A DNA stretch of 64,000 bases from a phage, in sequence record NC_135730.1, one strand, 5' to 3'. Below are positions 1 to 64,000 of this stretch, one piece after another. Made by a program: the position numbers and the translations under genes. Each line of letters starts with the position of its first letter. Positions within the stretch are counted from its first letter, which is position 1. The notes below the pieces were generated by a model that was not told the origin of the DNA, searched no databases, and worked only from the letters and a program-made list of their open reading frames with translations.

Positions 1-39
1 CGCCGTATTGACAAGAAAACGAAAGTTGATGATTTTGCA

Positions 40-270
40 GTGGCAATTACTGCAGAAGCAAAAGATGTCTTGACTAATCTAGCTGAGCCGTTGTACGATT
101 GGATCAAGAACGGTGCTGAGTCCACTGACCATCAAGAACCTCAGGCTGCCAAACAGGAAGCAGCTCCACAGCAAAACACTGTAGACGCTCCTCCTGTAAA
201 TGATGCGGAAGATGACCCAATGGATCAGAATCCAGCACAGTACGTCTTTGATGATGACATCCCATTTTAA
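40..270 (+). CDS. hypothetical acidic Gln/Pro-rich protein (GTG start)
   Basis: 76-codon ORF in track; in-frame stop at 28-30; weak RBS. Confidence 0.3.
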   Translation: MAITAEAKDVLTNLAEPLYDWIKNGAESTDHQEPQAAKQEAAPQQNTVDAPPVNDAEDDPMDQNPAQYVFDDDIPF

Positions 271-333
271 CATTTAGTTAACATAGCCCTGCCCGAAAGG
301 GTGGGGCATTTTTGTATAAGGAGATCTAAAAAA

Positions 334-750
334 ATGACATTAGAAGATATCATTGTTAAACCTGAGAACTATGACCAATACAACCTGTCAACTCAATCTG
401 TAGACCTTGGATGCGCCACGGTCAGTGCGTGGCTGGTTAACGGAAAAGAGCTGGATAAATGCTTAGAAGCTCACATGTCTATTAACAAGTTTCTGGATGA
501 AAATACTCACTGGCTTGAGGGTGCTGGAGTATATGCTTCATGGTTGGAGAGTATGGGATTCGACTACCAATCTGAAGAAGGGTGGTGGAGCTATTTAGCT
601 ATCTGTCCAGAGACGCTACAATGCTTCATGAAATACTCTGAAGATTTAGAGTACCGGGCGGTGGTTGATAGTGCTATTGCCCGTTATAGCCGTAAACCTT
701 TTTCCCACGACATTAAAACTGTGGAAGAGTTTGTTGAAGTTTTCTGTTGA
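334..750 (+). CDS. hypothetical protein
   Basis: ATG at 334 (internal to track ORF 301-750) preceded by AAGGAG at 319-324 and an upstream hairpin. Confidence 0.6.
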   Translation: MTLEDIIVKPENYDQYNLSTQSVDLGCATVSAWLVNGKELDKCLEAHMSINKFLDENTHWLEGAGVYASWLESMGFDYQSEEGWWSYLAICPETLQCFMKYSEDLEYRAVVDSAIARYSRKPFSHDIKTVEEFVEVFC

Positions 751-846
751 CACAGGTTGAAAGGTGTGCAATTATAACTTCATATGACTGGAGGACGTGA
801 TGAACGAAGAAAACTGGGATGTATAACTAACAGGAGGCCACTGCCC

Positions 847-1044
847 ATGATTTATCGAATCCGTGTAAGAGAAGATGCACCAGGCTGTTACTTTGACTGG
901 CGTGGGTGGTGGTTTCTCCACCCAATGGATGGACTCACAGATAGAATGCTGGATGCTGCCCTTTATACAGATACCGACATAGAGTATAATCTCTATCTGA
1001 AGGACGGTATAGATAACGGCCTGTTTGAAGCAATTCCTGTGTAA
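847..1044 (+). CDS. hypothetical protein
   Basis: ATG at 847 (internal to track ORF 784-1044) preceded by AGGAGG. Confidence 0.5.
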   Translation: MIYRIRVREDAPGCYFDWRGWWFLHPMDGLTDRMLDAALYTDTDIEYNLYLKDGIDNGLFEAIPV

Positions 1045-1112
1045 GAGACTGTGATAGCCATGTTTTATGATCTTCCTGTAGCACCACCACCTGTTGAACC
1101 CGGAGAACTAAG

Positions 1113-1538
1113 ATGATCTATGAAATGCCAAAACTGATTCGTGACGATGCCCAAAACGCTCACACCATTATTATGGGCAAACGCATGGATATTATTTGTC
1201 ATAAAGATTTCTGGAAAGGAAGTTACTTCACAGAGTATTTTGGTAAACTGGACAATGGTCTGCTGATCCAGTTCTACACCGATGCGGAAAACAACATTCA
1301 CTGGGAGTTCGAAACTGAAGATATCCATAAACTTTTCACCTTCCTCGGTATTAAGGTTGAGGCCAAGTTTGAAGAAGGTGAGTGCGACGATTGTGGATTC
1401 TATGAGGTAACAGATTTCTATCTTCCAAGTGGTGAGAACCTTTACTATGAAAGCCACTTCGGCAACTCCAATATGCCACAGTGTTGGACTGAGTTTTTTG
1501 AAATTGCGGAAGAGGAGCTGGCATACCGTGATTATTGA
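1113..1538 (+). CDS. hypothetical protein
   Basis: 141-aa track ORF with GGAGAA RBS. Confidence 0.6.
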   Translation: MIYEMPKLIRDDAQNAHTIIMGKRMDIICHKDFWKGSYFTEYFGKLDNGLLIQFYTDAENNIHWEFETEDIHKLFTFLGIKVEAKFEEGECDDCGFYEVTDFYLPSGENLYYESHFGNSNMPQCWTEFFEIAEEELAYRDY

Positions 1539-1986
1539 TACTGTAGGTGGAGATCTAATCTCCATTTTCAAGAAAGGGTCAGGCCACATGATCCACGGTT
1601 GTAACTGCTTTCACACAATGGGTGCAGGTATAGCGAAAGATATTGCCCGTGAGTTCCCTCAAGCACTGGCAGCCGACAAAGAAACTGCTTATGGTAATCT
1701 AGACAAGCTGGGTATGTTTTCTTGTTGGGAGCATTTTGCCAAGAACAGGGTCGTATATGGAATCAACCTGTATACCCAGTTCTACCCAGGGCCCAATGCT
1801 GAATACTTCTCAATCATGAAAGGTTTTGAGCGAGTCAACGAGGTATTCAAAGGTGTGTCATTGCCGTTCTACATTCCTAAAATTGGATGCGGTATTGGCG
1901 GTCTAAAGTGGGAACATGTAGAAGATGTAATTAATCTTGCAACCACAGATATTGATGTGGTTGTAGTAGAGTACAAAAAGTGTTGA
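1528..1986 (+). CDS. macro domain protein (TARG1/OARD1-like ADP-ribose hydrolase fold)
   Basis: GTG at 1528 overlapping upstream stop; motif HGCNCFHTMGAGIA resembles the TARG1/DarG-type macrodomain core; N-terminal GGDL. Confidence 0.6.
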   Translation: MIIDTVGGDLISIFKKGSGHMIHGCNCFHTMGAGIAKDIAREFPQALAADKETAYGNLDKLGMFSCWEHFAKNRVVYGINLYTQFYPGPNAEYFSIMKGFERVNEVFKGVSLPFYIPKIGCGIGGLKWEHVEDVINLATTDIDVVVVEYKKC

Positions 1987-2237
1987 CGACCATCTTCTGA
2001 GGTGATATAGTCTCCACAACAACTAAGAGAGGAGAGCACTGTGGAGACTAGAATCTTAATTCTTGCTGTGGTAGATACAACCGAAGGAGCTATATTCGAA
2101 TCTGCAGGAGGGTATTTCTACCTACCATACGGAAAAAGAACTTCCGAGCCAAGTAAAGATTCAATCCTCAAAGTGTTCCCGTGTGCTTTCTGGCTGGAGA
2201 TTTTGGTATAAGATTGCAGAGGATTTGGGAGAGAATT

Positions 2238-2432
2238 ATGAGAAACAAGAAAGAGCTTTACTCTGGTGAGTGGATCAACGATCAACAGGTTGGAGAGGTG
2301 ACCTGCTTCCGATGTTTTACCAGGTACAATCTTAAAACTGCACCAAAAAGTGTTCCAAAGACTGATGGTTATTACATAAAAGAACCTCATTGCCCAAAAT
2401 GTAAATGCCGATTATACTGGAGTAACCTGTAA
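2238..2432 (+). CDS. hypothetical Cys-rich (Zn-ribbon-like) protein
   Basis: ATG at 2238 within track ORF 2181-2432; CxxC and CPKCKC motifs. Confidence 0.5.
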   Translation: MRNKKELYSGEWINDQQVGEVTCFRCFTRYNLKTAPKSVPKTDGYYIKEPHCPKCKCRLYWSNL

Positions 2433-2495
2433 AAGATTGACATCTGAAAACTGCAGTGTATAATATATGCATAAACTAACAGAGAGTGATGTATT

Positions 2496-2687
2496 ATGGT
2501 AATTTTTAACCGGGATGGTATCATAGTTAGACAGCACCCGTTCCTTGAATACTATCAAATTGAGCAATGGTGCTACGGGGATTGCAGTCACTCTTATGGG
2601 CAAAGTTGGGGATATCGCACAGTTTTTGAATCAACAGACCTTGACAAAGTAAGACAGAAAGTTTTAGACCTTATTAACAACAAGTGA
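2496..2687 (+). CDS. hypothetical protein
   Basis: 63-aa track ORF, weak RBS. Confidence 0.4.
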   Translation: MVIFNRDGIIVRQHPFLEYYQIEQWCYGDCSHSYGQSWGYRTVFESTDLDKVRQKVLDLINNK

Positions 2688-2697
2688 GTATCGTGCC

Positions 2698-3030
2698 ATG
2701 GTAACATTGGAAAGACGTAAAGCTATCGCCGCCACACTGGCAGACATCTTTTGGGATTGCAACTTAAAAGATACTCGAAATTGTGGCGCATCTGTAGATG
2801 TATTATTCCCACGGCCCACCATTGTTGCAATGGGAAACCTGTTAAACGTAGTGTACGGAGCATGGGACAAAGAAGGTGGATTCTATATCTGGCAACCTGA
2901 CTACGGAGCCTGGAAAGAGGTAAGGGGTGCGGATGACTTTGGGCCTACAGTTGCTAAGATGGATGGCTGGGAAATTTATGTTGGAAACGACATGAAGCTG
3001 AAAGGCGAGATTGTTTACTGGTTACCTTAA
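2698..3030 (+). CDS. hypothetical protein
   Basis: 110-aa track ORF. Confidence 0.5.
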   Translation: MVTLERRKAIAATLADIFWDCNLKDTRNCGASVDVLFPRPTIVAMGNLLNVVYGAWDKEGGFYIWQPDYGAWKEVRGADDFGPTVAKMDGWEIYVGNDMKLKGEIVYWLP

Positions 3031-3050
3031 GAAAGCGCAGGAGATAAAGT

Positions 3051-3296
3051 ATGAGCAAAGGGTGGACATTTGTAGACGGCGTTAAAAACATGCCTCTTGG
3101 AAAGTATATCGTAGCCATGGCTGATGAGGATGGCAATGTAGATTTCGGAGCTTGCGAGGTTGTTCTTGCAGGATCTGGTAACTATGTGGACAAAACCGGG
3201 ATAATTAACGGTCAGTTCTACTTTGATCACAACCCTGTTGTAGCGTATATGGCTATGCCAGAGTTCAAGTTCCCAAAGGAGGGTGCAGATGTTTAA
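3051..3296 (+). CDS. hypothetical protein
   Basis: 81-aa track ORF with AGGAG RBS. Confidence 0.6.
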   Translation: MSKGWTFVDGVKNMPLGKYIVAMADEDGNVDFGACEVVLAGSGNYVDKTGIINGQFYFDHNPVVAYMAMPEFKFPKEGADV

Positions 3297-3486
3297 GCTT
3301 AAATCTGCATGGAACATCGCTGTGGGGGACGAGATCCGTATCCCAGGTGGAAAGACCATTATGAAGATATCTCGTATTGAGTACGAAGGTGACCGTGTAT
3401 TCCACATCTTCGCAGAAGATGGTCGAGAAATTTATATACAGGCAGGTTCTCACATCTATATCCGTAAGAAAGGGGACGACAAATGA
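3289..3486 (+). CDS. hypothetical protein
   Basis: ATG at 3289, 7 nt after AAGGAGG; overlaps previous stop. Confidence 0.5.
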   Translation: MFKLKSAWNIAVGDEIRIPGGKTIMKISRIEYEGDRVFHIFAEDGREIYIQAGSHIYIRKKGDDK

Positions 3487-3815
3487 CAGAGATCATCGTT
3501 TCAACTGCAGGGTATGTATTCCTGACAATCATTGCGCTGGCTATTCTGGTGGCGGTGTATGGATTTGTTATCCTGCCTATTCTTGAGACATTTAGTTTGT
3601 GTCGGTGTTGGAGAAAAGCTTACGGACCACAACCGTGGAAAGACTGGTTCCATTTGGTGCGTATAGCGTTCTCTTATGCCTATGACCACTCTAGCAGTGC
3701 ATGCGTAACCGGGTACCATGCCTACAACTGGAACTGGGAAGGGCTGGGGAGATGGACTGTTACAAAAACTATACCCTTACGGTTGTACAAAGGAAAGAAC
3801 ACACTGGGAGCCTGA
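3483..3815 (+). CDS. hypothetical membrane protein
   Basis: 110-aa track ORF with hydrophobic N-terminal segment. Confidence 0.5.
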   Translation: MTEIIVSTAGYVFLTIIALAILVAVYGFVILPILETFSLCRCWRKAYGPQPWKDWFHLVRIAFSYAYDHSSSACVTGYHAYNWNWEGLGRWTVTKTIPLRLYKGKNTLGA

Positions 3816-4416
3816 TATTTTAAGTTATCAGGTTGCCAGAGATCAGGAGGATTTCTAAAATGGATTTCCTCCTTTTGATATTTTACCTGCCAGGATATTT
3901 TAAAATCCTTAGAAAATCAGAAAATGGATCGAAAACTAAAATGGATTTTTCAGAGTAGGCGCGACAAGCTGAATCACTCATCCTACCGTTTGCACCATAT
4001 TCCAGACCACCATTATAGATTTCCCGCACATGCTTACATCTCGCTACTAGAACTTCCTCCACTTACCCTTGACCTTTTATAGCAATAATCCAACCACTAT
4101 CTTGAAGTTGCGGTGCAGCTTTCCAGGTACTCGATCTGTTTTTCGTTTCAAAGATTGAATTTTCTGAAAATTTTTCTCGATAAATTTCTCAGTACTCGAT
4201 CTGTTTTTCGTTTTCTGAATCGGATTTTCTGGAAATCGCTCCGGCTCTTGGCCTAAAATTTTTGGGGACGAAATCGATTTTTCGTTTTCAGAAATGGATT
4301 TTTAAAATTTCTATACGGGAATATTTTATGGGATACTGTTTTATAGGAAATTGTTACGGAGGGTAATTAGCGTGCTAATTAAATTTATTAAATGCGAGGA
4401 GTTCTCATTTAGAATT

Positions 4417-4435
4417 TTGAATGATAATCATTCTC
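4417..4435. promoter_or_regulatory. Fur-box-like site A
   Basis: ttgAATGATAATCATTcTC matches the 19-bp Fur consensus GATAATGATAATCATTATC at about 15/19. Confidence 0.45.
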
Positions 4436-4449
4436 GTTTGCAGAATAAC

Positions 4450-4495
4450 GGGCAGGCCCGGTGATTGTCTCCCGGCCCCTGTTGCCCCGGCTTGT
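4450..4495 (+). repeat. GC-rich hairpin element, copy 1
   Basis: ggcaggcccggtgattgtctccc core shared with 4590-4629 and, inverted, 13459-13507. Confidence 0.6.
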
Positions 4496-4552
4496 TATTA
4501 TAGTATCACACAGGACAAAGAAAGCAAGGATTTTTTGCATAAATTTTTAAAT

Positions 4553-4571
4553 GATAATGATAACCGTTCTC
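4553..4571. promoter_or_regulatory. Fur-box-like site B
   Basis: GATAATGATAAcCgTTcTC matches the Fur consensus at 16/19. Confidence 0.45.
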
Positions 4572-4589
4572 ATTTTATGCAGCGCCCAT

Positions 4590-4629
4590 CCCCGGTGGTT
4601 GTCTCCCCCGTCACCGGTGCCTGCCGTCC
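4590..4629 (+). repeat. GC-rich hairpin element, copy 2
   Basis: ccggtggttgtctcccccgtcaccggtgcctgcc with internal inverted repeat ccggtg/caccgg. Confidence 0.6.
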
Positions 4630-4889
4630 TTTCGATAGGTATATTGTGCCACCTGGCGGGGCCGCTGTCAACACTTTTCAAAAAATTTTTCTAACCTGAT
4701 GCGCTAACCGCTGCCACCTGGCGGGGCCAGCCTGGAAAATGTAGCTATTAATGACGCTGAGGCTATCACCCTGGTTGAAAAGGCCATGGCGGGAGCGTTG
4801 GAACATAAAGAAGAGTACGAAAAAATGATGGTTAACCTGGCAGGGCGGCGGCAGGTGGATTCTATCATAAAAATAATTTAAAATAGTCG

Positions 4890-4918
4890 TTGACAACAAG
4901 GTTAATCATGGTATTATT
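4890..4918 (+). promoter_or_regulatory. sigma70-type promoter
   Basis: TTGACA, 17-nt spacer, ATTATT. Confidence 0.6.
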
Positions 4919-4967
4919 ACCCTACAAGGTGAACAACACCGCACTAACCAGTAAAGAGGATAAATTT

Positions 4968-5165
4968 ATGAACGCATACGGGATCAAAGTACGTCGCAAC
5001 ACTCGCCAGGTGGTCACCAATCAAGTGATTTGCCGGGTGGATGTAACCATCAACAACGGGCAAGGCCTTTATAAATTTCGTCGCGGTCATAGCTATACCC
5101 TGCAACAGCTTAATCGTTGCGCCCTGACAAAAGGTCAGATCAACCACTGGTTTAATAAAAAATAA
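4968..5165 (+). CDS. hypothetical protein
   Basis: ATG at 4968 after AGAGGATAA RBS; internal to track ORF 4890-5165. Confidence 0.55.
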   Translation: MNAYGIKVRRNTRQVVTNQVICRVDVTINNGQGLYKFRRGHSYTLQQLNRCALTKGQINHWFNKK

Positions 5166-5168
5166 GTA

Positions 5169-5197
5169 TTGACATATAGTCCGACACCAAATACACT
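5169..5197 (+). promoter_or_regulatory. sigma70-type promoter
   Basis: TTGACA, 17 nt, TACACT. Confidence 0.55.
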
Positions 5198-5229
5198 AAA
5201 AGCACAAAAGACACTAAGAGGATAAAATC

Positions 5230-5628
5230 ATGAAAACCACAACCTTTAATTTTGATAATGCCGACTTTTCTTTTTCTGATGTCAAGAACTGCCGCCGTGA
5301 TCGTGGATTTTACAAGGCTTATAATCTAGTGGGCCTGGACGATGACAATAATTTGCACGAAGTAGCTGAGATCCGGTATTATGCCGCCGCCAGCGGGAAC
5401 ACTTACTACTGCGTTTTTTGGATACACGACAACAAGAACAATAAGTACGGCTATACTGGCGGCAAGGCGAGCGGTCACGGTTATGATAAAGCTAACGCAG
5501 CATTTGAGAGCGCATTAAATGCTATGGGGATCACTGCCAACGGCTGGATCTATGAAGAAGAGTTTTTGTCGGCACTTGCTAACCACCTAGGCTATAAAAA
5601 GCACATTGTAACATGTGCCCACGAATAA
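5230..5628 (+). CDS. hypothetical protein
   Basis: 132-aa track ORF; AAGAGGA RBS. Confidence 0.65.
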   Translation: MKTTTFNFDNADFSFSDVKNCRRDRGFYKAYNLVGLDDDNNLHEVAEIRYYAAASGNTYYCVFWIHDNKNNKYGYTGGKASGHGYDKANAAFESALNAMGITANGWIYEEEFLSALANHLGYKKHIVTCAHE

Positions 5629-5638
5629 AAAAAAATTA

Positions 5639-5666
5639 TTGACACGCTGCAAAATTAAAGTAAACT
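5639..5666 (+). promoter_or_regulatory. sigma70-type promoter followed by 5' leader hairpin (5677-5695)
   Basis: TTGACA, 16 nt, TAAACT; leader hairpin ggcgggaatgtttcccgcc then CA-rich leader. Confidence 0.55.
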
Positions 5667-5714
5667 AGACACAAAAGGCGGGAATGTTTCCCGCCAACAC
5701 AAAGGAAAAAGATC

Positions 5715-6110
5715 ATGAATAAGAACGTACGCCGCATCATGAACGAACTGGCAAACGATGAAAAAATTATTGATATGCATTTGGTCAACATTTGCCGCCG
5801 TTGTGTAACATATAACAACCGCGCCGCAAAAGCGCGTGAGATGAACGCAAAAGGCACCTTAAAGCCCTTTCAGGTGGTTGTAAAATCTATAGCTAATGCA
5901 GCAGGCCAGGCGCATGACCACAACAACGAGAGCACTAATATTGATCCGTCTTACGTAATGAAACGGATCCGGACTTGCAAGAATAAAGAGCAGGTGTATA
6001 ACGTCATAGATTGGCTGGACTCCATGGGCGATGGGGTTTATAATAGGTTTTCTGCAGCTATCGAGATCCAGCTTGACAGATTGGACGGGAAAGTACTGAA
6101 AACTTACTGA
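5715..6110 (+). CDS. hypothetical protein
   Basis: 131-aa track ORF. Confidence 0.65.
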   Translation: MNKNVRRIMNELANDEKIIDMHLVNICRRCVTYNNRAAKAREMNAKGTLKPFQVVVKSIANAAGQAHDHNNESTNIDPSYVMKRIRTCKNKEQVYNVIDWLDSMGDGVYNRFSAAIEIQLDRLDGKVLKTY

Positions 6111-6121
6111 GTTTATTTTTA

Positions 6122-6158
6122 GATGGCCTTGACACCAGGGCCATCAATAAAGTAAACT
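6122..6158 (+). promoter_or_regulatory. palindrome-embedded promoter, copy 1
   Basis: GATGGCC-ttgacaccag-GGCCATC inverted repeat with TTGACA in the loop; near-identical copies at 6741 and 10484. Confidence 0.55.
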
Positions 6159-6189
6159 AACCACAGTTGAGCGGAAAGGGGGCTTAAAG

Positions 6190-6309
6190 ATGAGTACTAC
6201 ACGCCAGCACACAAAGGTAACTATTATCGTTTGCATCATTGGTTACATCCTGGCGCAAATGTTGATGGGTAGCGCCAACGGTATCGCAAAATTTTTCTTA
6301 AACTTTTAA
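6190..6309 (+). CDS. small hydrophobic peptide (39 aa)
   Basis: MSTTRQHTKVTIIVCIIGYILAQMLMGSANGIAKFFLNF after AAAGGGGG RBS; below track size cutoff. Confidence 0.4.
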   Translation: MSTTRQHTKVTIIVCIIGYILAQMLMGSANGIAKFFLNF

Positions 6310-6337
6310 TTGACAAGCTAACTTAGATCAGTATACT
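6310..6337 (+). promoter_or_regulatory. sigma70-type promoter
   Basis: TTGACA, 16 nt, TATACT; leader hairpin gggaaaacttccc. Confidence 0.6.
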
Positions 6338-6387
6338 AACCACATAAACGGGAAAACTTCCCAGAACACACAAAAGGAGAAAACACC

Positions 6388-6729
6388 ATGACTACTATGA
6401 CCGCCGCAGATAAAGCTATGCAGATCGCCGCGCTGAAAAAACAGATCGCAGACCTTGAGAATAAGATCGATAACTTTGAAATCGACGAGGACAAGTACGA
6501 CGAAAACTATGATGAATGGTTAGACGAGATCTACGGCGAAATTATGATCGGAAACATTTCTTTTCTTCCGTCGCGTATCCTCAAGGAGCTAGATCCTATC
6601 GCTTACCGCTGCGGATTTAGCGACTACATCGACAGCCTGGATATTGAGGACGATGAAGAATACCAGGAATTACAGACAGAGTTGGAAGAAGCAAAAGAAG
6701 AGCTTGCGGAGCTGGAAGAAAACGAGTAA
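6388..6729 (+). CDS. hypothetical acidic coiled-coil protein
   Basis: 113-aa track ORF; AAGGAG RBS. Confidence 0.65.
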   Translation: MTTMTAADKAMQIAALKKQIADLENKIDNFEIDEDKYDENYDEWLDEIYGEIMIGNISFLPSRILKELDPIAYRCGFSDYIDSLDIEDDEEYQELQTELEEAKEELAELEENE

Positions 6730-6740
6730 GATTATTTTTA

Positions 6741-6777
6741 GATGGCCTTGACTCCAGGGCCATCAATAAAGTAAACT
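6741..6777 (+). promoter_or_regulatory. palindrome-embedded promoter, copy 2
   Basis: gatggccttgactccagggccatc. Confidence 0.55.
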
Positions 6778-6818
6778 TTATACTGTTAACACTGAACTAA
6801 TGCATAGGAGTTAAAACC

Positions 6819-7064
6819 ATGGCAGCACTAATCACCAAATATTATGCCCCTACCAACACCAAAAGCGCCCGTATCATGGTAAAAGGCTTCGGACGTAAAA
6901 AGGTTTACACCTGGGATTATGCCTTAGACACGGAAGACAACTACACCAACGCGATGACCGATTTTATTAATGATCTGAACACGCGGATCTTGACAAATTA
7001 TAAAATTACCGATATTGCCTATATAGGGGAAGGCGGGATCTGTTTTGTCGGTATCGTCAAATAA
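6819..7064 (+). CDS. hypothetical protein
   Basis: 81-aa track ORF; ATAGGAG RBS. Confidence 0.6.
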   Translation: MAALITKYYAPTNTKSARIMVKGFGRKKVYTWDYALDTEDNYTNAMTDFINDLNTRILTNYKITDIAYIGEGGICFVGIVK

Positions 7065-7139
7065 GCTGTTTTTTCGGTGGTCCTGGTAGCAGGGCCATCT
7101 ATAAAGATAGTTTATCAACACAATGAAAGGAGAAAGTAC

Positions 7140-7493
7140 ATGATCAGCGGGGCAAGTTTTATTATTGGCGCTATTGCTACGGCTTTAATTGTAAACAAGA
7201 TCCAATCTAAAAACGAAAAAGAGAGCAACGCGCTCACAGAATACCCATTTTGGGTATTCAACGACAATGAAGACTACATTATCAAGTACAAGAATGAGAA
7301 GGGCGACCAGGTAACACCGCGACCGATCCCAGCTTACAAGATGCAAGAAACACTATACCGCCTAAAGGCTGGAGGCGCAAAAATCGTAGACTTTTGGGGA
7401 TATGATTGCAAGGATCAGGAGGTTATAAAGCGCCGTATCCGGGCTATTCAGGCCAATATTGAAGTTAGCAAGGGGGGAATATATGAAGATTAA
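7140..7493 (+). CDS. hypothetical protein with N-terminal hydrophobic segment
   Basis: ATG at 7140 after AAAGGAG; track ORF 7077-7493 starts at a GTG inside the upstream palindrome variant. Confidence 0.55.
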   Translation: MISGASFIIGAIATALIVNKIQSKNEKESNALTEYPFWVFNDNEDYIIKYKNEKGDQVTPRPIPAYKMQETLYRLKAGGAKIVDFWGYDCKDQEVIKRRIRAIQANIEVSKGGIYED

Positions 7494-7680
7494 TTTTGAG
7501 AAGATTGTAAAGCGATCTCATGATTCCAAAGAGCTGCCGGAACGACGCCAGCGCAACAATAAACTGAATAAGCCAAAAAGATTTGGGAAGATCTGGCGGA
7601 ATCATTATGATCGTAAATTGCCGGGCCTACTTTTGGAACGTGAACGACAGGCGGAACGATACCGCCACAAAGGCAAATAA
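7483..7680 (+). CDS. hypothetical basic protein
   Basis: ATG at 7483 within track ORF 7459-7680; followed by a terminator. Confidence 0.5.
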   Translation: MKINFEKIVKRSHDSKELPERRQRNNKLNKPKRFGKIWRNHYDRKLPGLLLERERQAERYRHKGK

Positions 7681-7687
7681 CAACCAA

Positions 7688-7716
7688 CGCCCCGCCATTG
7701 TGCGGGGCTTTTTTAT
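7688..7716 (+). terminator. rho-independent terminator
   Basis: gccccgc-cattgt-gcggggc followed by TTTTTT. Confidence 0.7.
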
Positions 7717-7863
7717 TTCTATCCTACGAATAGCGCCCCTGGTTGGCCCTGTAAACGCCATAAAAGCCCCTACCTATGCAATCCCCTTTCTTAACCTGAA
7801 AACAGCGTCTAGGGCCGTTTTATGGCGTTAAAAATGTTATTGACAGTGATTTTATTTAAAGCT

Positions 7864-7891
7864 TGACACCTTGGAATAGTCCGGATATACT
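7864..7891 (+). promoter_or_regulatory. sigma70-type promoter (second TTGACA at 7839)
   Basis: TTGACA, 16 nt, TATACT. Confidence 0.6.
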
Positions 7892-7926
7892 GACCACATC
7901 AAAGCAAGAAGGAAGGAGTAAACGCC

Positions 7927-8187
7927 ATGCGTAAATTGAAAAATTTTGATAAGGTAGATGTAGTACTGAATAATTTTTACTACTGCAATAATAAAGCCGT
8001 TTGGTGGCGTGATAGTTCCACCGATAAAGTTAAGGCGCGCTTTCTCCAAGGGCACTGGCAAGGCCGTCCAGTGATTAAAATCATGGGGCAATTGGTAGCG
8101 TTTAAAAATTGCCGCCGTGTTGATGACGTTGAAGAGATTTTAAGCATTTTGCGCCACAATAATTTAAAAAATAGTGTTGACAAGTAA
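7927..8187 (+). CDS. hypothetical protein
   Basis: 86-aa track ORF; AAGGAG RBS. Confidence 0.65.
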   Translation: MRKLKNFDKVDVVLNNFYYCNNKAVWWRDSSTDKVKARFLQGHWQGRPVIKIMGQLVAFKNCRRVDDVEEILSILRHNNLKNSVDK

Positions 8188-8204
8188 ATCTCGATAAGTA
8201 TACT
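8177..8204 (+). promoter_or_regulatory. sigma70-type promoter with leader hairpin (about 8215-8233)
   Basis: TTGACA, 16 nt, TATACT; hairpin ggcgggaaaacttcccgcc. Confidence 0.6.
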
Positions 8205-8261
8205 TAAACACACAGGCGGGAAAACTTCCCGCCACTAACAAAGAAAATAGGAGAAAATATC

Positions 8262-8885
8262 ATGACCACCGTTAACATTACCACAGGTTACAATTTATCT
8301 TTCGACGTGCTGACCGATGAACAAAAAGAAAAAGCTATTGAAATGGTCCGCGAAAGAGAAGAACACAGCGGGGATAACTTTTTTGCAGAAAGTGTAATTG
8401 AAGACTATAAAGAACATATCTTTCCAGAGTATGGCCTTGAAGATACCAAGGTACATTGGTCCGGCTTTTGGTGCCAGGGCGACGGCGCGTCAATCAGTGC
8501 GGAAAACGTGGATTTAGAAAAATTCTTGCGTAAAGTCAAGTCTCTGACTAAATTCCGCTCAATTCGTCACTTGTTCGGCACAATGCACGATGGCGAGCTA
8601 TCCGCAAGTGTTGAGCGTGATCCATATAGCCGCTATAGTCACGAAAACACTGTAAGCGGGTACATCGATACTACATGGCTAGACCTGACAGCCAAGCAAG
8701 AAAGTAAGGTTGAAGAGCTGGAAGAGCTGATCACCGAGACGGTACGGGAGCTATCCCGCAAGGTTTATGTAGACCTGGAGGAGGCCTATCTAGAACAGTT
8801 CACTACCGAAAACCTGATCGGCCTTATTGAGGCCAATGATTGGCGGTTTGATGTGGATGAATATGGAGAGATGAGTTTTTCATAA
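8262..8885 (+). CDS. hypothetical acidic protein
   Basis: 207-aa track ORF; largest gene of the early array. Confidence 0.7.
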   Translation: MTTVNITTGYNLSFDVLTDEQKEKAIEMVREREEHSGDNFFAESVIEDYKEHIFPEYGLEDTKVHWSGFWCQGDGASISAENVDLEKFLRKVKSLTKFRSIRHLFGTMHDGELSASVERDPYSRYSHENTVSGYIDTTWLDLTAKQESKVEELEELITETVRELSRKVYVDLEEAYLEQFTTENLIGLIEANDWRFDVDEYGEMSFS

Positions 8886-8974
8886 ATAAAGTGTTGCAAT
8901 AATCTAAAAACTTGCTATATTAAAACTCAAGGGGGCAAGACGTTTGCCCCACACAAAACAAAGAGGAAAACATT

Positions 8975-9355
8975 ATGAAAAACACTACTAAAGCTATTGA
9001 CACCGTTATGTTTAACCTGGTTACCTTTCGCGAGGATATGAAAGATCTTCCACGTGAAACAGTGTGCGATCACATTGAAAACTATCGCAAACTAATCAAA
9101 GAGTTGCCTTTAAAACGTGACCAGTATGCGGCTAACGCTATGCTCAACGCCATGATCAAAAAGATGATTCAGTGTGATTTAACCCTGGCTTATGATTATG
9201 CAGGTGGTCGTTTTGCAGTATACAATCAGCCCGTGCCTGGTATGGGCACCACCGAAGAATTGCACGCGCTCAATCTAAAACAAGACGTGTGGGATAGTAT
9301 GCCCCGCGTGGTGGTGTGGGCAGAAAGCGGAAAGATTTACGGCGATAATTTTTAA
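8975..9355 (+). CDS. hypothetical protein
   Basis: 126-aa track ORF; upstream TTGCAA/TATATT promoter and leader hairpin. Confidence 0.65.
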   Translation: MKNTTKAIDTVMFNLVTFREDMKDLPRETVCDHIENYRKLIKELPLKRDQYAANAMLNAMIKKMIQCDLTLAYDYAGGRFAVYNQPVPGMGTTEELHALNLKQDVWDSMPRVVVWAESGKIYGDNF

Positions 9356-9364
9356 TCAGGTAAC

Positions 9365-9392
9365 AGGCGGCATATTTGCCGCCTTATTGTTA
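9365..9392 (+). terminator. rho-independent terminator
   Basis: ggcggca-tattt-gccgcc followed by TTATTGTT. Confidence 0.55.
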
Positions 9393-9419
9393 AACAGAAC
9401 TGCAAAAGAGGTACATAGA

Positions 9420-9791
9420 ATGGAATTTATTATTTTGGCCGTATTAGTTTCCTTGTTTAACGCCTGGATCGCTGGCAAGATGGGTAGATCCGCCTTTTTA
9501 TGGTTTATTATATCTATTTTCCTGGGGGTGGTTGCAACTATTGTACTTGTTATCCTTGCAATTGTTGACAAGGGGAATAATAGAAAGGGTAAAGTATTTT
9601 CAGACCTGTACGACGCTCAAACATTTGTCAACGCCTACTACAGCGATCTTCCAGTCTCCCTACGTTGCAGCCTTGCACAACAGGTTTTCGATGAAGCTAA
9701 AACCAGAGATCACGCCCATGAGATTTGTTTAACTGAGGCGGATCGCCTATTTGAGAGGAATAGAAAATATGTGGACCAGCCGTTTAAATAA
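9420..9791 (+). CDS. hypothetical membrane protein
   Basis: ATG at 9420 within track ORF 9387-9791; two predicted TM segments. Confidence 0.55.
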   Translation: MEFIILAVLVSLFNAWIAGKMGRSAFLWFIISIFLGVVATIVLVILAIVDKGNNRKGKVFSDLYDAQTFVNAYYSDLPVSLRCSLAQQVFDEAKTRDHAHEICLTEADRLFERNRKYVDQPFK

Positions 9792-9990
9792 TGCCACGTT
9801 AATTAATCCCTTTAGTGAAGATTTGAAGCCAGCCGCCTGGCGCGATGGATTCAATAACGAAAGCTTTATTTTCAGGCCTGATCTTAAGGAATTTTATAAC
9901 AATGGATCGAACAACGACAGAGATAATTTTTCTTGTAATGTGCGTGGTGATAATACTCCTGGGGGCCATTGCAAACCACGTCACTGCTAA
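9769..9990 (+). CDS. hypothetical Asn-rich protein (an alternative frame 9902-10027 encodes a TM peptide)
   Basis: ATG at 9769 with GAGAGGA RBS; competing overlapping frame. Confidence 0.3.
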   Translation: MWTSRLNNATLINPFSEDLKPAAWRDGFNNESFIFRPDLKEFYNNGSNNDRDNFSCNVRGDNTPGGHCKPRHC

Positions 9991-10010
9991 CAGGAGGGGA
10001 GGGGGAGACG

Positions 10011-10130
10011 ATGACAACCAAGGATAAGCCCCGCACCGATAAGGTGCGCCGTGTTATGGTATGGCTTGAGATCATCGCCCTTGAAATATTGTTAGGCGTA
10101 GGGATGTACTTTATCGCTGTAAGTAACTGA
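10011..10130 (+). CDS. small hydrophobic peptide (39 aa)
   Basis: MTTKDKPRTDKVRRVMVWLEIIALEILLGVGMYFIAVSN after AGGAGGGG RBS. Confidence 0.35.
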   Translation: MTTKDKPRTDKVRRVMVWLEIIALEILLGVGMYFIAVSN

Positions 10131-10133
10131 TAA

Positions 10134-10166
10134 CGGCCCCCAATCCCTGGGGGCTTAACTTTTTCA
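10134..10166 (+). terminator. rho-independent terminator
   Basis: gccccca/tgggggc stem followed by a T-run. Confidence 0.5.
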
Positions 10167-10270
10167 AAAATTTTTCTTCCCGGGTGTTGCAATCCGGTCC
10201 GGAATATGGATAATAACAATCAACGGGGAAACATCCCCACCAACACAAAAACCAGAAAGGAGAAACAAAA

Positions 10271-10471
10271 ATGAGCAACAATATCCGCGTTATTAACTTC
10301 AAAAAAGAAGAAAAAATTGCCGTGCTGATTGACGGTCAAGAAATCTTCAAGGGCGACTATGAAGATCATCAAACGGCGATTAGTATCACTCGCGTGATTG
10401 GTTACCATAATTTTTACCCCCAAGGCGCTGAGGCGGCGGTTAAACGAATCAAAGAGATTGTAGGCCTGTAA
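10271..10471 (+). CDS. hypothetical protein
   Basis: 66-aa track ORF; leader hairpin ggggaaacatcccc; AAAGGAG RBS. Confidence 0.6.
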   Translation: MSNNIRVINFKKEEKIAVLIDGQEIFKGDYEDHQTAISITRVIGYHNFYPQGAEAAVKRIKEIVGL

Positions 10472-10483
10472 AATTTATTTTTA

Positions 10484-10520
10484 GATGGCCTTGACTCTAG
10501 GGCCATCAATAAAGTAAATT
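10484..10520 (+). promoter_or_regulatory. palindrome-embedded promoter, copy 3
   Basis: gatggccttgactctagggccatc. Confidence 0.55.
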
Positions 10521-10556
10521 TAAACCCTGTTAAAATAATCAGTGCAAAAAGGAGTA

Positions 10557-10862
10557 ATGATCATGTTTATCCAGGCTAATAATCTTTATTTCTTTGATGG
10601 TCAGATCGTAGACGGCGTGGAGGTGGAAATCACCGGGTGCCCTGGCGGTCAGGTTATGACTTTTCGGAATAATGCCTTTGATGATTCTCATATCGTTATG
10701 AGAATGGAAGTTAGTAAGCTGGATGACAAGAAAACACTTATCGACTATTCTGTGAAAGATCATCCAGACTACCACATGATCTATGGTGATTTGTGCGTTG
10801 TTGACCGTGACAAGGTGGGCGGCATTGTGATCGCTATTGTGAACGATGTTTTCTCAAACTAA
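10557..10862 (+). CDS. hypothetical protein
   Basis: ATG at 10557 (or 10563) after AAAGGAG; within track ORF 10542-10862. Confidence 0.55.
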   Translation: MIMFIQANNLYFFDGQIVDGVEVEITGCPGGQVMTFRNNAFDDSHIVMRMEVSKLDDKKTLIDYSVKDHPDYHMIYGDLCVVDRDKVGGIVIAIVNDVFSN

Positions 10863-10879
10863 TTTCAGCAGGTGATTTT

Positions 10880-11230
10880 ATGAAAGTAAAACTATATTAC
10901 CTTAATGAGCTTAACCCCCTTGCCCAGGTCCGCGCCATAGCTAATACCTTGATTTGTGAGAAATCTGTATATTGTGTTGAGCTTAACGCCATGCGTGAAC
11001 GTCTCAAAGGTGGTTACTTTGACATCCATACTGCAATCAACGGCCTGAATATGGAATTTATACGCTTACGTAACAGCCGCTGGAATCTGGCAAGAATGGA
11101 ACAAGATCCGGCCTACCTTCGTAAGCTGGTTATTGAAAATCATCTGATGTTTAATGCCGAGGGTGATTATTACCATTTTCACCGCAGACGCTGGTACCGT
11201 GGCGGCAATACAGGCAAGAATGCAAAATAA
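10880..11230 (+). CDS. hypothetical protein
   Basis: 116-aa track ORF. Confidence 0.6.
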   Translation: MKVKLYYLNELNPLAQVRAIANTLICEKSVYCVELNAMRERLKGGYFDIHTAINGLNMEFIRLRNSRWNLARMEQDPAYLRKLVIENHLMFNAEGDYYHFHRRRWYRGGNTGKNAK

Positions 11231-11261
11231 GGCCCCTAGCAGGGCCTGCAGCAATATAATC

Positions 11262-11300
11262 ACATAAAGGCTATGCGGTTGCATGGCCTTTATTATTTTG
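11262..11300 (+). terminator. rho-independent terminator
   Basis: 8-bp stem ggctatgc/gcatggcc followed by TTTATTATTTT. Confidence 0.55.
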
Positions 11301-11430
11301 GCGTTACAACGGCATACGGGGCGCTTAAAAATTTTTAAAAAGTACTTGCATCATTCCCGACAATATGGATAATAGGACGCATCAGGGGGGCGGCCCCCAA
11401 TCATTAACCGGATAGATAGGAGTTAAAACC

Positions 11431-11715
11431 ATGGCTATTGTTACCGTTGGCGATGTAGTGGAAATGGAAGCAAAATACTTAAAAGCGGGTATGCATATCC
11501 TTCGGAACGATCAAGAAATGTTGCTGACTATGGTTGACTATAATCCTGGGCAGGATTATCCTAGCGTTGACTACTTTTTCCAGTATGTTGATGAAGAATT
11601 AAAAGAGGATGAGGCTTATTGCGGTGAGTTCTGCAACTTCTTTTGCCCGGATGAAGTTGTAAAAGTTATCTATCAACCTGGCGTACCTTTCCCGCTACAC
11701 GCTATCAATAAATAA
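11431..11715 (+). CDS. hypothetical acidic protein
   Basis: 94-aa track ORF; TTGCAT/GATAAT promoter; ATAGGAGTTAAAACC leader as for the 6819 gene. Confidence 0.65.
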   Translation: MAIVTVGDVVEMEAKYLKAGMHILRNDQEMLLTMVDYNPGQDYPSVDYFFQYVDEELKEDEAYCGEFCNFFCPDEVVKVIYQPGVPFPLHAINK

Positions 11716-11771
11716 ACCTGGCGGGGCCGAAAAGGCCCCCCAATTATGAAAATAAAGAGAGGCAAATCATC

Positions 11772-12002
11772 ATGATGGAACAAATTAAACGCGCCGAGGC
11801 TATTAATGGCAACGTGATCTATTTTGTCAGCAATAACGAAAAAGGCGTACCATATGCGGCGGTAATAGTACAGCCTGACGGCGATTATTGGTTTACTGTG
11901 TACGGCGCTTACTCTTTTGGGCGTCCAGTGCATGATAAAATTTTGAAAGTAGCGAACCCTACCGGGAAGAATATCACAGCAGAAAAATTTTTTGAAAAAT
12001 AG
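11772..12002 (+). CDS. hypothetical protein
   Basis: 76-aa track ORF; leader hairpin ggggccgaaaaggcccc. Confidence 0.6.
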   Translation: MMEQIKRAEAINGNVIYFVSNNEKGVPYAAVIVQPDGDYWFTVYGAYSFGRPVHDKILKVANPTGKNITAEKFFEK

Positions 12003-12082
12003 TTGACATGGCCTTATAAGACTGTAGAATATAAATCAAAGGGGGCAACAAGCCCCACCAACCACAAAGAGGATAAAAAATC

Positions 12083-12262
12083 ATGGCTATTATTGCAAAG
12101 ACTGAGATCGTAGGCTTAGATTCTATTCTCCTCGCATATGAGGAAGCTATAGAAATGTATGTGGTTTCCTATGGTGAATATATCCGTGAATATAAATCTA
12201 TTGATCTGGCTTTTGAATGTTATATTCGCCAGGTTAATAAAGCGTACGATGATTATCGTTAA
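12083..12262 (+). CDS. hypothetical protein (59 aa)
   Basis: own TTGACA promoter, leader hairpin, AAAGAGGA RBS; below track cutoff. Confidence 0.45.
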   Translation: MAIIAKTEIVGLDSILLAYEEAIEMYVVSYGEYIREYKSIDLAFECYIRQVNKAYDDYR

Positions 12263-12352
12263 AATAGCTTGACAACAAACAACCATCTAACAAAGCATAA
12301 TACATAAGGCGGTGGAATGGTCCGCCACCTGGAACAAGAAGAGGAAAACAAG

Positions 12353-12457
12353 ATGAAACAGAAATTAATTGATGCGGTGATCCTGGTTATTGCCCTGGGT
12401 ATTGGCCTGATTGCAACCATGTCTAATATGATCTTGTCTTCCAACGGTATCGGGTGA
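12353..12457 (+). CDS. small hydrophobic peptide (34 aa)
   Basis: MKQKLIDAVILVIALGIGLIATMSNMILSSNGIG after promoter, hairpin and AAGAGGA RBS. Confidence 0.4.
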   Translation: MKQKLIDAVILVIALGIGLIATMSNMILSSNGIG

Positions 12458-12466
12458 GGTTGGCAA

Positions 12467-12682
12467 ATGATCACTAACAAAACAGGCAAAACAGAATTTT
12501 TACGCAACTTACAGATCGGCAAGCCTGAGATCTGGTATTGCACTAAAACACCACGTGACGAAATGAAAGACTTCACCGCCACGCTGCAACGGGTAAAGAT
12601 ATCCATCACGCAGAAAAAGGCCTTATTAGTGGTGGAAGGTGAGATCCCCCAAACCGTTGTTATAGTTGAGCGTACAGCATAG
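12467..12682 (+). CDS. hypothetical protein
   Basis: 71-aa track ORF. Confidence 0.55.
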   Translation: MITNKTGKTEFLRNLQIGKPEIWYCTKTPRDEMKDFTATLQRVKISITQKKALLVVEGEIPQTVVIVERTA

Positions 12683-12773
12683 TTTAATTTATACCGATAC
12701 CCGAAAATTAACCAACAAAGCATAAACAGGCGGTTACCGCCGCCTTAAACGTAGCAGAAAGAGGATAGACACA

Positions 12774-13058
12774 ATGAAAAAGATGATCGCAGTGGTTGCC
12801 CTGGTTGTTGGACTTAATGCGCCTGTAATGGCTAAAGAGCTGGCAAAAGAGGTTAATCTAACGGATATTCATGCCGTCAATCAAATCGGGGTTACTTATC
12901 GCTTATGCCTTGCCGCTAAAACTTTCCAGGACGGCACGACAGAGTACTACGGATTCGAGGGTATCCGGTGCGGTGAGCTTGCTCGCGACCTTAAGGAAGA
13001 TCCAGATCTGGAAGATCTACCCATCACCGTAAACGGTAAAGCTTACGTAAACCGTTAA
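12774..13058 (+). CDS. hypothetical secreted/periplasmic protein
   Basis: 94-aa track ORF; N-terminal signal-peptide-like MKKMIAVVALVVGLNAPVMA. Confidence 0.6.
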   Translation: MKKMIAVVALVVGLNAPVMAKELAKEVNLTDIHAVNQIGVTYRLCLAAKTFQDGTTEYYGFEGIRCGELARDLKEDPDLEDLPITVNGKAYVNR

Positions 13059-13060
13059 CC

Positions 13061-13195
13061 ATGAGAAAGATAACCATCACCTTGGGGATTGTGGTAGCAA
13101 TACTGGCGCTCTTTCCCCTTATGGTTAGGTATGTGCTGATCAGTGTTGTCCTGATAGTCAGTGATCTATTGGAAACGGTTGGCACCTTGTTTTAA
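13061..13195 (+). CDS. small hydrophobic peptide (44 aa)
   Basis: MRKITITLGIVVAILALFPLMVRYVLISVVLIVSDLLETVGTLF; below track cutoff. Confidence 0.35.
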   Translation: MRKITITLGIVVAILALFPLMVRYVLISVVLIVSDLLETVGTLF

Positions 13196-13208
13196 AGAGC
13201 GATAAAAA

Positions 13209-13400
13209 ATGAATATCGAACAAGTTAGAAAGGTATTAGCGGTACTGCGTTATCATAATCATAGAAAGGTCATAGACGATCCTGATTATGTTGATTCAAG
13301 CCTGGAAGAGGATACACTACAAGCCATAAGTAACATGCAAGAATTGCTAAAGCGCATGACAGAGAAAAACCGACCGGACTACATAGGCGAAAAAATATAA
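13209..13400 (+). CDS. hypothetical protein
   Basis: 63-aa track ORF followed by a terminator. Confidence 0.55.
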   Translation: MNIEQVRKVLAVLRYHNHRKVIDDPDYVDSSLEEDTLQAISNMQELLKRMTEKNRPDYIGEKI

Positions 13401-13416
13401 TATTTATAAACTACAA

Positions 13417-13446
13417 AACAGGGCTTGCAATGGTCCTGTTTTTTGT
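13417..13446 (+). terminator. rho-independent terminator
   Basis: acagg/cctgt stem followed by TTTTTTG. Confidence 0.55.
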
Positions 13447-13458
13447 TATACTTATTCC

Positions 13459-13507
13459 ACGGCAGGCACCTGGCGACGGGGGGAGACAATCACCGGGCCT
13501 GCCTGTC
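13459..13507 (-). repeat. GC-rich hairpin element, copy 3 (inverted)
   Basis: reverse complement reads ggcaggcccggtgattgtctccccccgtcgccaggtgcctgcc. Confidence 0.6.
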
Positions 13508-13611
13508 ATATAAGAACTATAAAAACCGTTGACATCTGCCATGGGGTGGGGTAACATTTATCTTGAAGGGGCAAAAGTGCCCACACAACACCCAGGAGAG
13601 AGGAAAACATT

Positions 13612-13884
13612 ATGTCAAGCTGGATTAATCAAGAAGTCGAATCACGTTTTAATGCTATATGGGATCTCATCGAAAAAGAGGACGGAACATCAAGCCCCTA
13701 CCTCAACAATTTGGAATTCCATTTTGTGGAAGCGATGAACGCAGAACATGATCACGAAGGTGGCGCGGATGAGTTCGCTAAAGGTTATGGCTTTAACAAT
13801 GCCAACGAAATGATCGAGGCGGTCGTACTCCAGGCTGAGGAAGATTATCAATTAAAAACGCTTGAATTCTGCCGCCGTAAGTAA
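13612..13884 (+). CDS. hypothetical acidic protein
   Basis: 90-aa track ORF; TTGACA promoter at about 13533; leader hairpin gggcaaaagtgccc. Confidence 0.65.
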   Translation: MSSWINQEVESRFNAIWDLIEKEDGTSSPYLNNLEFHFVEAMNAEHDHEGGADEFAKGYGFNNANEMIEAVVLQAEEDYQLKTLEFCRRK

Positions 13885-13944
13885 TAAGATAATGACATGG
13901 GCCAAAAGGCCCACTAATCAGAACCACACAAAGAGAGAAAGAAA

Positions 13945-14163
13945 ATGACAACCCGTAAAATTAAAGTTGTTTGCATTGAATCGACTGGGGGCGCTTTTGT
14001 AGTTGGTCAGGAATATAATGCGGTTTTAATGGGTACGGATTGGAAGGTTAAAGGCCTTAATGGTTACGAGTACGGCACTACTTGCGGCTTGCGTGGTCGA
14101 ATCGGATACGTGAGTTTAGACAATAAAGAAAAATTTGTTTTCGACACCCTTGTGAGTAAATAG
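13945..14163 (+). CDS. hypothetical protein
   Basis: 72-aa track ORF; leader hairpin gggccaaaaggccc. Confidence 0.6.
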   Translation: MTTRKIKVVCIESTGGAFVVGQEYNAVLMGTDWKVKGLNGYEYGTTCGLRGRIGYVSLDNKEKFVFDTLVSK

Positions 14164-14240
14164 CATGAATTGCTAAAAACTGATCTGCGAACTGCTGTAT
14201 TATCAACTAATCAAAACGAACCACATAAAGAGGAAACATC

Positions 14241-14504
14241 ATGAAACGTCTGGATCAGCTTAAATTAGTTCAGTACATGGCCTACAGAATTCTTGAAGTC
14301 CAAAAAGGTAGCAAAAAAGAGGTTTGCGAGAAAGCTTATAAGATCTTTACCCGCAAAAAAGATGACTGGATGCTACGCCAGACCAAAAAGGCTGACATCT
14401 TGGGGTACCTGGAAGAAGAGATCCGCCTTGAAGAGCAAGAAGAGATCCGCCGTAGTGAGGCAGATTATCAGGCAGCTTGGGAAAGCTGGATGAGTAACAA
14501 ATAA
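14241..14504 (+). CDS. hypothetical protein
   Basis: 87-aa track ORF; AAAGAGGA RBS. Confidence 0.6.
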   Translation: MKRLDQLKLVQYMAYRILEVQKGSKKEVCEKAYKIFTRKKDDWMLRQTKKADILGYLEEEIRLEEQEEIRRSEADYQAAWESWMSNK

Positions 14505-14646
14505 TACAACAAGTTACGGTCAGGGGGTAATAAAGCCCCTTGATCACATAAAAATTATGCTATCCTTGGTTGACAAGGATCGGCAGTTTTGCTATATTCT
14601 TTTTGAAGGGAAGTTGTAAGAAAATTAACTAAGAGGTAAAAACACC

Positions 14647-15066
14647 ATGAACATTAAATCTAATAATCCGGCATATAGCTTTGATAACGCTTTTTGTCAC
14701 GGTCCGGCGGCGAAAGGATTCGAAATCGATGGTAAACTAATTATTGTCAATGTTGACGGGGAAGAGGTTGCAGTATATCCGGTGGCAGACGTTAAAAGCC
14801 GTTTGCAATGCCGCATGGATGTTACCGCCTATCAGCTTGATCCGGTCCGCATAGTTGCCCTGGTCCTGGAAGAAGAAATTAAAGCCATGCACCATAGCAA
14901 CAGGTTTATTGGTGACGCTCAGGATAATATGAAGGTATGCCGCTATAAAGTTAATGAAGTGCTTAAAGAATATGGATTTAAGGATCTGATGATCAAACGT
15001 GATGAAAAATTCCGCTACCGTAACGACCTGGCAAATCGGATTTTTGAAATATACGAATCATTATAA
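14647..15066 (+). CDS. hypothetical protein
   Basis: 139-aa track ORF; TTGACA/TATATT promoter at about 14567-14600. Confidence 0.65.
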   Translation: MNIKSNNPAYSFDNAFCHGPAAKGFEIDGKLIIVNVDGEEVAVYPVADVKSRLQCRMDVTAYQLDPVRIVALVLEEEIKAMHHSNRFIGDAQDNMKVCRYKVNEVLKEYGFKDLMIKRDEKFRYRNDLANRIFEIYESL

Positions 15067-15084
15067 TTTTTTAACTGAATTATC

Positions 15085-15110
15085 AAGGGGCTTAGGCCCC
15101 TTTCTTTTTG
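15085..15110 (+). terminator. rho-independent terminator ending the + strand early block
   Basis: aagggg-cttag-gcccct followed by TTCTTTTTG. Confidence 0.65.
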
Positions 15111-17500
15111 TCTGCTCTTCCCCCTACCATAAACGGCCCTACCTGGCAAGTGGAATAATTGACGAGCCATCAATCCCACACACTGTACAAATATACATGT
15201 AAAATAGCTATTGCATAACCTTTCATTGTGTGGTAGCAGGGCTATTTTACCCGTTTTCCCTTCCAAAATTGCACGTAATGCCGCTATTGCACAAATTTTA
15301 ACCTGATGCAGATCTTCAATATCTTGTCAACAAATAAAAATTCTTATAAGTCATACACTTACACCAACACAAAAGCGTTTTCTACGTGAAAAATCGAGTA
15401 TAACTATAGCCGCCAGATCTCAGAATTTACGTACGCTCACCATTCTATAGCCTGCTAAGTATTTATTCCAACCATAGAATAATGGAATAGTCAATACCTG
15501 CATAAAATAATTATTCGTTTAAATTGCATAACATAAATCAGCCAGGGTGTCAACATTTTTCGTAAACAGTCCGAAATTATCGCTGTGAATTATCATAAAC
15601 AGAGAAATCTTTAGTCGTCTAATGTTTACTGTACGTTACTATACTGACTGGAATCATTAGATGACTAAGAGAAAGATAAGAAATAATTAACAATACAATT
15701 ATTTTATCTGTAACAATAAGGCAACTATGCAAACGAATGGCATGGCGCGACGGAGTCGCGACATAATATAAAAGCAGTAACCATCACCCCCGTGATAGTT
15801 TGTCTGCAATCTATTAATCAGATCATAGTTGCCTTGTATTTAGTTAATCATGACATAACAAGCAAGGCAACTATAGATCTTCTAATAGTTGCCCTGCTTT
15901 TATATTATGTCATAGAAACACCCGAAGGGGTGACCAAAGGTCACCTGGCATAGCCAGCGAAAGATTATTAACTTGCTAATCGTTATCATGCAAACGAATG
16001 GCATGGCTTATAATTTTTGAGCAAATAGTCTATACGTGAACAGTGAGGCATGCAATAGTAACAATTGTTATTATATCCAGTGTTTAGTATGCCCAGTGTG
16101 TCAAAGGTGTCTAAAGTGTCAGACAAGTTTTTCTCCTCTTTGTCAAGTGCTGCATGAAAAATTTACAATCTGGTATGGTAGCATTTTTGCGGCCCTGTTT
16201 ACATCCAGTTGTGTATGTATAACCCTTGTTGTGTGGGCGTTTAGACGTCTGGACGGTTGGAAGTCTACAGGTCAATATCTAATCTATCGGCTGCTAACTA
16301 TATCCCACACAAATAGTAAGAAATATAATTGTTATATGCGTAAACAGTAACTCATGTTATCAATCCCTGTATGTATCGCCAGTGGTGCGCATAATGGGTA
16401 TTATGTTAAATTGCCCGTAATGATAATGGTTCTCACAATGATATGTATTCTCATTCCCCCACACAAAATAGATTGCAAATGTTGTGCCACTATGTGAACG
16501 GCCTCACCTATTAATTTGCCTCACTGCCTCGATATTTGAGAATTGTTATAAGAATGAGAAGTATTCCCATTTCGTCCGCCTGGCAGCACTCCTGTCGGTC
16601 AGGTCAAAATCGTGGTATAACTGGACCTGTTCAGATATTTCTGGCTGACTCTTCAGGCCTGTGTGGGAAAAGCCGACCCCTCCGGCGGCGGGGAGGGGGT
16701 CAATTAAAAAATTTACGGGGTATATGAAGCGCTCTTCAGGTAAGGCAGGTATTATGGGATGAAACCCTCTTCAGGTAATGATATTTGTGGGTGTGATATT
16801 TGCTGGAAAGCCAGATATGACGGGACTCCCGGCGGGGCAGGGGTAGTACAGACAGGGAAAATATGGAGGATGTGGTTGGGTAAATTGATCAGACAGGTAG
16901 AGTATGGAATATGTTATGAATATGTTAAATATAGAGGTTGAATATCTGTAGGATTTGTGTGTAAAATCAAAGACTTAAGTGGTGTTGTGGTATTTTCTAT
17001 AAATAATTCAAGTTTAATAGGTGATATTTGTCCCTATCTACTTTGTGTGGTAAACAGATTCAGATGAGATTGGTTTACGAGTGTATACATAATATACAAA
17101 TTAAAGATACAAGAAACCCCCCTCCCCCTTCGGCTACCATTCACCTTTTCCTCTGACTGGTACTTAAACACTTATTCAGACTCTTCAGGTTATCACCCAT
17201 ATATCATATGGCAGTGACTGGTGTCCTCCGGCCCCTCTTTCGTCACCCGTCCGCTTCGCCATGCTAATGCCATAGCCAAATGTTCGGTTGTTCACCCTGT
17301 TCACTCAGGTGTATCTCCATACCCCTTCAAACCGAAGAGAACAGAAAACCCGAATTACTCGGTAAAAGAAAAGAGAAGAACTTAATTTTATCAGGATAGG
17401 CAAGAATGTCAAGGCATGACTGCTCACTAAACAAGCAAACAGTCATGTGTGGGAGGTAAGTGATTGTGGTGGTGGGAAATTTAGTTGAAAGATGTGCTAC
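15111..17500. other. 2.4 kb non-coding repeat-rich region at the convergence of the two transcription blocks
   Basis: no credible ORF with RBS; nested inverted repeats 15757-15915, duplicated atgcaaacgaatggcatggc, four ctcttcagg repeats, CCCCTCCCCC motifs. Confidence 0.6.
16672..16705 (-). terminator. candidate minus-strand terminator
   Basis: gacccctcc/ggagggggtc hairpin followed on the minus strand by GGCTTTTCC. Confidence 0.35.
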
Positions 17501-17541
17501 AGGTGCGCTTCCAGCACTTTAGCCGGGCAGCTAATTGTGTG

Positions 17542-17757
17542 TCAGTCCAGCGGTTCATCCTCTACTTCACTGAAATCAATGTTCATGGTCTCTTCCCAAC
17601 CATCGATCTCAGCACAAGAGTGGAGTTCTTTAGGGTTTACTCCCAAAGCCTCAGCAACAGAGTCTATATTTAACACCTCTGGCAGGTATGATTCATCGAA
17701 TTCAAGGTAAATCAGGCCACGAGTGTTGTCAGCTCCACCAAATATTTCTATCTTCAT
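17542..17757 (-). CDS. small acidic protein (family A-like)
   Basis: ATG at 17757 after AGAGGAG RBS; starts MKIEIF; within track ORF 17542-17823. Confidence 0.5.
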   Translation of the reverse strand: MKIEIFGGADNTRGLIYLEFDESYLPEVLNIDSVAEALGVNPKELHSCAEIDGWEETMNIDFSEVEDEPLD

Positions 17758-17877
17758 GAAATCTCCTCTGGAAATGAGAATGTGAACAGGGTTTATATGT
17801 TCCAATGCACTGGAATTATGCACGTTTGCCTCTTCAGGCCATGCTTTAGCATGAGGAACCTGTGTGGGCTCGGTGCT

Positions 17878-18090
17878 TCATAGTCTACCACCTCTGAACT
17901 CTTCGTGCTCAGGCATAATAGAGAACCAGATATCTACGATGTCTTCCCACGTTAGGTCATCAGCCTCAGGATCTACCTGGAGCGAAGATGGAGAATCTTC
18001 AGAATCGAAGTTTTCCTCTTGCACTGGCTCAGTCAAGGGACATATAGTCACTCCTTTGGATGTCTCTTCAGATGCATGTGTGTTTATCAT
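17878..18090 (-). CDS. hypothetical acidic protein
   Basis: ATG at 18090 overlapping the stop of an upstream 29-aa TM peptide (ATGA coupling); within track ORF 17878-18291. Confidence 0.4.
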   Translation of the reverse strand: MINTHASEETSKGVTICPLTEPVQEENFDSEDSPSSLQVDPEADDLTWEDIVDIWFSIMPEHEEFRGGRL

Positions 18091-18176
18091 GTTCCACCCG
18101 TGAGTATTCCGGCAACAGCCACTATGGACGTAATGATCATCAGGATCACCACCAAAACCTCTGACAATGTTTTCAT
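18087..18176 (-). CDS. small hydrophobic peptide (29 aa)
   Basis: MKTLSEVLVVILMIITSIVAVAGILTGGT downstream of a minus-strand TTGACA promoter near 18225-18255. Confidence 0.3.
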   Translation of the reverse strand: MKTLSEVLVVILMIITSIVAVAGILTGGT

Positions 18177-18450
18177 TGTGTATCCCATATTCTCCAAACG
18201 ATGTGTGGATACTATCACTGGAGCGGCAATGTGTCAACAGAAACGCCGCGAGGGTTTGGTTAAAATCCGAGCGTATGGTGATTTGGGTCAAAACGGACGT
18301 GCGTTCTCGCTACGCTCGAAAAAGAGAGTTGTTTGTAGGAAGCTCTTAAACGCTCTGTAAGGAGATTATCTGTCCAAGGTATGCAATCGTGCACCAGATA
18401 AAGAAAAGGACGCCACAGAGCGTCCTAGGTGTCTTAAATTTGATATTTTG

Positions 18451-18750
18451 CTATACCCATGATGGCTTATCAAGGTTGGAGTAGCTGAAAGGTGTCAAAA
18501 GGTGACTGTCAAAATCTCTCAAACTATCCAGATCTTTTTCCTCGTCCTGACACCATCTGTGCCTGCATTTATTGTTGTAGTGCATAGAATGCATGGCGTT
18601 CTGCAACTTAACAGGCACAAGTGATTCCGGAGTAGATAGTATTGTTGGGTATGCTAGAACCACCTCAAACAGTGGAAACACATCGAAACTAAAATCTACC
18701 TCTGCAGAGGTTGATGGCATGTAGGAGTATTTAGCCGTCTTTGTAGACAT
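18451..18750 (-). CDS. hypothetical protein
   Basis: ATG at 18750 after GAGGTGGA RBS. Confidence 0.5.
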   Translation of the reverse strand: MSTKTAKYSYMPSTSAEVDFSFDVFPLFEVVLAYPTILSTPESLVPVKLQNAMHSMHYNNKCRHRWCQDEEKDLDSLRDFDSHLLTPFSYSNLDKPSWV

Positions 18751-18758
18751 AATCCACC

Positions 18759-19085
18759 TCACACAGGTTTGATAATACCTTCACCGAATAACTCTTCATA
18801 TCTAATCTTATCCGGATCCCACTCCTGGATAATTTCGAAGACAATATCCAACCCTGGGATAATCACTTCTCCAGTGTCAAGTTTGGCAAGAACAAAACCA
18901 GAAGGCTGAATGGTTTCCCAGTTGCGACGATTGGAATAGAAGACCTCGAAAATATCACCGACCTTGATCTGTTGATCAAGATGTTCAAGGTTCTCTTTCA
19001 TGTAGACGCAGCGTATTTTTCGTGCAGGCCATAGACCACCTGCATCACGTTCATTCAATTCTTTTACAGTGATCGGTATACCCAT
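18759..19085 (-). CDS. hypothetical protein
   Basis: 108-aa track ORF; GAGGGAG RBS. Confidence 0.6.
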   Translation of the reverse strand: MGIPITVKELNERDAGGLWPARKIRCVYMKENLEHLDQQIKVGDIFEVFYSNRRNWETIQPSGFVLAKLDTGEVIIPGLDIVFEIIQEWDPDKIRYEELFGEGIIKPV

Positions 19086-19104
19086 CTCAAATCTCCCTCA
19101 TAGA

Positions 19105-19135
19105 TAGTAAAAAGAGGGGCTTTGGCCCCTCTTTG
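19105..19135 (-). terminator. rho-independent terminator (hairpin usable on both strands)
   Basis: agaggggc-tttg-gcccctct with T-run on the minus strand. Confidence 0.55.
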
Positions 19136-19138
19136 TCA

Positions 19139-19444
19139 TTATTCTACAGAACGTTTGAACAGAATGTCTGCCTCGGACATGTGTTCAACCTCTTCTTCGA
19201 TTTTAGCTCGACGTTTTTCAGCCTCATAGCGAATATCGAACTCGGTAGCCACCAGAGATTTGATGAATTTAGGAGAATACAGGTGATCCTGCTTCTCAAC
19301 GAGAATGATATCCTTAATGGCATCTTTCAGATCTTTAATCTGAAGTTGGAGTTCTACCAGTTCTTCGATTGTTTTGCGAAGGCGATCACGCTCTGCAGTG
19401 TCAGAAGGAAGAGAGGTGAACAGTTCAACTTTAGATTTAGCCAT
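19139..19444 (-). CDS. hypothetical coiled-coil protein
   Basis: 101-aa track ORF; TAAGGAG RBS. Confidence 0.65.
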   Translation of the reverse strand: MAKSKVELFTSLPSDTAERDRLRKTIEELVELQLQIKDLKDAIKDIILVEKQDHLYSPKFIKSLVATEFDIRYEAEKRRAKIEEEVEHMSEADILFKRSVE

Positions 19445-19472
19445 AGTAAGAGTCTCCTTATGTTGTTTTAAA

Positions 19473-19724
19473 TTAACGTTCTACAAAAATACCGTTCAGT
19501 TCAATAACCAGGAATTTCTGGTCTTCACTATCGTCTCGTGCCAGCACCTCACAGACGTATCGGTCATCCCCATCATCATCGCAGTCAAATACAAGACTGA
19601 GGACTTTATCATGGTAAACCTTCGCCACTACCGCCTCGTAAGTATTGCCGATTGTGAATCCAAGATAATCTCCGATGCATTTGACAACAACATGGTCTCC
19701 AGCATTTAAGTCAATCTTCGTCAT
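19473..19724 (-). CDS. hypothetical acidic protein
   Basis: ATG at 19724 after AAGGAG; within track ORF 19473-19790. Confidence 0.55.
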   Translation of the reverse strand: MTKIDLNAGDHVVVKCIGDYLGFTIGNTYEAVVAKVYHDKVLSLVFDCDDDGDDRYVCEVLARDDSEDQKFLVIELNGIFVER

Positions 19725-19879
19725 TACTGCGCTCCTTGGGTAATAATACTGTATGTAAAACTTTAACCAGAGATGTGAATAACGCCCCAAAACACACCGA
19801 TAGCGCTAAAACAGACAAGGCCATCATTAAAGCTTCAGTAAAATCAGTCATTCCTCACCTCTTGTTAGTCACTATACTA

Positions 19880-20143
19880 TCATTTATCCTTGTCGTCAAG
19901 AACTTTTTTAAATCTTTCAGGGATATCTCCCGTTCTTAGATAGTTCATGACCTCGCAAGGTTCCCACTTGAATTTCTTACAGAGCAGGGCGGCTGAGATT
20001 GTTTCATTGCGAAAAGAAAGGATATTAATATCCCACTCTGAGAACCCCAACTTCCGAAGGGTAGCTACAGAAATCCTCACCGCAACCCAGCAGCAAAAAC
20101 ATGCAACAAACGCCACTGCTACAACCCACATCAGGATGTTCAT
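19880..20143 (-). CDS. hypothetical membrane protein
   Basis: 87-aa track ORF; N-terminal TM ILMWVVAVAFVACFCCWVAV. Confidence 0.55.
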   Translation of the reverse strand: MNILMWVVAVAFVACFCCWVAVRISVATLRKLGFSEWDINILSFRNETISAALLCKKFKWEPCEVMNYLRTGDIPERFKKVLDDKDK

Positions 20144-20232
20144 ATAAGCACCTTACTGAAATACAAGACACAGTGTTAAGGTTACTGACCAGCAAATAAT
20201 TAACAGTGCCGTTGCAACCTTGGCAAGATTTA

Positions 20233-20520
20233 TCATAGTGCCTCTAAGATTTCATATCCTTCGGGTCGGAATACAAGCCACTCCGTGGCTCCGTTTGGTC
20301 GATACGCTTTATACAGAACAACCTGGTCTCGGCACATGCACATGGCTACATAGTTTTCATCCACACCTGCAGCCTGCATTGCATCTTCTTCTCCGGCAAC
20401 TGCTTTGCTTACAACTTCCTTGGTAGGCAGGTGTGCGATCAGCTCGTCACCATCATTAATTCCAAAATGGCCGAGTTCGCCGTTGGTATCTTTAATCTTA
20501 ATCTTAACCAGATCTTTCAT
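20233..20520 (-). CDS. small acidic protein
   Basis: 95-aa track ORF in tightly packed operon. Confidence 0.6.
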   Translation of the reverse strand: MKDLVKIKIKDTNGELGHFGINDGDELIAHLPTKEVVSKAVAGEEDAMQAAGVDENYVAMCMCRDQVVLYKAYRPNGATEWLVFRPEGYEILEAL

Positions 20521-20849
20521 TAGTCTTCCCCCAGGTTCAAAGGTCCTAAGATTTCATATGCCAGATTAGAAGTTACAAGAGGGTCTTCTGCGTCTTTAGT
20601 ATTATACCACCCGTGAATAACCAGAGTCCCACTCTGTTTCATATCTAACTGGAACTGTTCTGCAGTTTCCTCATCCATCTCTAAGATCTCCATAAGGTAC
20701 TTGATGTTAGGAAGGTATGCAGCTGTTACAGTTCCCTCTACCAGACCTTCGGGCCAACCTACATCCGGATGACAAGTAGGAACCAGATTAGTCAGCTTAA
20801 TAGTGTACGCTTTTTCTGCACGAGCCTTCAGTAACGGGTCAATCTTCAT
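20520..20849 (-). CDS. hypothetical acidic protein
   Basis: 109-aa track ORF; stop/start overlap with neighbours. Confidence 0.6.
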   Translation of the reverse strand: MKIDPLLKARAEKAYTIKLTNLVPTCHPDVGWPEGLVEGTVTAAYLPNIKYLMEILEMDEETAEQFQLDMKQSGTLVIHGWYNTKDAEDPLVTSNLAYEILGPLNLGED

Positions 20850-21199
20850 TATTCGTCCTCCTCTTCGGTGCCTGCTTCCAGTAATAAGTTAAGAATATCT
20901 TCTGCACAAGGTTCATAGAACTCTTGGCCTTCATTATCGATGATTTTGTAGTCATCTCCACGAATAATCAGGGGATCACTCTCAAAATTATCGAGACCTT
21001 TAACAACGACAACACGATCGATTGCCATCATTGTAAGAACTTTATCGACATCTTCCTCTGCTACACCATACTGCAGCAGAATGTCTTTGGTAGGAGGAAC
21101 AGCATCCACCACAACGCCGTTACCAAAACCTTCTGGAAGTTTAGCTAAAATATCTTCCGGAACCACATTCACATCAAAACCGGTAATTTCTACTTTCAT
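20849..21199 (-). CDS. small acidic protein (family A-like)
   Basis: 116-aa track ORF; starts MKVEITGFD. Confidence 0.6.
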   Translation of the reverse strand: MKVEITGFDVNVVPEDILAKLPEGFGNGVVVDAVPPTKDILLQYGVAEEDVDKVLTMMAIDRVVVVKGLDNFESDPLIIRGDDYKIIDNEGQEFYEPCAEDILNLLLEAGTEEEDE

Positions 21200-21460
21200 T
21201 TACAGCACCTCTTCGTCAACTACTTCATAAAAATGGCCTGGGATTGCAATAGCGTTCTCACCTTCACCTACAAACACAGTTCCGTCAAGAATCAACATCA
21301 TAAGAATTTCTGTAATATCCTCTTCCGGAACGTTGCCAAAACCTTTAATCAGCTCGTAGGTTGGAATATTTACCTCTAAGATGTCACCATCTTTAGAACG
21401 GAAATCAACACCGTCCTGAATCTCTGCCGTTTCAAGGTTTTTCAATTTAATCTTCATCAA
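21200..21460 (-). CDS. small acidic protein (family A-like)
   Basis: 86-aa track ORF; starts MMKIKL. Confidence 0.6.
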   Translation of the reverse strand: MMKIKLKNLETAEIQDGVDFRSKDGDILEVNIPTYELIKGFGNVPEEDITEILMMLILDGTVFVGEGENAIAIPGHFYEVVDEEVL

Positions 21461-21536
21461 TCGGTCTCCTGTCTTGTTAAGATGAAGGTATTATTTCACA
21501 CAGGGTTGGCGTTGTCAACACCTGTGTGCAAGAAAA

Positions 21537-21932
21537 TTACTGAAACAGTGCGGATAAATTACCTTCTGGTGGGAACTTATCTGCCAAAAACGGTGTTAGC
21601 ACAGTAGCCTTCTGAAGATCTGGGGTCCACTCGTTGTTCAGAACATCCCAGTAGTACGCAATGTTGCTGTGTGGGTGCCGCATTACGAACTTTTTCCCTT
21701 CGTAGTCATCTGAAACCTCTACAGAAGAAATAACAACAGAATCTTCAAGGGTTTCTTCATAGAAAGATCCGCCTTCAAATTTCCAACGAGATGCAAGAGC
21801 CCCTGCCTTGAACGCTGCAGATAACGGACTGTCGGCAAGAACATACATTTCTTGCACTCTGTCGCTGCGATCTTTGCTTCTTACGTTGTATACAGTATCT
21901 GAGCTATACTCAACACGGTATAGGCTTACCAT
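21537..21932 (-). CDS. hypothetical protein, paralog family B
   Basis: 131 aa; shares HP(D/H)S...YW(N/D)...(T/E)WTP with 23739-24137. Confidence 0.65.
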   Translation of the reverse strand: MVSLYRVEYSSDTVYNVRSKDRSDRVQEMYVLADSPLSAAFKAGALASRWKFEGGSFYEETLEDSVVISSVEVSDDYEGKKFVMRHPHSNIAYYWDVLNNEWTPDLQKATVLTPFLADKFPPEGNLSALFQ

Positions 21933-22264
21933 TACCGCACCTCCTCAATAACTTCCACATCTGAACCTACCACAAATGCAAAAGGACAGGTTTCATGAAA
22001 GACATCCGGATCGCCGCCAAGCTTGCTAACAATCTCTCCACCACTAATAAACACAAGCTCACCGATATTCATCAGATTGCTGAAATAGTACCCATAATGA
22101 TTAAAGAATGCAGCAGGGTCAGGTAGACTAGTAGCCTCAAGCACTACATCAGTTGAGGTTACTTTCTTATCATAACCTCTCGCCTTCTGAGATGCAAGAT
22201 CTGCAGAATCTTCAGGCGACCGGAGATGCACAGGAATTGTTTCACCAATAAAGCGTACTTTCAT
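21932..22264 (-). CDS. small acidic protein (family A-like)
   Basis: ATG at 22264 (MKVRFIG); C-terminal FAFVVGSDVEVIEE resembles family A tails. Confidence 0.55.
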   Translation of the reverse strand: MKVRFIGETIPVHLRSPEDSADLASQKARGYDKKVTSTDVVLEATSLPDPAAFFNHYGYYFSNLMNIGELVFISGGEIVSKLGGDPDVFHETCPFAFVVGSDVEVIEEVR

Positions 22265-22268
22265 ATTA

Positions 22269-22532
22269 TCACCCAACAACCATAGCTTCAAAAGGGGTCA
22301 TGAACGAATAAACGGCATCATCATCTGCTTCAGGGAATGCTCCCAAAGACTTCATGTCTGAGCCTTTGACAAATACAAGGTTTTGATCAAAAGCTTCTTG
22401 GGGGTCAATCCGATACATATTTCGTAGAATATCGCCTACCTCCTCATCAAGAGGTGAGTATGCTGTGCACGTTTTTCCGATCAAGCTTTGAGAATCAGGG
22501 TATCCACCTGAAGTTTTAAAATAAACAATCAT
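22269..22532 (-). CDS. small acidic protein (family A-like)
   Basis: 87-aa track ORF; VFVKGSDMKSLGA motif. Confidence 0.6.
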   Translation of the reverse strand: MIVYFKTSGGYPDSQSLIGKTCTAYSPLDEEVGDILRNMYRIDPQEAFDQNLVFVKGSDMKSLGAFPEADDDAVYSFMTPFEAMVVG

Positions 22533-22623
22533 ATAGTATCACCTATGGTAAGAGATTGGGATTCCTTTCCCACAAATAATTACAAACCTTCCTTGTCGAG
22601 GAAGTATGCTAATCCAAGCAGGA

Positions 22624-22893
22624 TTATTCCTCTACAATCTCATACACATCCGGAGTTACAATCAACTCTTCTCCGTTACCTGGTGCAACAAACACCACCA
22701 TTCCTTCAGGTGTGTGCTTTTTAGCCATCTCGATAACATCTTCTCGCAGAGCTGGCTCCATCAGATCAAAACCTTCACCCAGGGCATCACGAACCACCTT
22801 CATATAGTCAACTGGTTGTGCTTCGACAATCATGCCTTCAACCAGTCCACAGTTTTTGTCTGCCAGCTCAGTTTTGAATAATTTAATTTTCAT
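22624..22893 (-). CDS. small acidic protein (family A-like)
   Basis: 89-aa track ORF; MKIKLF start, YEIVEE end. Confidence 0.6.
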   Translation of the reverse strand: MKIKLFKTELADKNCGLVEGMIVEAQPVDYMKVVRDALGEGFDLMEPALREDVIEMAKKHTPEGMVVFVAPGNGEELIVTPDVYEIVEE

Positions 22894-23030
22894 TTAGAGG
22901 TCTCCTCAATTATTTGATATTAATAGCCGTAACCTAACACATTAACTACAACTGCGATTGCAAACATAATTTCAAAGCATGCAATCTCTACATTTGGGAC
23001 TAGTTTCTTAATCACGCCCATTGTAGCACC

Positions 23031-23348
23031 TCATTCTCCAAAGTCAATCTTTACTTTGCCTTTCCCCTTACCTTTCTTTCCACCGCATTTAGCCAGCTGA
23101 CGTGCTGCAACATCTACCATACGGTCAGTTGCCTCGTAAGCATCACCACCTTTAGCCTTGGCAATAACTTCTTTTCCAGAATTGTCAAAAATGAGCGCCA
23201 TAACTTCCTGGTGATCATTTTCAACTTTTACACTCACACGTGCATAGTTGGCAGAGGGGTGCAAACGCTCCAGCTTAGACATTTTGTGGGAAATGAAAGA
23301 CACCATACCTTCAGTGATTTCTACGTTGCCAGTGATTTCAATTTGCAT
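23031..23348 (-). CDS. hpf: ribosome hibernation-promoting factor (HPF/RaiA family) homolog with Lys/Gly-rich C-terminal tail
   Basis: MQIEITGNVEITEGM...KLERL...VKVEN...ARQLAK parallels E. coli HPF MQLNITGNNVEITEAL...KLEQY...LKVEK...ARQLTK as recalled. Confidence 0.65.
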   Translation of the reverse strand: MQIEITGNVEITEGMVSFISHKMSKLERLHPSANYARVSVKVENDHQEVMALIFDNSGKEVIAKAKGGDAYEATDRMVDVAARQLAKCGGKKGKGKGKVKIDFGE

Positions 23349-23430
23349 AACGTGTTCCTTTTAAAGAAGAGGGAACCAAACCCTCTTTGAAAACAATGAT
23401 ACTAAATCTGAAGCGTTGTGTCAACAGTTT

Positions 23431-23721
23431 TTACAGCTTGTTGTCGATAGTTTTTAAAATATCCACAGCAAGATCTGCCATTTTTCGAACATACTCTGCA
23501 AACTCAACAGGATCCTTGATCAAAGAATTCACAGGGTCGTACCCTAGAGCGTTTAAAATGGCTGCAGCATCTACAACCTTCTCATCATTTGCGAAGATCT
23601 CTCCGTCAAACTTGTAGGTCCATTTTGAGTCAACCTTAGCAGAGCAGGGTTTGTCCATGCTTGTTACACCATCGTCTTTAAACTCTCCTGCGTTATCAAT
23701 ATTTAGAATTAAATCCATCAT
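23431..23721 (-). CDS. hypothetical acidic protein
   Basis: 96-aa track ORF. Confidence 0.6.
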   Translation of the reverse strand: MMDLILNIDNAGEFKDDGVTSMDKPCSAKVDSKWTYKFDGEIFANDEKVVDAAAILNALGYDPVNSLIKDPVEFAEYVRKMADLAVDILKTIDNKL

Positions 23722-23738
23722 GGTGACACCTCACTGTT

Positions 23739-24137
23739 TCAGTTTAGCTTTTCTTCAACAACCCCATAACTTGGGGCAGAGTCAAGAGCTTTCTGGTTTA
23801 AAAGTGGCGTAGCAGAATCTGCAAACGGTGTCCAAGTTTTTGTTCTGGCATTCCAGTAATGCTTCACTCTGGAATCTGGATGCACTATAACAAAAACTTT
23901 TTCACTTGTCAACACATTAATTTCTTCTACACCCTTGCTGATAATTTCTCCGTCATAGCCCCCAGTCTGGTATCCTTCGTACCAGGTTCTTGCATAGGCA
24001 TAGCCAGCCTGCCAGCATGCAGCCTCCTCCGAGGTGGAGACTACGTAGAAGTCTTTCTCAAATTCTGGAATACGCCCTTGCTTTACGCTCCAAGCCCCGC
24101 GAATTTTCATTGTAACTTTAAACAGTTTATTTTTCAC
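23739..24137 (-). CDS. hypothetical protein, paralog family B
   Basis: 132 aa; paralog of 21537-21932. Confidence 0.65.
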   Translation of the reverse strand: MKNKLFKVTMKIRGAWSVKQGRIPEFEKDFYVVSTSEEAACWQAGYAYARTWYEGYQTGGYDGEIISKGVEEINVLTSEKVFVIVHPDSRVKHYWNARTKTWTPFADSATPLLNQKALDSAPSYGVVEEKLN

Positions 24138-24149
24138 AACGGTTACCCA

Positions 24150-24404
24150 TCACAGCTCTACAATATCTGCATCTGACCCTACCCCAAAGGCATAATAGGA
24201 CTCTTCCCCGAAATAGTATTCAGGTGCACCAGCGGTGATCAGGTCTGATCCCAAGATAAACACCACGTTGTGGCCTACATAACTGTGATGTTGCCGCACA
24301 GGATCATCCCACGGCAACCCTTCAAAGTATACCGCAGGAACGACCTTTCCATTCAGGAAGGATTGTCCCAAGTAGACGTTAGAATCAAGAATTTTAACCT
24401 TCAT
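24150..24404 (-). CDS. small acidic protein, paralog family A
   Basis: MKVKILDSNVYLGQ...GSDLITAGAPE...DADIVEL. Confidence 0.65.
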   Translation of the reverse strand: MKVKILDSNVYLGQSFLNGKVVPAVYFEGLPWDDPVRQHHSYVGHNVVFILGSDLITAGAPEYYFGEESYYAFGVGSDADIVEL

Positions 24405-24621
24405 GATCGTCCTCCACTACCTCTACATCCTCACCTAGGGCAAAGTTATAGGTCCACTGACTGTCAAAGCATTCCTGAGATGCACCAGCGGCAATAAGAT
24501 CTGCTCCTTTTATTTTTAAAAGGTCAGGGTAATCTTCGTTAGGGACAGCAGTAAACACTTTTCCTACTAAAGGCTCCTGACCAATATAGAAGCTTGAATC
24601 TAAAACTTTAACTTTCATCAA
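24394..24621 (-). CDS. small acidic protein, paralog family A
   Basis: MKVKVLDSSFYIGQ...GADLIAAGAS...DVEVVED. Confidence 0.65.
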   Translation of the reverse strand: MMKVKVLDSSFYIGQEPLVGKVFTAVPNEDYPDLLKIKGADLIAAGASQECFDSQWTYNFALGEDVEVVEDDHEG

Positions 24622-24905
24622 CGGTCTCCATCGGGTGGTTGTGGGACGTAAACACTGTTACGAATATCGTCAGCAGTGTAGTAATAAGTGGTTCCAACCC
24701 TGTCTCGGGCTGCAATGTACTCTGCTATACCAATAAGTGCCATTGATTTGGTGGCGTATCTTCCCAACTCGTTAGCTCCCCAGTAGAGTTTAGACCAGTA
24801 GGGAATAAGACCGAACAAATATACCTTTTGACGAACTTCCCAGTAAGTGCCTTTTCCGACAAGTTTAAACTCTACTTCACTACTGTTAATCTTTTTCATT
24901 ATCAA
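24618..24905 (-). CDS. hypothetical protein
   Basis: 95-aa track ORF. Confidence 0.6.
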   Translation of the reverse strand: MIMKKINSSEVEFKLVGKGTYWEVRQKVYLFGLIPYWSKLYWGANELGRYATKSMALIGIAEYIAARDRVGTTYYYTADDIRNSVYVPQPPDGDR

Positions 24906-25198
24906 TCTCCCTCTACCGTGGTCGGATTGTCAGTAAGAAATTGAGCATTGGCTGGAGGCACGCCTGACATTTTCCACACAACCATAAGTTTGTAACCAGG
25001 CACTCTATTAAGTGCAGATCGAGTAGAGTTTGTGCACGTATACTTTCGCTTTCCAAACCCGTTCTCCATCATAATCCAGTACCCAGTATCTTTGTCACCA
25101 GGTATCGGTAGACCACCTTCATCAACCCACTGAATGGACCACGGCACGATGGCTACAGCTTTATATTTAAACTTTTTAAACCACTCAAAAAGTTTCAT
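24902..25198 (-). CDS. hypothetical protein
   Basis: 98-aa track ORF. Confidence 0.6.
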   Translation of the reverse strand: MKLFEWFKKFKYKAVAIVPWSIQWVDEGGLPIPGDKDTGYWIMMENGFGKRKYTCTNSTRSALNRVPGYKLMVVWKMSGVPPANAQFLTDNPTTVEGD

Positions 25199-25383
25199 AA
25201 TTCAGCCTCGCTTGGCAACTCTTCTACCTTAACATGCCGAAAAGTGTTACCGTAATGGTTGATCCATGACATCAGCTCGCTTTCTTGCTCTTCCTCTGGG
25301 ATGAACTCTCGAATGCTGACAAGTTTTAAGAAAACCCAATCACAATCTGCACCCATTCTACCAGACAGGCAATAGTGCTTCAT
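25195..25383 (-). CDS. hypothetical protein
   Basis: 62-aa track ORF, overlapping stop/start. Confidence 0.5.
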   Translation of the reverse strand: MKHYCLSGRMGADCDWVFLKLVSIREFIPEEEQESELMSWINHYGNTFRHVKVEELPSEAEL

Positions 25384-25401
25384 AAAACCCTCCTGCCTGG
25401 T

Positions 25402-25596
25402 TTAGAATATTGCTTCTTCCATTGCGCCTGAGAGCAACAAAGAGGTGATCTGGCTAACATTCATCTCAGACTCTACTTCCTCCCCTTTGAAAGGTTCGCG
25501 GCAGAATAGGACTGTTTCAGGACTTTTACTTCGAACAATATAATACAAATCATTCAATGTGTTGTAGTAATAAGTGTTAAAACGTAAGTTTTTCAT
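25402..25596 (-). CDS. hypothetical protein
   Basis: 64-aa track ORF. Confidence 0.5.
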   Translation of the reverse strand: MKNLRFNTYYYNTLNDLYYIVRSKSPETVLFCREPFKGEEVESEMNVSQITSLLLSGAMEEAIF

Positions 25597-25880
25597 TTTC
25601 TAGTCCTCTTCTTAGATTTTTGGGGAGAAACGCTTTCTGCAATACGAGACAGACGTTCTTCTGAAGCCTTACCTACTCCAGGTTTTTTGAGTGGATTATC
25701 TTTATGACCACAATCCAACTGGATATTGGATACCTCTCCAACTTTGTAAGTCAATTCTAGCAAAAGGTTGTCGTCCTTGTCAAATGTTTTTACGATAAAT
25801 TTTTTATCGTTCTCCTGAACTTCATATCTGGTACCTGCAGTATACAGCATGGTGCCATCAGCATAGGATATCCAGATCAT
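25593..25880 (-). CDS. hypothetical protein with basic C-terminus
   Basis: 95-aa track ORF. Confidence 0.55.
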   Translation of the reverse strand: MIWISYADGTMLYTAGTRYEVQENDKKFIVKTFDKDDNLLLELTYKVGEVSNIQLDCGHKDNPLKKPGVGKASEERLSRIAESVSPQKSKKRTRK

Positions 25881-26224
25881 TGAGCCTCCTTTTGCTGCAA
25901 CAGCATTAACTCTTTGTTAGAGATCTTTACTGCTGTTTTTATTGTTCCATCTTCACGAAACCACGACCAGAACTCTACAGTGTCACCACTATCAAGTAAA
26001 GCATGCCCATGGTAAAAATCTTTGTCCTTAGACAGTTTCTCATCTATATCTGCATCAACACATTCGTGATCCATAGCATTTTGCCTGAACGCATCGGTTA
26101 TGCCAATGCACGCCTTGCTCTCAAGACTGGTATATCCGATATCTTTTAATTCAGTTTCCCAAGTCCAGTACCCTATAAAAGCTAAAACAGCTACCCACAG
26201 TAATAACGTTTTAATCTTTGGCAT
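25877..26224 (-). CDS. hypothetical exported/membrane-anchored protein
   Basis: 115 aa; N-terminal hydrophobic LLLWVAVLAFIGYW. Confidence 0.55.
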   Translation of the reverse strand: MPKIKTLLLWVAVLAFIGYWTWETELKDIGYTSLESKACIGITDAFRQNAMDHECVDADIDEKLSKDKDFYHGHALLDSGDTVEFWSWFREDGTIKTAVKISNKELMLLQQKEAQ

Positions 26225-26286
26225 TCTCTCTACCTCTTTCTTAGTTTATTTCACTATGGCACATCCTTTGTGCCATATCTCAACTA

Positions 26287-26757
26287 CTACTTAAATAGTA
26301 GTTCAAAATAGTGCAAAATTAACAGAAGTTGAACTACACCTAGTGCAACGGCGAGTATGTTAATCTTAGAATCGAAAAACTTCTTAACTTTTACTCTAAA
26401 AGGTTCCTTAATGTCCTTTACGATCCTATCTATAGATGACCTCATATCTCTGATTACCATCCTGAACATTAAAGACGGATGCTCCCCCATCTCTGTAACG
26501 GAATCGAAAACATACTCTCTTCGGTCATAAGGGCCGCCAGCTCTGCGTATTAACCTCTCCACAGAGACCTCGAACGTCACACCTGTAACGTAATCATCTA
26601 TAACAAGTCGTGACGGGTCTTTACCTTTACTATCAAGAGGTATCAAAGTTATCTTTCCAGATTTTGTTAAAATTTCCCCTTTTTCAAGCAAGGTGTACCA
26701 ATGCTCTCTGCCAAGACTGTTGAGGCACGTTTTTACATATTTAACAAACATCGTCAC
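26287..26757 (-). CDS. hypothetical protein with C-terminal TM anchor
   Basis: 156 aa; C-terminal ILAVALGVVQLLLILHYF. Confidence 0.55.
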   Translation of the reverse strand: MTMFVKYVKTCLNSLGREHWYTLLEKGEILTKSGKITLIPLDSKGKDPSRLVIDDYVTGVTFEVSVERLIRRAGGPYDRREYVFDSVTEMGEHPSLMFRMVIRDMRSSIDRIVKDIKEPFRVKVKKFFDSKINILAVALGVVQLLLILHYFELLFK

Positions 26758-26939
26758 CCCTCATCGCACGTCTGATATAACCACTCTATAAAATCTTGAT
26801 ACCATTCGCCCTCTGAGCGCTCCGTAGGCCAATAATCTTCACCCTCTCGTGCATTAAAATCTGAGTATTCAACTTTCCACTCCTTTACCAGCTCGTGGAG
26901 AAGGTTTTCAGCCTGCTCTAAAGATTTATTTTTTACCAT
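26754..26939 (-). CDS. hypothetical acidic protein
   Basis: ATG at 26939 after AAAAAGGAGA; track ORF starts at upstream TTG. Confidence 0.5.
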   Translation of the reverse strand: MVKNKSLEQAENLLHELVKEWKVEYSDFNAREGEDYWPTERSEGEWYQDFIEWLYQTCDEG

Positions 26940-27022
26940 TGCTGTCTCCTTTTTCAAGATAGTTATACATCAGAACTGCACCACCTAAGATGGCTACCAG
27001 TAACAATATCCCAGATAGCATC

Positions 27023-27175
27023 TCAATAAACATGGCTTGAAACACTGGAAGGTCTCCCTAAATTAACGCACCATTTTAAATACATGCTCTTTTCCCATAA
27101 AGGTGCCTGGCTAAGATCTGCGTAGAACGCAATCTCTTTAAGAACAGTATAGATAGTTTTAGGTGCGGTCTCCAT
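27023..27175 (-). CDS. hypothetical small protein
   Basis: ATG at 27175 (METAPKT) after AGGAAGGAGAG. Confidence 0.35.
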   Translation of the reverse strand: METAPKTIYTVLKEIAFYADLSQAPLWEKSMYLKWCVNLGRPSSVSSHVY

Positions 27176-27386
27176 CCCTACTCTCCTTCCTGATATTCTT
27201 GTAGTAATCAACTAGGCACATTATTACGATGAAGATAACAACAGGCCAAAAAGGTGCAGCAGTGATGATGGTGATAAAATCATCAAACTTCACCCTTCGT
27301 CTGGACACGATGCATACACCTGTCAAGAATACCGCTGTTATAACGGACATTACCAGGTAACCTATTAGCACAACATTTATACTCAT
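27159..27386 (-). CDS. small two-TM membrane protein (holin-like topology)
   Basis: 75 aa; two hydrophobic helices and charged C-terminus KNIRKESRDGDRT. Confidence 0.45.
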   Translation of the reverse strand: MSINVVLIGYLVMSVITAVFLTGVCIVSRRRVKFDDFITIITAAPFWPVVIFIVIMCLVDYYKNIRKESRDGDRT

Positions 27387-27416
27387 TGGTCCTCCCTTTG
27401 TAGGTTAAATTGTATA

Positions 27417-27950
27417 CTACAAATGGTCGCTGAGGGTGTCAAGAAAATTATCCCGTTCTTTCTCAGAGTTTTCATGTGTGTAGCTGAAAAACATATCGAG
27501 AATAACCTTATTGATATATTCCAGCTCCTCTGTGTTCAGATGCTTAGCAGGATCTACAATGACATCCCAAATATCATACAGACCACACTCATGATACCCA
27601 TAACGCCACTCAATTGTCAAGCTGAGCGGCAAATCTTTACCTTCACAAACAACCTTCCATCTACATATGTTGGTATCTGGTCGTACCTGTGCACGGTACA
27701 CCTGCACAAAATCCAATTTGAATTTGAGGTACTCGTCATACAATTTAAGCACAAAGCTCTCGATTTGTGGAGACACTTTTGCAGCAAACTGTGCGTATTT
27801 GTACTTGCACTGGATGATCTTTCTGCGTTTTGCAGTTAAATTTTTTGCCGCCAGTTGTTCTTCAGTGTATCTCCACCTACGATCAACAAACGCAACAGGG
27901 TCTTTGTCCCCATAGAGGTCTTCCCAGTTAATCAGAAGCATACCTGTCAC
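27417..27950 (-). CDS. hypothetical protein
   Basis: 177-aa track ORF. Confidence 0.65.
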   Translation of the reverse strand: MTGMLLINWEDLYGDKDPVAFVDRRWRYTEEQLAAKNLTAKRRKIIQCKYKYAQFAAKVSPQIESFVLKLYDEYLKFKLDFVQVYRAQVRPDTNICRWKVVCEGKDLPLSLTIEWRYGYHECGLYDIWDVIVDPAKHLNTEELEYINKVILDMFFSYTHENSEKERDNFLDTLSDHL

Positions 27951-28180
27951 TCCTCCACAACTTCAAGGCCTTTACCGCCTCGCTCTGGCAGATTACTTAA
28001 AGATAGGTAATACATATAATCAGGAGAGATCCTGCCAGACTCTGCACCTGCAGCTAGTAAATCCTTCCCTTTAACCAGGACAACATTCTCGTTTGCAGAT
28101 AGCCGTTTTGCTTCCACAATTTTACCGACACAGTCAACCAAGGAAGGGTACCCTAAATCTGTAAGAAATTTAACTTTCAT
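27947..28180 (-). CDS. small acidic protein, paralog family A
   Basis: MKVKFLTDLGY...GKDLLAAGAESG...GLEVVEE. Confidence 0.65.
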   Translation of the reverse strand: MKVKFLTDLGYPSLVDCVGKIVEAKRLSANENVVLVKGKDLLAAGAESGRISPDYMYYLSLSNLPERGGKGLEVVEE

Positions 28181-28217
28181 GCTACCTCCTACCTACCGTC
28201 CCTGGTAAGATAAATTA

Positions 28218-28616
28218 TTACTGAACAGAGCGCGGTGCTGGGAAGGATAACTCTTCTAAAGAGAAGATTTCATTTCCTACCACCCAAGTTGCTGGGTCAT
28301 CTGGATCAACAGGTTGGATAATCATTACCTCATCCGCCTCGCACACACGTTTCCCACCCATAGTAGCGTCAGCCACTAACATACGCGGCTCTTCAGAAAT
28401 GCACAGGTAGCCACCTCGGCCCACTGTTCCTTCCACGGGATCCTGCCCTTTGACCACAATGAATACCTTCTCTCCTGTGGAGATATTACTTTTCACACTA
28501 ACAGTTTGACCAACTTTAGATGTACCGATCTTGGTGGCTTCAAACATTAAATCTCGAATTACTGTTGCATAGTTGCCGGACACTTTCTTACCTTCTTTAG
28601 TAATCTCAATCTTCAT
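28218..28616 (-). CDS. hypothetical protein (MKIEIT start, family A-like N-terminus)
   Basis: 132-aa track ORF. Confidence 0.6.
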   Translation of the reverse strand: MKIEITKEGKKVSGNYATVIRDLMFEATKIGTSKVGQTVSVKSNISTGEKVFIVVKGQDPVEGTVGRGGYLCISEEPRMLVADATMGGKRVCEADEVMIIQPVDPDDPATWVVGNEIFSLEELSFPAPRSVQ

Positions 28617-28888
28617 AATCTAGGCTCCTTAAATGAATCTATGTAATCAATTAAATCCCAAGCATCGCGATGGGCTGTCAGAGGGTATACTTCTCCGAGA
28701 GGGATCATAGCAATAAGTCTATCAAAAACCCAGTCTGGACGCAACATTTTATGGTGATATTCCCACTCACCTTCCACAGATTTTTTCTGAGTGATCAGGA
28801 TCTCTGTGTAGTGTTTCGCCTGTCTTGAGTAGATTGAAAATGACTTGTACATAAATGACCCCCTCTTGTTGAAAACAACAATACACAA
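28613..28888 (-). CDS. hypothetical protein
   Basis: 91-aa track ORF. Confidence 0.55.
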   Translation of the reverse strand: MCIVVFNKRGSFMYKSFSIYSRQAKHYTEILITQKKSVEGEWEYHHKMLRPDWVFDRLIAMIPLGEVYPLTAHRDAWDLIDYIDSFKEPRL

Positions 28889-29203
28889 CTACCAGGTTAC
28901 TGTCAAGTAGGCAACCGTATTATTTTTCTCTGGGGAGATCCCAACAACATCTACCTGCAGACCTCCTGCCCTTAAATCTCCAACAATGTGCGGGAAGTAA
29001 TCTGAGAGATGCGAGGGTAGATTTATCGAAAATCCGCACCCCAGAAAGCCTGCTAACGCTTTATTTTGTATCTCCCCTACAATCGCATCATAAATGGAGT
29101 TAAGCTCGTCAGGGAGCGTTACAGGGCGTTTTAGCGCTAGCTGGTGTAATTTGTCCTTAGCACTCATTTTCATTTCAGGTCTACCTCTGGGGGTGCCAAC
29201 CAC
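28889..29203 (-). CDS. hypothetical protein
   Basis: 104-aa track ORF. Confidence 0.55.
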   Translation of the reverse strand: MVGTPRGRPEMKMSAKDKLHQLALKRPVTLPDELNSIYDAIVGEIQNKALAGFLGCGFSINLPSHLSDYFPHIVGDLRAGGLQVDVVGISPEKNNTVAYLTVTW

Positions 29204-29703
29204 ATAAACGGCGGCAAGTCTAAACGGTTTTTCTTATCCCACACAAAATATGCATATGCTTGCCCGTCAGTTCTGCCGTTTGATTGAAATGATGGACGCT
29301 TAGATATTGTGATCACAGTAGTAGGTGCATTATCAAGCCACCATTCAAATCTGGCTTTGCTTTCCAGAAAATTAAGACGCAAAAGCATAATAACTACGTC
29401 AGCATCTTTCAACGCCTTGTCTACAAACTCACGAGCCAGGCTGTATGGTGGGTTGGTGATAATACAGTCAACATGGTTGTATTCTGTATTCAGATAGTCA
29501 ACACCTTCTTGTATTTCTCCCCATGCAGATCCTAACGGCATACGGGAGTAGAACACACCTGAGGCACTATTCCTGCAAGGCTCTAAGTAGGTCCAGTCTT
29601 CTGGGAACGGAATAAGGTCATACAGCCCTTCTGCACACCACTCCGGTGTCACATACTCATCGTAGGCGTTACGTTGTTCATCAGGTTTTCTAGCACAAGT
29701 CAT
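29170..29703 (-). CDS. DNA N6-adenine methyltransferase
   Basis: catalytic motif IV CIITNPPY. Confidence 0.65.
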   Translation of the reverse strand: MTCARKPDEQRNAYDEYVTPEWCAEGLYDLIPFPEDWTYLEPCRNSASGVFYSRMPLGSAWGEIQEGVDYLNTEYNHVDCIITNPPYSLAREFVDKALKDADVVIMLLRLNFLESKARFEWWLDNAPTTVITISKRPSFQSNGRTDGQAYAYFVWDKKNRLDLPPFMWLAPPEVDLK

Positions 29704-29754
29704 GCAAATCTCCAGATCATAAAAGCCCTCCGAAGAGGGCTTTAGAATTAATGT

Positions 29755-30804
29755 TTAAGCTTCTTCGACAATTCCTGCACCCAGGATTTTTTCATTGAGC
29801 TCTTTTGCTGTTTTAATAATATTGTCCACCAGACGCTTGCGAGTCTTATCTTTCACCTTAACCTCTTCACCGCCGTTCAGAGTAGTCTTCAATTGAGACA
29901 GAATATCCTGAAGTTCAACGACAGAGAATCTCTGCAGATCTTCTGAAGTAATCTCACCCAGGGCAATTCTGACGGTCTCGCCACTCTCCATCTGCAGATT
30001 CAGGAACACAGTGTGAACATCACCTTTCGAACCACCCGCTTTTGCAGATTCAACAGCATGAACTAACTCATCTAAAGATGTGCACTGGTGAATCTCCGGA
30101 AGACCTGCTTCACCTAACACGCCTTCTTCATCACCTTTTGCCAGAAGCTTTTTCGGTTTTTGTCCGTTCTGGATGCGTTGTATGTTGCCTTCATCCAGAA
30201 TAATAGCTCCAGTGCGTGCTGCCAGCTCTTCTCCGTCCAACCACACTTCGCCACCAGCTGTGATGGATGCGATCTCATCTTCTGTCAGCACCCCACCGTA
30301 GTATTTTTCGATCAGGCGTTCAAAACGTTTTTTCCAGTAGCTGACCTGAGTATTCATGTTCACACCGTTACCATAAGTGCCACCTTGATAGTAGTGGAAC
30401 ATAAACTCTGTGTCCGGAGCCACAGTACGTTCTTTACAACCAAGCCATAAGATTGTTCCAGCAGAGCAGCACATCCCTTCAGCATGTGCAACAACGCTTG
30501 CCTGAGACTCGCGGAATGCCTGCAAATACGCCATAGCAATGTGAACGCAACCACCAGGACTGTTAATGATTACACGGATACTTTCTTCTGGCTGAGCCAT
30601 ACGGATCGTCTGCAGACGAGACATATGATCTTGTAAGTCTTCCAAATCGTCGATATAAAGAACGTGGTCAACAACAGGTGTTGGGTAGCTGTATGTTTCC
30701 ATAATACCACCCGGCATACCAAACATTTTATTACTCATAGGTTCGAAACCGTTCTGTTTTTCTTTCATGCCGTGTACCATGGTGCTGCGAGGTGTTAAAT
30801 TCAT
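29755..30804 (-). CDS. ClpP-like serine peptidase (S14) with about 170-aa helical C-terminal extension
   Basis: SPGGCVHIAMAYL and GMCCSAGTILWLG resemble the ClpP active-site region; Lys/Glu-rich C-terminus. Confidence 0.6.
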   Translation of the reverse strand: MNLTPRSTMVHGMKEKQNGFEPMSNKMFGMPGGIMETYSYPTPVVDHVLYIDDLEDLQDHMSRLQTIRMAQPEESIRVIINSPGGCVHIAMAYLQAFRESQASVVAHAEGMCCSAGTILWLGCKERTVAPDTEFMFHYYQGGTYGNGVNMNTQVSYWKKRFERLIEKYYGGVLTEDEIASITAGGEVWLDGEELAARTGAIILDEGNIQRIQNGQKPKKLLAKGDEEGVLGEAGLPEIHQCTSLDELVHAVESAKAGGSKGDVHTVFLNLQMESGETVRIALGEITSEDLQRFSVVELQDILSQLKTTLNGGEEVKVKDKTRKRLVDNIIKTAKELNEKILGAGIVEEA

Positions 30805-30864
30805 GAGAAATCCTTAATATTGGAAGTTGAAAGCTATTTATTTAAAACTGATTCACATTTACCT

Positions 30865-31176
30865 TTATTTAGCAATCACTAGGGAATACTTACGATTGTC
30901 AGAAGCATCACAGCTCAATGATTGCCAGTCTACCACATACCACGTATCATTGTCAACAATTACTTTATCGCCTGTTCTGTAGCAGGTGCTGCTTTCAATA
31001 ATCCGAGACTCGATAAAGAATCTGTGTCGGCGCTCACGTAGCAACGCTAAGTTGATTATATTACCACCACTGTCCTTGATCCACACATTCTTGGATCCTT
31101 TATTTGCCAAAATTGTCTCGCCGTTATAGACAAACAGGCAGTATATTTTATTCAGTCTCTCTTGTATTGTAGCCAT
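30865..31176 (-). CDS. hypothetical protein
   Basis: 103-aa track ORF. Confidence 0.55.
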   Translation of the reverse strand: MATIQERLNKIYCLFVYNGETILANKGSKNVWIKDSGGNIINLALLRERRHRFFIESRIIESSTCYRTGDKVIVDNDTWYVVDWQSLSCDASDNRKYSLVIAK

Positions 31177-31231
31177 ACTATCTCCTTCTCCTTGTTTTGT
31201 CCGATAATAATACCTAAAGCTTATCTGTTTG

Positions 31232-32161
31232 TCAACAATTGTCTTCTAGAAACTCTACAATATCATGAGAGTACCAGAACCACTCCGTTGCCCCGTCGAA
31301 ACCTTCGAAGTGGCAGTTGCGATCTGCAAAGACTTTATGCACCAATTTTTCAAGCTGCATGGTAGCACACCCCTGCTCGAAAGTAAATACTTTAAGCACG
31401 TGAACAGGAAAATTTGTGTTCCTTCTTATGTTGTATAGTCTGCTCTGTAGATTGATAGTCACCCCAACTTTTATAACCGTGGGAATGGTAAGATCATCAA
31501 CAAGAAGGTACAGACAGCTCTCTTTAGTACTCTGCCTGAATCCTGAAGTAGAGCATTCTGGGCAACCGTTACCGCACAGGTGGTTTGCAGGCTGTTGAAG
31601 AAACTTACACCCGCAAGACTTGCAGATAATGGTTACAGGAGTGTGGGTATTCACATACTTCACTTCTGAATAGTCATATATGTCTCCGTGTAGTTGAGTA
31701 GCATCCTCTATGAATCTATCTTTAGACTTCCTCATCTTTTTAGCTGTCGCTCTTTTTCCACACTTGTAGCACCCACCAGCTAAATGATTTGCAACTGTCT
31801 GCTTGAACTCTCCGTGGATGGGGCAAATAATAGTAACAGTGTCGTTCCTGTTAGAAAAACTTTTTACAAGAGAGTAGTCATACTTCCCCTTGTGCAGTTC
31901 TGTTGCCCTTTTTACAAACTCCTCCTTAGACATTCGGAATCTCTCACTTAACTCCCTGTTCTTACAATCTGGGCATCCTGCGCCTATAAGGTGAGACTTA
32001 GGAGTTTTACTAAAAACTGTACCACACTTGTTGCACACTATATTCACAGGTGTTGTGTTGTTTTTGTATACAACTTTGGAGTAATCATACTTGTCACCAT
32101 GCTTATCAGTAGCTTTCTTGATAAACACTTCTTCTCGTGATAACTGTTCTCCTAAACGCAT
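31232..32161 (-). CDS. putative free-standing homing-endonuclease-like protein (three Zn-ribbon repeats plus T5orf172/GIY-YIG-like C-terminal domain)
   Basis: three tandem repeats KYDYS...P(V)(N/T)I(V/I)C..CG..F...P..HL.G.GCP.C; C-terminal domain family named from memory. Confidence 0.45.
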   Translation of the reverse strand: MRLGEQLSREEVFIKKATDKHGDKYDYSKVVYKNNTTPVNIVCNKCGTVFSKTPKSHLIGAGCPDCKNRELSERFRMSKEEFVKRATELHKGKYDYSLVKSFSNRNDTVTIICPIHGEFKQTVANHLAGGCYKCGKRATAKKMRKSKDRFIEDATQLHGDIYDYSEVKYVNTHTPVTIICKSCGCKFLQQPANHLCGNGCPECSTSGFRQSTKESCLYLLVDDLTIPTVIKVGVTINLQSRLYNIRRNTNFPVHVLKVFTFEQGCATMQLEKLVHKVFADRNCHFEGFDGATEWFWYSHDIVEFLEDNC

Positions 32162-32202
32162 CTTAAATAGAGGGTGAATAATATCACCCTCTCTCCTATA
32201 TA

Positions 32203-32997
32203 TTATAAACCTGCCTCAGGGGTCCACACACCTTTATTACGGTCAGTCATAAGGCCTAGTGCAAACAGTCTACCAATGCCTGAGCGAACCACATCTTCTG
32301 GCTCGTCAAAATCTACGATACCAACACCGTTGATTTCGTGCCTCGTTACAAAGTCGATCAGCCACTGAAGTCCTGAGGTGCCTTTGAGATCGTTCTGTCG
32401 TAAGTCTCCCATGCAAATCATTTGTGCATGCTCACCAAGCCGTGTGGCAATTGCCAAAGCCTCTGCACAGGTTGTCAACTGAAACTCATCAACTAGGATG
32501 ATGCAACGATCAGAGAAATCTCGACCTCGGATTGTTGCAACCTCTTGCACCTCGATGCGCCCAGTCTGACCGTCTCCCAATAACGTACTATAAGCACCAG
32601 GTCCGAGTCGTTTTTTGAGAGTTTCTAAAATTGATTTTAAGAAAGGTTCGTTTTTCTGTAATACACCTCCAGGTTTGAACCCCGTGCCATGGCTTCCACA
32701 TTCAACATTTGGGCGGCAAACAATAATTCTATCAATCTCGTTCTTACGAAGCAGGTCTGCAGCATAAGCTGCAGCCATAAACGACTTGCCTGTGCCAAAC
32801 AGCCCTGTTGCGATCACTAACTGTTTAGTTTTAAGAAGGTGGAGATAATACTCTTGTTTTTTATTCATCGGTCGGAGAGCTGGAGCTGTGTGCTCTCGTT
32901 CTTCAGCAAATTTCTCAGCAGCTTTACGCAGGCGATCAGATTTGCGAGCCTCTTTAGCTTCATCACGCATGCGTTTTGTTTCTTTAGCTCGACCCAT
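32203..32997 (-). CDS. phoH: PhoH-like ATPase
   Basis: P-loop ATGLFGTGKSFMAAA and Walker B ILVDEFQ in PhoH-like arrangement. Confidence 0.7.
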   Translation of the reverse strand: MGRAKETKRMRDEAKEARKSDRLRKAAEKFAEEREHTAPALRPMNKKQEYYLHLLKTKQLVIATGLFGTGKSFMAAAYAADLLRKNEIDRIIVCRPNVECGSHGTGFKPGGVLQKNEPFLKSILETLKKRLGPGAYSTLLGDGQTGRIEVQEVATIRGRDFSDRCIILVDEFQLTTCAEALAIATRLGEHAQMICMGDLRQNDLKGTSGLQWLIDFVTRHEINGVGIVDFDEPEDVVRSGIGRLFALGLMTDRNKGVWTPEAGL

Positions 32998-33035
32998 GTT
33001 GGGACTCCTTTCAGATTGAGATGTGTCTGGAACTT

Positions 33036-33386
33036 TTACTGCAACAGTTTTTCAATAGCCGCTTCCATGCTGCTTGCAACAGCCTGAACTCGGATATTCA
33101 TCTCTTCTTGGTGGATCAGCTCCTTAAGCTCTTTAATGGTAAATTCTTTAGAGAAACCTTCCACCATAATCTTGTGTAAGGCTTCTTGCGTACCTACTTG
33201 CAAGAACTTTTCCAGTTTGTTGGCAGAGGCTTCTAAATCAGCCCGAATACGAGGGTCATCTGTGCGATTCAGCATTAGACGTAAGCCATCAAGATTAGTA
33301 GAAATAGCATCTGCATGTTGAGTAACTAACCGTGGCAAAATGAGATCTACAAACTTATTAGCCAAATCGATACGTTCTTGTGTCAC
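33036..33386 (-). CDS. hypothetical alpha-helical protein (GTG start)
   Basis: 116-aa track ORF; GTG start overlaps stop of upstream micro-ORF. Confidence 0.55.
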   Translation of the reverse strand: MTQERIDLANKFVDLILPRLVTQHADAISTNLDGLRLMLNRTDDPRIRADLEASANKLEKFLQVGTQEALHKIMVEGFSKEFTIKELKELIHQEEMNIRVQAVASSMEAAIEKLLQ

Positions 33387-33496
33387 TGTTGCACCCCCTC
33401 TTCATCTTCATGATGTTTCTTTTCACGCTTGTGTTTTTTCTTAAGCTCAAGCGCAATCTCTTTCTTGTACGCCTTCTTCAAGGCTTTTTTAGCCAT
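33383..33496 (-). CDS. Lys-rich micro-protein (37 aa)
   Basis: MAKKALKKAYKKEIALELKKKHKREKKHHEDEEGVQQ after GAGGAGGTG RBS; coupled to downstream GTG. Confidence 0.4.
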   Translation of the reverse strand: MAKKALKKAYKKEIALELKKKHKREKKHHEDEEGVQQ

Positions 33497-33560
33497 TTGG
33501 CACCTCCTCTGCTTTCATTTTACGATAATTATACCTATCTAAACAAAGCTTTGTCAACAA

Positions 33561-34034
33561 CTAGTCTACCTGGACCCAACCGCCTGCTACTTTTTTAAAC
33601 ATTCTTTGGTTATCGCTACCTCGGAACGGTTTCTTGGTTGGTAAATCTTTTACATACTTACCGTCAATGATGATATCAGCCAGTTTAAGAACATTACTAG
33701 AGATATGGTCAAATGTGAACCCAGTATATACAAGAATAGTTTTCTTGTCACCAAATTTTTCCTTAATTTTCTCCATCAGGCTAATAATATCTGGCTCATT
33801 ATAGTATGCTAAGGGTTCTCCACCCAGCAGAGAGATACCGCACACAGACGGGTTATCTAAATCTGACAAGATTTTTTGCAAGTCTTCTTCAGTAAACTCT
33901 CTCCCCTTATCTTTTGACCAAAATGCCTGATTAAAGCAACCAGGGCAAGCGTGTGGGCACCCAGATACCCATAAGGCAGTTCTAATACCTGGCCCTTCGG
34001 TGTAAGATATTTCTGTGTATCCGGCAATATTCAT
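33561..34034 (-). CDS. nrdG: anaerobic ribonucleotide reductase activating protein (radical SAM)
   Basis: CPHACPGC cluster near N-terminus; adjacent to nrdD. Confidence 0.8.
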   Translation of the reverse strand: MNIAGYTEISYTEGPGIRTALWVSGCPHACPGCFNQAFWSKDKGREFTEEDLQKILSDLDNPSVCGISLLGGEPLAYYNEPDIISLMEKIKEKFGDKKTILVYTGFTFDHISSNVLKLADIIIDGKYVKDLPTKKPFRGSDNQRMFKKVAGGWVQVD

Positions 34035-34147
34035 AGATACTCCGCATCACATTTAGGGCAATGCCAAATAAAATCGTCCAGTGCCTTGCACCAACGAAGA
34101 TTGCAACGACAACCACACTTGCAAATTTTATAAATACCTGTAGACAT
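34031..34147 (-). CDS. Cys-rich Zn-ribbon micro-protein (38 aa)
   Basis: MSTGIYKICKCGCRCNLRWCKALDDFIWHCPKCDAEYL after AGGAGG; stop overlaps nrdG ATG. Confidence 0.45.
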   Translation of the reverse strand: MSTGIYKICKCGCRCNLRWCKALDDFIWHCPKCDAEYL

Positions 34148-34210
34148 ACTGTACCTCCTAGCTCACTGTGTGTCAATAATATGCCACATCCTTGTGGCTT
34201 TTGTCAAGTA

Positions 34211-35206
34211 TCAGCAACCACAACTTCCGTAGTGCTTAACCCGTTCTATAACTTCCGCTTGCTTACCTTTATTGTAAGGACGGGAGTTTGGACTAGACAG
34301 GTACCCGGATACACGTCTGATCACACTGATCGTTCCCTCTTCATGGTTTCCACACTCTGGGCATACGAATCCCTTAGCTGTTGCACTGAACTCACCAGAG
34401 AAACCACACTTAAGACATTTATCCACAGGCTGGTTGATACCAAAATACATAATGTGTTTATATCCGAAATCAACAAGAGCTTCCAAAGCATCTAAGTTGT
34501 TTTTCAGATTTGGTGTCTCTACGTATCCGATGTTGCCACCAGAGGAGATCATAGCAAAACCTTCCTCATACTCCCACTTATCAAAAGGAGAGCTATTGAT
34601 CCATACTGGCTGATGGAAACTGTTGGTGAGATATTCATGCTCGTGCTTCAACACTTCAGGATATTCACGATCCAGACAGGTTGCAGCTTTATAGCATAGA
34701 CTCTCAGAAGGGGTGCCGTACAAGCTAAATGCTAGTCCACTTTCCTTCTTATATCGCTCACAAGCATCTTTCATGTGCTGAAGGATTCCAAGAGCTAAAG
34801 CCTTGTCACCCTCTCTGCCCAAAATCTGACAGGTTTCATACACACCAATATACCCAATACTGATGGAAGCGTACCCGTCATAGAAGAGTTTATCAATACT
34901 CTCTTCAGGATCCAGGCGAGCAAGAGCGCCTTCACACCACATGATGGGGTTCTGCCCTGCCTTTGTTCCTTTTAGACGGTTAACCCTTACAAGGTGAGCC
35001 TCGTATGCAAGATCTAAGTATTCGTCAAGAACTGCAAAGAAATCAACACCTTCCGTCTTAGCTTTTGCCGCAATCATTGGCAAGTTAAGGCTAACAACAC
35101 CCAAGTTGAATCTGCCAAGGTATTTCTCCTCGCCTGTTACAGGGTCGCTATATTTCGATAAGAAACTTCTACACATTATGTTCAGGGTGGTTCGCAAGTC
35201 CACCCC
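34211..35206 (-). CDS. nrdD: anaerobic ribonucleoside-triphosphate reductase NrdD, exon 2 (C-terminal part; 5' boundary approximate)
   Basis: glycyl-radical region RVSGYL and C-terminal Zn-ribbon CPECG...CGC; frame open upstream of the first track Met. Confidence 0.75.
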   Translation of the reverse strand, partial: GVDLRTTLNIMCRSFLSKYSDPVTGEEKYLGRFNLGVVSLNLPMIAAKAKTEGVDFFAVLDEYLDLAYEAHLVRVNRLKGTKAGQNPIMWCEGALARLDPEESIDKLFYDGYASISIGYIGVYETCQILGREGDKALALGILQHMKDACERYKKESGLAFSLYGTPSESLCYKAATCLDREYPEVLKHEHEYLTNSFHQPVWINSSPFDKWEYEEGFAMISSGGNIGYVETPNLKNNLDALEALVDFGYKHIMYFGINQPVDKCLKCGFSGEFSATAKGFVCPECGNHEEGTISVIRRVSGYLSSPNSRPYNKGKQAEVIERVKHYGSCGC

Positions 35207-35935
35207 CGCACCTTTACGTGCTGCTGCATGTTCCCATGCAGATCAGACTATATCTTCACACTTAGTGTGTCTACCATTTCGAGTGTCATCGGCTTACACC
35301 CTACACCGCTACATTCATCACGGTTAGTCGTTAGGCATTTCGTAACAGAACTCGTAATCATAGTTATTAGGCGCACCACGTTTCAGGATAGCAGATATTC
35401 TTTTTCTATCCACTCCTAAAACATCAGCACAACATCTCAGACTTTTAAAGTGGAAAACCTCACCAGTTAATTTGTTGGTGGCTTTCACACCGTGGCATCT
35501 TGTGTAAAAAGCATAACAGTTGTTGTTGTATCCTTCTTGCGTATTGTCTGGGCAAGCTCCCCACTCAAGGTTGTATACACTGTTATCTTTCCTGTTGTCC
35601 CCTTTGTGCTTAACATAGGGTAAATTGTCTGGATTTGGTAAGAACGCTTCAGCAACAAGTCTGTGAACCCTTAGGCAAACAGTCTTTTTGTTCTTGCGTA
35701 TCCTAACAAGACGGTAACCTGTGTTTATCTCTTCCCACGAATGAATAATTCTTTCATTTTCGTAGCGGGTGCAATAAACATTGCCCATCTCGTCAATTTC
35801 ATAACCTTCAAAATCACGAATTTGTTTTCTCATTTCAGGACTCCTCTTGGTCAGGAGTTCTGTTACGTTTAGCACGGGATTGTCCGTTCTGGAGTTTCCC
35901 CGTTTAGATAGATTTTACATGAGCAGTTATAGTTT
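35207..35935 (-). mobile_element. group I intron in nrdD (boundaries approximate)
   Basis: core elements on minus strand: P-like cuaAACGGGGAAAcucc, Q-like AAUCCCGUG, R-like AACGACUAA, exact S AAGAUAUAGUC; exon ends GGGU. Confidence 0.65.
35324..35875 (-). CDS. HNH homing endonuclease (intron-encoded)
   Basis: HRLVAEAF...VKHKGDNRKDNSVYNLEW HNH motif; lies between the two NrdD halves. Confidence 0.7.
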   Translation of the reverse strand: MLNVTELLTKRSPEMRKQIRDFEGYEIDEMGNVYCTRYENERIIHSWEEINTGYRLVRIRKNKKTVCLRVHRLVAEAFLPNPDNLPYVKHKGDNRKDNSVYNLEWGACPDNTQEGYNNNCYAFYTRCHGVKATNKLTGEVFHFKSLRCCADVLGVDRKRISAILKRGAPNNYDYEFCYEMPND

Positions 35936-37096
35936 ACCCATGCTCGTTACTTTGCCATCTGTCGAGCCTGTCACTTTACGATTTAGTGGAACAGAAACAA
36001 AGTCAGGATAAATCCGCTCTGCAGAGCATTCCAGAGCTAATCGTTTCAAATCATAGTTAGGATCTCCAGGGTTCATGTTGACACCCTCTTCTAGGAAGAA
36101 CAGCACTTTAGGGAACACAGGTGTGATACGTTCTTCACCAAGACCCATTTTGTGGACTTTCAAGTAATTTTTGGTAATCATTCTACCAAAGACCGAGGTA
36201 TCCAGACCTAAACTTAATGTGATGAATGGGGTTTGCCCGTTGACAGAAGTTAACGTATTGATTTGATAGAGTAAAGTCTGCATGCTGTCAAATACGTCTT
36301 TATCTGTCATCTGCATTGCAACAGTCTCAGCATCTGGCAACCAATGTTCCTGGCAAAATTTAAGGTTCTTCTCATAAGTCGCCTCAGCATACTGTGCCAG
36401 ATAATGATCAATATGGCTCATAGTCTGACCCCCATATTGAGCACTAGCTACCGCACTAGAGATTTGGCTAAGGATTGTTGTTGCAACCCCTATTGACTTC
36501 GGCTTACTGACATGGGCGTTACCAATGTTGAATCCGTTTTCCAACATATCTGGATAATTTACCAAACAACAGTTTGTTAACGGACTGATCAAGTAGTCAA
36601 GATCATGCACATGGATGAAGCCTTTATTGTGCTCTTCTGAGACACGGTCTGGCAGGATCTGTGTTGATGCAAGGTGTTTGCTAAGGATGCCTGCAAGCAG
36701 GTCACGATGAGTGTGTACATGATTGGTAGGCTTATTTGCGTTTTCTTTTGTAAATTCATCACAAGTTCGATCCAAGAAGCCACTAATATCTGCAAGCAGT
36801 TTTCCACCTGCCTCTCTGTTATTATCTCTTGTCTGTCTATACTGGATGTATTCTCTGGCTGCACATTTTAAACCCATATCCATAAGAGCATCTTCAACAA
36901 GGATATGGATATTTTTTACAGAGATCGTGCACTGGTCGGTTGGTAGATTGTTAGCAACAACTTCATTAACCGCACAAGCGATCCGGTAAGCTTCTTCTTC
37001 AGTATGTCCAGACTCAAGTAAGGCGGACTCTGCCGCCTTGATCACCTTAATTCCGTTATAGAACTCTTCTCTACCGTCCCGTTTTACAACTTTCAC
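35936..37096 (-). CDS. nrdD: NrdD, exon 1 (N-terminal part; track ORF reads through 3 codons to stop at 35927)
   Basis: N-terminal ATP-cone-like MKVVKRDGREEFYNGIKV; ends where intron begins. Confidence 0.75.
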
Positions 37097-37371
37097 TTTT
37101 TCTCTCCAAAACCATTCTTAACAAAAGAGATGAAATCGTCGGCACCGCCTATATGGATACTGTCAAGATCGCTTTCTAAGAAGATCTGCGGCAACGTTCT
37201 GGGGACGATTGGACTACACTTCTCAATAAGCTCTTCTTTTGTGTAGCCCTCGCCAAGTGTCTTATATACAAAAGGCAGACCTTTGCTGATTGCAAATTCT
37301 TTTGCTCTGACACAATGTGGGCAGTTATCCTTACCGTAAATGATGATGAAAAAAGATTTTTCGCAGCTCAT
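37093..37371 (-). CDS. glutaredoxin/NrdH-like redoxin
   Basis: CPHC active-site motif; 92 aa; between nrdD and nrdB. Confidence 0.75.
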   Translation of the reverse strand: MSCEKSFFIIIYGKDNCPHCVRAKEFAISKGLPFVYKTLGEGYTKEELIEKCSPIVPRTLPQIFLESDLDSIHIGGADDFISFVKNGFGEKK

Positions 37372-37374
37372 ATA

Positions 37375-38463
37375 TTAAAACTCCCAAATTTCTTCTTCAG
37401 CGTCGTTAACAGTTGTGTTGACGCGGTAGTCAGTGTTCGACATTTCTTGGTTCGCCGTCTGTTGTAATGAAGGTTTCATCCACACCTGCATAAACGGTAG
37501 CGGGTCCTTTGTTGGCGGCACAAAGTCTTTGTCGATGTCGTAGTAATCATAAATCGGTGAGCAGTTATAGTCAACCCACTCTTTAAGCAACGGTGAGTTA
37601 AGACCTATAATCGCTCTTCCTTCGCTGAAAATATAGTCACTCCAACCGTACTCTTTGGTTCGTACTTCATCAAGAATCTCTTTTAACTCCCCCTTTATCT
37701 CAAGGAAGCTTTTCTCCCATGCGGGATCATTAAGCAAGATATCAATGATGGCAAAATCACCTTTCGAATGCAGCATTTCGTCAAGCATGATTTTTTGAAC
37801 AAGCTGCGCCACCTGAACAAAGATACCCTGTTCAGCTACTGCGAAAGTGCATGCAAAACTTGCAATAAACTCAATACTTTCCAGAGCTAAAAGCGCAAAA
37901 AGCGCTCTAAGAATGCATTTCCGCACAATATCTTCTTCAACACTAGAAGGATCCAGGCGGTATTTTGCACCAATAACCTCAAGCTCTTGCATGTATTTGA
38001 CAATAACGCCGGATCTGCTCAGAACGTTTTGGTTTTCCTGAATCTCTTCTATAATCTCACGGGCATTGGGGAGGCATTGTCTAACAATCTCTGAGTAAGT
38101 TAGTGCGTGAAGAACTTCAATCTCTGACTGTTTCATCAATAGAGTGAAAAGCTCACTATTAGTGATGAATGGTGAAAAGAGGCAGATGATCGATCTTGCC
38201 GCAACGCTATCAGCCTCCCATTGCCACATCAAGGTCTGCACCATCACGTCATAAGTTGACTTTGAGCATGTTACAAAATCTGAAATAGATTGCGACAAAT
38301 CCACTTCATCCTCTGCCCAATCTTGCTCTTTTTGTTTTTTGTATAGTTCAAACAGTTGTGGATATTTTTTGTTGATAGAGTCGTACATACCCATTTGCTG
38401 TCCCAGAAACAGCGGATAGTCACCAGTTTTATGAGCGGTGTTCTCAGCATTAAATACAGCCAT
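37375..38463 (-). CDS. nrdB: ribonucleotide reductase class Ia beta subunit
   Basis: ATG at 38463 after AGAGGTAG RBS; size and position next to nrdA. Confidence 0.8.
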   Translation of the reverse strand: MAVFNAENTAHKTGDYPLFLGQQMGMYDSINKKYPQLFELYKKQKEQDWAEDEVDLSQSISDFVTCSKSTYDVMVQTLMWQWEADSVAARSIICLFSPFITNSELFTLLMKQSEIEVLHALTYSEIVRQCLPNAREIIEEIQENQNVLSRSGVIVKYMQELEVIGAKYRLDPSSVEEDIVRKCILRALFALLALESIEFIASFACTFAVAEQGIFVQVAQLVQKIMLDEMLHSKGDFAIIDILLNDPAWEKSFLEIKGELKEILDEVRTKEYGWSDYIFSEGRAIIGLNSPLLKEWVDYNCSPIYDYYDIDKDFVPPTKDPLPFMQVWMKPSLQQTANQEMSNTDYRVNTTVNDAEEEIWEF

Positions 38464-38501
38464 TATTCTACCTCTAAAATGGGGCCGAAGCCCCTTTAAA
38501 A

Positions 38502-40817
38502 TTATAGTGCACAGCTTTCGCAATACGGATCTTCAACTGAACTATCTGCAATCAAAGGATAGTTCTTTCTGGTTTCATCTTCAGCCTGTTTCTTGGCATG
38601 AAGTTCCTCTGCCAAGGAGTCACCAGCACCAACCCTAGAGTTTAAATAATACCATGTCTTCATCCCGAATTTAGTGGCACGGATAAGGTACCCTAACTGC
38701 TCCTTCATTGAAATTTTACCATCTTTCAACTTGGTGTAGTCTATGTATAAATCCGCGCTGATTGCCTGACCTGTGAATTTTTGAATCACGGCATACATAT
38801 CGATCATGTCGTTAGTATCAACGTCCCAAGCCGAGGTGTAATACTCTTTCAACTCATCATAGTCAGGAACGATAAACAGCACCTGCCCTTGTGGCGACTT
38901 TTTAAAGATAATGTGCTCACGGACAGGATAAACCCCGTTAGTGGTGTTTGTTGCCAGCGAAGAGCTTTCATTAGGCATATATGCTTCAAGAACGCTATTA
39001 CGTAGCCCACCATTCTCAATGATTTCTTTACGTAACCCTTCCCAATCCTGTTTAAGAGAAGGATCTTTCACCACGCTATCGACCTCTTTGTTATAGGTGT
39101 CGATTGGTAACCAACCTTCTGGATATTTTGTTTTATGCATCCACTCGCAGACACCACGCTCTTTTGCCAACCGTAAACTTGCCTTATGCAAGCTGTAGCT
39201 GTGAAGTTCTGCAAGATCGTGAACGAGCTGTTTACTTTCAGGAGACCCGTAAGTAACCTTGTGGCTGGCAATAAAATGTGCAACATTGGTAAGGCCAACC
39301 CCGATGGATCTGCGTTTTTTAACTGTGCTTTCCATATTTTCATACGGATATGTCATGATTTCCATAACATTGTCAATCATAAGCACCGTATAGTATGCAA
39401 CATCCTCATACTCCTCTGGAGTAACCCTCCCAGCTACAAGAGATGACAGGAAGCACAATGCAACCTCTCCATCATCAGCATCGTACTTGAAGATATTACG
39501 CATATCTGAATAGCCTTTTGTCGGGAGGGCTATTTCTGCACACAGGTTGCTTGAATAGATCACATCTTTAAAAGGTGTATGTCTATTCATCTCATCTGTC
39601 CAGTATACGTACAGCCTTCCCACCTCAGTGCGCTGCGTGATCAGTTCAACAGCAAGATCTCTAGCTCGGATCCATGTTTTAGGAATACTGTCATCTTTAG
39701 CAATACGATCAACCTCTGCATCAAACTCCTCCATAGACATGGTGAAGATACCCTCATGCAGTTGAGGCGCGTGCTTATAAGAAACAAGCATCCAATCTAA
39801 ATTCTTAGCCACACGGTTGATAAACGACCTATTAATACCGATGGAGTAGTCCATGGTGTTGATTCTTTTTGAAGCAACAGTCATAGGGTTTCTCAAACGG
39901 ATTAGCTCATCAATCTGCGGGTCCAGTGCAAGGAATGATACTGTTGCAGAACCACCACGTGATTGTTGTCTGTTCTCCTTAACCCCAGCATCAATACCTC
40001 GATAATATGGAATCTTACCCATATGTTTAATAGTGTTACCACGAACACCATCGCCTGCAGATCTTGAGGATAAGTAGTAGCCGATACCTGCTTGGTTAAC
40101 CGTCATTGTGTACGCAACTTCACGTGCCACACCAATAGATTTTGCTGTATCGTCAGCTTTTATTACACAACAAGATGCATACCCTGTCTTACCTGTGCGC
40201 AGCCCGTTTAAGTACGGTGTTGGGGCATTGATCTTTAAGTCGGACAGATAAGTGTATAATTTTACAACATCGTTGATACGACGTTCTTTCGGCATATTCT
40301 TCATGACAGCCATTGCTATCCCCATAAACATCATCTGGGGAGATTCAAACAAGGTGTCTTTAAGAGTATCCTTGATCCCGTATTTGTCGCGAAACTGTTT
40401 AAGGACTGCATAGCCATAACCGAGATCTTTACTGTGGTCAATAACAGCGTCTAAAGTGTTTAGCTCGGTAAAGCTATAACCCATATCCTCCCAATAACCT
40501 TTCTTAACCATGTCATTGTAAAATGATGGTAAGGAAGGGATCTTTGTAAACCCTCCAAAAGCCTCTTTATAGATCTGACCAATAAGAACACGACCAGCCA
40601 TACGGGAATGTGCTTCGTCTTTACGGCTAACACAAGAGTCTATAATAGCTTGGTTAACTTCTTTGGTTGTACATCCATCATACAACCGCTTGTAGGCATC
40701 CAGTGCAATATGTGACCAATTGCCGTTACCATCGTCACCGAAAATAGCTGCCTTATTTAAACGTTCTGGATCGAATGCCACTTCACATCCGTTGCTTTTA
40801 ATTACCTTGGTGATCAA
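38502..40817 (-). CDS. nrdA: ribonucleotide reductase class Ia alpha subunit (TTG start)
   Basis: 771 aa; N-terminal ATP-cone; TTG start 6 nt after GGAGGA, no in-frame ATG/GTG upstream. Confidence 0.85.
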   Translation of the reverse strand: MITKVIKSNGCEVAFDPERLNKAAIFGDDGNGNWSHIALDAYKRLYDGCTTKEVNQAIIDSCVSRKDEAHSRMAGRVLIGQIYKEAFGGFTKIPSLPSFYNDMVKKGYWEDMGYSFTELNTLDAVIDHSKDLGYGYAVLKQFRDKYGIKDTLKDTLFESPQMMFMGIAMAVMKNMPKERRINDVVKLYTYLSDLKINAPTPYLNGLRTGKTGYASCCVIKADDTAKSIGVAREVAYTMTVNQAGIGYYLSSRSAGDGVRGNTIKHMGKIPYYRGIDAGVKENRQQSRGGSATVSFLALDPQIDELIRLRNPMTVASKRINTMDYSIGINRSFINRVAKNLDWMLVSYKHAPQLHEGIFTMSMEEFDAEVDRIAKDDSIPKTWIRARDLAVELITQRTEVGRLYVYWTDEMNRHTPFKDVIYSSNLCAEIALPTKGYSDMRNIFKYDADDGEVALCFLSSLVAGRVTPEEYEDVAYYTVLMIDNVMEIMTYPYENMESTVKKRRSIGVGLTNVAHFIASHKVTYGSPESKQLVHDLAELHSYSLHKASLRLAKERGVCEWMHKTKYPEGWLPIDTYNKEVDSVVKDPSLKQDWEGLRKEIIENGGLRNSVLEAYMPNESSSLATNTTNGVYPVREHIIFKKSPQGQVLFIVPDYDELKEYYTSAWDVDTNDMIDMYAVIQKFTGQAISADLYIDYTKLKDGKISMKEQLGYLIRATKFGMKTWYYLNSRVGAGDSLAEELHAKKQAEDETRKNYPLIADSSVEDPYCESCAL

Positions 40818-41044
40818 TTTGCTTCCTCCACTTCACTAACGTATTTATCAAGGCAGGTATCAGTATCTTGCTGGATAAAAGTATCCTCTTCTACAGAGAT
40901 ATTTATAATTTTACCTGTATACTCGTCATAATAGACATCATCATACATTTTAATATCGTTTGTCAGGCCATTGAACCAAAGCCAACCAACATACTCTGCC
41001 CGACTTGCAAAACCAAGATCCTTCCACTTGGAGTTATGACTCAT
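40814..41044 (-). CDS. hypothetical protein
   Basis: ATG at 41044 after AAGGTGGTG RBS. Confidence 0.5.
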   Translation of the reverse strand: MSHNSKWKDLGFASRAEYVGWLWFNGLTNDIKMYDDVYYDEYTGKIINISVEEDTFIQQDTDTCLDKYVSEVEEAN

Positions 41045-41054
41045 CTTCACCACC

Positions 41055-41555
41055 TTAGCTTTCAATACCGAATAATTTTTCCAGGCGATGCAGATCTTCA
41101 AAATTGAAAGGTTCATCAACAATATGAATATCTTCAGCCTTTTCAGATTGTTTTGTATACTTTCTTACATTAACACGATCCTCTACAGGGATATCATACG
41201 GGAGATCTTGAACAAGCATTGCCTCACCAGGTGCTTTATCTACATCTAAAATATCTACACCGTTATACATTTGTGGGTATCTAAAGTCTGCACGCATGAC
41301 ACCAGCAAATACATCTGCCTTTCGATAATGTGTTGGCTTATTTTTGCATCGAACGTTTTTTCCACGAAGAACATCAATACTTTTTAAATCAAACCCTACG
41401 GCAAAGAGTGCAGCTCGGAGACCGTTTCGTGTGCGAACGTTAAACCCGGGGACGGTAGATAGAAAATCTAAAGTAACTGAAATAAATGTCTTTTTAGGAA
41501 TCATAACATTACTCATATCTGTCTCCATTTCTGGCTCACCAACAAAGTGAGCCAT
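41055..41555 (-). CDS. hypothetical protein
   Basis: 166-aa track ORF in nucleotide-metabolism block. Confidence 0.6.
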   Translation of the reverse strand: MAHFVGEPEMETDMSNVMIPKKTFISVTLDFLSTVPGFNVRTRNGLRAALFAVGFDLKSIDVLRGKNVRCKNKPTHYRKADVFAGVMRADFRYPQMYNGVDILDVDKAPGEAMLVQDLPYDIPVEDRVNVRKYTKQSEKAEDIHIVDEPFNFEDLHRLEKLFGIES

Positions 41556-41614
41556 TATTATAGATTATCTAATACTATTAGTCAACACAAAAGTTACCTA
41601 TCGCTGTGATAGGA

Positions 41615-42598
41615 TTAACCTTTCACGAAGTGGTTATTAAGCAGCTGTCTGTGCTGAACCCACCCACAAAAGTTGGCAGACCAGAATTTACCATCACGGT
41701 CTTGATGGGTTACACCTTCCTGCCAAGTACTGATGTCTTGTGTGATTTCACATGAAGACAGGTAGTAGTTTAAACGTTCCATTGCGTTATCGTGATCCAT
41801 AGGTGTTGCCTGGTGCTCGTAAGGGCTTGCATGAATACGATCCCCACCAATCAATTTTTTAGCCACACTATCTGCCTTTTCAAACGTGCTGTCAATATTT
41901 CGATAAGATACTTGTGCACAGCAACTAGCACTGATAGACAGAGCTTCTTTAGTATCGAGAATGCAGAGCTTTCCTTCTGTGTCACGTACAGCGTAGTTAA
42001 ACTCTCCGTCCAAATAAACGTGCTCTACATATGGGGTGTGCCATTGACCCGGTTTAAGGATTTCAGGAGTGCTATTCTCAAGAGCCTCCCACATACAATT
42101 AGCTAACATCTGAATTGTAGGATCCGCATCGTGCCAGCAACGGAGGTGGAAAAAATTATTCCACTCGGTGCTTGTTACAACTGTTTTCATGCGCTGGAAC
42201 GGCTCCACTAAGCGGTTACATACTTGCTTATGGTAACCAGCAAGGGCGAACTTCTCTGCATGCCAAGCGGCGTTTTTTGCAGCTTCTTTCCAAAACTCTT
42301 CAGGAGTTAGCTCCATGTCAGTGTACTCTACACGGATCTTTTGATCGTGTTCCCCACCATCTTCCATTCCTCGCTTATTTACACCGAAGCGAACTGGCAT
42401 TGCCGGATTCTCCACAATCTGTTGTAGCATCTTGCCGACAGGTACTGCACGGGAAGACATGGCGTTTCGGCTGAACACTCGGTGCGTCATAAGCTCTGAG
42501 TGAATAATTCGAGGATACTCTAGTTCAAAAGTGGTGATACGCTTACCTTTCTCGGAAATGCTGTCAGCAATAATCTTTGCAGTGCACAGTTTTAGCAT
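41615..42598 (-). CDS. thyX: flavin-dependent thymidylate synthase (ThyX-like)
   Basis: ELMTHRVFSRNAMSSRAV resembles the ThyX HR...S.N..S.R signature. Confidence 0.6.
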   Translation of the reverse strand: MLKLCTAKIIADSISEKGKRITTFELEYPRIIHSELMTHRVFSRNAMSSRAVPVGKMLQQIVENPAMPVRFGVNKRGMEDGGEHDQKIRVEYTDMELTPEEFWKEAAKNAAWHAEKFALAGYHKQVCNRLVEPFQRMKTVVTSTEWNNFFHLRCWHDADPTIQMLANCMWEALENSTPEILKPGQWHTPYVEHVYLDGEFNYAVRDTEGKLCILDTKEALSISASCCAQVSYRNIDSTFEKADSVAKKLIGGDRIHASPYEHQATPMDHDNAMERLNYYLSSCEITQDISTWQEGVTHQDRDGKFWSANFCGWVQHRQLLNNHFVKG

Positions 42599-42798
42599 TA
42601 TTTAGCTCTCCTTGTTTTAATTTTGGAAATTTCGTCTGGGTTTATGTTGGCCTTAAATGCAAGGTATCTGTTGAACATGTCAGAGCACATATCTTGGGTG
42701 ATCCTAGAGGCATACACTAGCTTACCTCCTAGATCATACACCTCTAGCCAGTCACCGTATCTGACTACAGGATCGCCACCTTTAGAACATCTGCCCAT
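42598..42798 (-). CDS. hypothetical protein
   Basis: 66-aa track ORF. Confidence 0.5.
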   Translation of the reverse strand: MGRCSKGGDPVVRYGDWLEVYDLGGKLVYASRITQDMCSDMFNRYLAFKANINPDEISKIKTRRAK

Positions 42799-42799
42799 T

Positions 42800-43393
42800 T
42801 CAAATACCTTCTAAAAATTTTCCTATTTTATACCAGCTATTAGCGGTATAGTCAACACTGACCTTTAACTCCTCGAATTGCTCATAAGGCGTATCTTTTA
42901 GGATTTTAATAACTTCAGGTCGTGAAGCGAATTGGTTCAGGTATTCATGCCTGTCGTCAATTATAACATCTACAGCCACATTCCCTTTGAAATGTGTGGC
43001 GTAGAAGCCGTGGCCCTGGGTGTGATCGTCCAGATCCATAAAATCACTGGTCCAACGCTTTAAGAACCTTGATTTAGATGCAAGGTGACCTTTCTTGCAT
43101 ACCGAGATAAATGCAAGCTTGTGACCACGAGCCACCAAATCTTTCATAACCTCAATAGCCCCCTCTTCAGGCTTAAGGAAGTCGTAGAGGAACGGATCAC
43201 TCCAGAAATCAAAAGGTCCTATGATGTTTTCTTTGGGACGATCAGGCCAATACTTTGACAGATCGTAATACATTAACCCATTAGAAGGTTTAGCTACTGT
43301 CTTACTGGCTGGACCATACAAACGCTCCAACCACTCCCACCATGCTGTTCCTGAATCTACCAGTGTCAGATCTACATCAATTCCGATTAACAT
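42800..43393 (-). CDS. HAD-superfamily phosphatase (5'-deoxyribonucleotidase-like)
   Basis: N-terminal GIDVDLTLVD (DxDxT motif I). Confidence 0.5.
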   Translation of the reverse strand: MLIGIDVDLTLVDSGTAWWEWLERLYGPASKTVAKPSNGLMYYDLSKYWPDRPKENIIGPFDFWSDPFLYDFLKPEEGAIEVMKDLVARGHKLAFISVCKKGHLASKSRFLKRWTSDFMDLDDHTQGHGFYATHFKGNVAVDVIIDDRHEYLNQFASRPEVIKILKDTPYEQFEELKVSVDYTANSWYKIGKFLEGI

Positions 43394-44001
43394 TCTTCTT
43401 GGGCCTCTTTAGCATCAATATACTTGCACACAATCTCCGATGCACACTCCCAAGGTGCACCTTCAGGGTTTACAACATCAAACTCAACCCCTTTTATTCC
43501 GTTCTTTTCCAGACTTAGATAGGTTCTGGAATCATTTCCCCAGTCATATCCTACACGGTGAATACGGAACAACAACAGACCTCCACCTGTGCTGTATGCG
43601 TACTCGCTAAGGCATGCCAGCTCCTCTTTGAATCCCCCATCGGAGTAAACAATAACCCCTTTACCTTCAGGGAAATCTTTCTTCAAAGATGCGACTGCGG
43701 CTTTACCGAAAGCATCTTCACCAAAGATAGGTTTAATCAGATTTTCACTACAATGGATCATCCATTCTCGCGGAGAAACATGCTTGCCGTCTATCATTAA
43801 GAAAGGGCAAGGCTCTTCTTTGTAGTGGCGGTCATAAAGTGCATTCCAGAGTTGAGGAGTTACACCAGCTGCCTTAATTGCCACACTGAAGAGCATTTCC
43901 TTAACCTCACGGTGGTGTGAGTTAGGAATAGCTTCCAACAAGAGATCTGCAATGTGATCCTTACCACTGCTGGGTGGGGCGTTAAGAACAATAATATCCA
44001 T
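43387..44001 (-). CDS. deoxynucleoside monophosphate kinase
   Basis: P-loop NAPPSSGKDHIAD resembles T4 gp1 GVKRSGKDTTAD. Confidence 0.6.
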   Translation of the reverse strand: MDIIVLNAPPSSGKDHIADLLLEAIPNSHHREVKEMLFSVAIKAAGVTPQLWNALYDRHYKEEPCPFLMIDGKHVSPREWMIHCSENLIKPIFGEDAFGKAAVASLKKDFPEGKGVIVYSDGGFKEELACLSEYAYSTGGGLLLFRIHRVGYDWGNDSRTYLSLEKNGIKGVEFDVVNPEGAPWECASEIVCKYIDAKEAQEEC

Positions 44002-44204
44002 TAAAAACCTCCGTGGTATTCTTCAACTGCATCAATAATACTTTTACACTTATCTACCAGCTCGTTAGCCACTACAGCATCGTCTTCCCAAACAGCCTCC
44101 TCAATCTGATCAAGCAATGATCGCATCTTACTCATCATTTCTGGGATAAAGTTTTCTGAAAAGCTGTCTGGAATTGTTAACTCTAGTGTCATTTCGGTCT
44201 CCAA
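44001..44204 (-). CDS. hypothetical acidic protein
   Basis: 67-aa track ORF. Confidence 0.5.
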   Translation of the reverse strand: METEMTLELTIPDSFSENFIPEMMSKMRSLLDQIEEAVWEDDAVVANELVDKCKSIIDAVEEYHGGF

Positions 44205-44219
44205 TCATACTATGCGTTA

Positions 44220-44678
44220 TTAGAAGTTTGTTTTTACACGTCCCTTCTCATCAACCTCGTTGTTAGCTAAAAGCGTTACAAAGTCTGTGAAACGAACATG
44301 AAGAACCCTTTTCTTATCAAGGTATCCTAAAGCCACCCCTGAGAAATTTAGCATCAAAGGGGCTAAAGAAGCTCTGGCACTGAAATGCTGTTGTTCTACC
44401 CTTCCAACACCCTTAGTGTAGGATGGGTTAAGATTGTAAGTTCTGAATCCCAGTTTTGTTGGAGCTTTAGAATTAAAAACGACTTTATAGCGTTTCTTAC
44501 TCAACTTATGCTCCAGGATAAGCATTCCCTTATCACCTTTGATAAGTTGAAAATCTGTAAAGTGCTCTTTTAAGACGAAAGGTAGTGCCAGTCCCATCGC
44601 CTGTCCTCTTTGTACCGCTGTCTCACCAAAAGCTTTTGCATCAGTAAGTTCTTTGGTCAAGTCTATGCTTTTGATCAT
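44220..44678 (-). CDS. hypothetical protein
   Basis: 152-aa track ORF. Confidence 0.55.
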   Translation of the reverse strand: MIKSIDLTKELTDAKAFGETAVQRGQAMGLALPFVLKEHFTDFQLIKGDKGMLILEHKLSKKRYKVVFNSKAPTKLGFRTYNLNPSYTKGVGRVEQQHFSARASLAPLMLNFSGVALGYLDKKRVLHVRFTDFVTLLANNEVDEKGRVKTNF

Positions 44679-45459
44679 ACCTGGTCTCCAAAATGTATTG
44701 TAGTTCTTTCTTACCTATACTCTTCATTCCAGCAGTCTTACCTGCTTCTTCTTGAAAAGAAGAATAGCATTCAGCAAACACTCTGTCAACACCGTTAACT
44801 AAAGATTTTATGAAATATGTTGATTCTTCAGATTTTGGGTCATCATCCCCCAATACTTTTCCAGCATTATACCCAACACGTCTTACACAGAAGTCGTAGT
44901 CATCTGGTGTGCTAAAAGAAAATAACTTATTCTCTCCAATCTCTACAGGATCCCTATTGCACGCCTTTTTCTCCCAAATTTGGAAAACACATGGCACGTC
45001 ATAAGGTTTGCCATTAAGTAAAAACGAATTCTTAGGGCACCTTTCGCTGTAGACAAGGTGCATCGACATGTCCAGTTTGTTTGCAAAAAATATTTTTTCA
45101 AATGTCCGTGGCAAGATGAAGGCTATAGCCCCTCCAAGCTCTAGCAATGATGCACAATGGTTAAAGAATTTGCAAGCTAAGGATGAATTCTTGCCAAATG
45201 GTGGGTTACCTATGAAGACATCTGCCTTGGGATGCACCTCCAAGAAGTTTGCCTGAATGCACGGTGTTGGTCCTTCAAATTCAGGATCTGGTACTAAATC
45301 GTACGACAGTATCTCTGAAAATAGTTTTGAAAAAGAACCCCTTCCAGCAGAAGGCTCAACGTATGCACAATTCCCATACTTATCTTTTACTTTACCAACA
45401 AGATATTCTGCATACTCAGGGTTTGTGTAGTATTTGTCGTTGGACTCTTTCTTGCTCAA
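44641..45459 (-). CDS. DNA N6-adenine methyltransferase (second)
   Basis: motif I EPSAGRGSF and motif IV IGNPPFG. Confidence 0.6.
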   Translation of the reverse strand: MSKKESNDKYYTNPEYAEYLVGKVKDKYGNCAYVEPSAGRGSFSKLFSEILSYDLVPDPEFEGPTPCIQANFLEVHPKADVFIGNPPFGKNSSLACKFFNHCASLLELGGAIAFILPRTFEKIFFANKLDMSMHLVYSERCPKNSFLLNGKPYDVPCVFQIWEKKACNRDPVEIGENKLFSFSTPDDYDFCVRRVGYNAGKVLGDDDPKSEESTYFIKSLVNGVDRVFAECYSSFQEEAGKTAGMKSIGKKELQYILETRYDQKHRLDQRTY

Positions 45460-45504
45460 AGTGCCTCCAAAAGGAAAAGGGAGGCTTGCGCCTCCCTATA
45501 ATTG

Positions 45505-46488
45505 TTAGATTATCTGAATCAGGGTATTTTTCATTTCTTCTCTGGTGCGGATGTTGTTACGGTCACGAACAACAGATCCACAACCTTCACAGCGGTATGT
45601 TTTAAATGCACTCAGTTGAGTATACGCCAAAGCTTCTTCCTCGTGAAGGTGTTCTCCACCACAGCGTGGGCAACGAACTTTTGGCTCCTCATCCTGGTAG
45701 TACAATGACATGTTGGGGTGCTGCTTAGCAAACGGGCGAGCCAGCAAATACAAGCCTTCCAGAGACAGGATATCACCAACATTATACTCCCGCATCTGTT
45801 TAAATGCCTCAAGATCGCCATGGACACACTTGATCCACATTTCAAATGTGTGGTCAATCAGTTTCTGTCGGGCCAGTTGGAAGTATTTGCATGCATACTC
45901 TAAAGTGTTTGCATTCAAACGGAATGCCTTCTTGATCATTTTAAGGGTGTCAACCTCTTTGTAGGGGCTTGTTGGAGGCAACCCGTGAAATGCAAATCGT
46001 TGGTTGGCCCACCCGCAGTCAAAACCTGAATTGTGGGCTACTGCGACATCGCATTTATCCAGATAATACCACAAATCCTGAATCAATTCGAGATCATTGT
46101 GAATATCCTCATCCCACATTTTGTAATCTGGAAGAGCGCAGTCAACCACACTAGGGCTGTCTAACCACTTACCTGCGAAAGTTAGCATATAGGGCATAAC
46201 TTCAATACCACAGGTTTGAATGTTGGTCTTATAGTGCCCAAAGAACCAGCCGTTTGTTGGGGATGTCTCTGTATCATACACCCAAACTTTAGCACCTTTG
46301 TGCTCTTCAAGGAAGCGCTCCGTTGCTTCTCCTACAATCTCTGACATATTCTCTTGTGCACGTTTAAGCTGTAGTCGGATCCAGCTCTCACGTGACTCAC
46401 GGCCTAAAAATTCACGAGCAATTTGTCTATTAGTGTATCCTTGTTGCTTTAGTGTTAAAATTTGCTCAAGAGTTAACTTTGTCATCAT
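45505..46488 (-). CDS. DnaQ-like DEDDh 3'-5' exonuclease with N-terminal HTH
   Basis: VYDTET (Exo I), HNSGFDCGW (Exo II), HGDLE (Exo III). Confidence 0.6.
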   Translation of the reverse strand: MMTKLTLEQILTLKQQGYTNRQIAREFLGRESRESWIRLQLKRAQENMSEIVGEATERFLEEHKGAKVWVYDTETSPTNGWFFGHYKTNIQTCGIEVMPYMLTFAGKWLDSPSVVDCALPDYKMWDEDIHNDLELIQDLWYYLDKCDVAVAHNSGFDCGWANQRFAFHGLPPTSPYKEVDTLKMIKKAFRLNANTLEYACKYFQLARQKLIDHTFEMWIKCVHGDLEAFKQMREYNVGDILSLEGLYLLARPFAKQHPNMSLYYQDEEPKVRCPRCGGEHLHEEEALAYTQLSAFKTYRCEGCGSVVRDRNNIRTREEMKNTLIQII

Positions 46489-46500
46489 CGTTAAGATTCC

Positions 46501-46722
46501 TTAGTAAAACTGAAGAATGTCTTTTAAAGCGAAGTCACGATATTCGCCCTTGTCTACATCGAAGGCACGCATCAACCACTGCTCTTCTTTATGATACTCT
46601 GTAGAGCCAAACCATAAATTAGGCTCAGTAACGCAGCGATCTGCAACAACACCTTTCCAGTTACGGTATTTCATCCTGATCAGGACTGAGTCGCAAGGAT
46701 TGAATACCTTTTTCATCCCCAT
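46501..46722 (-). CDS. hypothetical protein
   Basis: 73-aa track ORF. Confidence 0.5.
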   Translation of the reverse strand: MGMKKVFNPCDSVLIRMKYRNWKGVVADRCVTEPNLWFGSTEYHKEEQWLMRAFDVDKGEYRDFALKDILQFY

Positions 46723-47266
46723 AGAAATCTCTCTCCTCAGTTTTCTTTATAAACTCCTGCATGTAGAGCTCAATAGCCTCATGCTTGGTGCACTCTGGAT
46801 TAATGACAAGATTGAGATCTGATTCTGCTCGTGCAATAATCGTAGCTTTAGAGCATCTCCTCAAGAACTTTGTCATATCATCTCTGTAGTTTTTGTGGAG
46901 CGGGAAGTCGCTGTAGTCTTTCTCCAAATAGTCAGCCATCCGGCGCAACGCCTCTGATAAACTGCAATCTGTATACTCGTTACAGTATTTCATCCAGTAT
47001 TTAAGCACATACCCCTCAAAGGTATTAGTGCATTGAGACAAAACACCCCTGCAACGACCAGTCAGATGATCATGATCTAAACAAGGCTTACGAAGTGGCT
47101 CGCACAAGATCGGATCAAGACCATCCTGCTCCTCTGACAATTCTTTTCGAAAGTTGGCTATGTCCTTAGAATCTTTTAACCACCCGTTATGAACTGGGGC
47201 TTTGACAGCTTTCTTTCTTATTTTACGCTTTGCGATAATCCCTCCAGATGAGCCCTGCCTATCCAA
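46661..47266 (-). CDS. endonuclease VII-like Holliday junction resolvase
   Basis: CLDHDHLTGRCRGVLSQCTN parallels T4 endo VII HLDHDHELNG...RGLLCNLCN. Confidence 0.7.
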   Translation of the reverse strand: MDRQGSSGGIIAKRKIRKKAVKAPVHNGWLKDSKDIANFRKELSEEQDGLDPILCEPLRKPCLDHDHLTGRCRGVLSQCTNTFEGYVLKYWMKYCNEYTDCSLSEALRRMADYLEKDYSDFPLHKNYRDDMTKFLRRCSKATIIARAESDLNLVINPECTKHEAIELYMQEFIKKTEERDFYGDEKGIQSLRLSPDQDEIP

Positions 47267-47847
47267 TAAGCATCTGCGAGATCGGTCTTACCTTGTACCA
47301 AATTGATCCCGTCTAGGAACCCAGGTTCAGATACTTCGCAGGCCTTAACCATCAACTTTTTATCCATTGTAACAGGTTTCTTCACAGTATGCTCTTTACC
47401 TGTCTTTTTGTCAAGCTTTTTCTTCTCCTCAAAAGCAAGTTCTTCAGGAAGATGACTACGAGCAAACTTTTTGGCAGTTGTTGGTGTCACTGTGTGGACC
47501 TTAAACAGGCCGTCATTTTCACAATCAGCTAAGGCATCCCAAAGCATAATTTCAAGACCGTAAAACAACCCAGCCAGTTCACGTGTGGCATCCCCGCGTG
47601 ATCCAAAGGAAAGCCCTTCCATAACCACGGTGTCAACGTGATGCGTGTGGATATAATATCTGACCTGTTTGCAGATCCAGTCAATACGCTCAGCAGCTGT
47701 TGCAAAAGAAACCGTCCCTGGTTTCTTCTCTTTTGCAGATGAGCTTTGAGTTCGTAACACAACCTTATGAACAGGCTTTCCATCGTCCCATACAACGCAA
47801 GCTGTGTGTGTCAACGACTGGTCTATGGATAATAGACGCTCTCTCAT
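47218..47847 (-). CDS. putative RuvC/YqgF-like nuclease
   Basis: N-terminal LLSIDQSLTHTACVV resembles the RuvC-fold first catalytic strand. Confidence 0.4.
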   Translation of the reverse strand: MRERLLSIDQSLTHTACVVWDDGKPVHKVVLRTQSSSAKEKKPGTVSFATAAERIDWICKQVRYYIHTHHVDTVVMEGLSFGSRGDATRELAGLFYGLEIMLWDALADCENDGLFKVHTVTPTTAKKFARSHLPEELAFEEKKKLDKKTGKEHTVKKPVTMDKKLMVKACEVSEPGFLDGINLVQGKTDLADAYWIGRAHLEGLSQSVK

Positions 47848-48179
47848 GCTTCCTCATCCTCCTCTCCTTCATCAGGAGCATAAGCCTTATCTTTGAACAA
47901 GACGAGAGAGCAAAGCTTAACATCTGTTTCCACACTGGTGAACATGCATAACCGCTCGCCCTCAATCAACTCACAATCCTCTTTTAAAACAGCAGACCAT
48001 ACACGGTCATCTGCGTAATCATCTGTGTACAGGATGTATGAAATAGTGTCATCTTCATACAACCGCCACATACCTGTGGCAACAATAAATGTATTTTTTG
48101 TTTTAATGGTCCCTGTTGTATGATCATCCTCAAAAACAGCTTCCATAATTGCATTATCTACAGAATTTTTAGTCATCAA
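47844..48179 (-). CDS. hypothetical acidic protein
   Basis: 111-aa track ORF. Confidence 0.55.
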   Translation of the reverse strand: MMTKNSVDNAIMEAVFEDDHTTGTIKTKNTFIVATGMWRLYEDDTISYILYTDDYADDRVWSAVLKEDCELIEGERLCMFTSVETDVKLCSLVLFKDKAYAPDEGEEDEEA

Positions 48180-49315
48180 ATTGCTCCAACATTTCTAAGA
48201 ACGTTAACAAGTTTTGTTCGATCATTGAATGTTCGCTTCATATACAAACAGTCAAAAATTATACTCATCCACTGACCTACGGAAATTCTACGATCAATAC
48301 CATTGAAGTCAGTATACTTAACAACACCTTTCGGGAACCACTTCTTGTACTGATCAATAATAGCCGCCCACATCTCCTTTGGAGTGCTGCACTGAGACAG
48401 TAGGTAGAATGCTGAGGCATCCCCGAACTTACCCTTACCGATAAGTCCTTGATACGGCTTGATGTTGTCAGCAGAGTCACCACACAGCATTTGGTATCCG
48501 AAGAACAGCATTCCGTAACCACCAACCTCTCCATTAGGCTTCATGAAGATGTTACCCATACCGTTATCGATCAGCATAGGGGTTTCCCTTACAAAATCTC
48601 CCTTATCATTTCGCATGGGATCGAACACAAGCCCCGGTAGTGTTCTTTGGTCCTTATCAATAGAGATAATAAACTTGTTGAACTTACCTGTTTTTTGGTA
48701 GTGGTTCCAACCTTCAAATTGCTGGATAGCTAACCAGTCGTCAGCCTCGATACCGTTGATCACTTGAGCATTATACTGCTTTTGGAGATACTGTCTTGCA
48801 TCTCCAAGCAGCAGTGGTCGAAGAGTATTGTTACGGTTGGCTTTATATCTTTCCGGCATTGGGAGATCTAGTCTGAAGTTACCTGTGCCTCCCAGCACCC
48901 CAACGCACCGATCTTCCGGAATACCGAGATAATTAAGGACTGCATTAGCTTTACACTTAATTGTGTGCAAGCAGTTCTCTACAGGATCTGGGGTTTGGAT
49001 ATCCAAGACGTCGAAATCTTCTCGTGTCCACGGAATAAACTCCTTGCCAGCCTTTTTACATGCAGCTTCACGGTTGGTATTCTCAGCTTTTAACCAACCA
49101 CCAACGGTGTTCTTCTGCCGCCCCCAGAACTCTGTTCGTGTTTTAAACATCTTCTTACGTCCGGAGGCTTTGTGTGTTACCTCAATTGTCCTTTTTTCAC
49201 AACTTGCTGCAGCTTGATATGCAACCTGATCGAAGTCATAATAAACTATAGCGTCAGGTTCAAGAAGATCAGCCAGACAATCTATGGACTCAATAAGTGG
49301 ATATTCTCTACTCAA
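48176..49315 (-). CDS. putative 5'-3' exonuclease / flap endonuclease
   Basis: INGIEADDWLA resembles FEN motif G(Y/I)EADD. Confidence 0.5.
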   Translation of the reverse strand: MSREYPLIESIDCLADLLEPDAIVYYDFDQVAYQAAASCEKRTIEVTHKASGRKKMFKTRTEFWGRQKNTVGGWLKAENTNREAACKKAGKEFIPWTREDFDVLDIQTPDPVENCLHTIKCKANAVLNYLGIPEDRCVGVLGGTGNFRLDLPMPERYKANRNNTLRPLLLGDARQYLQKQYNAQVINGIEADDWLAIQQFEGWNHYQKTGKFNKFIISIDKDQRTLPGLVFDPMRNDKGDFVRETPMLIDNGMGNIFMKPNGEVGGYGMLFFGYQMLCGDSADNIKPYQGLIGKGKFGDASAFYLLSQCSTPKEMWAAIIDQYKKWFPKGVVKYTDFNGIDRRISVGQWMSIIFDCLYMKRTFNDRTKLVNVLRNVGAI

Positions 49316-49616
49316 AGACCCTCCTGTTAGTTATTCTGCAAGATGGTTGGATGCTGTAATGGAATGCATCATCACTCTCTGCAATAAGTGACTCAACATC
49401 CCAATACTTTTCAAAAAGGAACGGATTAGACCCCCAGTGGTGGGTTATTTTCATCAAGGAGTCTGGTATCATATAACCACAGATCTTAATTACATCGCCA
49501 GGTTGAATTGTGTTTTCATGAAGGTTGCTTGCCTTCTTCAGAATCATACCTTTATGATTCTCGTTTGCATACAACTGGACAATATCTTTATCTTCAATAA
49601 TAAAAATTTTAAGCAT
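49308..49616 (-). CDS. hypothetical protein
   Basis: 102-aa track ORF. Confidence 0.55.
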   Translation of the reverse strand: MLKIFIIEDKDIVQLYANENHKGMILKKASNLHENTIQPGDVIKICGYMIPDSLMKITHHWGSNPFLFEKYWDVESLIAESDDAFHYSIQPSCRITNRRVFE

Positions 49617-49675
49617 ATCTAGTTCTCCTAGTTTATAGATATCTGACCGATAATATCAGATTAATAACACTTTTG

Positions 49676-49969
49676 TCAAGACTTTTTAGTCTTTCTTGGA
49701 GAGCTTTTTGTTGATCTTTTCCTTTTGTGGTAGATTCCAAGTGCAGCGTTTTCTTGGGCGCACGTTTTAACAGTTCTCAGACAAGAACTTTCAGCTTTAG
49801 GCAGGTTTAACTCCCACCAACCAAGCCAGTAAAGTTCTGATTCAGACAACTGCTCAGATTCAGCCTTCCGATACAAGGCTTGCATACCTCTGATGATATC
49901 GTCCAGAGGTGTATCGAATACAAAAGCTGTCTTATCGAATTTCTCTTTTACAGGTCTCTTAGCCATCAA
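49676..49969 (-). CDS. hypothetical protein
   Basis: 97-aa track ORF. Confidence 0.55.
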   Translation of the reverse strand: MMAKRPVKEKFDKTAFVFDTPLDDIIRGMQALYRKAESEQLSESELYWLGWWELNLPKAESSCLRTVKTCAQENAALGIYHKRKRSTKSSPRKTKKS

Positions 49970-50423
49970 GGTAACCCTCTATCCACGAAAAGTCAGTCTT
50001 CCATTCTGGAACTTTACTAAGCTCACGCCACTCTGCAAAGCAGTCTCGGTAATACGCCTCTGCCATACCTTTGGTGATCTTATTCACCTTAGCCAACTGA
50101 TTAACTGCCTGAGCATACTTTCCACGGATATTTGCTAACCCAGGATGCACCGATGTGTGACAATCTGGGCACAACGCTATCAGTCCGACAAGCCGGATCA
50201 CTCCCTCTTCGAAAGTGTAAAGTTCATGACACTCCACTGGGTGTTTGCTGCCTTTACCGCCGCACACCTCACAGGTGTAGTTGGCTTCTCTATAGCACTT
50301 CTTGCGGATCTTATCCCACTCACTCTTCTTTACAGCGTTTCGGAGGTTATTATACCAAGCTGTTTCTGGGATCAGTTGCACAATAAGCCTGCGTTCAGAC
50401 TTCATTAAACGTCCGTCTTCCAC
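49959..50423 (-). CDS. putative HNH/Zn-finger nuclease
   Basis: CEVCGG...HPVECHELYTF...CPDCH. Confidence 0.45.
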   Translation of the reverse strand: MEDGRLMKSERRLIVQLIPETAWYNNLRNAVKKSEWDKIRKKCYREANYTCEVCGGKGSKHPVECHELYTFEEGVIRLVGLIALCPDCHTSVHPGLANIRGKYAQAVNQLAKVNKITKGMAEAYYRDCFAEWRELSKVPEWKTDFSWIEGYLDG

Positions 50424-50432
50424 GTATTCTCC

Positions 50433-50639
50433 TCATTCAAAGAAATGGGTGCGAGGGCAGGAACCTGCCTCACCTTGTTTCACAAGTTCGTAGAGCTCAC
50501 CTTGGCTTGTCTCATAAAGGCAAATACGTTTACCATTGTCCCGATATACATCGACAAGATACGCTGTTTCACCTGCAAACACGACACCACAGGCCAGACA
50601 TGCTGCCATGAACAAAATTGCCAACAGAAAATCTTTCAT
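50433..50639 (-). CDS. small lipoprotein
   Basis: LFMAACLACG signal plus lipobox Cys; 68 aa; immediately downstream of endolysin. Confidence 0.55.
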   Translation of the reverse strand: MKDFLLAILFMAACLACGVVFAGETAYLVDVYRDNGKRICLYETSQGELYELVKQGEAGSCPRTHFFE

Positions 50640-50702
50640 GGTTAAACCCTCCTAAACATTTTATGAGGTAAAAATACCACGTCCGTGTGGTTATGTCAAT
50701 GA

Positions 50703-51173
50703 TCAATCAAGGACAACACCGCCTGCCTTTTTAAACACCTCGATCAACTTCTCAATCTTCTGTTCATGCTGACCATATCCAGCACCAGGTAACGAAGCCC
50801 AGCGGGAACGGCATTTATGGATAGCCTGGTGAATACGACCTTCATCAATATCATCGAGCGCCTTACACTCACGGATCAGTTGCAACGCAATCTTGTCCTG
50901 GCTGGCAGGTCCAAAATCTGGTAATCCTAGCTGTTTCATATAGTGTTTAGCAAACTTCTCCAAAATCTGGTAACGCCCAGCAGCAGAAGAGGTAAGTTTA
51001 GCATTTAGCTTAACGTAAACACCTGGATGCTTGCTGTAATCGCTGAACAGATTGCCACCGACTATGACATCGTATCCACGATCCTTGGTAGGTTGTCTAC
51101 CATTATCTGTGCCTTCTGAATATGCGATCATATCCAAGAAAGCTTTTCGTTGAACATTTTTATCAAGTTTCAT
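50703..51173 (-). CDS. endolysin, lambda R-like lytic transglycosylase
   Basis: QRKAFLDM...EGTDNGRQ...GYDVIVGG...AGRYQ...WASLPGAGYGQ closely parallels lambda R as recalled. Confidence 0.85.
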   Translation of the reverse strand: MKLDKNVQRKAFLDMIAYSEGTDNGRQPTKDRGYDVIVGGNLFSDYSKHPGVYVKLNAKLTSSAAGRYQILEKFAKHYMKQLGLPDFGPASQDKIALQLIRECKALDDIDEGRIHQAIHKCRSRWASLPGAGYGQHEQKIEKLIEVFKKAGGVVLD

Positions 51174-51296
51174 TTTTCATACTCTCCAGTTTACTCATAA
51201 CTAACCCGATCAACAACACTACACAGTGTGGTTATGTAGGTGCCGATTGAAAACCATCATTCAATTGGCTACCGTTACCTACTGAACCTTCCTACA

Positions 51297-52580
51297 TCAT
51301 TCAAGCACCTCCCAAGTATCTGGGTTAACATTTCGGACGCAGATACCGACAGGGAATTGGTAGTTGTTGTCTTCTGTCCTTGCTTGGTATTTGAAGGTGA
51401 CAAACTTGCCGATCATTTCCTGCATCCTGTCATAGCTACGCTCCTCGTGCGTGCCTTTCATCTTCATTTTAACAACAATACCTTCCTTGTCAACGCAGAT
51501 AAGAACACCTTCATCATTCTTATCTTTCTCAACGTCAATAACTTTCACCTCTGCGTCGTTGAACTTTTTCCATTTCAATGCTTCAGATGTTCGCTGACCG
51601 TACTCGTATTTACCGCAGAAATTACGCATGATAGTACCTTCATATCCTTCGGACATGAATATACCAACAGATTCTTCGCAATGATCAACTGTGTACGCAA
51701 GCTCTGCGTCAACAACCTTGATATGGTCAAGCATCAGAGTGGTAACGGTATCCTCTGCATCCATAAGATCCTTGCAGCGTCCAGACTCTGTTTCTGGATC
51801 CCACCACACCTTGTCGCTAGGAATATCAAAAATGTGATACTCCAGATCGTAGCTACAGTATCCACCGTAACGCAAATCATCACGAACAGGCTCAACATCG
51901 ACAGGAATATCTACCTTGTTGAAGTTTTTGTATGTTGATAAGCCTGCCTTAATTGCTGCATGACGGCGTTTTTTATCTGCCTCATAGTCTTTATCGATCT
52001 CGGCCTGAATCTCTTCCTGTGTGCGCCACCGTTTAGCAAGAGACACTATTTTCTGCAAAGGAAGACCATGAATGTATAGTTCCCCATCAAGTTGTTTAAT
52101 CCCAGTGGTAGAATGGAAAGAACGAAGTTGCTCTAAAAGCTTTCCTTGAATAGGGTAGGACTTATTACCACGGGAAATAAATTTAGGCTCACCATTTTGG
52201 AAAACAACAAGCAGACGAAGGCCATCTAACTTACGCAAGATCCAGCAAGGTAATTTAAGTGCCTTGCCACGCTTCAGGTAGTCATGCACCAGCATAGGTA
52301 AAAGATCAACACCCTGCTCGCAATCTTCCATGTTTTCAACATACCCCAGACGGACTTGTTTTTCCCACTTGCTGATAGCCTCAAGCTCGGCCTGTTGCTC
52401 AGCTGTAGTCTCGTTGGCACGACCTACGTTTTTAGGTGTACATACCGTCTCTTTGTACTGCAATTTACCGTCAAGCTTGCCAAACTCTACGATAACCTTT
52501 TCGCCATCAGTGAATACTTTCCACTGTTGGTAGCTGCCATCTTTGTTCAGTGCGTACAGTGTTGTTTTGATTTGATGCAT
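51297..52580 (-). CDS. ATP-dependent DNA ligase
   Basis: adenylation motif I KLDGLR; 427 aa. Confidence 0.8.
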   Translation of the reverse strand: MHQIKTTLYALNKDGSYQQWKVFTDGEKVIVEFGKLDGKLQYKETVCTPKNVGRANETTAEQQAELEAISKWEKQVRLGYVENMEDCEQGVDLLPMLVHDYLKRGKALKLPCWILRKLDGLRLLVVFQNGEPKFISRGNKSYPIQGKLLEQLRSFHSTTGIKQLDGELYIHGLPLQKIVSLAKRWRTQEEIQAEIDKDYEADKKRRHAAIKAGLSTYKNFNKVDIPVDVEPVRDDLRYGGYCSYDLEYHIFDIPSDKVWWDPETESGRCKDLMDAEDTVTTLMLDHIKVVDAELAYTVDHCEESVGIFMSEGYEGTIMRNFCGKYEYGQRTSEALKWKKFNDAEVKVIDVEKDKNDEGVLICVDKEGIVVKMKMKGTHEERSYDRMQEMIGKFVTFKYQARTEDNNYQFPVGICVRNVNPDTWEVLE

Positions 52581-52849
52581 TACTCGGCCTCTTCCTTAAA
52601 AATTTTAAACATCTCTTCTTTACTCATTACCAACCAGTCTCCCATAAAGTCAACTAACCAATCTCCCTGGTACAAAACCAAGTTGCCAAACGGCTCAACA
52701 AGCTCACACATGCGACGAATATCTCTGGTCCGAACAGGTGACGATGTAAACACACCTGTATCAATCCACCGTTGCAGATCAGATACTGATGAAGAGCTTC
52801 CATCAAACTGGTGTGCTTCTACAGGTTTAGCAAGATTAAATAACGGCAT
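52580..52849 (-). CDS. hypothetical protein
   Basis: 89-aa track ORF. Confidence 0.55.
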   Translation of the reverse strand: MPLFNLAKPVEAHQFDGSSSSVSDLQRWIDTGVFTSSPVRTRDIRRMCELVEPFGNLVLYQGDWLVDFMGDWLVMSKEEMFKIFKEEAE

Positions 52850-53144
52850 TGCAGTCCTCCTTCTGTAGTAGGTCTTTTATAGGATAAACAAGTAAGTGTG
52901 GATAGGAATAACGTATAGTCCTATTCTGCCACACTATGAACTTTATTACAACCAAATTTACAATATCTTTATCACCATGTAGCCCAACACACACATTTGT
53001 CCATATTTTGTGGTTGAAGATCTTGCTATCGATGTAGATTTTAGTGTCAAACTTATCTTCCATTCTACCTATAAGTTTGATCAGCTCCTTCATCTGATCG
53101 CCAAACACAGCATCTTTTTCAAGATCTCTGGAATGCTTGTACAT
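52836..53144 (-). CDS. hypothetical protein
   Basis: 102-aa track ORF. Confidence 0.55.
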   Translation of the reverse strand: MYKHSRDLEKDAVFGDQMKELIKLIGRMEDKFDTKIYIDSKIFNHKIWTNVCVGLHGDKDIVNLVVIKFIVWQNRTIRYSYPHLLVYPIKDLLQKEDCNAVI

Positions 53145-53206
53145 AACTAACTACCTCACTGCATACTTTCCATAATAAGTAAAGCCGGGTAATCCCGGCT
53201 ATGTTG

Positions 53207-53920
53207 TTAAATATACTCTGTTACATCCTTGAAGCTCGAAGGCTTCATGATCTTACCTTTACTGTCAAGGAATATGATAACTTTATTACCGTTGTAGAAT
53301 TCTTCCTTGGCAACAAAACCTTCATATCGACCATCAAAGCGGCGTTCAAGATCTTTAATCTCCAACTCGATTAGTTGTTCAGCAGGCATATCTGCACTGG
53401 CACCGTGTGAATACCGTAGATGGTTGACCCGTGCAAACTTGCTGTCATTCGATTTGAGAACCTTACGCATCATCCCGCACACATCGCCGCGAAGCTGGAA
53501 CAGCAAAGCTGTTGACAACTCTGCTAAGCGGTAAGCAGACGCTCTTTGCTTAGAGGTGTTTTTCGCAGCGATCAGTGTATCATAGAACTCGCCGATCTTG
53601 AACTTAAGACCTCGTGGATTATCAAACAGGTTTGACCACTTTTCGTGATTATCATTAACAAGATAAGCGGCATAACTTGTGACAACGTGAAGATCGCAGG
53701 CCTCTTTTAGCAGGTGATCTCCACCATCACCTTTCTCCAGCTCTTCCAAAACCTCATTGAACTCTTCCTCAATGAAGCTAAGCTGTAATTCGAATGGCGT
53801 GTATGATTTTTTCACTTTAGCTGCCACACGGTTCCAGTTTTCCACCCAATTGGCAGACCAAAGGTAGTTTTCAGGCTGAGACAGTTTTTCCAGGTTGTCG
53901 ATCAGTTTAGTATTCAGCAT
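53207..53920 (-). CDS. hypothetical protein with MazG-like all-alpha NTP pyrophosphatase motif
   Basis: EEEFNEVLEELEKGD...LLKEACDLHVV resembles MazG/HisE EExxE repeats. Confidence 0.35.
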   Translation of the reverse strand: MLNTKLIDNLEKLSQPENYLWSANWVENWNRVAAKVKKSYTPFELQLSFIEEEFNEVLEELEKGDGGDHLLKEACDLHVVTSYAAYLVNDNHEKWSNLFDNPRGLKFKIGEFYDTLIAAKNTSKQRASAYRLAELSTALLFQLRGDVCGMMRKVLKSNDSKFARVNHLRYSHGASADMPAEQLIELEIKDLERRFDGRYEGFVAKEEFYNGNKVIIFLDSKGKIMKPSSFKDVTEYI

Positions 53921-53933
53921 TAAAGGTCTCCTT

Positions 53934-54695
53934 TTAAAGTTCCATAAAGTTTTCTACAGTTTCAATAAATGCTTTATCAGAGAAAGCGTCAACAGCACCG
54001 TTAAACCATACAGGGATCCCGCGATCCTCATATTGATAAAGGTCGCTACGTGAAATGCCACTTCCATCTGCACTCTGCGAATCATACTTGTTTACAATCA
54101 GCAGTTTTGTTCCTTTACAAGTAGCAGGAAACAATTCCCAGTTAAAATTAATAACTGTGTTAGAACAACCCACTAGGATCACCATATCATTGCTGGTGAG
54201 AGATGTCAACAGGTCATACATGTCTGTATACTTAGGAGCAACCTCGCCGAAGAACACTACATTGGGCTTAACCCAGGTATACTTGCCTGTATCTACCTCC
54301 GTGTATCCGATATTTTTAATTACATCATTACCTTCAGCATCTTCGTAGGTGATTTCAGGCAAATACCCGTGGACATGTAAAATATCTTCATGTTTTACAC
54401 CAGCCCGCTCCAGCAAATCATCTACATTGGTGGTAAGGTTGATCACACGACCAGACCAGCGGGAATACCACTCAGCGATCCGAAGATGTGCAAGGTTAGG
54501 ATCAACACTGCCCAGAGCTACACGACGTGCATTGTAAAAGTCATGCACCTTGTAGTAGTTCTTGGCAAAGGTGTGGATGTTGCACACCTCATCGATGCTG
54601 AAATTCTCCCACATTGCAGTGCTACCAGATCGGAAAGTGGGAATACCAGATTCAGCGCTCAAACCAGCACCGGAGATAATAATCAGTCGTCGCAT
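53934..54695 (-). CDS. Sir2-family NAD-dependent deacylase/ADP-ribosyltransferase
   Basis: GAGLSAESGIPTFRS NAD-binding motif, TTNVDDL, HG. Confidence 0.75.
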   Translation of the reverse strand: MRRLIIISGAGLSAESGIPTFRSGSTAMWENFSIDEVCNIHTFAKNYYKVHDFYNARRVALGSVDPNLAHLRIAEWYSRWSGRVINLTTNVDDLLERAGVKHEDILHVHGYLPEITYEDAEGNDVIKNIGYTEVDTGKYTWVKPNVVFFGEVAPKYTDMYDLLTSLTSNDMVILVGCSNTVINFNWELFPATCKGTKLLIVNKYDSQSADGSGISRSDLYQYEDRGIPVWFNGAVDAFSDKAFIETVENFMEL

Positions 54696-54703
54696 AAGTG
54701 TCC

Positions 54704-55054
54704 TCAGTAGATGTTTTGTTTAATCTCTATTCCAAACTTTTTAAACGAGTCAGCTGCAAGCATGAATTTACGAGCCGCTGATGGGTTAGAAGTATGCACG
54801 AAAATCTTCACGTTGTCAACTACAGGGGGCTTACCAAATACAAATTTTTCCTCCAACATAGATAGGCAATCGTACCCTTCGAACAACTCTCCAAGGTCGT
54901 TGTCCATGTGCCACTCAGAAACGCGTCTGTAGAGCTTTCTATTATCGTTAATAAAATCTATAAACTCGGAGGAATTCTTTAGCCAAACAGCGTCTTGGAG
55001 CCCGTAATTTGACGGATCTCTCAAGTCATCCAGCCACACAATCAACTTCTTCAT
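54704..55054 (-). CDS. hypothetical protein (possible flavodoxin-like fold)
   Basis: 116-aa track ORF; IVWLDDLRDP motif. Confidence 0.5.
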   Translation of the reverse strand: MKKLIVWLDDLRDPSNYGLQDAVWLKNSSEFIDFINDNRKLYRRVSEWHMDNDLGELFEGYDCLSMLEEKFVFGKPPVVDNVKIFVHTSNPSAARKFMLAADSFKKFGIEIKQNIY

Positions 55055-55986
55055 TGCATATAGTTCTCGTTGTGGAAATAGTAATCAAGTATCTCACGGC
55101 GTTCCTGCTCCAGGAGGCAGTTCCACACATCTTCTGTGTAATTGTTACGAATGAAGTTTACCATGCCGTAAAACTCTTCGTCAACACGTTTAAAGATATC
55201 ATCATCCCAAATCTTCCAAGCTTTACCCCTCATTACGGCCTTCCGTGCCAGGTAGTATGGAGACTTGATCTTCAGCTGCAGGTCATAAGGGTAGTAAGGC
55301 TTACGGATCATATACCCTTCGCCCATTGTTTCTGCAGCTAATTCTTTTGCATAGCTGAACGGGATTTCACGCACAGTGTGAGGACGTTTTGCACCAAGGT
55401 ATTTGGCAATCCCATCTAAAGCTGCTTCTGGTAGCATTATTCCAGAATCATTATATCTGCAACCTATCAAATATGCGCCATGGTCTTCTTGAACAATATG
55501 CGGATCTGAAGGGTGACAAATTTCAAACATGAATGTCATGTTTTCATTGCCCATAACCTTCTTGATAAGATCTAAATTACCACATTGCTCTTGGATGGTT
55601 TCCTTTGCAAGGTTACAATATGGAGAATCAAGAGACCCGGTTGTTGAGAACAATAGGTCACCTTTATGAGATGATACCACACCAAGGAATCCGTTCTTTT
55701 TCTCTACCGCCGTCACAAGCTTATTGTCAGGCAGGTTGGTGGAGTTTTCTCCCAAGTTAAACACTTTTGTGAAGGGCCATGCCACAACATTCCCTTCATT
55801 ACCTACAACAATGCCTCGGCACTCCAGCAGACGAGGAGACAAATGCCATAAATTGTTGTAAAATACTTTTCTGGCATATTTATAGATCTTTAATCCAAGA
55901 TCTGGGTAATATCTGCTGGTTACAAGACCTTTGTCAACTAGGTCGTCTGCATTAAAATACTTCATCATGCGTTCCTCATTTGTCAT
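55051..55986 (-). CDS. putative RNA ligase (Rnl1/Trl1-type nucleotidyltransferase)
   Basis: motif I KKNG, motif IV EGYMIRK, motif V LKIK; separate from the KLDG DNA ligase. Confidence 0.55.
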   Translation of the reverse strand: MTNEERMMKYFNADDLVDKGLVTSRYYPDLGLKIYKYARKVFYNNLWHLSPRLLECRGIVVGNEGNVVAWPFTKVFNLGENSTNLPDNKLVTAVEKKNGFLGVVSSHKGDLLFSTTGSLDSPYCNLAKETIQEQCGNLDLIKKVMGNENMTFMFEICHPSDPHIVQEDHGAYLIGCRYNDSGIMLPEAALDGIAKYLGAKRPHTVREIPFSYAKELAAETMGEGYMIRKPYYPYDLQLKIKSPYYLARKAVMRGKAWKIWDDDIFKRVDEEFYGMVNFIRNNYTEDVWNCLLEQERREILDYYFHNENYMQ

Positions 55987-56029
55987 TTTGTCAGTCTATC
56001 CTGCCACACAAATAACCTGGTGTCAACAC

Positions 56030-56058
56030 TTGAAATTAACAAAACAGTTGGGTATACT
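56030..56058 (+). promoter_or_regulatory. sigma70-type promoter in divergent intergenic region
   Basis: TTGAAA, 17 nt, TATACT; a TTGACA box for the minus-strand RNA ligase lies back-to-back. Confidence 0.55.
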
Positions 56059-56087
56059 ATCGTTGAAATTAAAACGGAGGATTACTA

Positions 56088-56497
56088 TGTCTAAAATGCT
56101 ATATATCGTGCGTGGTCTACCAGGGTCTGGCAAATCAACACTGGCAAATGCGCTATCTTTAGACGGTCTGTATCCACATTTTGAGAACGACATGTTCTGG
56201 TACGACGATGATGGAAATTATAACTGGGGTGCAAGTAAAGTAACACTTGCAGCAAAATGGTGCAAAGATAACGTAGAAGATATGATGCGTATGGGATACG
56301 ACCGTATCGTGGTAAGTAATACGTTTACAAAAGAAAAATATGTGCAAGAATATATTGACATGGCGATCAGTCATGGGTATAGTTATACCGTGATCGTGGT
56401 TGAAAACCGCCATGGTAATAAAAGCATTCATGATGTTCCAGACAGGGTTGTGGATCGTATGGAACGCCAGCTTAAAAACTGCATTAAACTTAAATGA
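56088..56497 (+). CDS. polynucleotide 5'-kinase-like P-loop kinase
   Basis: GLPGSGKST resembles T4 Pnk kinase domain GCPGSGKST; ACGGAGGA RBS. Confidence 0.6.
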
Positions 56498-56504
56498 GGA
56501 ATGT

Positions 56505-57059
56505 ATGAAATACTTTGTAACAAGCGACACACACTTTCTCCACCAGCGGGTCATGGAGTTCGATTCATGTCAAAAACACAGATCTCAGTATGATCACAAT
56601 CTTGACAGTATGAATGCGGGAATCATCACCAAGTGGAACTCTGTTGTGTCACCTGCAGACACTGTGTTTCACTTGGGAGATATTGCGTGCACTAATGATA
56701 AGAATATCAACAAATTGCTCCCAGATGTTCTAAATATGTTGAACGGACATATTATTCTTGTTCGTGGTAACCATGACACAAGGACGACTGTCAGAATTAT
56801 GAAAGAGTTCGGTCATGAGGTTGTAGATTATTACGAGCTTCGCCACAACAAGAATTTGATCTGTATGAGCCATTACCAGTTTGCAAAGTGGAACAGAAAG
56901 CCTCACGGATCAGTCCAACTGTTCGGTCATGCTCACGGAACCACACAGCAGTTGTTTGGCAGGCAGTTTGATGTCGGTTGGGATGTGTGGGGGAGACTCT
57001 TACCATTGGAAGAGGCATACCGTATTGCAATGAGTCTTGCTATTGACAGCGGGGAGTAA
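56505..57059 (+). CDS. calcineurin-like metallophosphoesterase
   Basis: ATG at 56505 (MKYFVTSDTHF) within track ORF; GDI, GNHD and HAHG metal-binding motifs. Confidence 0.7.
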   Translation: MKYFVTSDTHFLHQRVMEFDSCQKHRSQYDHNLDSMNAGIITKWNSVVSPADTVFHLGDIACTNDKNINKLLPDVLNMLNGHIILVRGNHDTRTTVRIMKEFGHEVVDYYELRHNKNLICMSHYQFAKWNRKPHGSVQLFGHAHGTTQQLFGRQFDVGWDVWGRLLPLEEAYRIAMSLAIDSGE

Positions 57060-57106
57060 TCCCTGCTATTTTAAAGAAAATTGCCACACAAGGAGAATCA
57101 GGAGAT

Positions 57107-57457
57107 ATGAAAGATGGGGATAAGCTGCTATATCTTAAAGTCCCCCTTGAAATACTGTCTATGTCAAAAGTTTTGAATGACACAACTGGGGAGGTTGTTG
57201 TTCTTGACTTATATGACAAGATCGTATACTGCTACCTGCACAACTGGTATAAGCTTGGAGGAAATTCACGCTTCACACCCAGCACAAGGAAAATTGCAGC
57301 AGATGTTGGGATAAAGAAAACAAAAGCAGCAGCGTGCGTTAAAACTTTAGAATGTGCAGGAGTGGTTGAAATATCCACACAAGGGAGAGGTAAAAGATGT
57401 ACATTTTCCAAAGTTTTGCCACCAGAAGAGGTTATTCGAATGTCAACAACTGGTTAG
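57107..57457 (+). CDS. hypothetical protein, possible DNA-binding protein adjacent to iterons
   Basis: 116-aa track ORF; CAGGAGA RBS. Confidence 0.55.
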   Translation: MKDGDKLLYLKVPLEILSMSKVLNDTTGEVVVLDLYDKIVYCYLHNWYKLGGNSRFTPSTRKIAADVGIKKTKAAACVKTLECAGVVEISTQGRGKRCTFSKVLPPEEVIRMSTTG

Positions 57458-57531
57458 ACCAGTAAAAACTTAAATATCTGTACTATAAGGATTAGTATGT
57501 TTTATGTTCGCTCTGGAACAGAGGTTAGTAA

Positions 57532-57760
57532 CTGTCCGTGATACGGACACTACTGTCCGTCACGCGGACACATCTGCCCGTAATACGGACACTAACTGTC
57601 CGTGATACGGACACATAAAGAATATAACTAAAATAACTAAATAATAAAAATAAAAGATCTAGTACTTATGGTACTAAGTACATATACTTAACTTATGTAG
57701 AATATACTAGATCCTAAGTACCATGTTTTAAAATTATTACTTACTATAGGTAGTGTCGGC
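57532..57760. promoter_or_regulatory. origin-like element: four palindromic iterons plus AT-rich tract
   Basis: CTGTCCGTgATACGGACAc repeated at about 57532, 57553, 57574, 57596 (21-22 bp period), then about 150 bp of AT-rich DNA. Confidence 0.55.
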
Positions 57761-58010
57761 CCTTCATTGGCACTCGCCTACGAGGGGCGAGATGCCGGGC
57801 CTCCTTGGTGCACACAATAACAGAAGTGCATACATGCAGGTCTGTTAACATGTGTGGGAGCGAAGCGATAGCGCAGGCCAAAGGCCGAGCACTGATGTGG
57901 ACCACCGACGAAAGCTTGCCAGCGCCGTAAGGAGTCGGTTGAGAGTCTCCCGCGCGAGCTTGGATGAAGTTTATGTGTGGAAACTGACAAGAAGGCCCCT
58001 AAATCGCTCC
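57760..58010. other. GC-rich structured segment (candidate ncRNA or cis-element)
   Basis: about 250 bp GC-rich island with many short hairpins; only a spurious-looking minus ORF. Confidence 0.3.
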
Positions 58011-58116
58011 ACAGCTATATAAACTATACCAGGTAATGCAATCGCACCAGTTTGATAGAAAAGCTCGTTACAAAGTGATACAGTGAGTTTTTCTATAACT
58101 TGAAGAGGAGGCAGCT

Positions 58117-58695
58117 ATGGGTTCACGCAAAGATGACCGTGAAAAGATTGCAAAACGTTATCAGAATGAAGAACAGATGGAGAAAACTTTCAAGTGGAAG
58201 CCTGGTTTCCAGCGTAATCATTCTAACGCTCGTGATCGTAAGCATCCGGATAAGTGGCTAACACCGCCAAATGATGGCATGCAGGTTGGTGATGAGAAGG
58301 AGATGTCACCTGGAAAAGATGGCAACTACATTCGCACTAAGGAAGCTGGTCCAAAGGATGACAGCTATCTTGTAGATAAGGTTCTTAATGGTATTGATGT
58401 AGATGTTGACACTGCACGAAACCTTTTTCTTGGTTGGTATCGTACAGGGTTTTTCGACATCAAGGCTATTCGTCGTGTTTGCGATATTAAAAAGTCTGCC
58501 TATGATGATGACTCCCTACATCGCACTCTGAGACAATACTCAGAGAGATACGGTCATCCAGTTATCACTCTTGACGATATTAACGAAGTGATGTATCATG
58601 CAGAGGTTGTTGCAGGTAGATTCGGTGATGCATATCTAGATATCCTTTCTGCAAAGGATGAGGTAATGTTAAATAAGATTTACTATGAACGCTGA
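58117..58695 (+). CDS. hypothetical protein
   Basis: 192-aa track ORF; AGAGGAGG RBS. Confidence 0.65.
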   Translation: MGSRKDDREKIAKRYQNEEQMEKTFKWKPGFQRNHSNARDRKHPDKWLTPPNDGMQVGDEKEMSPGKDGNYIRTKEAGPKDDSYLVDKVLNGIDVDVDTARNLFLGWYRTGFFDIKAIRRVCDIKKSAYDDDSLHRTLRQYSERYGHPVITLDDINEVMYHAEVVAGRFGDAYLDILSAKDEVMLNKIYYER

Positions 58696-58705
58696 GGGGT
58701 GCTTA

Positions 58706-58894
58706 ATGAACAATCCGGTAGCAAAGAACTGTACTAAGTTTAACAAGTCTGCGATTCACACTGACAGGAAAAAGGGCTGGTCTCCTGACATTGACGAGGA
58801 GCTTGAGAGTTACTTTGAAGACCTGGTCACTAATGCAGATGAGGTTGCGATTAAAGAATACGCAGACAGGAAGGATAAGGCCGGAATCTGTTGA
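58706..58894 (+). CDS. hypothetical acidic protein
   Basis: ATG at 58706 within track ORF 58685-58894; GAGGGG RBS. Confidence 0.5.
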   Translation: MNNPVAKNCTKFNKSAIHTDRKKGWSPDIDEELESYFEDLVTNADEVAIKEYADRKDKAGIC

Positions 58895-58970
58895 CAAAAA
58901 TAGTGTTACCTGATAAGATCTGCAATATGATGTGATGCAATTTTAACTTACGAGGTCTACAGGTAATGCT

Positions 58971-59213
58971 ATGTTTAAGGTTAAGCTCGTTTTTCGTTCC
59001 ATGAATGAGGATTATTTAGAAGATGAAGGTGAATTTCGTGCACTGGATGATGCAATAGATTTTGCCAACGATTTAGCTTGTATGAATACAGGTTATGGGC
59101 TATGTTGTTGGGATGGTGGTGTTCAGATCGGTGATAGCAAGATCTTCTACTTCTACCCTGAGCCTGATAACAAACAAATTAAGTATGTTTTATTTATTTG
59201 TGCTTTACAATGA
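58971..59213 (+). CDS. hypothetical protein
   Basis: 80-aa track ORF; TTGACA promoter at about 58893. Confidence 0.5.
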   Translation: MFKVKLVFRSMNEDYLEDEGEFRALDDAIDFANDLACMNTGYGLCCWDGGVQIGDSKIFYFYPEPDNKQIKYVLFICALQ

Positions 59214-59239
59214 GGTTGTTTTCGTGTATCATGATGAAT

Positions 59240-59500
59240 ATCCAATTTAAAGATGAATTTGATGGCTTTATCTCTGGATGCTTTGAAACAGGGTTCGGAG
59301 AAGGCTGAGTTCCCCTTAGAGGGCTTGATAGTGCACCACACTTAAAATGGTAGGGGCAGCCAGCACATGACGATGTGACCCCAGCCAACCTGTAACAAGG
59401 TCGAGCCGAAGCGCGGGTAATAGGCCTCTGGTAACCCACTTGGTGGGTCTTGCTGGTCCAGGACGCTGGACAAGTCGCAGGGAATACCACCCTGCGGCGA
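59240..59500. other. GC-rich structured segment (candidate ncRNA or packaging element)
   Basis: clean hairpins gtccag-gacg-ctggac and cgcaggg-aatacca-ccctgcg; no credible ORF. Confidence 0.3.
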
Positions 59501-59502
59501 AC

Positions 59503-59531
59503 TTGACAATCAGTATTTGCTATGATAAAAT
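59503..59531 (+). promoter_or_regulatory. sigma70-type promoter
   Basis: TTGACA, 17 nt, TAAAAT. Confidence 0.55.
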
Positions 59532-59559
59532 CCACCTATCACGTGATAATGGAGGAAAC

Positions 59560-59898
59560 ATGGCGGATACAACTAAAAAGCGTCGCCGTAGAGGCAGACC
59601 TCTGAAAGAGGAGTCCAACGCCATTCAGCTAGAGAAGAACATCCTTGATATGAAGGAATCTTTTATAGCGATGGTTCCAGAAGCTCACAAAGTTTTAAGA
59701 GAGCTGATGTTGGACCCGAAAACCAAACAAAATATTCGTCAAAGCATTGCAGAGTATGTTCTTGATAAGGCAGACCGAATGCAGGAAGAATATGATGAGA
59801 TGTTTGGTGAAGAGGAAGAGGTGGTAGTGGAAGAGGCTGAAAAACCAGCACCTTTTATGCCATTTACTACAGAAATACAGCCTGTTAGCAATAGCTAA
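59560..59898 (+). CDS. putative terminase small subunit / DNA-binding protein
   Basis: ATG at 59560 after AATGGAGGA; basic N-terminus KKRRRRGRPLK, acidic C-terminus; upstream of terminase large subunit. Confidence 0.4.
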   Translation: MADTTKKRRRRGRPLKEESNAIQLEKNILDMKESFIAMVPEAHKVLRELMLDPKTKQNIRQSIAEYVLDKADRMQEEYDEMFGEEEEVVVEEAEKPAPFMPFTTEIQPVSNS

Positions 59899-59907
59899 AA
59901 TATTTTC

Positions 59908-59936
59908 TTGACAAACTTTGCTTAACAGTGTAATAT
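59908..59936 (+). promoter_or_regulatory. promoter of tRNA cluster
   Basis: TTGACA, 17 nt, TAATAT about 60 nt upstream of first tRNA. Confidence 0.55.
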
Positions 59937-59994
59937 TGTAAACATGGTCTCCCACCTTTTCTGGCGGCTAAGGTGTAAAAGAAAGCCACCCAGT

Positions 59995-60069
59995 GCCCTG
60001 TTAGCTTAGTGGATAAAGCAGCGGCCTTCTAAGCCGTTGACACTGGTTCGAGTCCAGTACGGGGTGCCA
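59995..60069 (+). tRNA. tRNA-Arg (anticodon UCU)
   Basis: manual cloverleaf; anticodon loop CTTCTAA; T-loop GGTTCGAGTCC; CCA present. Confidence 0.7.
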
Positions 60070-60073
60070 AATT

Positions 60074-60160
60074 GGGGAGTTATCCCGTAGAGGTAGCGGT
60101 GTAGACTGTAAATCTATTGTCATTGCGACTCGGGTGGTTCGACTCCACCACTCCCCACCA
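60074..60160 (+). tRNA. tRNA-Tyr (anticodon GUA), type II
   Basis: acceptor GGGGAGT/ACTCCCC; loop CTGTAAA; long variable arm; T-loop TTCGACT. Confidence 0.7.
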
Positions 60161-60274
60161 AATTTATATTTTTAGATGCATAAATAATACAGATAATGGC
60201 ATTGATATTTATCGTCGTTTATACTAGTCACTAACTGCTCGAAAATCAGTGTCATTATCAGTATAATTTATAAA

Positions 60275-60365
60275 GGAGGGTAGGGAGCAATGGTGCTCAA
60301 GCGGTCTTGAAAACCGTCCCGTTGAGGATGACTCGATGATGGTTCGATTCCATTACTCTCCGCCA
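60275..60365 (+). tRNA. tRNA-Ser (anticodon UGA), type II
   Basis: anticodon arm CGGTCTTGAAAACCG matches E. coli tRNA-Ser as recalled; long variable arm. Confidence 0.75.
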
Positions 60366-60463
60366 CATTGTTGACCTTGTAATTAAGCGAAAGCCGGAAG
60401 CAGAACCGGATTATCAAATGTTACAGTCGTCATCGCCGACTAGCAACATGGTCAACATACTGA

Positions 60464-60562
60464 GCTAGGTAAGCCCTTTGGCAAGGGCGAGGATTTTTAA
60501 TCCTGAAAATAGACGAGGTAGTCGTTGAATACATAGGTGGTTCGATTCCATCGCCTAGCACC
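60464..60562 (+). tRNA. atypical type-II-length tRNA-like gene, anticodon ambiguous (UUU or UAA)
   Basis: good acceptor, D and T arms; anticodon stem only 4 bp; about 29-nt variable region. Confidence 0.4.
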
Positions 60563-60567
60563 TTTTT

Positions 60568-60643
60568 GCTGATGTAGCACAATCGGTAGTGCAATTGATT
60601 TGTAATCAATAGGTTGTAGGTTCAAGTCCTGCCATCAGCACCA
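60568..60643 (+). tRNA. tRNA-Thr (anticodon UGU)
   Basis: all four stems pair cleanly; loop TTTGTAA. Confidence 0.8.
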
Positions 60644-60644
60644 A

Positions 60645-60719
60645 GGCCCTGTAGCTGGAAGGTTCAAGCAAGCGACTCATAATCGCCAGACGGTGGTTCA
60701 ATTCCACCCAGGGCCACCA
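60645..60719 (+). tRNA. tRNA with CAU anticodon (Met or lysidine-Ile)
   Basis: acceptor GGCCCTG/CAGGGCC; loop CTCATAA; T-stem GGTGG/CCACC. Confidence 0.7.
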
Positions 60720-60730
60720 AATAGTAAATA

Positions 60731-60807
60731 CTCCGCGTAGCTCAGCTTGGTAGAGCGCCTGATTTGGGATCAGGAGGTCGAGTGTTCGAATCACTCCGTG
60801 GAGACCA
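60731..60807 (+). tRNA. tRNA-Pro (anticodon UGG)
   Basis: C1:G72 first pair typical of bacterial tRNA-Pro; loop TTTGGGA; clean cloverleaf. Confidence 0.8.
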
Positions 60808-60853
60808 CTTTCAGTTATACTTTAAACATATACAAACAAAAGGAACCTTTAAA

Positions 60854-61123
60854 ATGTATACACTTAAAATTGTAGAGCGTGTAAATCCAACCCATACCGT
60901 AGATTTTCGTGACGATTTCAATCCTCTGGCTGTAAATCTTCGAGAGTCATATCATGAACTCAGCTGCGATGCAGTGGTGGTCTTTTTTGAAGACAACTCT
61001 GAAGGGGCAGTAGCTTGTGTTGTTGATAGTGAGCAGAAGTTTTATATTTACAGAGATGTAGATGCATACTTGATGAATGAAAATGCAGTTACTGTTAGAA
61101 TCATCCACCGAGTGCCTCGATAA
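60854..61123 (+). CDS. hypothetical protein
   Basis: ATG at 60854 (MYTLKIV) after AAAAGGAA; track ORF 60764 start overlaps tRNA-Pro. Confidence 0.55.
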   Translation: MYTLKIVERVNPTHTVDFRDDFNPLAVNLRESYHELSCDAVVVFFEDNSEGAVACVVDSEQKFYIYRDVDAYLMNENAVTVRIIHRVPR

Positions 61124-61174
61124 GTATTAGTCTCCTTTTAGTTAGTTTCGATCTATTTAGGTTACTCAATTTTA

Positions 61175-61215
61175 ACCCGCCCCGTTAGCTGCATAGCTGC
61201 GGGGTTTTTTCGTTT
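61175..61215 (+). terminator. rho-independent terminator
   Basis: GC stem around agctgcatagctgcgggg followed by TTTTTT. Confidence 0.5.
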
Positions 61216-61228
61216 CTGGAGCCTTAAA

Positions 61229-61627
61229 ATGATTTCAGTTTTAACATGGCTGAGTAGGTATAAAGGGATCATAAAAGGTTTAGTTTTTGCAGCTGCGATA
61301 GGTACAGCTTATCTTGGGGCCGTGTATTGGTTTAACTCTAAGCTTAATGATGCCTACCAGGAGGGTGTGTCAGCAACAGAGTTAAAGTGGGAACGGATCC
61401 TTGATCAGCAACAAAAGCAGGCCGACAAGATTAAAATGGGCCACGCAGAGGAGGTTAAAAACCTTGAAAAATCTCTTTCTGATCTGCAGGATAAATTAAA
61501 TATAGCTGAGAGGGCAGGTAGAGAAAAGCAGATTATCTACCTCCAATCACCTGAAGGTAAGAAGTCAACACTCCCTGATCAGCTTATAGATATTTATAAT
61601 GAGAGTATCAATCAGGAGGATCGATGA
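61229..61627 (+). CDS. i-spanin (Rz-like)
   Basis: N-terminal TM LVFAAAIGTAYLGAVYWF then coiled-coil; overlaps next gene start. Confidence 0.6.
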   Translation: MISVLTWLSRYKGIIKGLVFAAAIGTAYLGAVYWFNSKLNDAYQEGVSATELKWERILDQQQKQADKIKMGHAEEVKNLEKSLSDLQDKLNIAERAGREKQIIYLQSPEGKKSTLPDQLIDIYNESINQEDR

Positions 61628-61911
61628 GAGTTGCTGCACTGTTTATTGTGTGCTTTTTATTATGTGGGTGTGCAACCAGCGTTGAGAGAGAATACAAGAT
61701 TGACCCTCCAGATGTAGGAAGGTTGATTGTTAAACCCCCGGAAGGTGCCATGAAACCACCTGCTAAAGCTATGCCTTTGAAGAAAGGTGCTCCAGATGCA
61801 GTAAATTCTGGCATTATGAGGGATAATAATTTGTCTTGTAGCAATGATAGAGCTAAATTGATCATTTTGCAAGACTATATTAGAACACTGTTTCCAAAGG
61901 AGAGAGGTTAA
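61624..61911 (+). CDS. o-spanin (Rz1-like lipoprotein)
   Basis: signal plus lipobox FLLCGCATS; Pro-rich mature region. Confidence 0.6.
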   Translation: MRVAALFIVCFLLCGCATSVEREYKIDPPDVGRLIVKPPEGAMKPPAKAMPLKKGAPDAVNSGIMRDNNLSCSNDRAKLIILQDYIRTLFPKERG

Positions 61912-62336
61912 TGTCTAAGATTTACGGACCGTGTTCTGAAAAGCAGAAGATGATCCTCGAAAACGATGCAGATATTTTGGTAATCGGCGGTGCCGCAGGG
62001 TCTGGCAAGTCGTTCCTCTTGCAGTTGATGCCGCTTAAAATTATTGATGACCCCCACAGCTCTGTGGTTATGTTCCGAAGAACAACCCCACAGTTGGAAG
62101 GTGAGGGTGGGCTATGGCCTAAAGCAGTAGCTATTTATAGTGATCTGCCTGAAAACATTAAGCCAAAGTTCAGAGAGAAGGATCATAAGTTCATTTTCCC
62201 ACGGTTTGATCCGAGCACTGGCAAGTGGGATAGAAGCAAAAAGGGAGCTGTTGTAAAATACTGCCACATGGAGTATGTCCAAGATAAGCTTAACCATCAA
62301 GGTCTTGAGTACACCATGGTTTGCTTCGATGAGGGT
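61911..62336 (+). CDS. terminase large subunit, exon 1 (ATPase domain)
   Basis: Walker A GGAAGSGKS, Walker B MVCFDE; ends at intron 5' splice site. Confidence 0.8.
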
Positions 62337-62653
62337 TAATTTGTAGCTCTCGTAAAACCTCCCTAATTGCGGGGAAATCTTTACTATTAATACCACCAAC
62401 CTGTCATGGTAACATGATAGAGGCTTCGAAGAGAGATCGAAGGTATGGTAACAGTGTGTTAATTTAGATAATCCGCAGCGAAGCATCCGAGAGGATGAAC
62501 GTTCAACGACTAGTCGAAAGACGTAGAATCAAGCGATTCGAAACGGGAGGGTAAGCGGTTGTTGTCGCTTATAAGATATAGTCTGGTCTGCATGGAGACA
62601 TGCAGCTGCCTGAAAAATGGCGGGGCAAGACTAGCGACCTTGCCCGAACATAG
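62337..62653 (+). mobile_element. ORF-less group I intron in terminase large subunit gene (3' boundary +/- 3 nt)
   Basis: all four core elements in order: P AAUUGCGGGGAAA (about 62364), Q AAUCCGCAGC (about 62470), R GUUCAACGACUAG (about 62501), S AAGAUAUAGUCU (about 62573). Confidence 0.75.
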
Positions 62654-63778
62654 ACGACACAATTCGAATGGGAGCAGATAGACTATCTGATGTCTCGTCT
62701 GCGATCTCAGTCAAAGTATCCATCAAGAATGGTTATCAGCTGTAACCCCGATTCAGAACACATGCTTGCCAAACTGGTTAGATGGTGGTTGGACGATGAA
62801 GGGTATCCAGATCCGGAGAAATGCGGTAAGAAAAGATATTTTATCCGACGCGACGGTGAATTTATATGGGGAGATTCTAAAGAAGAGTTGATAGAGAAAT
62901 ACACCACGGTTAACGGACTGGGTGTGGAGATCAAGCCAAGACCGTTGTCATTCTCGTTTATAGGCGCAACAATATTCGATAATCCTGTTTGCTTAAGAGA
63001 CAACCCAGAATACCTTGCTTTCCTTGAAGGTCTGCCGGAACTGGAAAAAGCTCAGCTTCTTCATGGTAACTGGTTTGCAAAGCCTGAGGGTGCAAACTAT
63101 TTTCAAAGATCTTTCCTTCGTGATGCCGATAGAGTACCCCTTGGATCAGTATCTTGCAGGGCATGGGATAAGGCAGGAACCGAGAGAACTTCCGGTAATA
63201 AATTTCCTGACTTTACCGCCAGTATTAAGGTAAGTAAAGATAGCGACGGCTTTTATTACCTGTCCGGTGATTATTGTCCTGAGAACGTGGATGACGGGAG
63301 GTATTCCACAGGTCTGGAAGGCAAGTTCTGTAAAAAGGCTGGTGAACGAGATGTGATCATCAGGAAACAGGCGCAGTTTGATGGTGATGATTGCATAATC
63401 GTATTCTCTGTGGACCCTGGTCAGGCAGGTAAGAGTGAGTTCTTAACCTCATCCAGATCCTTGCTTGCCGAAGGGTTCAGGGTTGAAGAAGACCCAATGC
63501 CTTCCAACAAGTCTAAACTGACAAGGTTCTCACCTTTTGCCAATCTTGCCCAACAAGGAATGGTGAGGATTGTAAAATCCAGTTTCCATCCTGATACTCT
63601 GGAAGCATTTCTGACTGAACTTGAAAAATTCAACGGGGAAAGATCAACATTTAACAGAAAAGACGACTGGGCCGACTGTGTAGCTTCTGCGATTAATTTC
63701 CTAGAGAAAGAGGAGGTAGCACTTCCTTGTGTGATTCCATCAATCTCATCACCTTCTATGTTCAAGCGTTTTATCTAA
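62654..63778 (+). CDS. terminase large subunit, exon 2 (nuclease domain)
   Basis: frame open from 62654; nuclease-domain region IVFSVDPGQAGKSE; track ORF begins at internal Met 62690. Confidence 0.75.
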   Translation, partial: TTQFEWEQIDYLMSRLRSQSKYPSRMVISCNPDSEHMLAKLVRWWLDDEGYPDPEKCGKKRYFIRRDGEFIWGDSKEELIEKYTTVNGLGVEIKPRPLSFSFIGATIFDNPVCLRDNPEYLAFLEGLPELEKAQLLHGNWFAKPEGANYFQRSFLRDADRVPLGSVSCRAWDKAGTERTSGNKFPDFTASIKVSKDSDGFYYLSGDYCPENVDDGRYSTGLEGKFCKKAGERDVIIRKQAQFDGDDCIIVFSVDPGQAGKSEFLTSSRSLLAEGFRVEEDPMPSNKSKLTRFSPFANLAQQGMVRIVKSSFHPDTLEAFLTELEKFNGERSTFNRKDDWADCVASAINFLEKEEVALPCVIPSISSPSMFKRFI

Positions 63779-63827
63779 GTGTTGCCAATCTTAATTAGAT
63801 GTGGTACAATAAAGTAATTGGAGATAC

Positions 63828-63855
63828 TAGCCCTCTGACGAGGGCTATTTTGTTA
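63828..63855 (+). terminator. rho-independent terminator
   Basis: agccctc-tgac-gagggct followed by ATTTTGTT. Confidence 0.55.
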
Positions 63856-63878
63856 TACTGTTTTGAGGGGTAAAGCTT

Positions 63879-64000
63879 GTGTCCAAAAAGAACCGCAGGA
63901 AACACAACGCCACAGCCAAAACTGTGAATAAATCTGGGAACGCAGGCGCACCAACTCATAATGTTCGTATGAGTGAGATCGGTTCTGGCGCACTTTCCCA
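63879..64000 (+). CDS. hypothetical protein, 5' partial at window edge (GTG start)
   Basis: GAGGGG RBS then open frame to window end; position after terminase suggests a structural gene. Confidence 0.35.
   Translation, partial: MSKKNRRKHNATAKTVNKSGNAGAPTHNVRMSEIGSGALS

Follow-up and report, generated by a model that had tools for sequence, protein, structure and literature searches.

Does the small open reading frame at 23031–23348 of this stretch of DNA, for which the earlier note had proposed a phage homolog of the ribosome hibernation factors HPF and RaiA, encode a member of that family and, if so, what might its product do to the ribosomes of the host? We analysed 64,000 nt of one strand of the sequence record NC_135730.1 (the window), which is part of an rV5-like Vequintavirus genome: the 3-kb stretch around the gene (hereafter hpf) shares 92–99.6% identity with 120 phage records. 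This is an already known gene: its annotation in rV5-like coliphages goes back to 2006, and it was the subject of a publication, with a partial test, in 2019. In rV5 (DQ832317) it is ORF144 (ABI79209) and carries the annotation 'sigma 54 modulation factor; similar to Klebsiella oxytoca probable sigma(54) modulation protein'; in other records it appears as hpf, ribosome hibernation factor or RaiA. The window gene and ORF144 are the same gene, with 98% amino acid identity (only two substitutions, L52F and G68S) and equal length; they share their neighbours and the P144 promoter. Mizuno et al. identified the proteins of rV5, FV3, JES-2013, FFH2 and typing phage 14 as viral HPFs, placed viral HPFs among gammaproteobacterial sequences by phylogeny, and suggested that a viral HPF might compete with the cellular one and thereby prevent the formation of ribosome dimers (Nat Commun 10:752, 2019; PMC6375957). 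A paper from 2020 added five rV5-like isolates in which hpf occurs 'as already described', and beyond these two publications we found in the literature no later functional study of a phage HPF. To this knowledge the present analysis adds the pattern of ribosome-contact residues that are kept and lost, a comparison of the C-terminal tails, and a corrected reading of the hairpin upstream of the gene.

Family membership and predicted fold

The reading frame and its 105-aa product are exactly those delimited in the earlier note, on the minus strand (Table 1). The product contains a single Pfam domain, Ribosomal_S30AE (PF02482), which covers residues 3–88 and scores 48.4 bits where the gathering cutoff is 23.7 (E = 1.6e-12); the profile search against the HPF/RaiA family that had been advised as a check thus returned a significant match. 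The NCBIfam profile of the HPF/YfiA family, TIGR00741, was also matched above its cutoff (45 versus 40.9 bits). In pairwise BLASTP comparison, the phage protein shares 42% identity over 92 residues with HPF of E. coli K-12 (E = 7e-18), against 25% with RaiA encoded by the same strain. The closest solved structures by sequence in the PDB are those of E. coli HPF (2rql, 4v8h and 6h4n; E ~1e-11), in an alignment that spans residues 1–89 with one gap (E = 8e-12). The likenesses to E. coli HPF quoted in the earlier note (MQLNITGNNVEITEAL, LKVEK and ARQLTK) agree with the real sequence of that protein, and the N-terminal strand of the phage protein, MQIEITGN(N)VEITE, is almost the same as that of E. 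coli HPF.

Structure prediction points in the same direction. The AF2 model (pLDDT 83.7) comprises the elements E2–7, H13–29, E33–42, E47–55, E60–67 and H70–89 and, when this predicted model was used as the Foldseek query, all of the best 35 PDB matches were HPF, YfiA or pY structures. By Foldseek the model superposes on Vibrio cholerae HPF with an rmsd of 1.1 Å over 90 columns and on E. coli HPF inside the 100S ribosome (6h4n) with 1.2 Å, within a range of 1.1–1.5 Å for the HPFs of the two species. Weak matches to the double-stranded RNA-binding domains (dsRBDs) of Staufen and Loqs ranked below the HPF matches. As modelled, the phage protein has the HPF/YfiA fold, so that profile, pairwise and fold evidence all agree with the homology proposed for it.

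Within this family, the phage protein is a short-HPF-like member, neither a RaiA nor a long HPF. The enterobacterial HPF equivalog profile (NF007780) was the best-scoring subfamily, although its 55 bits lie below the cutoff of 125, and the RaiA equivalog profile (NF007654), which has a cutoff of 158, gave 17 bits; judged by these scores, the protein is a functional equivalog of neither enterobacterial HPF nor RaiA. The C-terminal dimerisation domain of the long HPFs (Firmicutes type, ~180–190 aa) is absent from the 105-aa product. With E. coli RaiA/YfiA (protein Y) the phage protein has in common the fold and the ribosomal site of the family, and both extend past the end of short HPF, but their tails show no sequence relationship and carry net charges of opposite sign (+4 in the phage, −3 in YfiA). 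We rejected a RaiA identity on the basis of the NF007654 score, the low identity and the unrelated tail; the RefSeq name 'RaiA' is a generic family name without subfamily support. The label 'ATP-dependent protease La type I', which hpf bears in some records, is wrong.

Other large myoviruses also carry a Ribosomal_S30AE protein, namely Cronobacter phage GAP32 and Xanthomonas phage XaC1 (PHROG 8990). These are separate acquisitions, and GAP32 is placed elsewhere in the tree of Mizuno et al. (PMC6375957). The Vequintavirus protein forms its own group, PHROG 12469 ('unknown function'); its match to PHROG 8990 does not go beyond E = 2e-6.

Table 1 Coordinates of hpf, its signals and comparable promoters in the window
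Feature	Position	Strand	Basis or remark
hpf-like CDS	23031..23348	minus	105 aa + stop, ATG start; ortholog of rV5 ORF144
Coding region of the basic tail (residues 89–105, GGKKGKGKGKVKIDFGE)	23034..23084	minus	pLDDT and charge
Shine-Dalgarno AAGGA	23356..23360	minus	7 nt upstream of ATG; read from sequence
5'-UTR stem-loop, 7 bp AAGAGGG/CCCTCTT, 7-nt loop	23367..23387	minus	centroid fold −9.9 kcal/mol
Sigma-70-type promoter TTGACA-17-TATCAT	23396..23424	minus	promoter scan; rV5 'P144'
Promoter-like site TTGACT-16-TACAAT	23020..23047	minus	promoter scan and sequence; overlaps last hpf codons
33-aa hydrophobic ORF	22920–23021		downstream of hpf, behind the promoter-like site
TTGACA hexamer starts of five other sigma-70-like promoters followed by stem-loops	5639, 6310, 8177, 12003, 13529	plus	

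Distribution, selection and transcription signals

By tblastn, the phage protein is encoded in 118 of the ~120 matching phage records with at least 92% identity, and the allele of the window recurs with 100% identity in two records, C9 and A112b, that bear the name 'Campylobacter phage'. The gene is under purifying selection: dN/dS, calculated with a gap-aware Nei-Gojobori method against 10 Vequintavirus orthologs, ranged from 0.03 to 0.18, the comparison with phage Aya, for example, involving 24 synonymous and 7 non-synonymous differences. An extra Asn codon in the orthologs of nomo, Murica and V18 was handled as a gap in these calculations. A second clade of orthologs (P0004; 103 aa, 64% identical) sits on contigs of 124–137 kb outside the phage collection, in a similar array of small ORFs with conserved synteny. 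Against this clade dS was saturated, and pN/pS was 0.27.

When 1.8 billion protein representatives were scanned exhaustively with HMMER, the P0004 clade was the sole other 50%-identity cluster at E<1e-10, followed by bacterial HPFs with 30–45% identity; the capture of the gene from a host is therefore old. A word-indexed protein search returned the phage clade only (5 clusters), the bacterial HPFs being reached by the exhaustive search. Two further clusters from the exhaustive search, P0006 and P0016, are spurious repeat proteins. The acquisition would have taken place in an ancestor of the rV5-like phages, which probably captured a short-HPF-type gene from a gammaproteobacterial host.

Two isolates carry lesions in hpf. 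In YP-6 a GAA to TAA change introduces a stop at codon 4, and in Murica a 1-nt deletion in the A-rich run that encodes the tail cuts the tail off early; the gene is therefore dispensable, at least in laboratory propagation. Despite these two lesioned isolates, we rejected the idea that hpf is a decaying passenger gene, on account of its low dN/dS and of its conservation in the 64%-identical syntenic clade.

The surroundings of the gene consist of small ORFs. None of the ten neighbouring small ORFs matched a Pfam family, and in the rV5 genome paper the hpf gene lies within a block of 88 mainly small ORFs and is included in a proposed transcription unit of genes 82–163. The downstream 89-aa ORF (22624–22893) is named in some GenBank records as a second 'sigma 54 modulation factor'; it had no Pfam match, and we consider this name an annotation-propagation error.

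The promoter of hpf, which agrees with the sigma-70 consensus at 11 of 12 positions, lies between the stop codon of the upstream gene and hpf, where the rV5 record (DQ832317) is annotated, directly upstream of the gene, with 'Sigma70-type promoter; P144'. Of its extended motif, TGTTGACA, the window contains 21 copies where 3.2 would be expected, and the −35 element with its flank, AAACTGTTGACAC, is kept at the locus of the 64%-identical ortholog. From this promoter, we predict a transcription start near 23389. The Shine-Dalgarno sequence is kept in 10 Vequintavirus loci, and the predicted fold of the leader leaves it unpaired. The host sigma-70 RNA polymerase would thus be able to transcribe hpf from the gene's own near-consensus promoter, and the protein is probably made early in infection, a timing that we infer only from the type of promoter; against it stands that the rV5 authors described sigma-70-like promoters across the whole genome.

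A second promoter-like site lies at the other end of the gene. Its −35 hexamer is contained in ATTGACTTT, the same DNA that encodes the residues I-D-F of the tail, and the conservation of the extreme C-terminus may be partly due to this overlapping DNA signal.

Ribosome contacts and possible action on the host

A cryo-EM comparison has described K80, R83, K87, K89 and K91 of helix alpha2 as basic 16S contacts that are strictly conserved in all Gram-negative HPFs; in addition, K26 and Q29 touch nucleotides 1496–1498, the H55/E60 pair touches the C-terminus of uS9, and HPF's final C-terminal residues contact the ribosome, whose mRNA and tRNA sites are occupied by members of the family (bioRxiv 10.1101/2025.10.07.680626). 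We aligned the two phage clades with 14 bacterial sequences (E. coli HPF, RaiA and 12 other homologs). Three of the five helix alpha2 contacts are retained by the phage protein (R83, K87 and K91), and both phage clades also keep K25 (equivalent to K26), R28 (equivalent to Q29) and E60. Together with D69, Y71, D75 and Q84, these make up the core and contact positions that the phage protein keeps. On the other hand, K80, a lysine in 14 of 14 aligned bacterial sequences, is replaced by V in the clade of the window and by T in P0004, K89 is replaced by G and S, respectively, and in both phage clades H55 has become F (F54 of the phage protein) and the usually basic R17 position V. Compared with E. 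coli short HPF (YhbH; 2rql, 6h4n, 4v8h), the phage protein thus shares R83, K87, K91, E60 and the equivalent of K26, but lacks K80, K89, H55 and R17.

The two proteins also differ at the C-terminus. The Lys/Gly-rich tail that the earlier note had described is present as GGKKGKGKGKVKIDFGE: these 17 residues take the place of KDKLKQH at the end of short HPF, making the tail 10 residues longer. Residues 91–105 have a pLDDT <50 in the AF2 model and are predicted to be disordered. The net charge of the tail is +4, versus +2 for the 7-residue tail of E. coli HPF, and the pI of the whole protein is 8.7 versus 6.5. The DNA that encodes the tail is a low-complexity run of AAG/GGN. In the P0004 clade the tail (SKSKGIDKRTAKWDY) has a different sequence but is still basic. 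The tail of YfiA is directed to the RMF site and has been linked with 70S rather than 100S hibernation (bioRxiv 10.1101/2025.10.07.680626).

These features may be reconciled in a weak and reversible binding to idle ribosomes with a YfiA-like effect, which we tentatively prefer as a possible reading. The phage protein would bind the decoding channel of idle host 30S or 70S particles via R83, K87, K91, K25 and E60, and the losses of K80, K89 and H55 would make this binding weaker, reversible and salt-sensitive. The disordered Lys-rich tail might make its behaviour more like that of YfiA than like that of a promoter of 100S formation. The likeliest net effect would be a competition with host HPF and RMF that holds ribosomes as protected, quickly reusable monomers, whereas driving the formation of RMF-dependent 100S dimers seems less likely than such a YfiA-like effect. 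In favour of the preferred reading are the above-cutoff PF02482 and TIGR00741 matches, the fold match, the purifying selection and the gene's own promoter. Against it, the scores fall below the HPF and RaiA equivalog cutoffs, the lesions in YP-6 and Murica indicate that the gene is dispensable in laboratory propagation, and the tail has no sequence similarity to that of YfiA. Moreover, occupancy of the A and P sites blocks translation too, so that any benefit for the phage requires fast release.

The only published test bears directly on this question. rV5 HPF was expressed from pBAD24 in E. coli NM522, cells were harvested at OD600 = 1, ribosomes were passed through a 500 mM NH4Cl sucrose cushion, and mass spectrometry was applied to the 70S and 100S fractions (PMC6375957). 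After the 500 mM NH4Cl wash no viral HPF peptides were detected in 70S or 100S, four were detected in the crude extract, and expression brought no discernible change in 100S at the end of exponential phase; as possible reasons the authors named the growth phase, stripping by salt and a genuine loss of binding (PMC6375957). This negative result matches the outcome that the earlier note had named as refuting its proposal (no effect on ribosome profiles), but it was obtained under stringent conditions and is not decisive. RMF is scarce in cells at OD600 = 1, and a 500 mM NH4Cl wash tends to strip hibernation factors off ribosomes. A weaker, salt-sensitive binding would explain the negative pull-down, and the lack of both a 100S rise and a salt-stable association fits the weak, non-dimer-promoting role that we prefer; at the same time, the test was negative, and the loss of ribosome binding among the authors' explanations counts against that role.

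The same test weighs on the possibility that the phage protein acts as a canonical short HPF, which together with host RMF would turn 70S into 100S ribosomes and preserve them, for instance in starved or stationary hosts, until the phage uses them. The protein is indeed closer to short HPF than to RaiA, both in identity and in equivalog score, its best structural matches include the HPF of the 100S ribosome (6h4n), it retains R83, K87, K91 and E60, and the published negative came from cells at OD600 = 1 and ribosomes washed in 500 mM NH4Cl. Nevertheless, we regard this canonical action as unlikely, given that expression had no discernible 100S effect (PMC6375957), that both K80 and K89 are lost and the ribosome-contacting C-terminus of HPF is replaced by a longer basic tail, and that ribosomes locked in dimers early in a lytic infection would clash with the phage's need for translation.

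If the protein is made early, it might instead serve host shut-off or translation reprogramming, occupying the A/P site of vacant ribosomes or of initiation complexes to block them, in the manner of RaiA during cold shock, and so lowering host protein synthesis or biasing ribosomes towards phage mRNAs. Its sigma-70 promoter and its place in the block of 88 small ORFs of rV5 would suit such a role, as would the occupancy of the mRNA and tRNA sites by members of the family in a phage that also carries a tRNA cluster (59995–60807 in the window). However, we know of no means by which such a factor could tell phage from host mRNAs, and the weakened set of contacts speaks against a tight inhibitor. 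Furthermore, neither a growth defect nor a ribosome-profile defect was reported upon expression in E. coli (PMC6375957), and a shut-off function appears quite improbable.

The absence of the protein from ribosomes in the published test, with the loss of binding named there as a possibility, could also be taken as a sign of a neofunctionalised RNA-binding protein, one that has kept the HPF fold but lost the action on the decoding centre and reaches another RNA or protein target via its basic tail. Both phage clades have substitutions at four conserved contact or basic positions, the fold is dsRBD-like, with the weak Staufen and Loqs matches, and the family is isolated, having a single other 50%-identity cluster at E<1e-10 among 1.8 billion proteins. 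The retention of most core and contact positions and the nearly unchanged N-terminal strand argue in the opposite direction, and we consider this explanation rather doubtful.

A further reading would make the phage protein an anti-hibernation factor: bound reversibly in the 30S decoding channel as a consequence of the loss of K80 and K89, and with its tail reaching the RMF/anti-Shine-Dalgarno region as that of YfiA does, it would block or displace host RMF and HPF and thereby prevent or undo 100S formation. We hold this to be distinctly unlikely but, if it were true, a phage infecting slow-growing E. coli in the gut would gain a protected and quickly reactivated pool of ribosomes, and the protein would represent a viral counter to ribosome hibernation as a passive defence. 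More generally, phage homologs of hibernation factors are among the few direct ligands of the decoding centre of the host ribosome carried by viruses. If the rV5-type protein tunes or counteracts hibernation, this would bear on how lytic phages use slow-growing or stationary bacteria, a subject of relevance for phage therapy since E. coli O157 is among the pathogens against which Vequintavirus phages are used. The residue-level differences described above point to concrete experiments on the role of the phage HPF.

The stem-loop in the hpf leader

The earlier note had also placed a hairpin at 23355–23375, just upstream of the gene, and suggested that it may act as an attenuator. The stem-loop does exist, but those coordinates are 12 nt off, its true span being 23367–23387. 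The gene's own sigma-70 promoter lies upstream of the stem-loop, which would occupy positions of about +2 to +22 in the predicted transcript; with a predicted start near 23389, its place would therefore be the extreme 5' end of the mRNA. Its stability is modest: the z-score was −0.99 with dinucleotide shuffling of a 44-nt context and −2.2 with mononucleotide shuffling of a 40-nt context. Among the Vequintavirus relatives the stem is kept and the loop is variable: YP-6 shows one compensatory change from G-C to A-U in a stem of 8 bp, while an A.C mismatch weakens the stem to −5.3 to −7 kcal/mol in Murica, nomo, V18 and A142. At the divergent ortholog locus (L001) the stem-loop is absent.

That hpf expression is controlled by a transcription attenuator or terminator might be expected from a conserved 7-bp stem-loop with one compensatory change between the promoter and the Shine-Dalgarno sequence. 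However, the attenuator function did not withstand closer inspection. The sequence 3' of the stem is CUUUAAAA, not a U-tract, the terminator scan made no call there and no terminator is annotated at this place in rV5, and an Rfam scan of the leader found no family. The predicted leader forms one structure only, with no leader ORF and no pairing with the Shine-Dalgarno sequence, which stays free. Adding to this the weakening of the stem in several relatives and its loss at the divergent locus, we consider a regulatory attenuator very improbable, and we rejected this identity of the hairpin on the missing U-tract, the single fold and its recurrence at other promoters.

This recurrence suggests what the hairpin may be. 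At least five other sigma-70-like promoters in the window are followed by similar stem-loops, which begin 6–8 nt past the predicted start (z-scores of the five from −1.5 to −7.3), and this makes the hpf hairpin a generic promoter-proximal leader element rather than an hpf-specific attenuator. The stabilisation of mRNA is an established role of 5' stem-loops in E. coli. Most plausibly, the hpf hairpin would be a 5'-terminal stabiliser of the mRNA.

A recurring leader module and the ORFs around hpf

The hairpin in the leader of hpf, the 105-aa HPF/YfiA-family ORF, is one member of a recurring module, in which a sigma-70-like promoter is followed successively by a G+C-rich stem-loop, an A/C-rich spacer and a Shine-Dalgarno (SD) sequence. 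The stem-loops of this module begin 6–8 nt past the predicted start (e.g., GGCGGGAAnnnTTCCCGCC) and have z-scores ranging from -1.5 to -7.3. The combination of promoter and stem-loop looks like a phage-wide leader design.

Features of the window with their positions and strands
Feature	Position	Strand	Remarks
Sigma-70-like promoters with stem-loop	TTGACA starts 5639, 6310, 8177, 12003, 13529	+	
Sigma-70-like promoter with stem-loop	TTGACA start 23424	-	
Two TGTTGACA promoter-like sites	15325-15332, 15548-15555	-	Inside the 14927-17532 stretch
33-aa hydrophobic ORF MGVIKKLVPNVEIACFEIMFAIAVVVNVLGYGY	22920-23021	-	rV5 ORF145; directly after hpf
Promoter-like TTGACT-16-TACAAT	23020-23047	-	Upstream of the 33-aa ORF (rV5 ORF145)
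tRNA cluster	59995-60807	+	Seven ARAGORN calls
Odd 'tRNA-???', 99 nt	60464-60562	+	ARAGORN; four-base anticodon atcc
Group I catalytic intron	62327-62605	+	Rfam RF00028, 84 bits vs gathering score 50

The -35 hexamer of the promoter-like sequence of the 33-aa ORF falls within the final codons of hpf. Among the small ORFs beside hpf, we noticed by eye two apparent paralog pairs (21537-21932 with 23739-24137 and 24150-24404 with 24394-24621 (-)), with common motifs such as '..YW....N.WTP' and 'MKVK.LDS..Y.GQ'; no Pfam family was found for any of these four ORFs.

Divergent and disrupted hpf copies

A 64%-identical hpf, lying in a syntenic array of small ORFs, is present in a divergent rV5-like phage lineage represented by four loci (L001-L004) on contigs of 44–137 kb, including GCA_012894635.1 AATLQU010000010.1. 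This lineage was unmatched in the phage reference collection searched, and one of the divergent hpf copies is found within an assembly labelled E. coli. Two Vequintavirus relatives carry lesions in the gene itself. In phage YP-6 (locus L014, positions 401-412), codon 4 of hpf is changed from GAA to TAA and the annotation begins again at Met15; in phage Murica, a 1-nt deletion in GGGGAAAGG, in the region encoding the tail, truncates the product to 99 aa. Barring sequencing errors, both are natural alleles ready for phenotype comparison.

Annotation errors and a probable host mislabelling in public records

In several GenBank records (navn, nom, nomo, SophiaRose, ECP32 and ECP2309), the 89-aa ORF downstream of hpf (22624-22893, minus strand) is annotated as another 'sigma 54 modulation factor', an identity that we ruled out, as the ORF had no match to S30AE, the domain of HPF/YfiA proteins. 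In other records hpf itself is named 'ATP-dependent protease La type I'. Both labels are annotation-propagation errors. At 99.6% identity, the window most closely matches entries titled 'UNVERIFIED: Campylobacter phage' (MG065658, MG065661, MG065682 and others). These entries are assigned to Vequintavirus and differ very little from E. coli phages; their Campylobacter host label is probably wrong.

The ORF-poor stretch, tRNA cluster and group I intron

The rV5 paper describes a 2.6-kb stretch with 'no observable ORFs' (rV5 104013-106618), which corresponds to about 14927-17532 of the window. The ORFs in its interior are all short, none exceeding 104 aa, and one of 139 aa sits at its edge. Elsewhere, the types assigned by ARAGORN in the tRNA cluster are Arg-tct, Tyr-gta, Ser-tga, Thr-tgt, Met-cat and Pro-tgg, plus the odd 'tRNA-???'; neither the latter nor the Ser gene was returned by the Rfam tRNA model. 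The group I intron lies ~1.5 kb downstream of this cluster.

Follow-up and report, generated by a model that had tools for sequence, protein, structure and literature searches.

The gene family considered here is already known. It has been annotated since the rV5 genome, in which ORF 122 is assigned to a unit of genes 82-163, and a name of the type 'ATP-dependent Clp protease proteolytic subunit' is carried by many GenBank records. The counterpart in Vibrio phage ICP1, gp211, is likewise named 'ClpP ATP-dependent protease subunit'. In ICP1, the nucleotide-metabolism subset gp176-gp211 peaks at 12 min, a gene range within which gp211 is not itself named, and the capsid cluster gp122-126, including the protease gp125, is late (PMC7567579). 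There is no gp211-specific entry in the ICP1 supplement (PMC7567579), and no experimental work on phage ClpP homologues, on ICP1 gp211, or on PAK_P3 timing was found in the literature searched.

The stretch of phage DNA analysed, referred to here as the window, is 64,000 nucleotides in length (NC_135730.1). It contains an intact open reading frame of 349 aa plus stop, with AAGGA 7 nt 5' of the ATG, which corresponds to rV5 ORF 122. The 349-aa protein matches the JES2013 'putative ClpP ATP-dependent protease subunit' at 100% identity, the group being the rV5-like E. coli myoviruses (Vequintavirus), and the phage has a 99.9% relative in SophiaRose. The match to phrog_5410 is full-length, covering both core and tail (E=4.9e-155; aa 24-345 against profile positions 4-322/323). 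There are 104 homologous clusters of the phrog_5410 type, nearly all of 300-378 aa, many of them carried on contigs of 90-150 kb. The gene and its neighbours are as follows.

29170..29703, minus strand: DNA methyltransferase-like gene, directly 3' of the protease gene (phrog_799, E=8.1e-67)
29755..30804, minus strand: ClpP-like protease gene, equivalent to rV5 ORF 122 (ORF, Pfam CLP_protease, phrog_5410)
30865..31176, minus strand: 103-aa ORF, homologue of rV5 ORF 121 (phrog_5456, E=3.4e-39)
31207..31235, minus strand: sigma-70-like promoter, TTGACA, 17 nt spacer, TATTAT, 11/12 matches, called on consensus match only
31232..32161: T5orf172/GIY-YIG-type homing endonuclease gene, 5' of the protease gene (Pfam/PHROG match)
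32203..32997, minus strand: PhoH-like ATPase gene, 5' neighbour (Pfam PhoH, E=1.3e-43)

The initial annotation placed the protease gene between a DNA methyltransferase and a homing-endonuclease-like gene. The methyltransferase-like gene, for which the Pfam Dam and EcoRI-methylase matches are weak and under their cut-offs, does adjoin it, but the 103-aa ORF separates it from the endonuclease. This ORF 121 homologue is probably co-transcribed with the protease gene. In the rV5 record a sigma-70-type promoter, P121, is annotated in the equivalent intergenic spot 5' of ORF 121. The position outside the structural module and inside a nucleotide-metabolism block was correctly recognized at the outset, the gene being within a minus-strand block of approximately 39 kb that contains PhoH, NrdDG, NrdAB, ThyA, and replication genes.

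This placement is no peculiarity of the present genome, since the location is conserved in three genera of the Vequintavirinae and in ICP1, and has been on record since rV5. The order of PhoH, small ORFs, ClpP-like gene, and methyltransferase is kept in these three genera, the ClpP-like and methyltransferase genes are in the same order in VIK251 and phiTE, and in Mydovirus and Certrevirus, too, a phrog_5456 member is found 5' of the ClpP-like gene. A universal small partner ORF was considered and rejected: phrog_5456 is kept throughout the Vequintavirinae, but the upstream ORFs of ICP1 and Pakpunavirus are unrelated to it. Synteny confined to a single subfamily says little about functional coupling.

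Within the protease gene, the following parts can be distinguished.

29758..30021, minus strand: acidic, family-specific C-terminal domain, aa 262-349 (stand-alone model, conservation)
30022..30159, minus strand: flexible linker, aa 216-261, approximately 46 aa, poorly conserved (pLDDT, column conservation)
30160..30675, minus strand: ClpP-fold catalytic core, aa 44-215, with handle helix 147-169 (AlphaFold2 and Foldseek)
30247..30249, minus strand: codon for Glu186, in the place of the catalytic Asp171 of ClpP (same result from MAFFT and phmmer alignments)
30394..30396, minus strand: codon for His137, predicted general base, in the motif F-M-F-H-Y-Y-Q-G-G (aligns with E. coli ClpP H122)
30463..30465, minus strand: codon for Ser114, predicted nucleophile, in the motif G-M-C-C-S-A-G (aligns with E. 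coli ClpP S97)
30676..30804, minus strand: N-terminal region, aa 1-43, predicted disordered (pLDDT <50 for residues 1-43)

The resemblance of the N-terminal part of the protein to ClpP, noted in the initial annotation, is borne out by profile and by structure. The threshold of Pfam CLP_protease (PF00574) is passed over residues 59-168 (E=2.1e-12; 47.7 bits against a cut-off of 20.2). The AlphaFold2 model of the core, aa 45-215, has a pLDDT of about 90, and in a Foldseek comparison of the core with the PDB the solved ClpPs rank first, with approximately 160-170 residues aligned, a target-normalised TM of 0.65-0.7, and E of about 3e-10.

Of the Ser-His-Asp triad of cellular ClpP, the Ser and His are in place and the third position varies. 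Ser114 is invariant in 39/39 family members and in all distant homologues, and neither His137 nor Gly85, which belongs to the oxyanion hole, varies among the 39/39 or in the distant homologues aligned. At the third position Glu186 is a conservative change, but most genera have Gln; across the 39 family members there is Glu in 4 and Gln in 35, with Asp or Glu in the homologues from ICP1, Pakpunavirus, and phiTE. An assignment of T182 as the equivalent of the catalytic Asp proved to be in the wrong register when the E. coli numbering was checked, which gives E186. The residues of the Gly-rich substrate strand, Q140, G141, G145, G147, and N149, are all invariant. Invariance of Ser114, His137, and Gly85 is the pattern expected of an active enzyme rather than a decayed one, so that, judged from conservation, this second ClpP-fold protease is probably active, although the Gln at the third triad position in 35/39 may point to catalysis that is weaker or changed in the majority of genera.

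A protein with this core could be a true ClpP paralogue, which uses host ClpX/ClpA or co-assembles with host ClpP rings and so redirects host ATP-dependent proteolysis. This is what databases imply by calling it 'ATP-dependent Clp protease proteolytic subunit'. The Pfam cut-off that is passed, the solved ClpPs as best structural matches, the handle helix, the Ser, His, and acidic third residue in this phage, and the use of the name in so many records are all consistent with such a paralogue, yet every curated ClpP equivalog or subfamily cut-off is missed by a wide margin (TIGR00493, 33.2 bits against 308.6; PRK12553, 39.2 against 228; PRK00277, 38.2 against 249).

The residues of E. coli ClpP that form the hydrophobic apical pocket for the IGF/LGF loops of ClpX, ClpA, and ClpC (the IGF-loop/ADEP pocket), in a list whose numbering agrees with the E. 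coli ClpP sequence at 11/11 positions, were mapped by sequence alignment, with two independent alignments concordant from Y60 onward. L48, Y60, and F82 correspond to Q65, R77, and E99, and I90, M92, and F112 correspond to H107, E109, and T127, all six being invariant in the phage family, while L114 corresponds to A or S at 129. Only at Y62 (I/V at 79) and F49 (mostly V/L in the family, with Thr66 here) is a hydrophobic residue still found. Thus 6-7 of the 10 mappable positions of the ClpX/ClpA docking pocket are polar or small, 6 of them being invariant polar or charged residues, and the surface by which normal ClpP docks its ATPase partners appears, from these alignments, to be absent from the phage protein. 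Because of this the label 'ATP-dependent Clp subunit' is doubtful.

Other differences argue in the same direction against a ClpP paralogue. The counterpart of the ClpP N-terminal region is proline-rich and predicted to be disordered, and the Arg that adjoins the ClpP catalytic Asp, which in ClpP is part of the ring-ring 'oligomerisation sensor', is replaced by the invariant Gly185. The annotation of the regions searched, 1-99 kb of AlexBoehm and 71-116 kb of SophiaRose, includes no Clp-type unfoldase, a MoxR-type AAA+ ATPase being the sole related entry. A working partnership with the host Clp system through a paralogous ring is decidedly unlikely on this evidence.

The disordered N-terminal region is itself conserved in places. 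F28 and G29 are found in at least 90% of members and Y40-P41 are invariant, and a hydrophobic-Gly-hydrophobic motif, F28-G29-M30 here, is present as FGM, FGF, FGY, or FGL across 13 sampled family members. There is a loose likeness between this motif and the Clp ATPase IGF/LGF docking tripeptide. Such a resemblance, together with the invariant polar surface at the site of the ClpP docking pocket and the presence of Gln for the acidic triad residue in most members, would suit a protein that acts by binding more than by proteolysis, as a ring-shaped decoy, cap, or inhibitor of the host proteolytic machinery, or as a chaperone-like platform, in which catalysis is weak or dispensable. This is rather improbable, as Ser114, His137, Gly85, and the Gly-rich strand are invariant in the manner of a maintained active site, and neither the ICP1 nor the phiTE homologue has the N-terminal motif.

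A more elaborate version, and a very unlikely one, is that the protein is a phage counter-measure against the host Clp machinery or against protease-sensing immunity. A ring would then present seven disordered FGM motifs as mimics of the ClpX/ClpA IGF loops; these would dock into host ClpP pockets and cap or deregulate ClpP, and the acidic tail would recruit specific targets. Alternatively, it may be the ClpP-like protease, rather than a head protease, that trips or evades a protease-sensing CBASS operon, an operon that reportedly restricts Vequintavirinae without depending on the T4 gp21 cleavage motif (PMC12991175).

The C-terminal half had been described as a long, Lys/Glu-rich, helical tail resembling a scaffold. 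There is a modest enrichment of Lys and Glu in the C-terminal half (21.5%, against 12% in the N-terminal half), but in the family overall the C-terminal domain is just acidic (median pI 4.3). The long helical tail is not seen in the model, in which a disordered linker (pLDDT <50 at 222-240 and again at 258-263) carries one helix, aa 244-257, which is a lineage-specific insert confined to Vequintavirus-type sequences, and is followed by a compact alpha/beta domain. This domain is modelled as a beta-hairpin and three helices (aa 265-343; stand-alone pLDDT 82), has F293, E297, and R322 as invariant residues, and is restricted to the phrog_5410-type family, with nothing significant in Pfam and nothing convincing in the PDB to match it.

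Several possible relatives of the tail were considered. A scaffold-like tail was rejected, there being no match to scaffold proteins in the PDB, in BFVD, or to the group's own scaffold-like protein. The tail pattern F-x3-E-L-x2-I-L ... R-x2-L-I brought to mind nucleic-acid-binding HeH/SAP/Rho-N domains; these were rejected because the Pfam matches are weak (HeH and SAP each match one member only, E=0.06-0.11) and the domain is acidic. There is no homology with the tail of ICP1 gp211 (hhalign probability 0.35%) and marginal homology with that of phiTE (hhalign E=2e-4, probability 46%). Weak tail-profile matches to two large repeat-rich proteins, P0107 and P0108, look spurious.

A protease with a C-terminal extension raises the question of head assembly, since protease-plus-tail architecture is common among prohead proteases, and the relevant genes are at the far end of the window.

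61911..63778, strand opposite to the protease gene: terminase large subunit gene, 31 kb from the protease gene
63879..64000, plus strand: start of the portal gene, at which the head module begins (first 40 aa identical to the AlexBoehm portal)

The protease gene is thus far from the terminase, as was first remarked, and 33 kb from the portal gene, again on the opposite strand. The window includes the head module as far as the start of the portal gene, and the rest was read from relatives (AlexBoehm and other Vequintavirus records). In AlexBoehm the order is portal, XkdF-type protease, scaffold-like phrog_2970 protein, decoration protein, and capsid protein, and this module is kept in at least 110 Vequintavirus records. 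The XkdF-type protease, AlexBoehm bas56_0005, scores 65 bits with Pfam PF14550 (Peptidase_S78_2; cut-off 24). The place between portal and capsid gene belongs, in the relatives, to an XkdF-type protease and not to the ClpP-like protein. It had been foreseen that the latter might prove to be a standard prohead protease whose structural genes were simply out of view; the portal gene does begin at 63879, but since the head module of the relatives has its own XkdF-type protease and scaffold-like protein, this scenario is not borne out.

By published virion mass spectrometry, the XkdF-type protease and the phrog_2970-type protein are present in W70 and CB7, which represent two related genera, and the ClpP-like protein is not listed in either mature-virion set. 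Nor is rV5 ORF 122 among the 19 proteins of rV5 virions, a shallow set in which the XkdF protease was missed as well. Since mature virions often lack their prohead protease, little weight attaches to the negative mass spectrometry, which is compatible with a head role.

The kinship with phage prohead-type proteases suggested by the initial annotation is nonetheless visible in the profile scores, by which cellular ClpP is a more distant relative of the family than are the ClpP-related head-maturation proteases of phages. The core scores 60.4 bits with NF045542 (ClpP-related head maturation protease), below the cut-off of 120 yet the top-scoring NCBIfam model, and 79 bits with phrog_1684, against 33 bits with TIGR00493 clpP; matches to phrog_1684, phrog_94, phrog_2976, and phrog_133 have E=1e-14 to 1e-21. 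With the head-maturation proteases as the top curated profiles, these are probably the nearest evolutionary branch, and on sequence a head-related role is conceivable. The protein might then be a head-assembly protease encoded away from the head module, acting in the procapsid together with the XkdF-type protein or in its place, with a tail that is capsid-targeting or scaffold-like. That is unlikely, given the NF045542 score of half the cut-off, the distance from terminase and portal, the location on the opposite strand in a replication and nucleotide-metabolism unit, the tail with no similarity to scaffolds or other sign of a scaffold or capsid-targeting extension as in NF045542-type proteins, and the XkdF-type protease of the relatives, above its Pfam cut-off and accompanied in virions by a scaffold-like protein. 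ICP1, too, keeps its late capsid protease gp125 apart from the gp176-gp211 block. As capsid maturation protease the XkdF-type protein is the stronger candidate, and the ClpP-like protein most likely does not serve as the prohead protease.

The explanation favoured here, and one that is probable if by no means secure, is that the gene encodes a second, non-structural, middle-expressed ClpP-fold serine protease that is independent of Clp ATPases, with the tail as a targeting or regulatory module. It would be expressed alongside the replication and nucleotide-metabolism genes and would act in the infected-cell cytoplasm, not in the procapsid interior. The core, aa 44-215, would assemble into a ClpP-like ring, whose active sites would be formed by Ser114 and His137, with Glu186 replacing the ClpP Asp. 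Such a ring would not dock ClpX/ClpA through the canonical hydrophobic pocket, and with that pocket not used it would need no Clp ATPase, or would have another partner surface. The acidic C-terminal domain, on its flexible linker of approximately 46 aa, may select substrates, bind a partner, or regulate access, and candidate substrates would include host proteins, among them defence proteins, and phage proteins.

The finding is a modest one in that the family was known already. The gene is, however, a conserved component of widespread enterobacterial myoviruses of approximately 135-150 kb with uses in phage therapy and biocontrol, and counterparts of it occur in ICP1, in Pakpunavirus, and elsewhere among phages. 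Annotators would do well to avoid reading it as a head-maturation protease and, since the residues of the docking pocket are not kept and the curated ClpP cut-offs widely missed, to avoid assuming a ClpX/ClpA partnership. These phages appear to carry two unrelated proteases. Since CBASS sensors that restrict Vequintavirinae are reported to respond to phage protease activity, which protease is involved, when, and on what substrate becomes a concrete question.

In comparison with cellular ClpP (MEROPS S14; E. coli ClpP, PDB 1TYF/1YG6), the phage protein has the same fold with handle helix, the same placement of Ser and His, the SPGG oxyanion motif, and the Gly-rich strand following the His. It differs in having only approximately 20% identity, Glu or Gln in place of Asp, a different and predicted disordered N-terminal region, invariant polar residues aligned with the hydrophobic ATPase-docking pocket, and approximately 135 additional C-terminal residues. 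With the ClpP-related head maturation proteases (NF045542; phrog_1684, phrog_94, phrog_133) it shares the architecture of a protease plus extension, but it is below the cut-off, outside the head module, and has a tail unrelated to scaffolds. The XkdF-type prohead proteases (AlexBoehm bas56_0005; ICP1 gp125) are also predicted serine proteases and are encoded in the same genomes, but belong to an unrelated fold family and have their gene between those for the portal and the scaffold-like protein.

The members of phrog_5410 in the Vequintavirinae, including JES2013, SophiaRose_125, PVP-SE1, and phiTE_141, are the same gene. The neighbours common to the rV5 ORF 122 family, the ORF 121 homologue 5', the methyltransferase 3', and PhoH nearby, are present here, the difference being the T5orf172/GIY-YIG homing endonuclease inserted between PhoH and the ORF 121 homologue. 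Vequintavirus-type proteins differ from the rest of phrog_5410 in the additional linker helix and in Glu instead of Gln at the third triad position. ICP1 gp211 (326 aa) is more distant, with a core approximately 36% identical, a tail with no detectable homology, and unrelated intervening ORFs. Its core is nonetheless ClpP-like, with Ser, His, and Asp, the gene is located two ORFs 3' of PhoH in a nucleotide-metabolism region, and ICP1 also encodes a distinct capsid protease of the XkdF type, gp125, with 40% identity to that of Vequintavirus.

The window derives from an rV5-like Escherichia coli myovirus (Vequintavirus, Vequintavirinae); over the segment 28000–33000, phages SophiaRose and navn are 99.9% identical to it and about 120 further records are 94–99% identical. 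Nineteen unannotated "Campylobacter phage" records (MG0656xx), mostly with Campylobacter jejuni as host, are 98–99.9% identical to E. coli rV5-like phages here, and their host assignment looks doubtful. The window opens on the plus strand with early and small-ORF regions, continues as a minus-strand block of about 39 kb carrying replication and nucleotide-metabolism genes, and closes with spanin genes, the gene for the large terminase subunit and the initial 40 codons of portal. The features discussed are as follows.

29755–30804, minus: ClpP-like gene (349 aa), adjoined on its downstream side by a methyltransferase-like gene
30865–31176, minus: 103-aa ORF (phrog_5456), homologue of rV5 ORF 121
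31235–31207, minus: 11/12 consensus promoter
31232–32161, minus: T5orf172/GIY-YIG-type homing endonuclease, with PhoH next upstream
about 34200–37100, minus: NrdD region
61911–63778, plus: terminase large subunit, split
62327–62605: group I intron
63879: start of the portal gene

The ClpP-like ORF is intact and is preceded, at a distance of 7 nt, by a well-formed Shine-Dalgarno sequence (AAGGA). It is a known gene, annotated in many records: it is the counterpart of rV5 ORF 122, its product shares 100% identity with the "putative ClpP ATP-dependent protease subunit" of JES2013, and phrog_5410, "ATP-dependent protease", spans the whole protein (E=4.9e-155). The literature searched yielded no functional study of this gene. 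The N-terminal likeness to ClpP proposed in the initial annotation is borne out, in that residues 59–168 score 47.7 bits for Pfam CLP_protease, above its threshold of 20.2, and the top Foldseek matches in the PDB are all genuine ClpPs (about 160–170 residues aligned, target-normalised TM 0.65–0.7). The methyltransferase and homing-endonuclease-like neighbours were also correctly named, but the 103-aa ORF before the endonuclease had been omitted; the terminase is indeed distant, 31 kb off and on the opposite strand. Three genera keep the 103-aa ORF beside the ClpP-like gene. SophiaRose calls it a "putative PhoH-like protein", which looks like annotation carry-over, since the ORF has neither a Pfam match nor a match to PhoH.

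The best-supported reading, and a reasonably probable one, is that this is a non-structural ClpP-fold serine protease of middle-period expression that lacks canonical Clp-ATPase docking. Ser114 (G-M-C-C-S-A-G) and His137 (F-M-F-H-Y-Y-Q-G-G) align with S97 and H122 of E. coli ClpP (mature numbering checked at S97, H122 and D171), and both are invariant in all 39 aligned family members and in the distant homologues of ICP1, phiTE, Mydovirus and Pakpunavirus, as are the SPGG oxyanion-hole glycine and the Gly-rich strand past the His. Of the Ser-His-Asp triad to be sought by alignment, the first two residues are thus in place, but the equivalent of Asp171 is Glu186, so that a Ser-His-Glu triad is plausible in this phage. 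The position is Glu in four Vequintavirus-type sequences, Gln in the other 35, and Asp or Glu in the ICP1, phiTE and Pakpunavirus homologues, leaving only the Ser-His pair conserved across the whole family. That the protein is mainly a non-catalytic binder or decoy is considered distinctly unlikely.

Docking was assessed at the residues that form the IGF-loop/ADEP pocket of E. coli ClpP (L23, L48, F49, Y60, Y62, F82, I90, M92, F112, L114, L189). The numbering is valid because all 11 residue identities match the E. coli sequence at the computed positions. MAFFT and an independent profile alignment concur from Y60 onward, and the mapping of L189 is an alignment artefact.

Pocket residues of E. 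coli ClpP and their counterparts in the family
L23: Pro or His at position 43
L48: Q65, invariant
F49: mostly V or L; Thr66 in the window phage
Y60: R77, invariant
Y62: I or V at 79, still hydrophobic
F82: E99, invariant
I90: H107, invariant
M92: E109, invariant
F112: T127, invariant
L114: A or S at 129

The pocket positions are mostly polar in the ICP1 and Pakpunavirus homologues as well. Against curated ClpP models the protein scores 33–39 bits, where the cut-offs are 228–309, and no Clp-type unfoldase is annotated in the portions of close relatives' genomes examined. Thus the only feature open to a sequence test lends no support to the name "ATP-dependent Clp protease proteolytic subunit". 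Such a pocket and such scores speak against a genuine paralogue of ClpP that acts with host ClpX or ClpA, and this reading is considered quite improbable.

An AlphaFold2 model built on the 39 family members divides the protein as follows.

aa 1–43: disordered
aa 45–215: confident ClpP-type core (pLDDT about 90), with a long handle helix at 147–169
aa 222–240: disordered linker
aa 244–257: helix limited to Vequintavirus-type sequences
aa 265–343: compact domain of a beta-hairpin and three helices (pLDDT 82 modelled alone)

The N-terminal segment (30676–30804, minus) carries a conserved hydrophobic-Gly-hydrophobic tripeptide (FGM, FGF, FGY or FGL) 12–17 residues ahead of the first core strand, absent from the ICP1 and phiTE homologues; the tripeptide is loosely similar to the IGF/LGF docking motif of Clp ATPases. 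As to the C-terminal part, described initially as Lys/Glu-rich, helical and scaffold-like, Lys+Glu content is raised (21.5% in the C-terminal half against 12% in the N-terminal half), but the tail domain is acidic family-wide (median pI 4.3, net charge about -9); given this and the segments above, it cannot be called a long helical tail or a Lys/Glu coiled coil. Nor is it scaffold-like: it does not resemble the scaffold-like head protein found in this phage group. A search of 1.84 billion cluster representatives with its profile, using no word index, gave seven proteins at E <=0.001, all family members or spurious repeat proteins; there was no significant match in Pfam, and the sole one in BFVD was a 303-aa member of the same family. 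The tail of phiTE is marginally related to it and that of the ICP1 homologue is not. The invariance of F293, E297 and R322 shows the tail domain to be under constraint. We infer that it is a module peculiar to the family, held on a flexible tether and serving in protein-protein interaction or regulation; it may target or regulate the putative protease.

The best curated profile matches of the core are to ClpP-related head-maturation proteases (NF045542, 60 bits, under the cut-off of 120; phrog_1684, 79 bits), and the family probably descends from that branch. This would favour a head protease encoded in trans. However, beyond the portal the curated relative AlexBoehm (MZ501048.1) has a head module with its own 139-aa "prohead protease" of XkdF type (Pfam Peptidase_S78_2, 65 bits against a cut-off of 24; phrog_1530), followed by a 325-aa "head scaffold protein" (phrog_2970), a decoration protein and a major capsid protein matching Phage_cap_E. 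The module is found in at least 110 Vequintavirus records, and the protease is at least 99% identical in 117. In published mass spectrometry of virions, phage W70 yielded both the phrog_1530 protease and the phrog_2970 protein (PMC11370258), and CB7 its homologue of the protease, the "prohead core protein protease" (PMC7344957); no ClpP-like protein appears in either table. ORF 122 is not among the 19 rV5 virion proteins, where the XkdF protease was missed too. Because the head module of relatives has its own widely kept protease, and these virion proteomes do not list the ClpP-like protein, the latter is probably not the prohead protease; a trans-encoded head protease is unlikely, and a head-related role retains a minority probability.

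In rV5 the gene is assigned to the transcription unit of genes 82–163, separate from the late unit (genes 27–81), and a sigma-70 promoter, P121, is annotated upstream of ORF 121, in the position equivalent to the consensus promoter listed here. ORF 121 there directly follows PhoH, whereas in the window the two are separated by an insertion, the endonuclease, which matches phrog_681 (E=5.6e-67) and carries treble-clef zinc-finger repeats. Most Vequintavirus genomes lack it, covering only 68% of a 5-kb query in two pieces. The SophiaRose annotation breaks NrdD, the anaerobic ribonucleotide reductase (L001 26034–29828), into several pieces separated by a further GIY-YIG nuclease gene, which points to a second insertion, of a homing endonuclease or an intron, in the minus-strand block. 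In AlexBoehm, TerL is a single 515-aa protein; here about 350 nt of additional sequence separate two terminase ORFs of 142 and 362 aa. Rfam recognises a complete group I intron in this stretch (RF00028, E=7.8e-22; 84.1 bits, gathering score 50) that contains no endonuclease ORF, and Kropinski et al. (2013) had already described introns in the terminase gene of rV5.

The usual annotation is to be corrected in four respects: the phages have a head protease distinct from this protein, the pocket for docking is not maintained, the third residue of the triad differs among family members (Glu or Gln), and the tail occurs only in this family. According to a recent preprint, a protease-sensing CBASS operon (EcCdnG) restricts Vequintavirinae Bas48–59 even with the T4 gp21 cleavage motif mutated (PMC12991175), which makes it worth asking which of the two phage proteases the operon senses. 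AlexBoehm also carries, outside the window, a "putative metallopeptidase" (486 aa; 51016–52476) and a MoxR-type AAA+ ATPase (56124–57308); going by that annotation, Vequintavirus-type phages would have at least three predicted peptidases.

In relatives the placement of the gene is conserved, the order PhoH, phrog_5456, (phrog_7224), ClpP-like gene, methyltransferase being kept in Vequintavirus, Mydovirus and Certrevirus. The Pakpunavirus homologue differs in being short (182 aa), without the tail and without a PhoH neighbour. For the Vibrio phage ICP1, a supplementary differential-expression table lists host clpS and clpA as mildly up-regulated (PMC7567579). In ICP1, PhoH (gp208) is followed by an HNH endonuclease, a 60-aa ORF and then the ClpP-like gp211, while gp125, in the late capsid cluster (PMC7567579), is an XkdF-type capsid protease 40% identical to that of Vequintavirus. 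Two distantly related lineages therefore keep the same pair, the XkdF-type protease in the head module and the ClpP-like protein near PhoH in the metabolic block.

Follow-up and report, generated by a model that had tools for sequence, protein, structure and literature searches.

Ever since T4, it has been textbook knowledge that phage genes for nucleotide metabolism can harbour mobile group I introns with homing endonucleases. The described systems closest to the locus reported here are the T4 nrdD (sunY) intron with its endonuclease I-TevII, the T4 td intron with I-TevI, and I-HmuI, an HNH nicking endonuclease encoded within a phage group I intron. For rV5-like phages, the literature search found no description of a group I intron at the site of nrdD considered below (between MG and C), and introns are mentioned only in the terminase gene in the rV5 genome paper (PMC3606486).

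The stretch of DNA analysed (the window) comprises 64,000 nucleotides of phage sequence record NC_135730.1, and judged by its sequence the source phage is an rV5/FV3-like E. coli phage of Vequintavirus (Vequintavirinae). The evidence supports that nrdD of this phage, the anaerobic ribonucleotide reductase gene, is interrupted by a 762-nt group I intron with an HNH homing endonuclease gene; nrdD, the intron and the endonuclease ORF are all on the minus strand. The initial annotation had described nrdD as split by such an element, and this description holds because the NrdD frame is restored precisely against an intron-less allele, the group I fold of the RNA is complete and supported by covariation, a homologue without the ORF (phage PD06, same site) passes Rfam, the ORF matches I-HmuI end to end as well as HNH PHROG families, and presence or absence of the element is polymorphic with a linked exon tract. 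At a probability of roughly 0.88, the element is predicted to be a mobile td/sunY-type (IA) group I intron in Vequintavirus nrdD, for which we infer splicing, homing and endonuclease activity. The features of the locus are as follows.

35936..37096, minus strand: nrdD exon 1, 387 codons, ATP-cone and N-terminal half of the NrdD barrel
35174..35935, minus strand: group I intron, 762 nt, subgroup IA type; ends defined by comparison with the intron-less allele, with Rfam, structure and covariation
35840..35858, minus strand: hairpin ACUCCU-GACCAAG-AGGAGU, enclosing the Shine-Dalgarno GAGGAG of the endonuclease ORF, 8 nt before its ATG
35324..35833, minus strand: putative HNH homing endonuclease gene, 169 aa plus stop, I-HmuI-like, in the P6a loop; matches to I-HmuI and PHROG
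34211..35173, minus strand: nrdD exon 2, 320 codons plus stop, first codon UGU, Pfam NRDD 263-562 and Gly_radical
35139..35173, minus strand: recoded exon-2 tract, 15 of 35 nt differing from intron-less alleles vs ~2% elsewhere in the gene

As open reading frames, the two NrdD halves span 35927..37096 and 34211..35203, with an ORF of 183 aa (from GTG) or 169 aa (from ATG) between them, and the Pfam NRDD profile is divided cleanly: the first half matches positions 1-263 and the second 263-562. The separation of the halves by an HNH ORF had been recognized initially, but its size, given as about 730 nt, is 762 nt (35935..35174). The alignment of exon 1, which carries an ATP-cone (residues 1-91) ahead of its NRDD portion, to the intron-less allele ends exactly at 35936, where the exon closes with ...AGCAUGGGU (codons AGC AUG GGU, Ser-Met-Gly). 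The true start of exon 2, which includes the glycyl-radical domain, is at 35173, directly after the terminal G of ...ACAUAAUG. The ORF of the second half appears to start at a GTG (35203), but this codon falls within intron helix P9.2, and the 3' splice site follows 30 nt further downstream.

The first codon of exon 2, UGU, encodes the finger-loop Cys of the MGC motif and is aligned with MGCRSFL of T4 NrdD. The intron is inserted after residue 387 (MG/CRSFL) and separates the Gly codon from the Cys codon of the finger-loop Met-Gly-Cys. The equivalent position in T4 NrdD was computed from the NrdD alignment, and this Cys is taken as the counterpart of the catalytic Cys290; a literature search for 'Cys290' of T4 NrdD returned no match. 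The finger-loop Met and Cys of NrdD are described in PMC4493059.

The intron starts with AAACUAUAA... and ends with ...CUGAACAUAAUG, its terminal G at 35174 being directly 5' of UGU, and an in-frame UAA stop is found at 35929..35927 in the P1 loop. In silico removal of 35174..35935 yielded an in-frame 707-aa NrdD colinear with the intron-less NrdD of sister phage Pr121LW (99.0% identity), with the predicted exon junction ...AGCAUGGGU/UGUAGAAGU.... A terminal G and frame-restoring excision, both as in group I introns, are thus present. In the GenBank records of relatives, 'nrdD' appears as two or three separate proteins along with a stray HNH gene, the second nrdD CDS starting from an AUG made of the last three intron bases. 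These split annotations should be merged into one spliced CDS.

Two further phages, Justusliebigvirus PD06 and Vibrio phage F102, carry elements at the same nrdD insertion point, between (S/Y)MG and CRS, with 88% and ~77% identity, respectively, to the 3' core of the window intron. Their GenBank records do not describe these elements as introns. The PD06 intron (294 nt) differs from the window intron in having lost the endonuclease ORF and scores 70.4 bits against RF00028, above the gathering threshold of 50; it is a deletion derivative, since it keeps only the last ~12 ORF codons. The F102 intron has an HNH ORF with 50% identity and the same end (EMPND and stop), and it differs from the window intron in its much longer P8 and its exon-2 start.

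The 169-aa endonuclease ORF was aligned with I-HmuI (PDB 1u3e) from end to end, residues 3-166 against 4-172 (E=1.8e-7), and matched PHROG 59, 'HNH endonuclease' (E=2.8e-32), matches that suffice to assign the protein family; relatives annotate the same 510-nt CDS. The Pfam matches to HNH_3 (19.8 vs 24.8 bits) and I-HmuI NUMOD-like (20 vs 27 bits) were below the cut-offs, and an NCBIfam search of the HNH protein gave nothing useful. The His and two Asn of the HNH motif are kept relative to I-HmuI (VKHKGDNRKDNSVYNLEW...PDN), whereas the residue before the catalytic His, Asp in I-HmuI, is Lys here and Cys in F102 (VDHKDGN in I-HmuI vs VKHKGDN here). This Asp is a metal ligand in I-HmuI, and the catalytic competence of the protein is therefore not guaranteed. 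The pN/pS of the ORF against the copy in phage SYGMH1 is 0.11, indicating that the protein is under purifying selection. The last nine codons and the stop overlap the P6a 3' strand, the P6 3' strand, J6/7 and the P7 5' strand. Upstream, the hairpin enclosing the Shine-Dalgarno has a minimum free energy of -12.4 kcal/mol (z = -2.6 vs shuffles) and, by analogy with T4 intron ORFs, may regulate the endonuclease ORF by sequestering this signal. The scan for an internal sigma-70-type promoter for the HNH ORF performed no better than shuffles (10 vs 8.7 expected).

The distribution of the intron was assessed through the 302 phage records matched in the database. Seventeen of them had at least 80% query coverage, as expected of intron carriers, and ten among the matches listed (H18-H29) showed 96.8-98.0% identity at a coverage of 72-73%, which is the share of the two exons. 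Identity in the exon-2 tract is bimodal across the database (at least 95% in 22 records, 80-90% in 92), and in 13 of 13 cross-checkable records it agrees with intron status, being high with the intron and low without it. Hence, as in homing, a presence/absence polymorphism at the precise site occurs among close relatives together with a linked, recoded exon tract, which points to homing with co-conversion.

These data also bear on the quite unlikely case that the RNA splices but the HNH protein is no longer a homing enzyme, being either catalytically dead or retained for a different function, for example assistance in RNA folding or interference with rival phages, so that the distribution would reflect past homing or ordinary recombination. 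The Lys (or Cys) in place of the I-HmuI Asp and the sub-threshold Pfam matches are consistent with such a loss, and the ORF-less derivatives show that loss of the endonuclease gene can occur. However, a dead protein is hard to reconcile with a pN/pS of 0.11 and the conserved His and two Asn, and a sharp polymorphism among genomes 96-98% identical, with its linked tract, is what active or recent homing would produce. For the alternative role there is a precedent, in that one study reports an intron endonuclease active in phage-phage competition (PMC11620839).

The predicted structural elements of the intron RNA are the following.

35919..35941, minus strand: P1, exon AUGGGU (35941..35936) with guide GCUCAU (35924..35919); RNAalifold de novo
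35857..35912, minus strand: 5' half of the core, with P3 5' UCUAUC, J3/4, P4 ACGGG/CCCGU, P5 UCC/GGA, P6 GC and P6a 5' CGUAACAGAAC
35325..35351, minus strand: P6a 3' GUUCUGUUACG, P6 3' GC, J6/7 CUAAC and P7 5' GACUA ('R' element)
35281..35324, minus strand: P7.1 ACCG/CGGU and P7.2 GGGUGU/ACACUC, with compensatory changes in both
35246..35275, minus strand: P3 3' GGUAGA, P8 CACAC-UAA-GUGUG, J8/7 AAGAUA and P7 3' UAGUC ('S' element)
35174..35241, minus strand: P9 CUGCAUG/CAUGCAG, P9.1 GCAC/GUGC, P9.2 GGGUGG/CCACCC and the 3' tail UGAACAUAAUG, ending in the terminal G

The RNA thus shows the conserved group I core P3-P8 with the P3/P7 pseudoknot, the P, Q, R and S elements, and covariation. All 13 helices (P1, P3-P9.2) contain canonical pairs only, as checked by script in each sequence, and P1 places a U.G wobble at the 5' splice site, with U35936 opposite G. 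From the three same-site introns, RNAalifold recovered P1, P3, P4, P5, P6, P6a, P7.1, P7.2, P9 and P9.2 de novo. In the three-intron alignment, 96.6% of cells are paired, compared with 34-44% when the partners are slid, and 19 pairs show double compensatory changes, compared with 0-4 in the slid controls, these counts being drawn from three introns, one of which served to derive the structure. None of 500 shuffles reached the observed values. P7 is invariant across the compared introns and therefore carries no covariation evidence either way. When T4 sunY and td were added in a MAFFT alignment of five sequences, P6a, P7.1, P7.2 and P8 were misaligned; no pair counts were taken from that alignment, and the per-sequence helix script and the three-intron count were used instead. 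Extra helices P7.1 and P7.2 mark subgroup IA introns, and their presence between P7 and the P3 3' strand assigns the intron to this subgroup (T4 td/nrdB/sunY type). A search for P10 between the exon-2 start and the bases 5' of the guide gave no convincing pairing, its best result being a weak 4-bp match (AGUU/AACU) that intron-less alleles share.

All the sequence elements named in the initial annotation were confirmed. The P- and Q-like elements said to resemble the T4 td core are 85% identical to it over 47 nt; the exon end GGGU is part of AUGGGU at 35941..35936; and the exact S element, AAGAUAUAGUC, lies at 35256..35246, and this 11-mer occurs twice in the window vs 0.03 expected, the other copy being in a second group I intron. 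The R-like element, AACGACUA(A), is present at 35332..35324, but with 4 matches vs 1.25 expected, the 8-mer AACGACUA by itself lacks significance. The Infernal search against Rfam that had been proposed matched RF00028 in E-value mode (35.3 bits, E=5.5e-7) in the 3' part of the intron only, short of the gathering threshold of 50 bits, because the 510-nt ORF in the P6a loop splits the core. At the gathering threshold over the whole window, the nrdD intron was not called. The sole group I call in that search was at 62327..62605.

Given this fold, it is very improbable that there is no splicing, with NrdD made as two assembling polypeptides and the group I-like sequence a decayed remnant. A decayed remnant would not be expected to keep all core helices intact, with compensatory changes across three phage lineages, or catalytic-core sequences identical to those of self-splicing T4 introns. 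The two separate nrdD CDSs in the GenBank records of relatives would fit two polypeptides, but the AUG at 35176 has no Shine-Dalgarno upstream and is better read as an intron feature, since the T4 td intron has the same ...CAUAAUG tail. Split but functional reductases have a precedent in NrdA of Aeromonas phage Aeh1, which is split by mobE and functional as two parts, as cited in two papers (PMC7344957, PMC3653736); in NrdD, however, the insertion site is an implausible place for a non-covalent break. The remaining reading, a chance or artefactual arrangement in which an unrelated free-standing HNH gene lies between gene fragments beside coincidental intron-like motifs, could appeal to the insignificance of the 8-mer but is refuted by the 11-mer S element, found in a group I context both times, the Rfam E-value, the 70.4-bit PD06 homologue, the full structural agreement with its controls and the exact restoration of the reading frame.

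In the preferred reading of a spliced and mobile intron, the nrdD precursor would be transcribed, and a translating ribosome would halt at the UAA three codons into the intron. The RNA would fold, with P1 formed by the exon end AUGGGU and the guide GCUCAU. Free guanosine would attack after U35936, and the 3'-OH of exon 1 would attack after the terminal G (35174), joining GGU to UGU to give the mRNA for the 707-aa NrdD. The P6a loop would encode the 169-aa I-HmuI-like HNH endonuclease, its ribosome-binding site being held in the hairpin. In a mixed infection, the enzyme would nick or cut intron-less nrdD, most likely in exon 2 just downstream of the site, and recombinational repair would copy the intron and ~35 nt of recoded exon 2 into the cut allele.

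A further proposal, tentative and on balance doubtful, concerns how the intron reached this site: it may have arrived by ectopic, guide-directed transposition rather than homing, with an enzyme that recognizes exon 2 only and a protective 35-nt tract. Guide-compatible positions number 4 of 2124 in spliced nrdD, the real site among them, and the T4 site (AUGAGU) and the window site (AUGGGU) both pair with the shared guide. If the enzyme recognizes only exon 2, insertion of the intron would leave its target intact, and the recoded tract would shield carriers from their own enzyme. Were this proposal true, the locus would record a natural case in which P1 pairing chose the site, either by reverse splicing or by selection for splicing once an illegitimate insertion had occurred, and the HNH gene, in place of a GIY-YIG gene, would have been acquired within P6a in a separate event.

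Selfish elements of this kind are already well known, and the nrdD intron adds a clean example outside the T-even phages. Its position between the Gly and the catalytic Cys conforms to the rule that, in essential genes, the codons under the strongest constraint are the targets of such elements. Moreover, public genomes hold three evolutionary stages, namely the intron with its endonuclease gene, the intron with this gene deleted and the empty site. The sharply bounded, one-sided exon tract also predicts directly, and testably, the binding site of the endonuclease.

In comparison with known systems, the window protein resembles I-HmuI in its encoding within a phage group I intron and its length (169 aa vs 174 aa), and the alignment spans the N-terminal strands, the HNH motif and the C-terminal helix-turn-helix-like region. 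It differs in its target gene and in the Lys at the position of the I-HmuI Asp, the similarity is remote, and the window protein may either nick DNA, as I-HmuI does, or cut both strands.

The intron RNA is 78-85% identical to the T4 nrdD (sunY) and td cores. The T4 nrdD intron interrupts the same host gene and has the closest RNA core found (79% over P7-P9, 78% over P1-P6), with an identical guide GCUCAU, identical P7 and P9, and P7.1 and P7.2; the 5' exon hexamer is AUGAGU in T4 and AUGGGU here. Its site, however, is at the equivalents of residues 273-278, 113 codons upstream of the window site, where T4 nrdD is uninterrupted (AUGGGU/UGC). In addition, its endonuclease, the GIY-YIG enzyme I-TevII, is encoded 3' of the core in the P9 region rather than by an HNH ORF in the P6a loop, and T4 belongs to Straboviridae rather than Vequintavirinae. 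Orthology with the T4 nrdD intron and I-TevII was thus rejected, since the insertion site, endonuclease family and ORF position are all different. The T-even arrangement invoked in the initial annotation is consequently sound as an analogy but not literally, given a Vequintavirus host, the displaced site and the different endonuclease.

The T4 td intron differs in its host gene (thymidylate synthase), in its P2 helix, none being evident in the window intron, in its GIY-YIG enzyme I-TevI, and in the reading frame of the ORF through the shared core (AAU GCC UAA vs GAA AUG CCU AAC GAC UAA here). In both introns, the ORF is contained in a loop of P6a and extends into the 3' strand of P6 and J6/7; P3, J3/4 and P4 are 85% identical; P7, J8/7, J6/7 and the 3' tail CUGAACAUAAUG are identical; and the 5' exon ends in GGGU, at a position of the host enzyme that is conserved and critical to its function.

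The nrdD region was placed by megablast in the Vequintavirus group (rV5/FV3-like E. coli myoviruses), with 95-98.5% identity to phages phita32, SYGMH1, HMD-6 and others, and has NrdG downstream and glutaredoxin, NrdB and NrdA upstream. Its features are as follows.

37096..35927, minus strand: 389-aa ORF with the ATP-cone and Pfam NRDD profile positions 1-263
35875..35324, minus strand: 183-aa ORF, 169 aa counted from the ATG at 35833
35203..34211, minus strand: 330-aa ORF with Pfam NRDD positions 263-562 and the glycyl-radical domain
35935..35174, minus strand: group I intron, 762 nt, with boundaries from the intron-less Pr121LW allele

The ORFs and the split Pfam profile bear out the initial annotation of two nrdD halves with an ORF between them; its spacing of about 730 nt is replaced by 762 nt from the alignment to phage Pr121LW. 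In BLAST, the exon 1 match to the uninterrupted Pr121LW gene ends at 35936, the U of ...AGC AUG GGU, and restarts at 35138, the 35 bases on each side being too diverged to align. Joined in silico, 37096..35936 and 35173..34211 give a 2124-nt ORF whose 707-aa product is 99.0% identical to Pr121LW NrdD through the junction ...VTSMG/CRSFLSKY.... The intron was therefore set at 35935..35174, because the joined exons restore a colinear NrdD. It begins with AAACUAUAA and ends with ...CUGAACAUAAUG, and the GTG at 35203, the mechanical start of the 'second half' ORF, falls within it. The nrdD start, GTG at 37096, overlaps the glutaredoxin stop codon. In the annotation of some relatives the start lies 71 codons downstream (locus position 714, not 501), which would remove most of the ATP-cone (Pfam, residues 1-91 from GTG 37096).

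The following helices, in which all pairs are canonical, were read from the intron sequence.

P1: AUGGGU/GCUCAU, with U.G at the splice site
P3: UCUAUC/GGUAGA
P4: ACGGG/CCCGU
P5: UCC/GGA
P6: GC/GC
P6a: CGUAACAGAAC/GUUCUGUUACG, 11 bp, closing the ORF-containing loop
P7: GACUA/UAGUC
P7.1: ACCG/CGGU
P7.2: GGGUGU/ACACUC
P8: CACAC/GUGUG
P9: CUGCAUG/CAUGCAG
P9.1: GCAC/GUGC
P9.2: GGGUGG/CCACCC

P7.1 and P7.2 mark the intron as subgroup IA, the type of the T4 introns. The exact S element (3' strand of P7) noted earlier on the minus strand is present as AAGAUAUAGUC, which has two occurrences in the window where 0.03 would be expected by chance. The Infernal-type search proposed for this intron gave a divided answer: it scored below the gathering threshold (50) of the Rfam group I model, but in E-value mode its P7'-P9 part reached 35.3 bits (E=5.5e-7), the low score arising because the core is interrupted by the 510-nt ORF.

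A search with the 3' core retrieved two further introns at the identical codon boundary. That of Justusliebigvirus PD06, between ...AGCAUGGGU and UGUAGAAGU..., has 294 nt and no ORF, and scores 70.4 bits on RF00028 (threshold 50); the final ~12 HNH ORF codons remain in it, and it is therefore a deletion derivative. That of Vibrio phage F102, between ...YMG and CRSLL..., contains an HNH ORF. De novo prediction by RNAalifold from these three introns with P6a loops removed yielded P1, P3, P4, P5, P6, P6a, P7.1, P7.2, P9 and P9.2; of the 73 predicted pairs, 18 stay paired despite changes on both sides. When the full sequence-read structure, including the P7 pseudoknot, was scored on the RNAalifold alignment, 96.6% of cells were paired (34-44% in controls with partners slid by 1-3 columns) and 19 pairs showed double compensatory changes (0-4 in slid controls; mean 6.1 in shuffles); none of 500 shuffles attained the observed value on any measure, in a comparison of three sequences whose tested structure derives from one of them. 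The canonical helices, the covariation and the restored frame support the earlier assignment of a group I intron in nrdD.

The HNH endonuclease ORF noted within the intron is likewise supported. I-HmuI is an HNH nicking endonuclease from the SPO1 DNA polymerase intron; residues 3-166 of the 169-aa product align with its residues 4-172 (PDB 1u3e, E=1.8e-7), and the product matches PHROG 59 'HNH endonuclease' (E=2.8e-32), with matches to Pfam HNH_3 and the I-HmuI NUMOD-like domain below cut-offs. The motif His and both Asn are kept in the alignment to I-HmuI, and the Asp preceding the His is Lys in the window protein and Cys in F102. The protein is 100%, 97% and 50% identical to those of phita32, SYGMH1 and F102, respectively; relative to SYGMH1 its ORF has 12.5 synonymous and 5.5 non-synonymous differences (pN/pS = 0.11), so that the protein is under purifying selection. 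Its last nine codons and stop (...EFCYEMPND, stop) double as the P6a 3' strand, P6 3', J6/7 and P7 5', which explains the conservation of EMPND and the stop in F102. A Shine-Dalgarno GAGGAG, 8 nt 5' of the ATG, lies within the hairpin ACUCCU/AGGAGU (-12.4 kcal/mol, z = -2.6), which resembles the way ribosome-binding sites are sequestered in T4 intron ORFs and may play the same role here.

The intron is polymorphic among relatives. Of 302 matching phage records, 17 cover at least 80% of the nrdD query region, as intron carriers should; ten listed records are 96.8-98.0% identical over the exons at 72-73% query coverage, corresponding to both exons without the intron. Compared with the intron-less allele, 1 of 45 bases differs upstream of the intron and 15 of the first 35 exon 2 bases differ, mostly synonymously. 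Queried with the first 70 exon 2 bases, the database returned 22 records at ≥95% identity, 92 at 80-90% and none between; where records could be cross-checked, all nine high-identity ones carry the intron and all four low-identity ones lack it. The first 14 exon 2 bases, UGUAGAAGUUUCUU, are common to the window and PD06. Such polymorphism with a linked exon 2 tract is the pattern that homing with co-conversion would be expected to give, and for an enzyme of this type the recoded exon 2 would let the intron-carrying genome escape its own nuclease.

A further intron and a tRNA cluster were found in the window.

62337..62653, plus strand: second group I intron, ORF-less, 317 nt, splitting the terminase large-subunit gene
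59995..60804, plus strand: five-tRNA gene cluster just upstream of the terminase region (Rfam hits at 59995, 60076, 60568, 60645 and 60731)

The terminase intron scores 84.1 bits on RF00028 at 62327..62605, and in its 3' part shares 78% identity with the nrdD intron; exon 1 (61911..62336) ends GAGGGU, and exon 2, which begins at 62654, is in the frame of the ORF that ends at 63778. The tRNA match at 60076 is marginal (29.9 bits, threshold 29). The terminase intron agrees with the rV5 genome paper (PMC3606486), which reports 'introns in terminase', places introns only in that gene and mentions none in its account of NrdD. A survey of phage ribonucleotide reductase genes ranks nrdD as the one most frequently split, T4 and others being cited (PMC3653736), and in the related Certrevirus CB7 HNH-containing introns interrupt nrdA, nrdB, terL and polymerase genes, with splicing shown (PMC7344957). 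Our literature search found no description of the window nrdD intron; in GenBank records of relatives, 'nrdD' is annotated as two or three CDSs, accompanied by an 'HNH homing endonuclease'. From its sequence, the intron is a predicted splicing element with a putative homing enzyme, of a kind already known.

Elsewhere in the phage group, close relatives have further nrdD insertions. In phita32 a second intron-like insert (1365..2212 of its locus) interrupts ...SVNG/QTPF..., ~10 codons away from the T4 site, and its 177-aa HNH-like ORF shares 28% identity with the window protein. The nrdD span of phages 241Ecol014PP, navn, A135 and A147 is 257 nt longer than that of the window, which suggests an extra ORF-less intron. 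The group therefore has at least three nrdD intron sites. About two dozen 'Campylobacter phage' GenBank records (MG0656xx, host Campylobacter jejuni) share 97-98% identity with the E. coli Vequintavirus region, and their host assignment looks doubtful.

Tblastn of the spliced NrdD against T4 nrdD places the T4 intron between the positions that correspond to residues 273 and 278 of the window protein and finds ...PMGCRSFL... uninterrupted in T4; the window intron therefore does not occupy the usual position of the T4 nrdD intron. It lies 113 codons downstream of that position, between the Gly and the catalytic Cys. By T4 coordinates this Cys is residue 290, which we take to be the thiyl-radical cysteine at the finger-loop tip. 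The critical cysteine of T4 NrdD is located there, with a Met in the same loop (PMC4493059). The T4 nrdD intron (sunY) encodes the GIY-YIG enzyme I-TevII after P9, whereas the window ORF is of HNH type and lies in P6a, the position of I-TevI in T4 td. In BLAST, the two halves of the sunY core are 79% and 78% identical to the window intron, td is 85% identical over P3-P4 and the nrdB intron 91% over the S region, and td ends in the same tail, CUGAACAUAAUG; these comparisons support the fold. The T4-site nrdD intron of Tequatrovirus IME537 (1420..1660 of its locus) is a mosaic with a td-like P4-P6 region and a P7.1 identical to that of the window intron, which it matches at 81% over 123 nt; recombination between intron cores would fit this mosaic. 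The window core is closest to sunY, and both share the guide sequence GCUCAU, which pairs with the exon ends AUGAGU in T4 and AUGGGU in the window. The 2124-nt spliced gene offers just four positions that fit this guide, and an origin by guide-compatible ectopic insertion followed by separate capture of the endonuclease gene is possible but not established. The T-even arrangement proposed initially holds as an analogy: the IA type and the sunY/td-like core are shared, and the site, the endonuclease family and the phage group, which is that of the vequintaviruses, differ.
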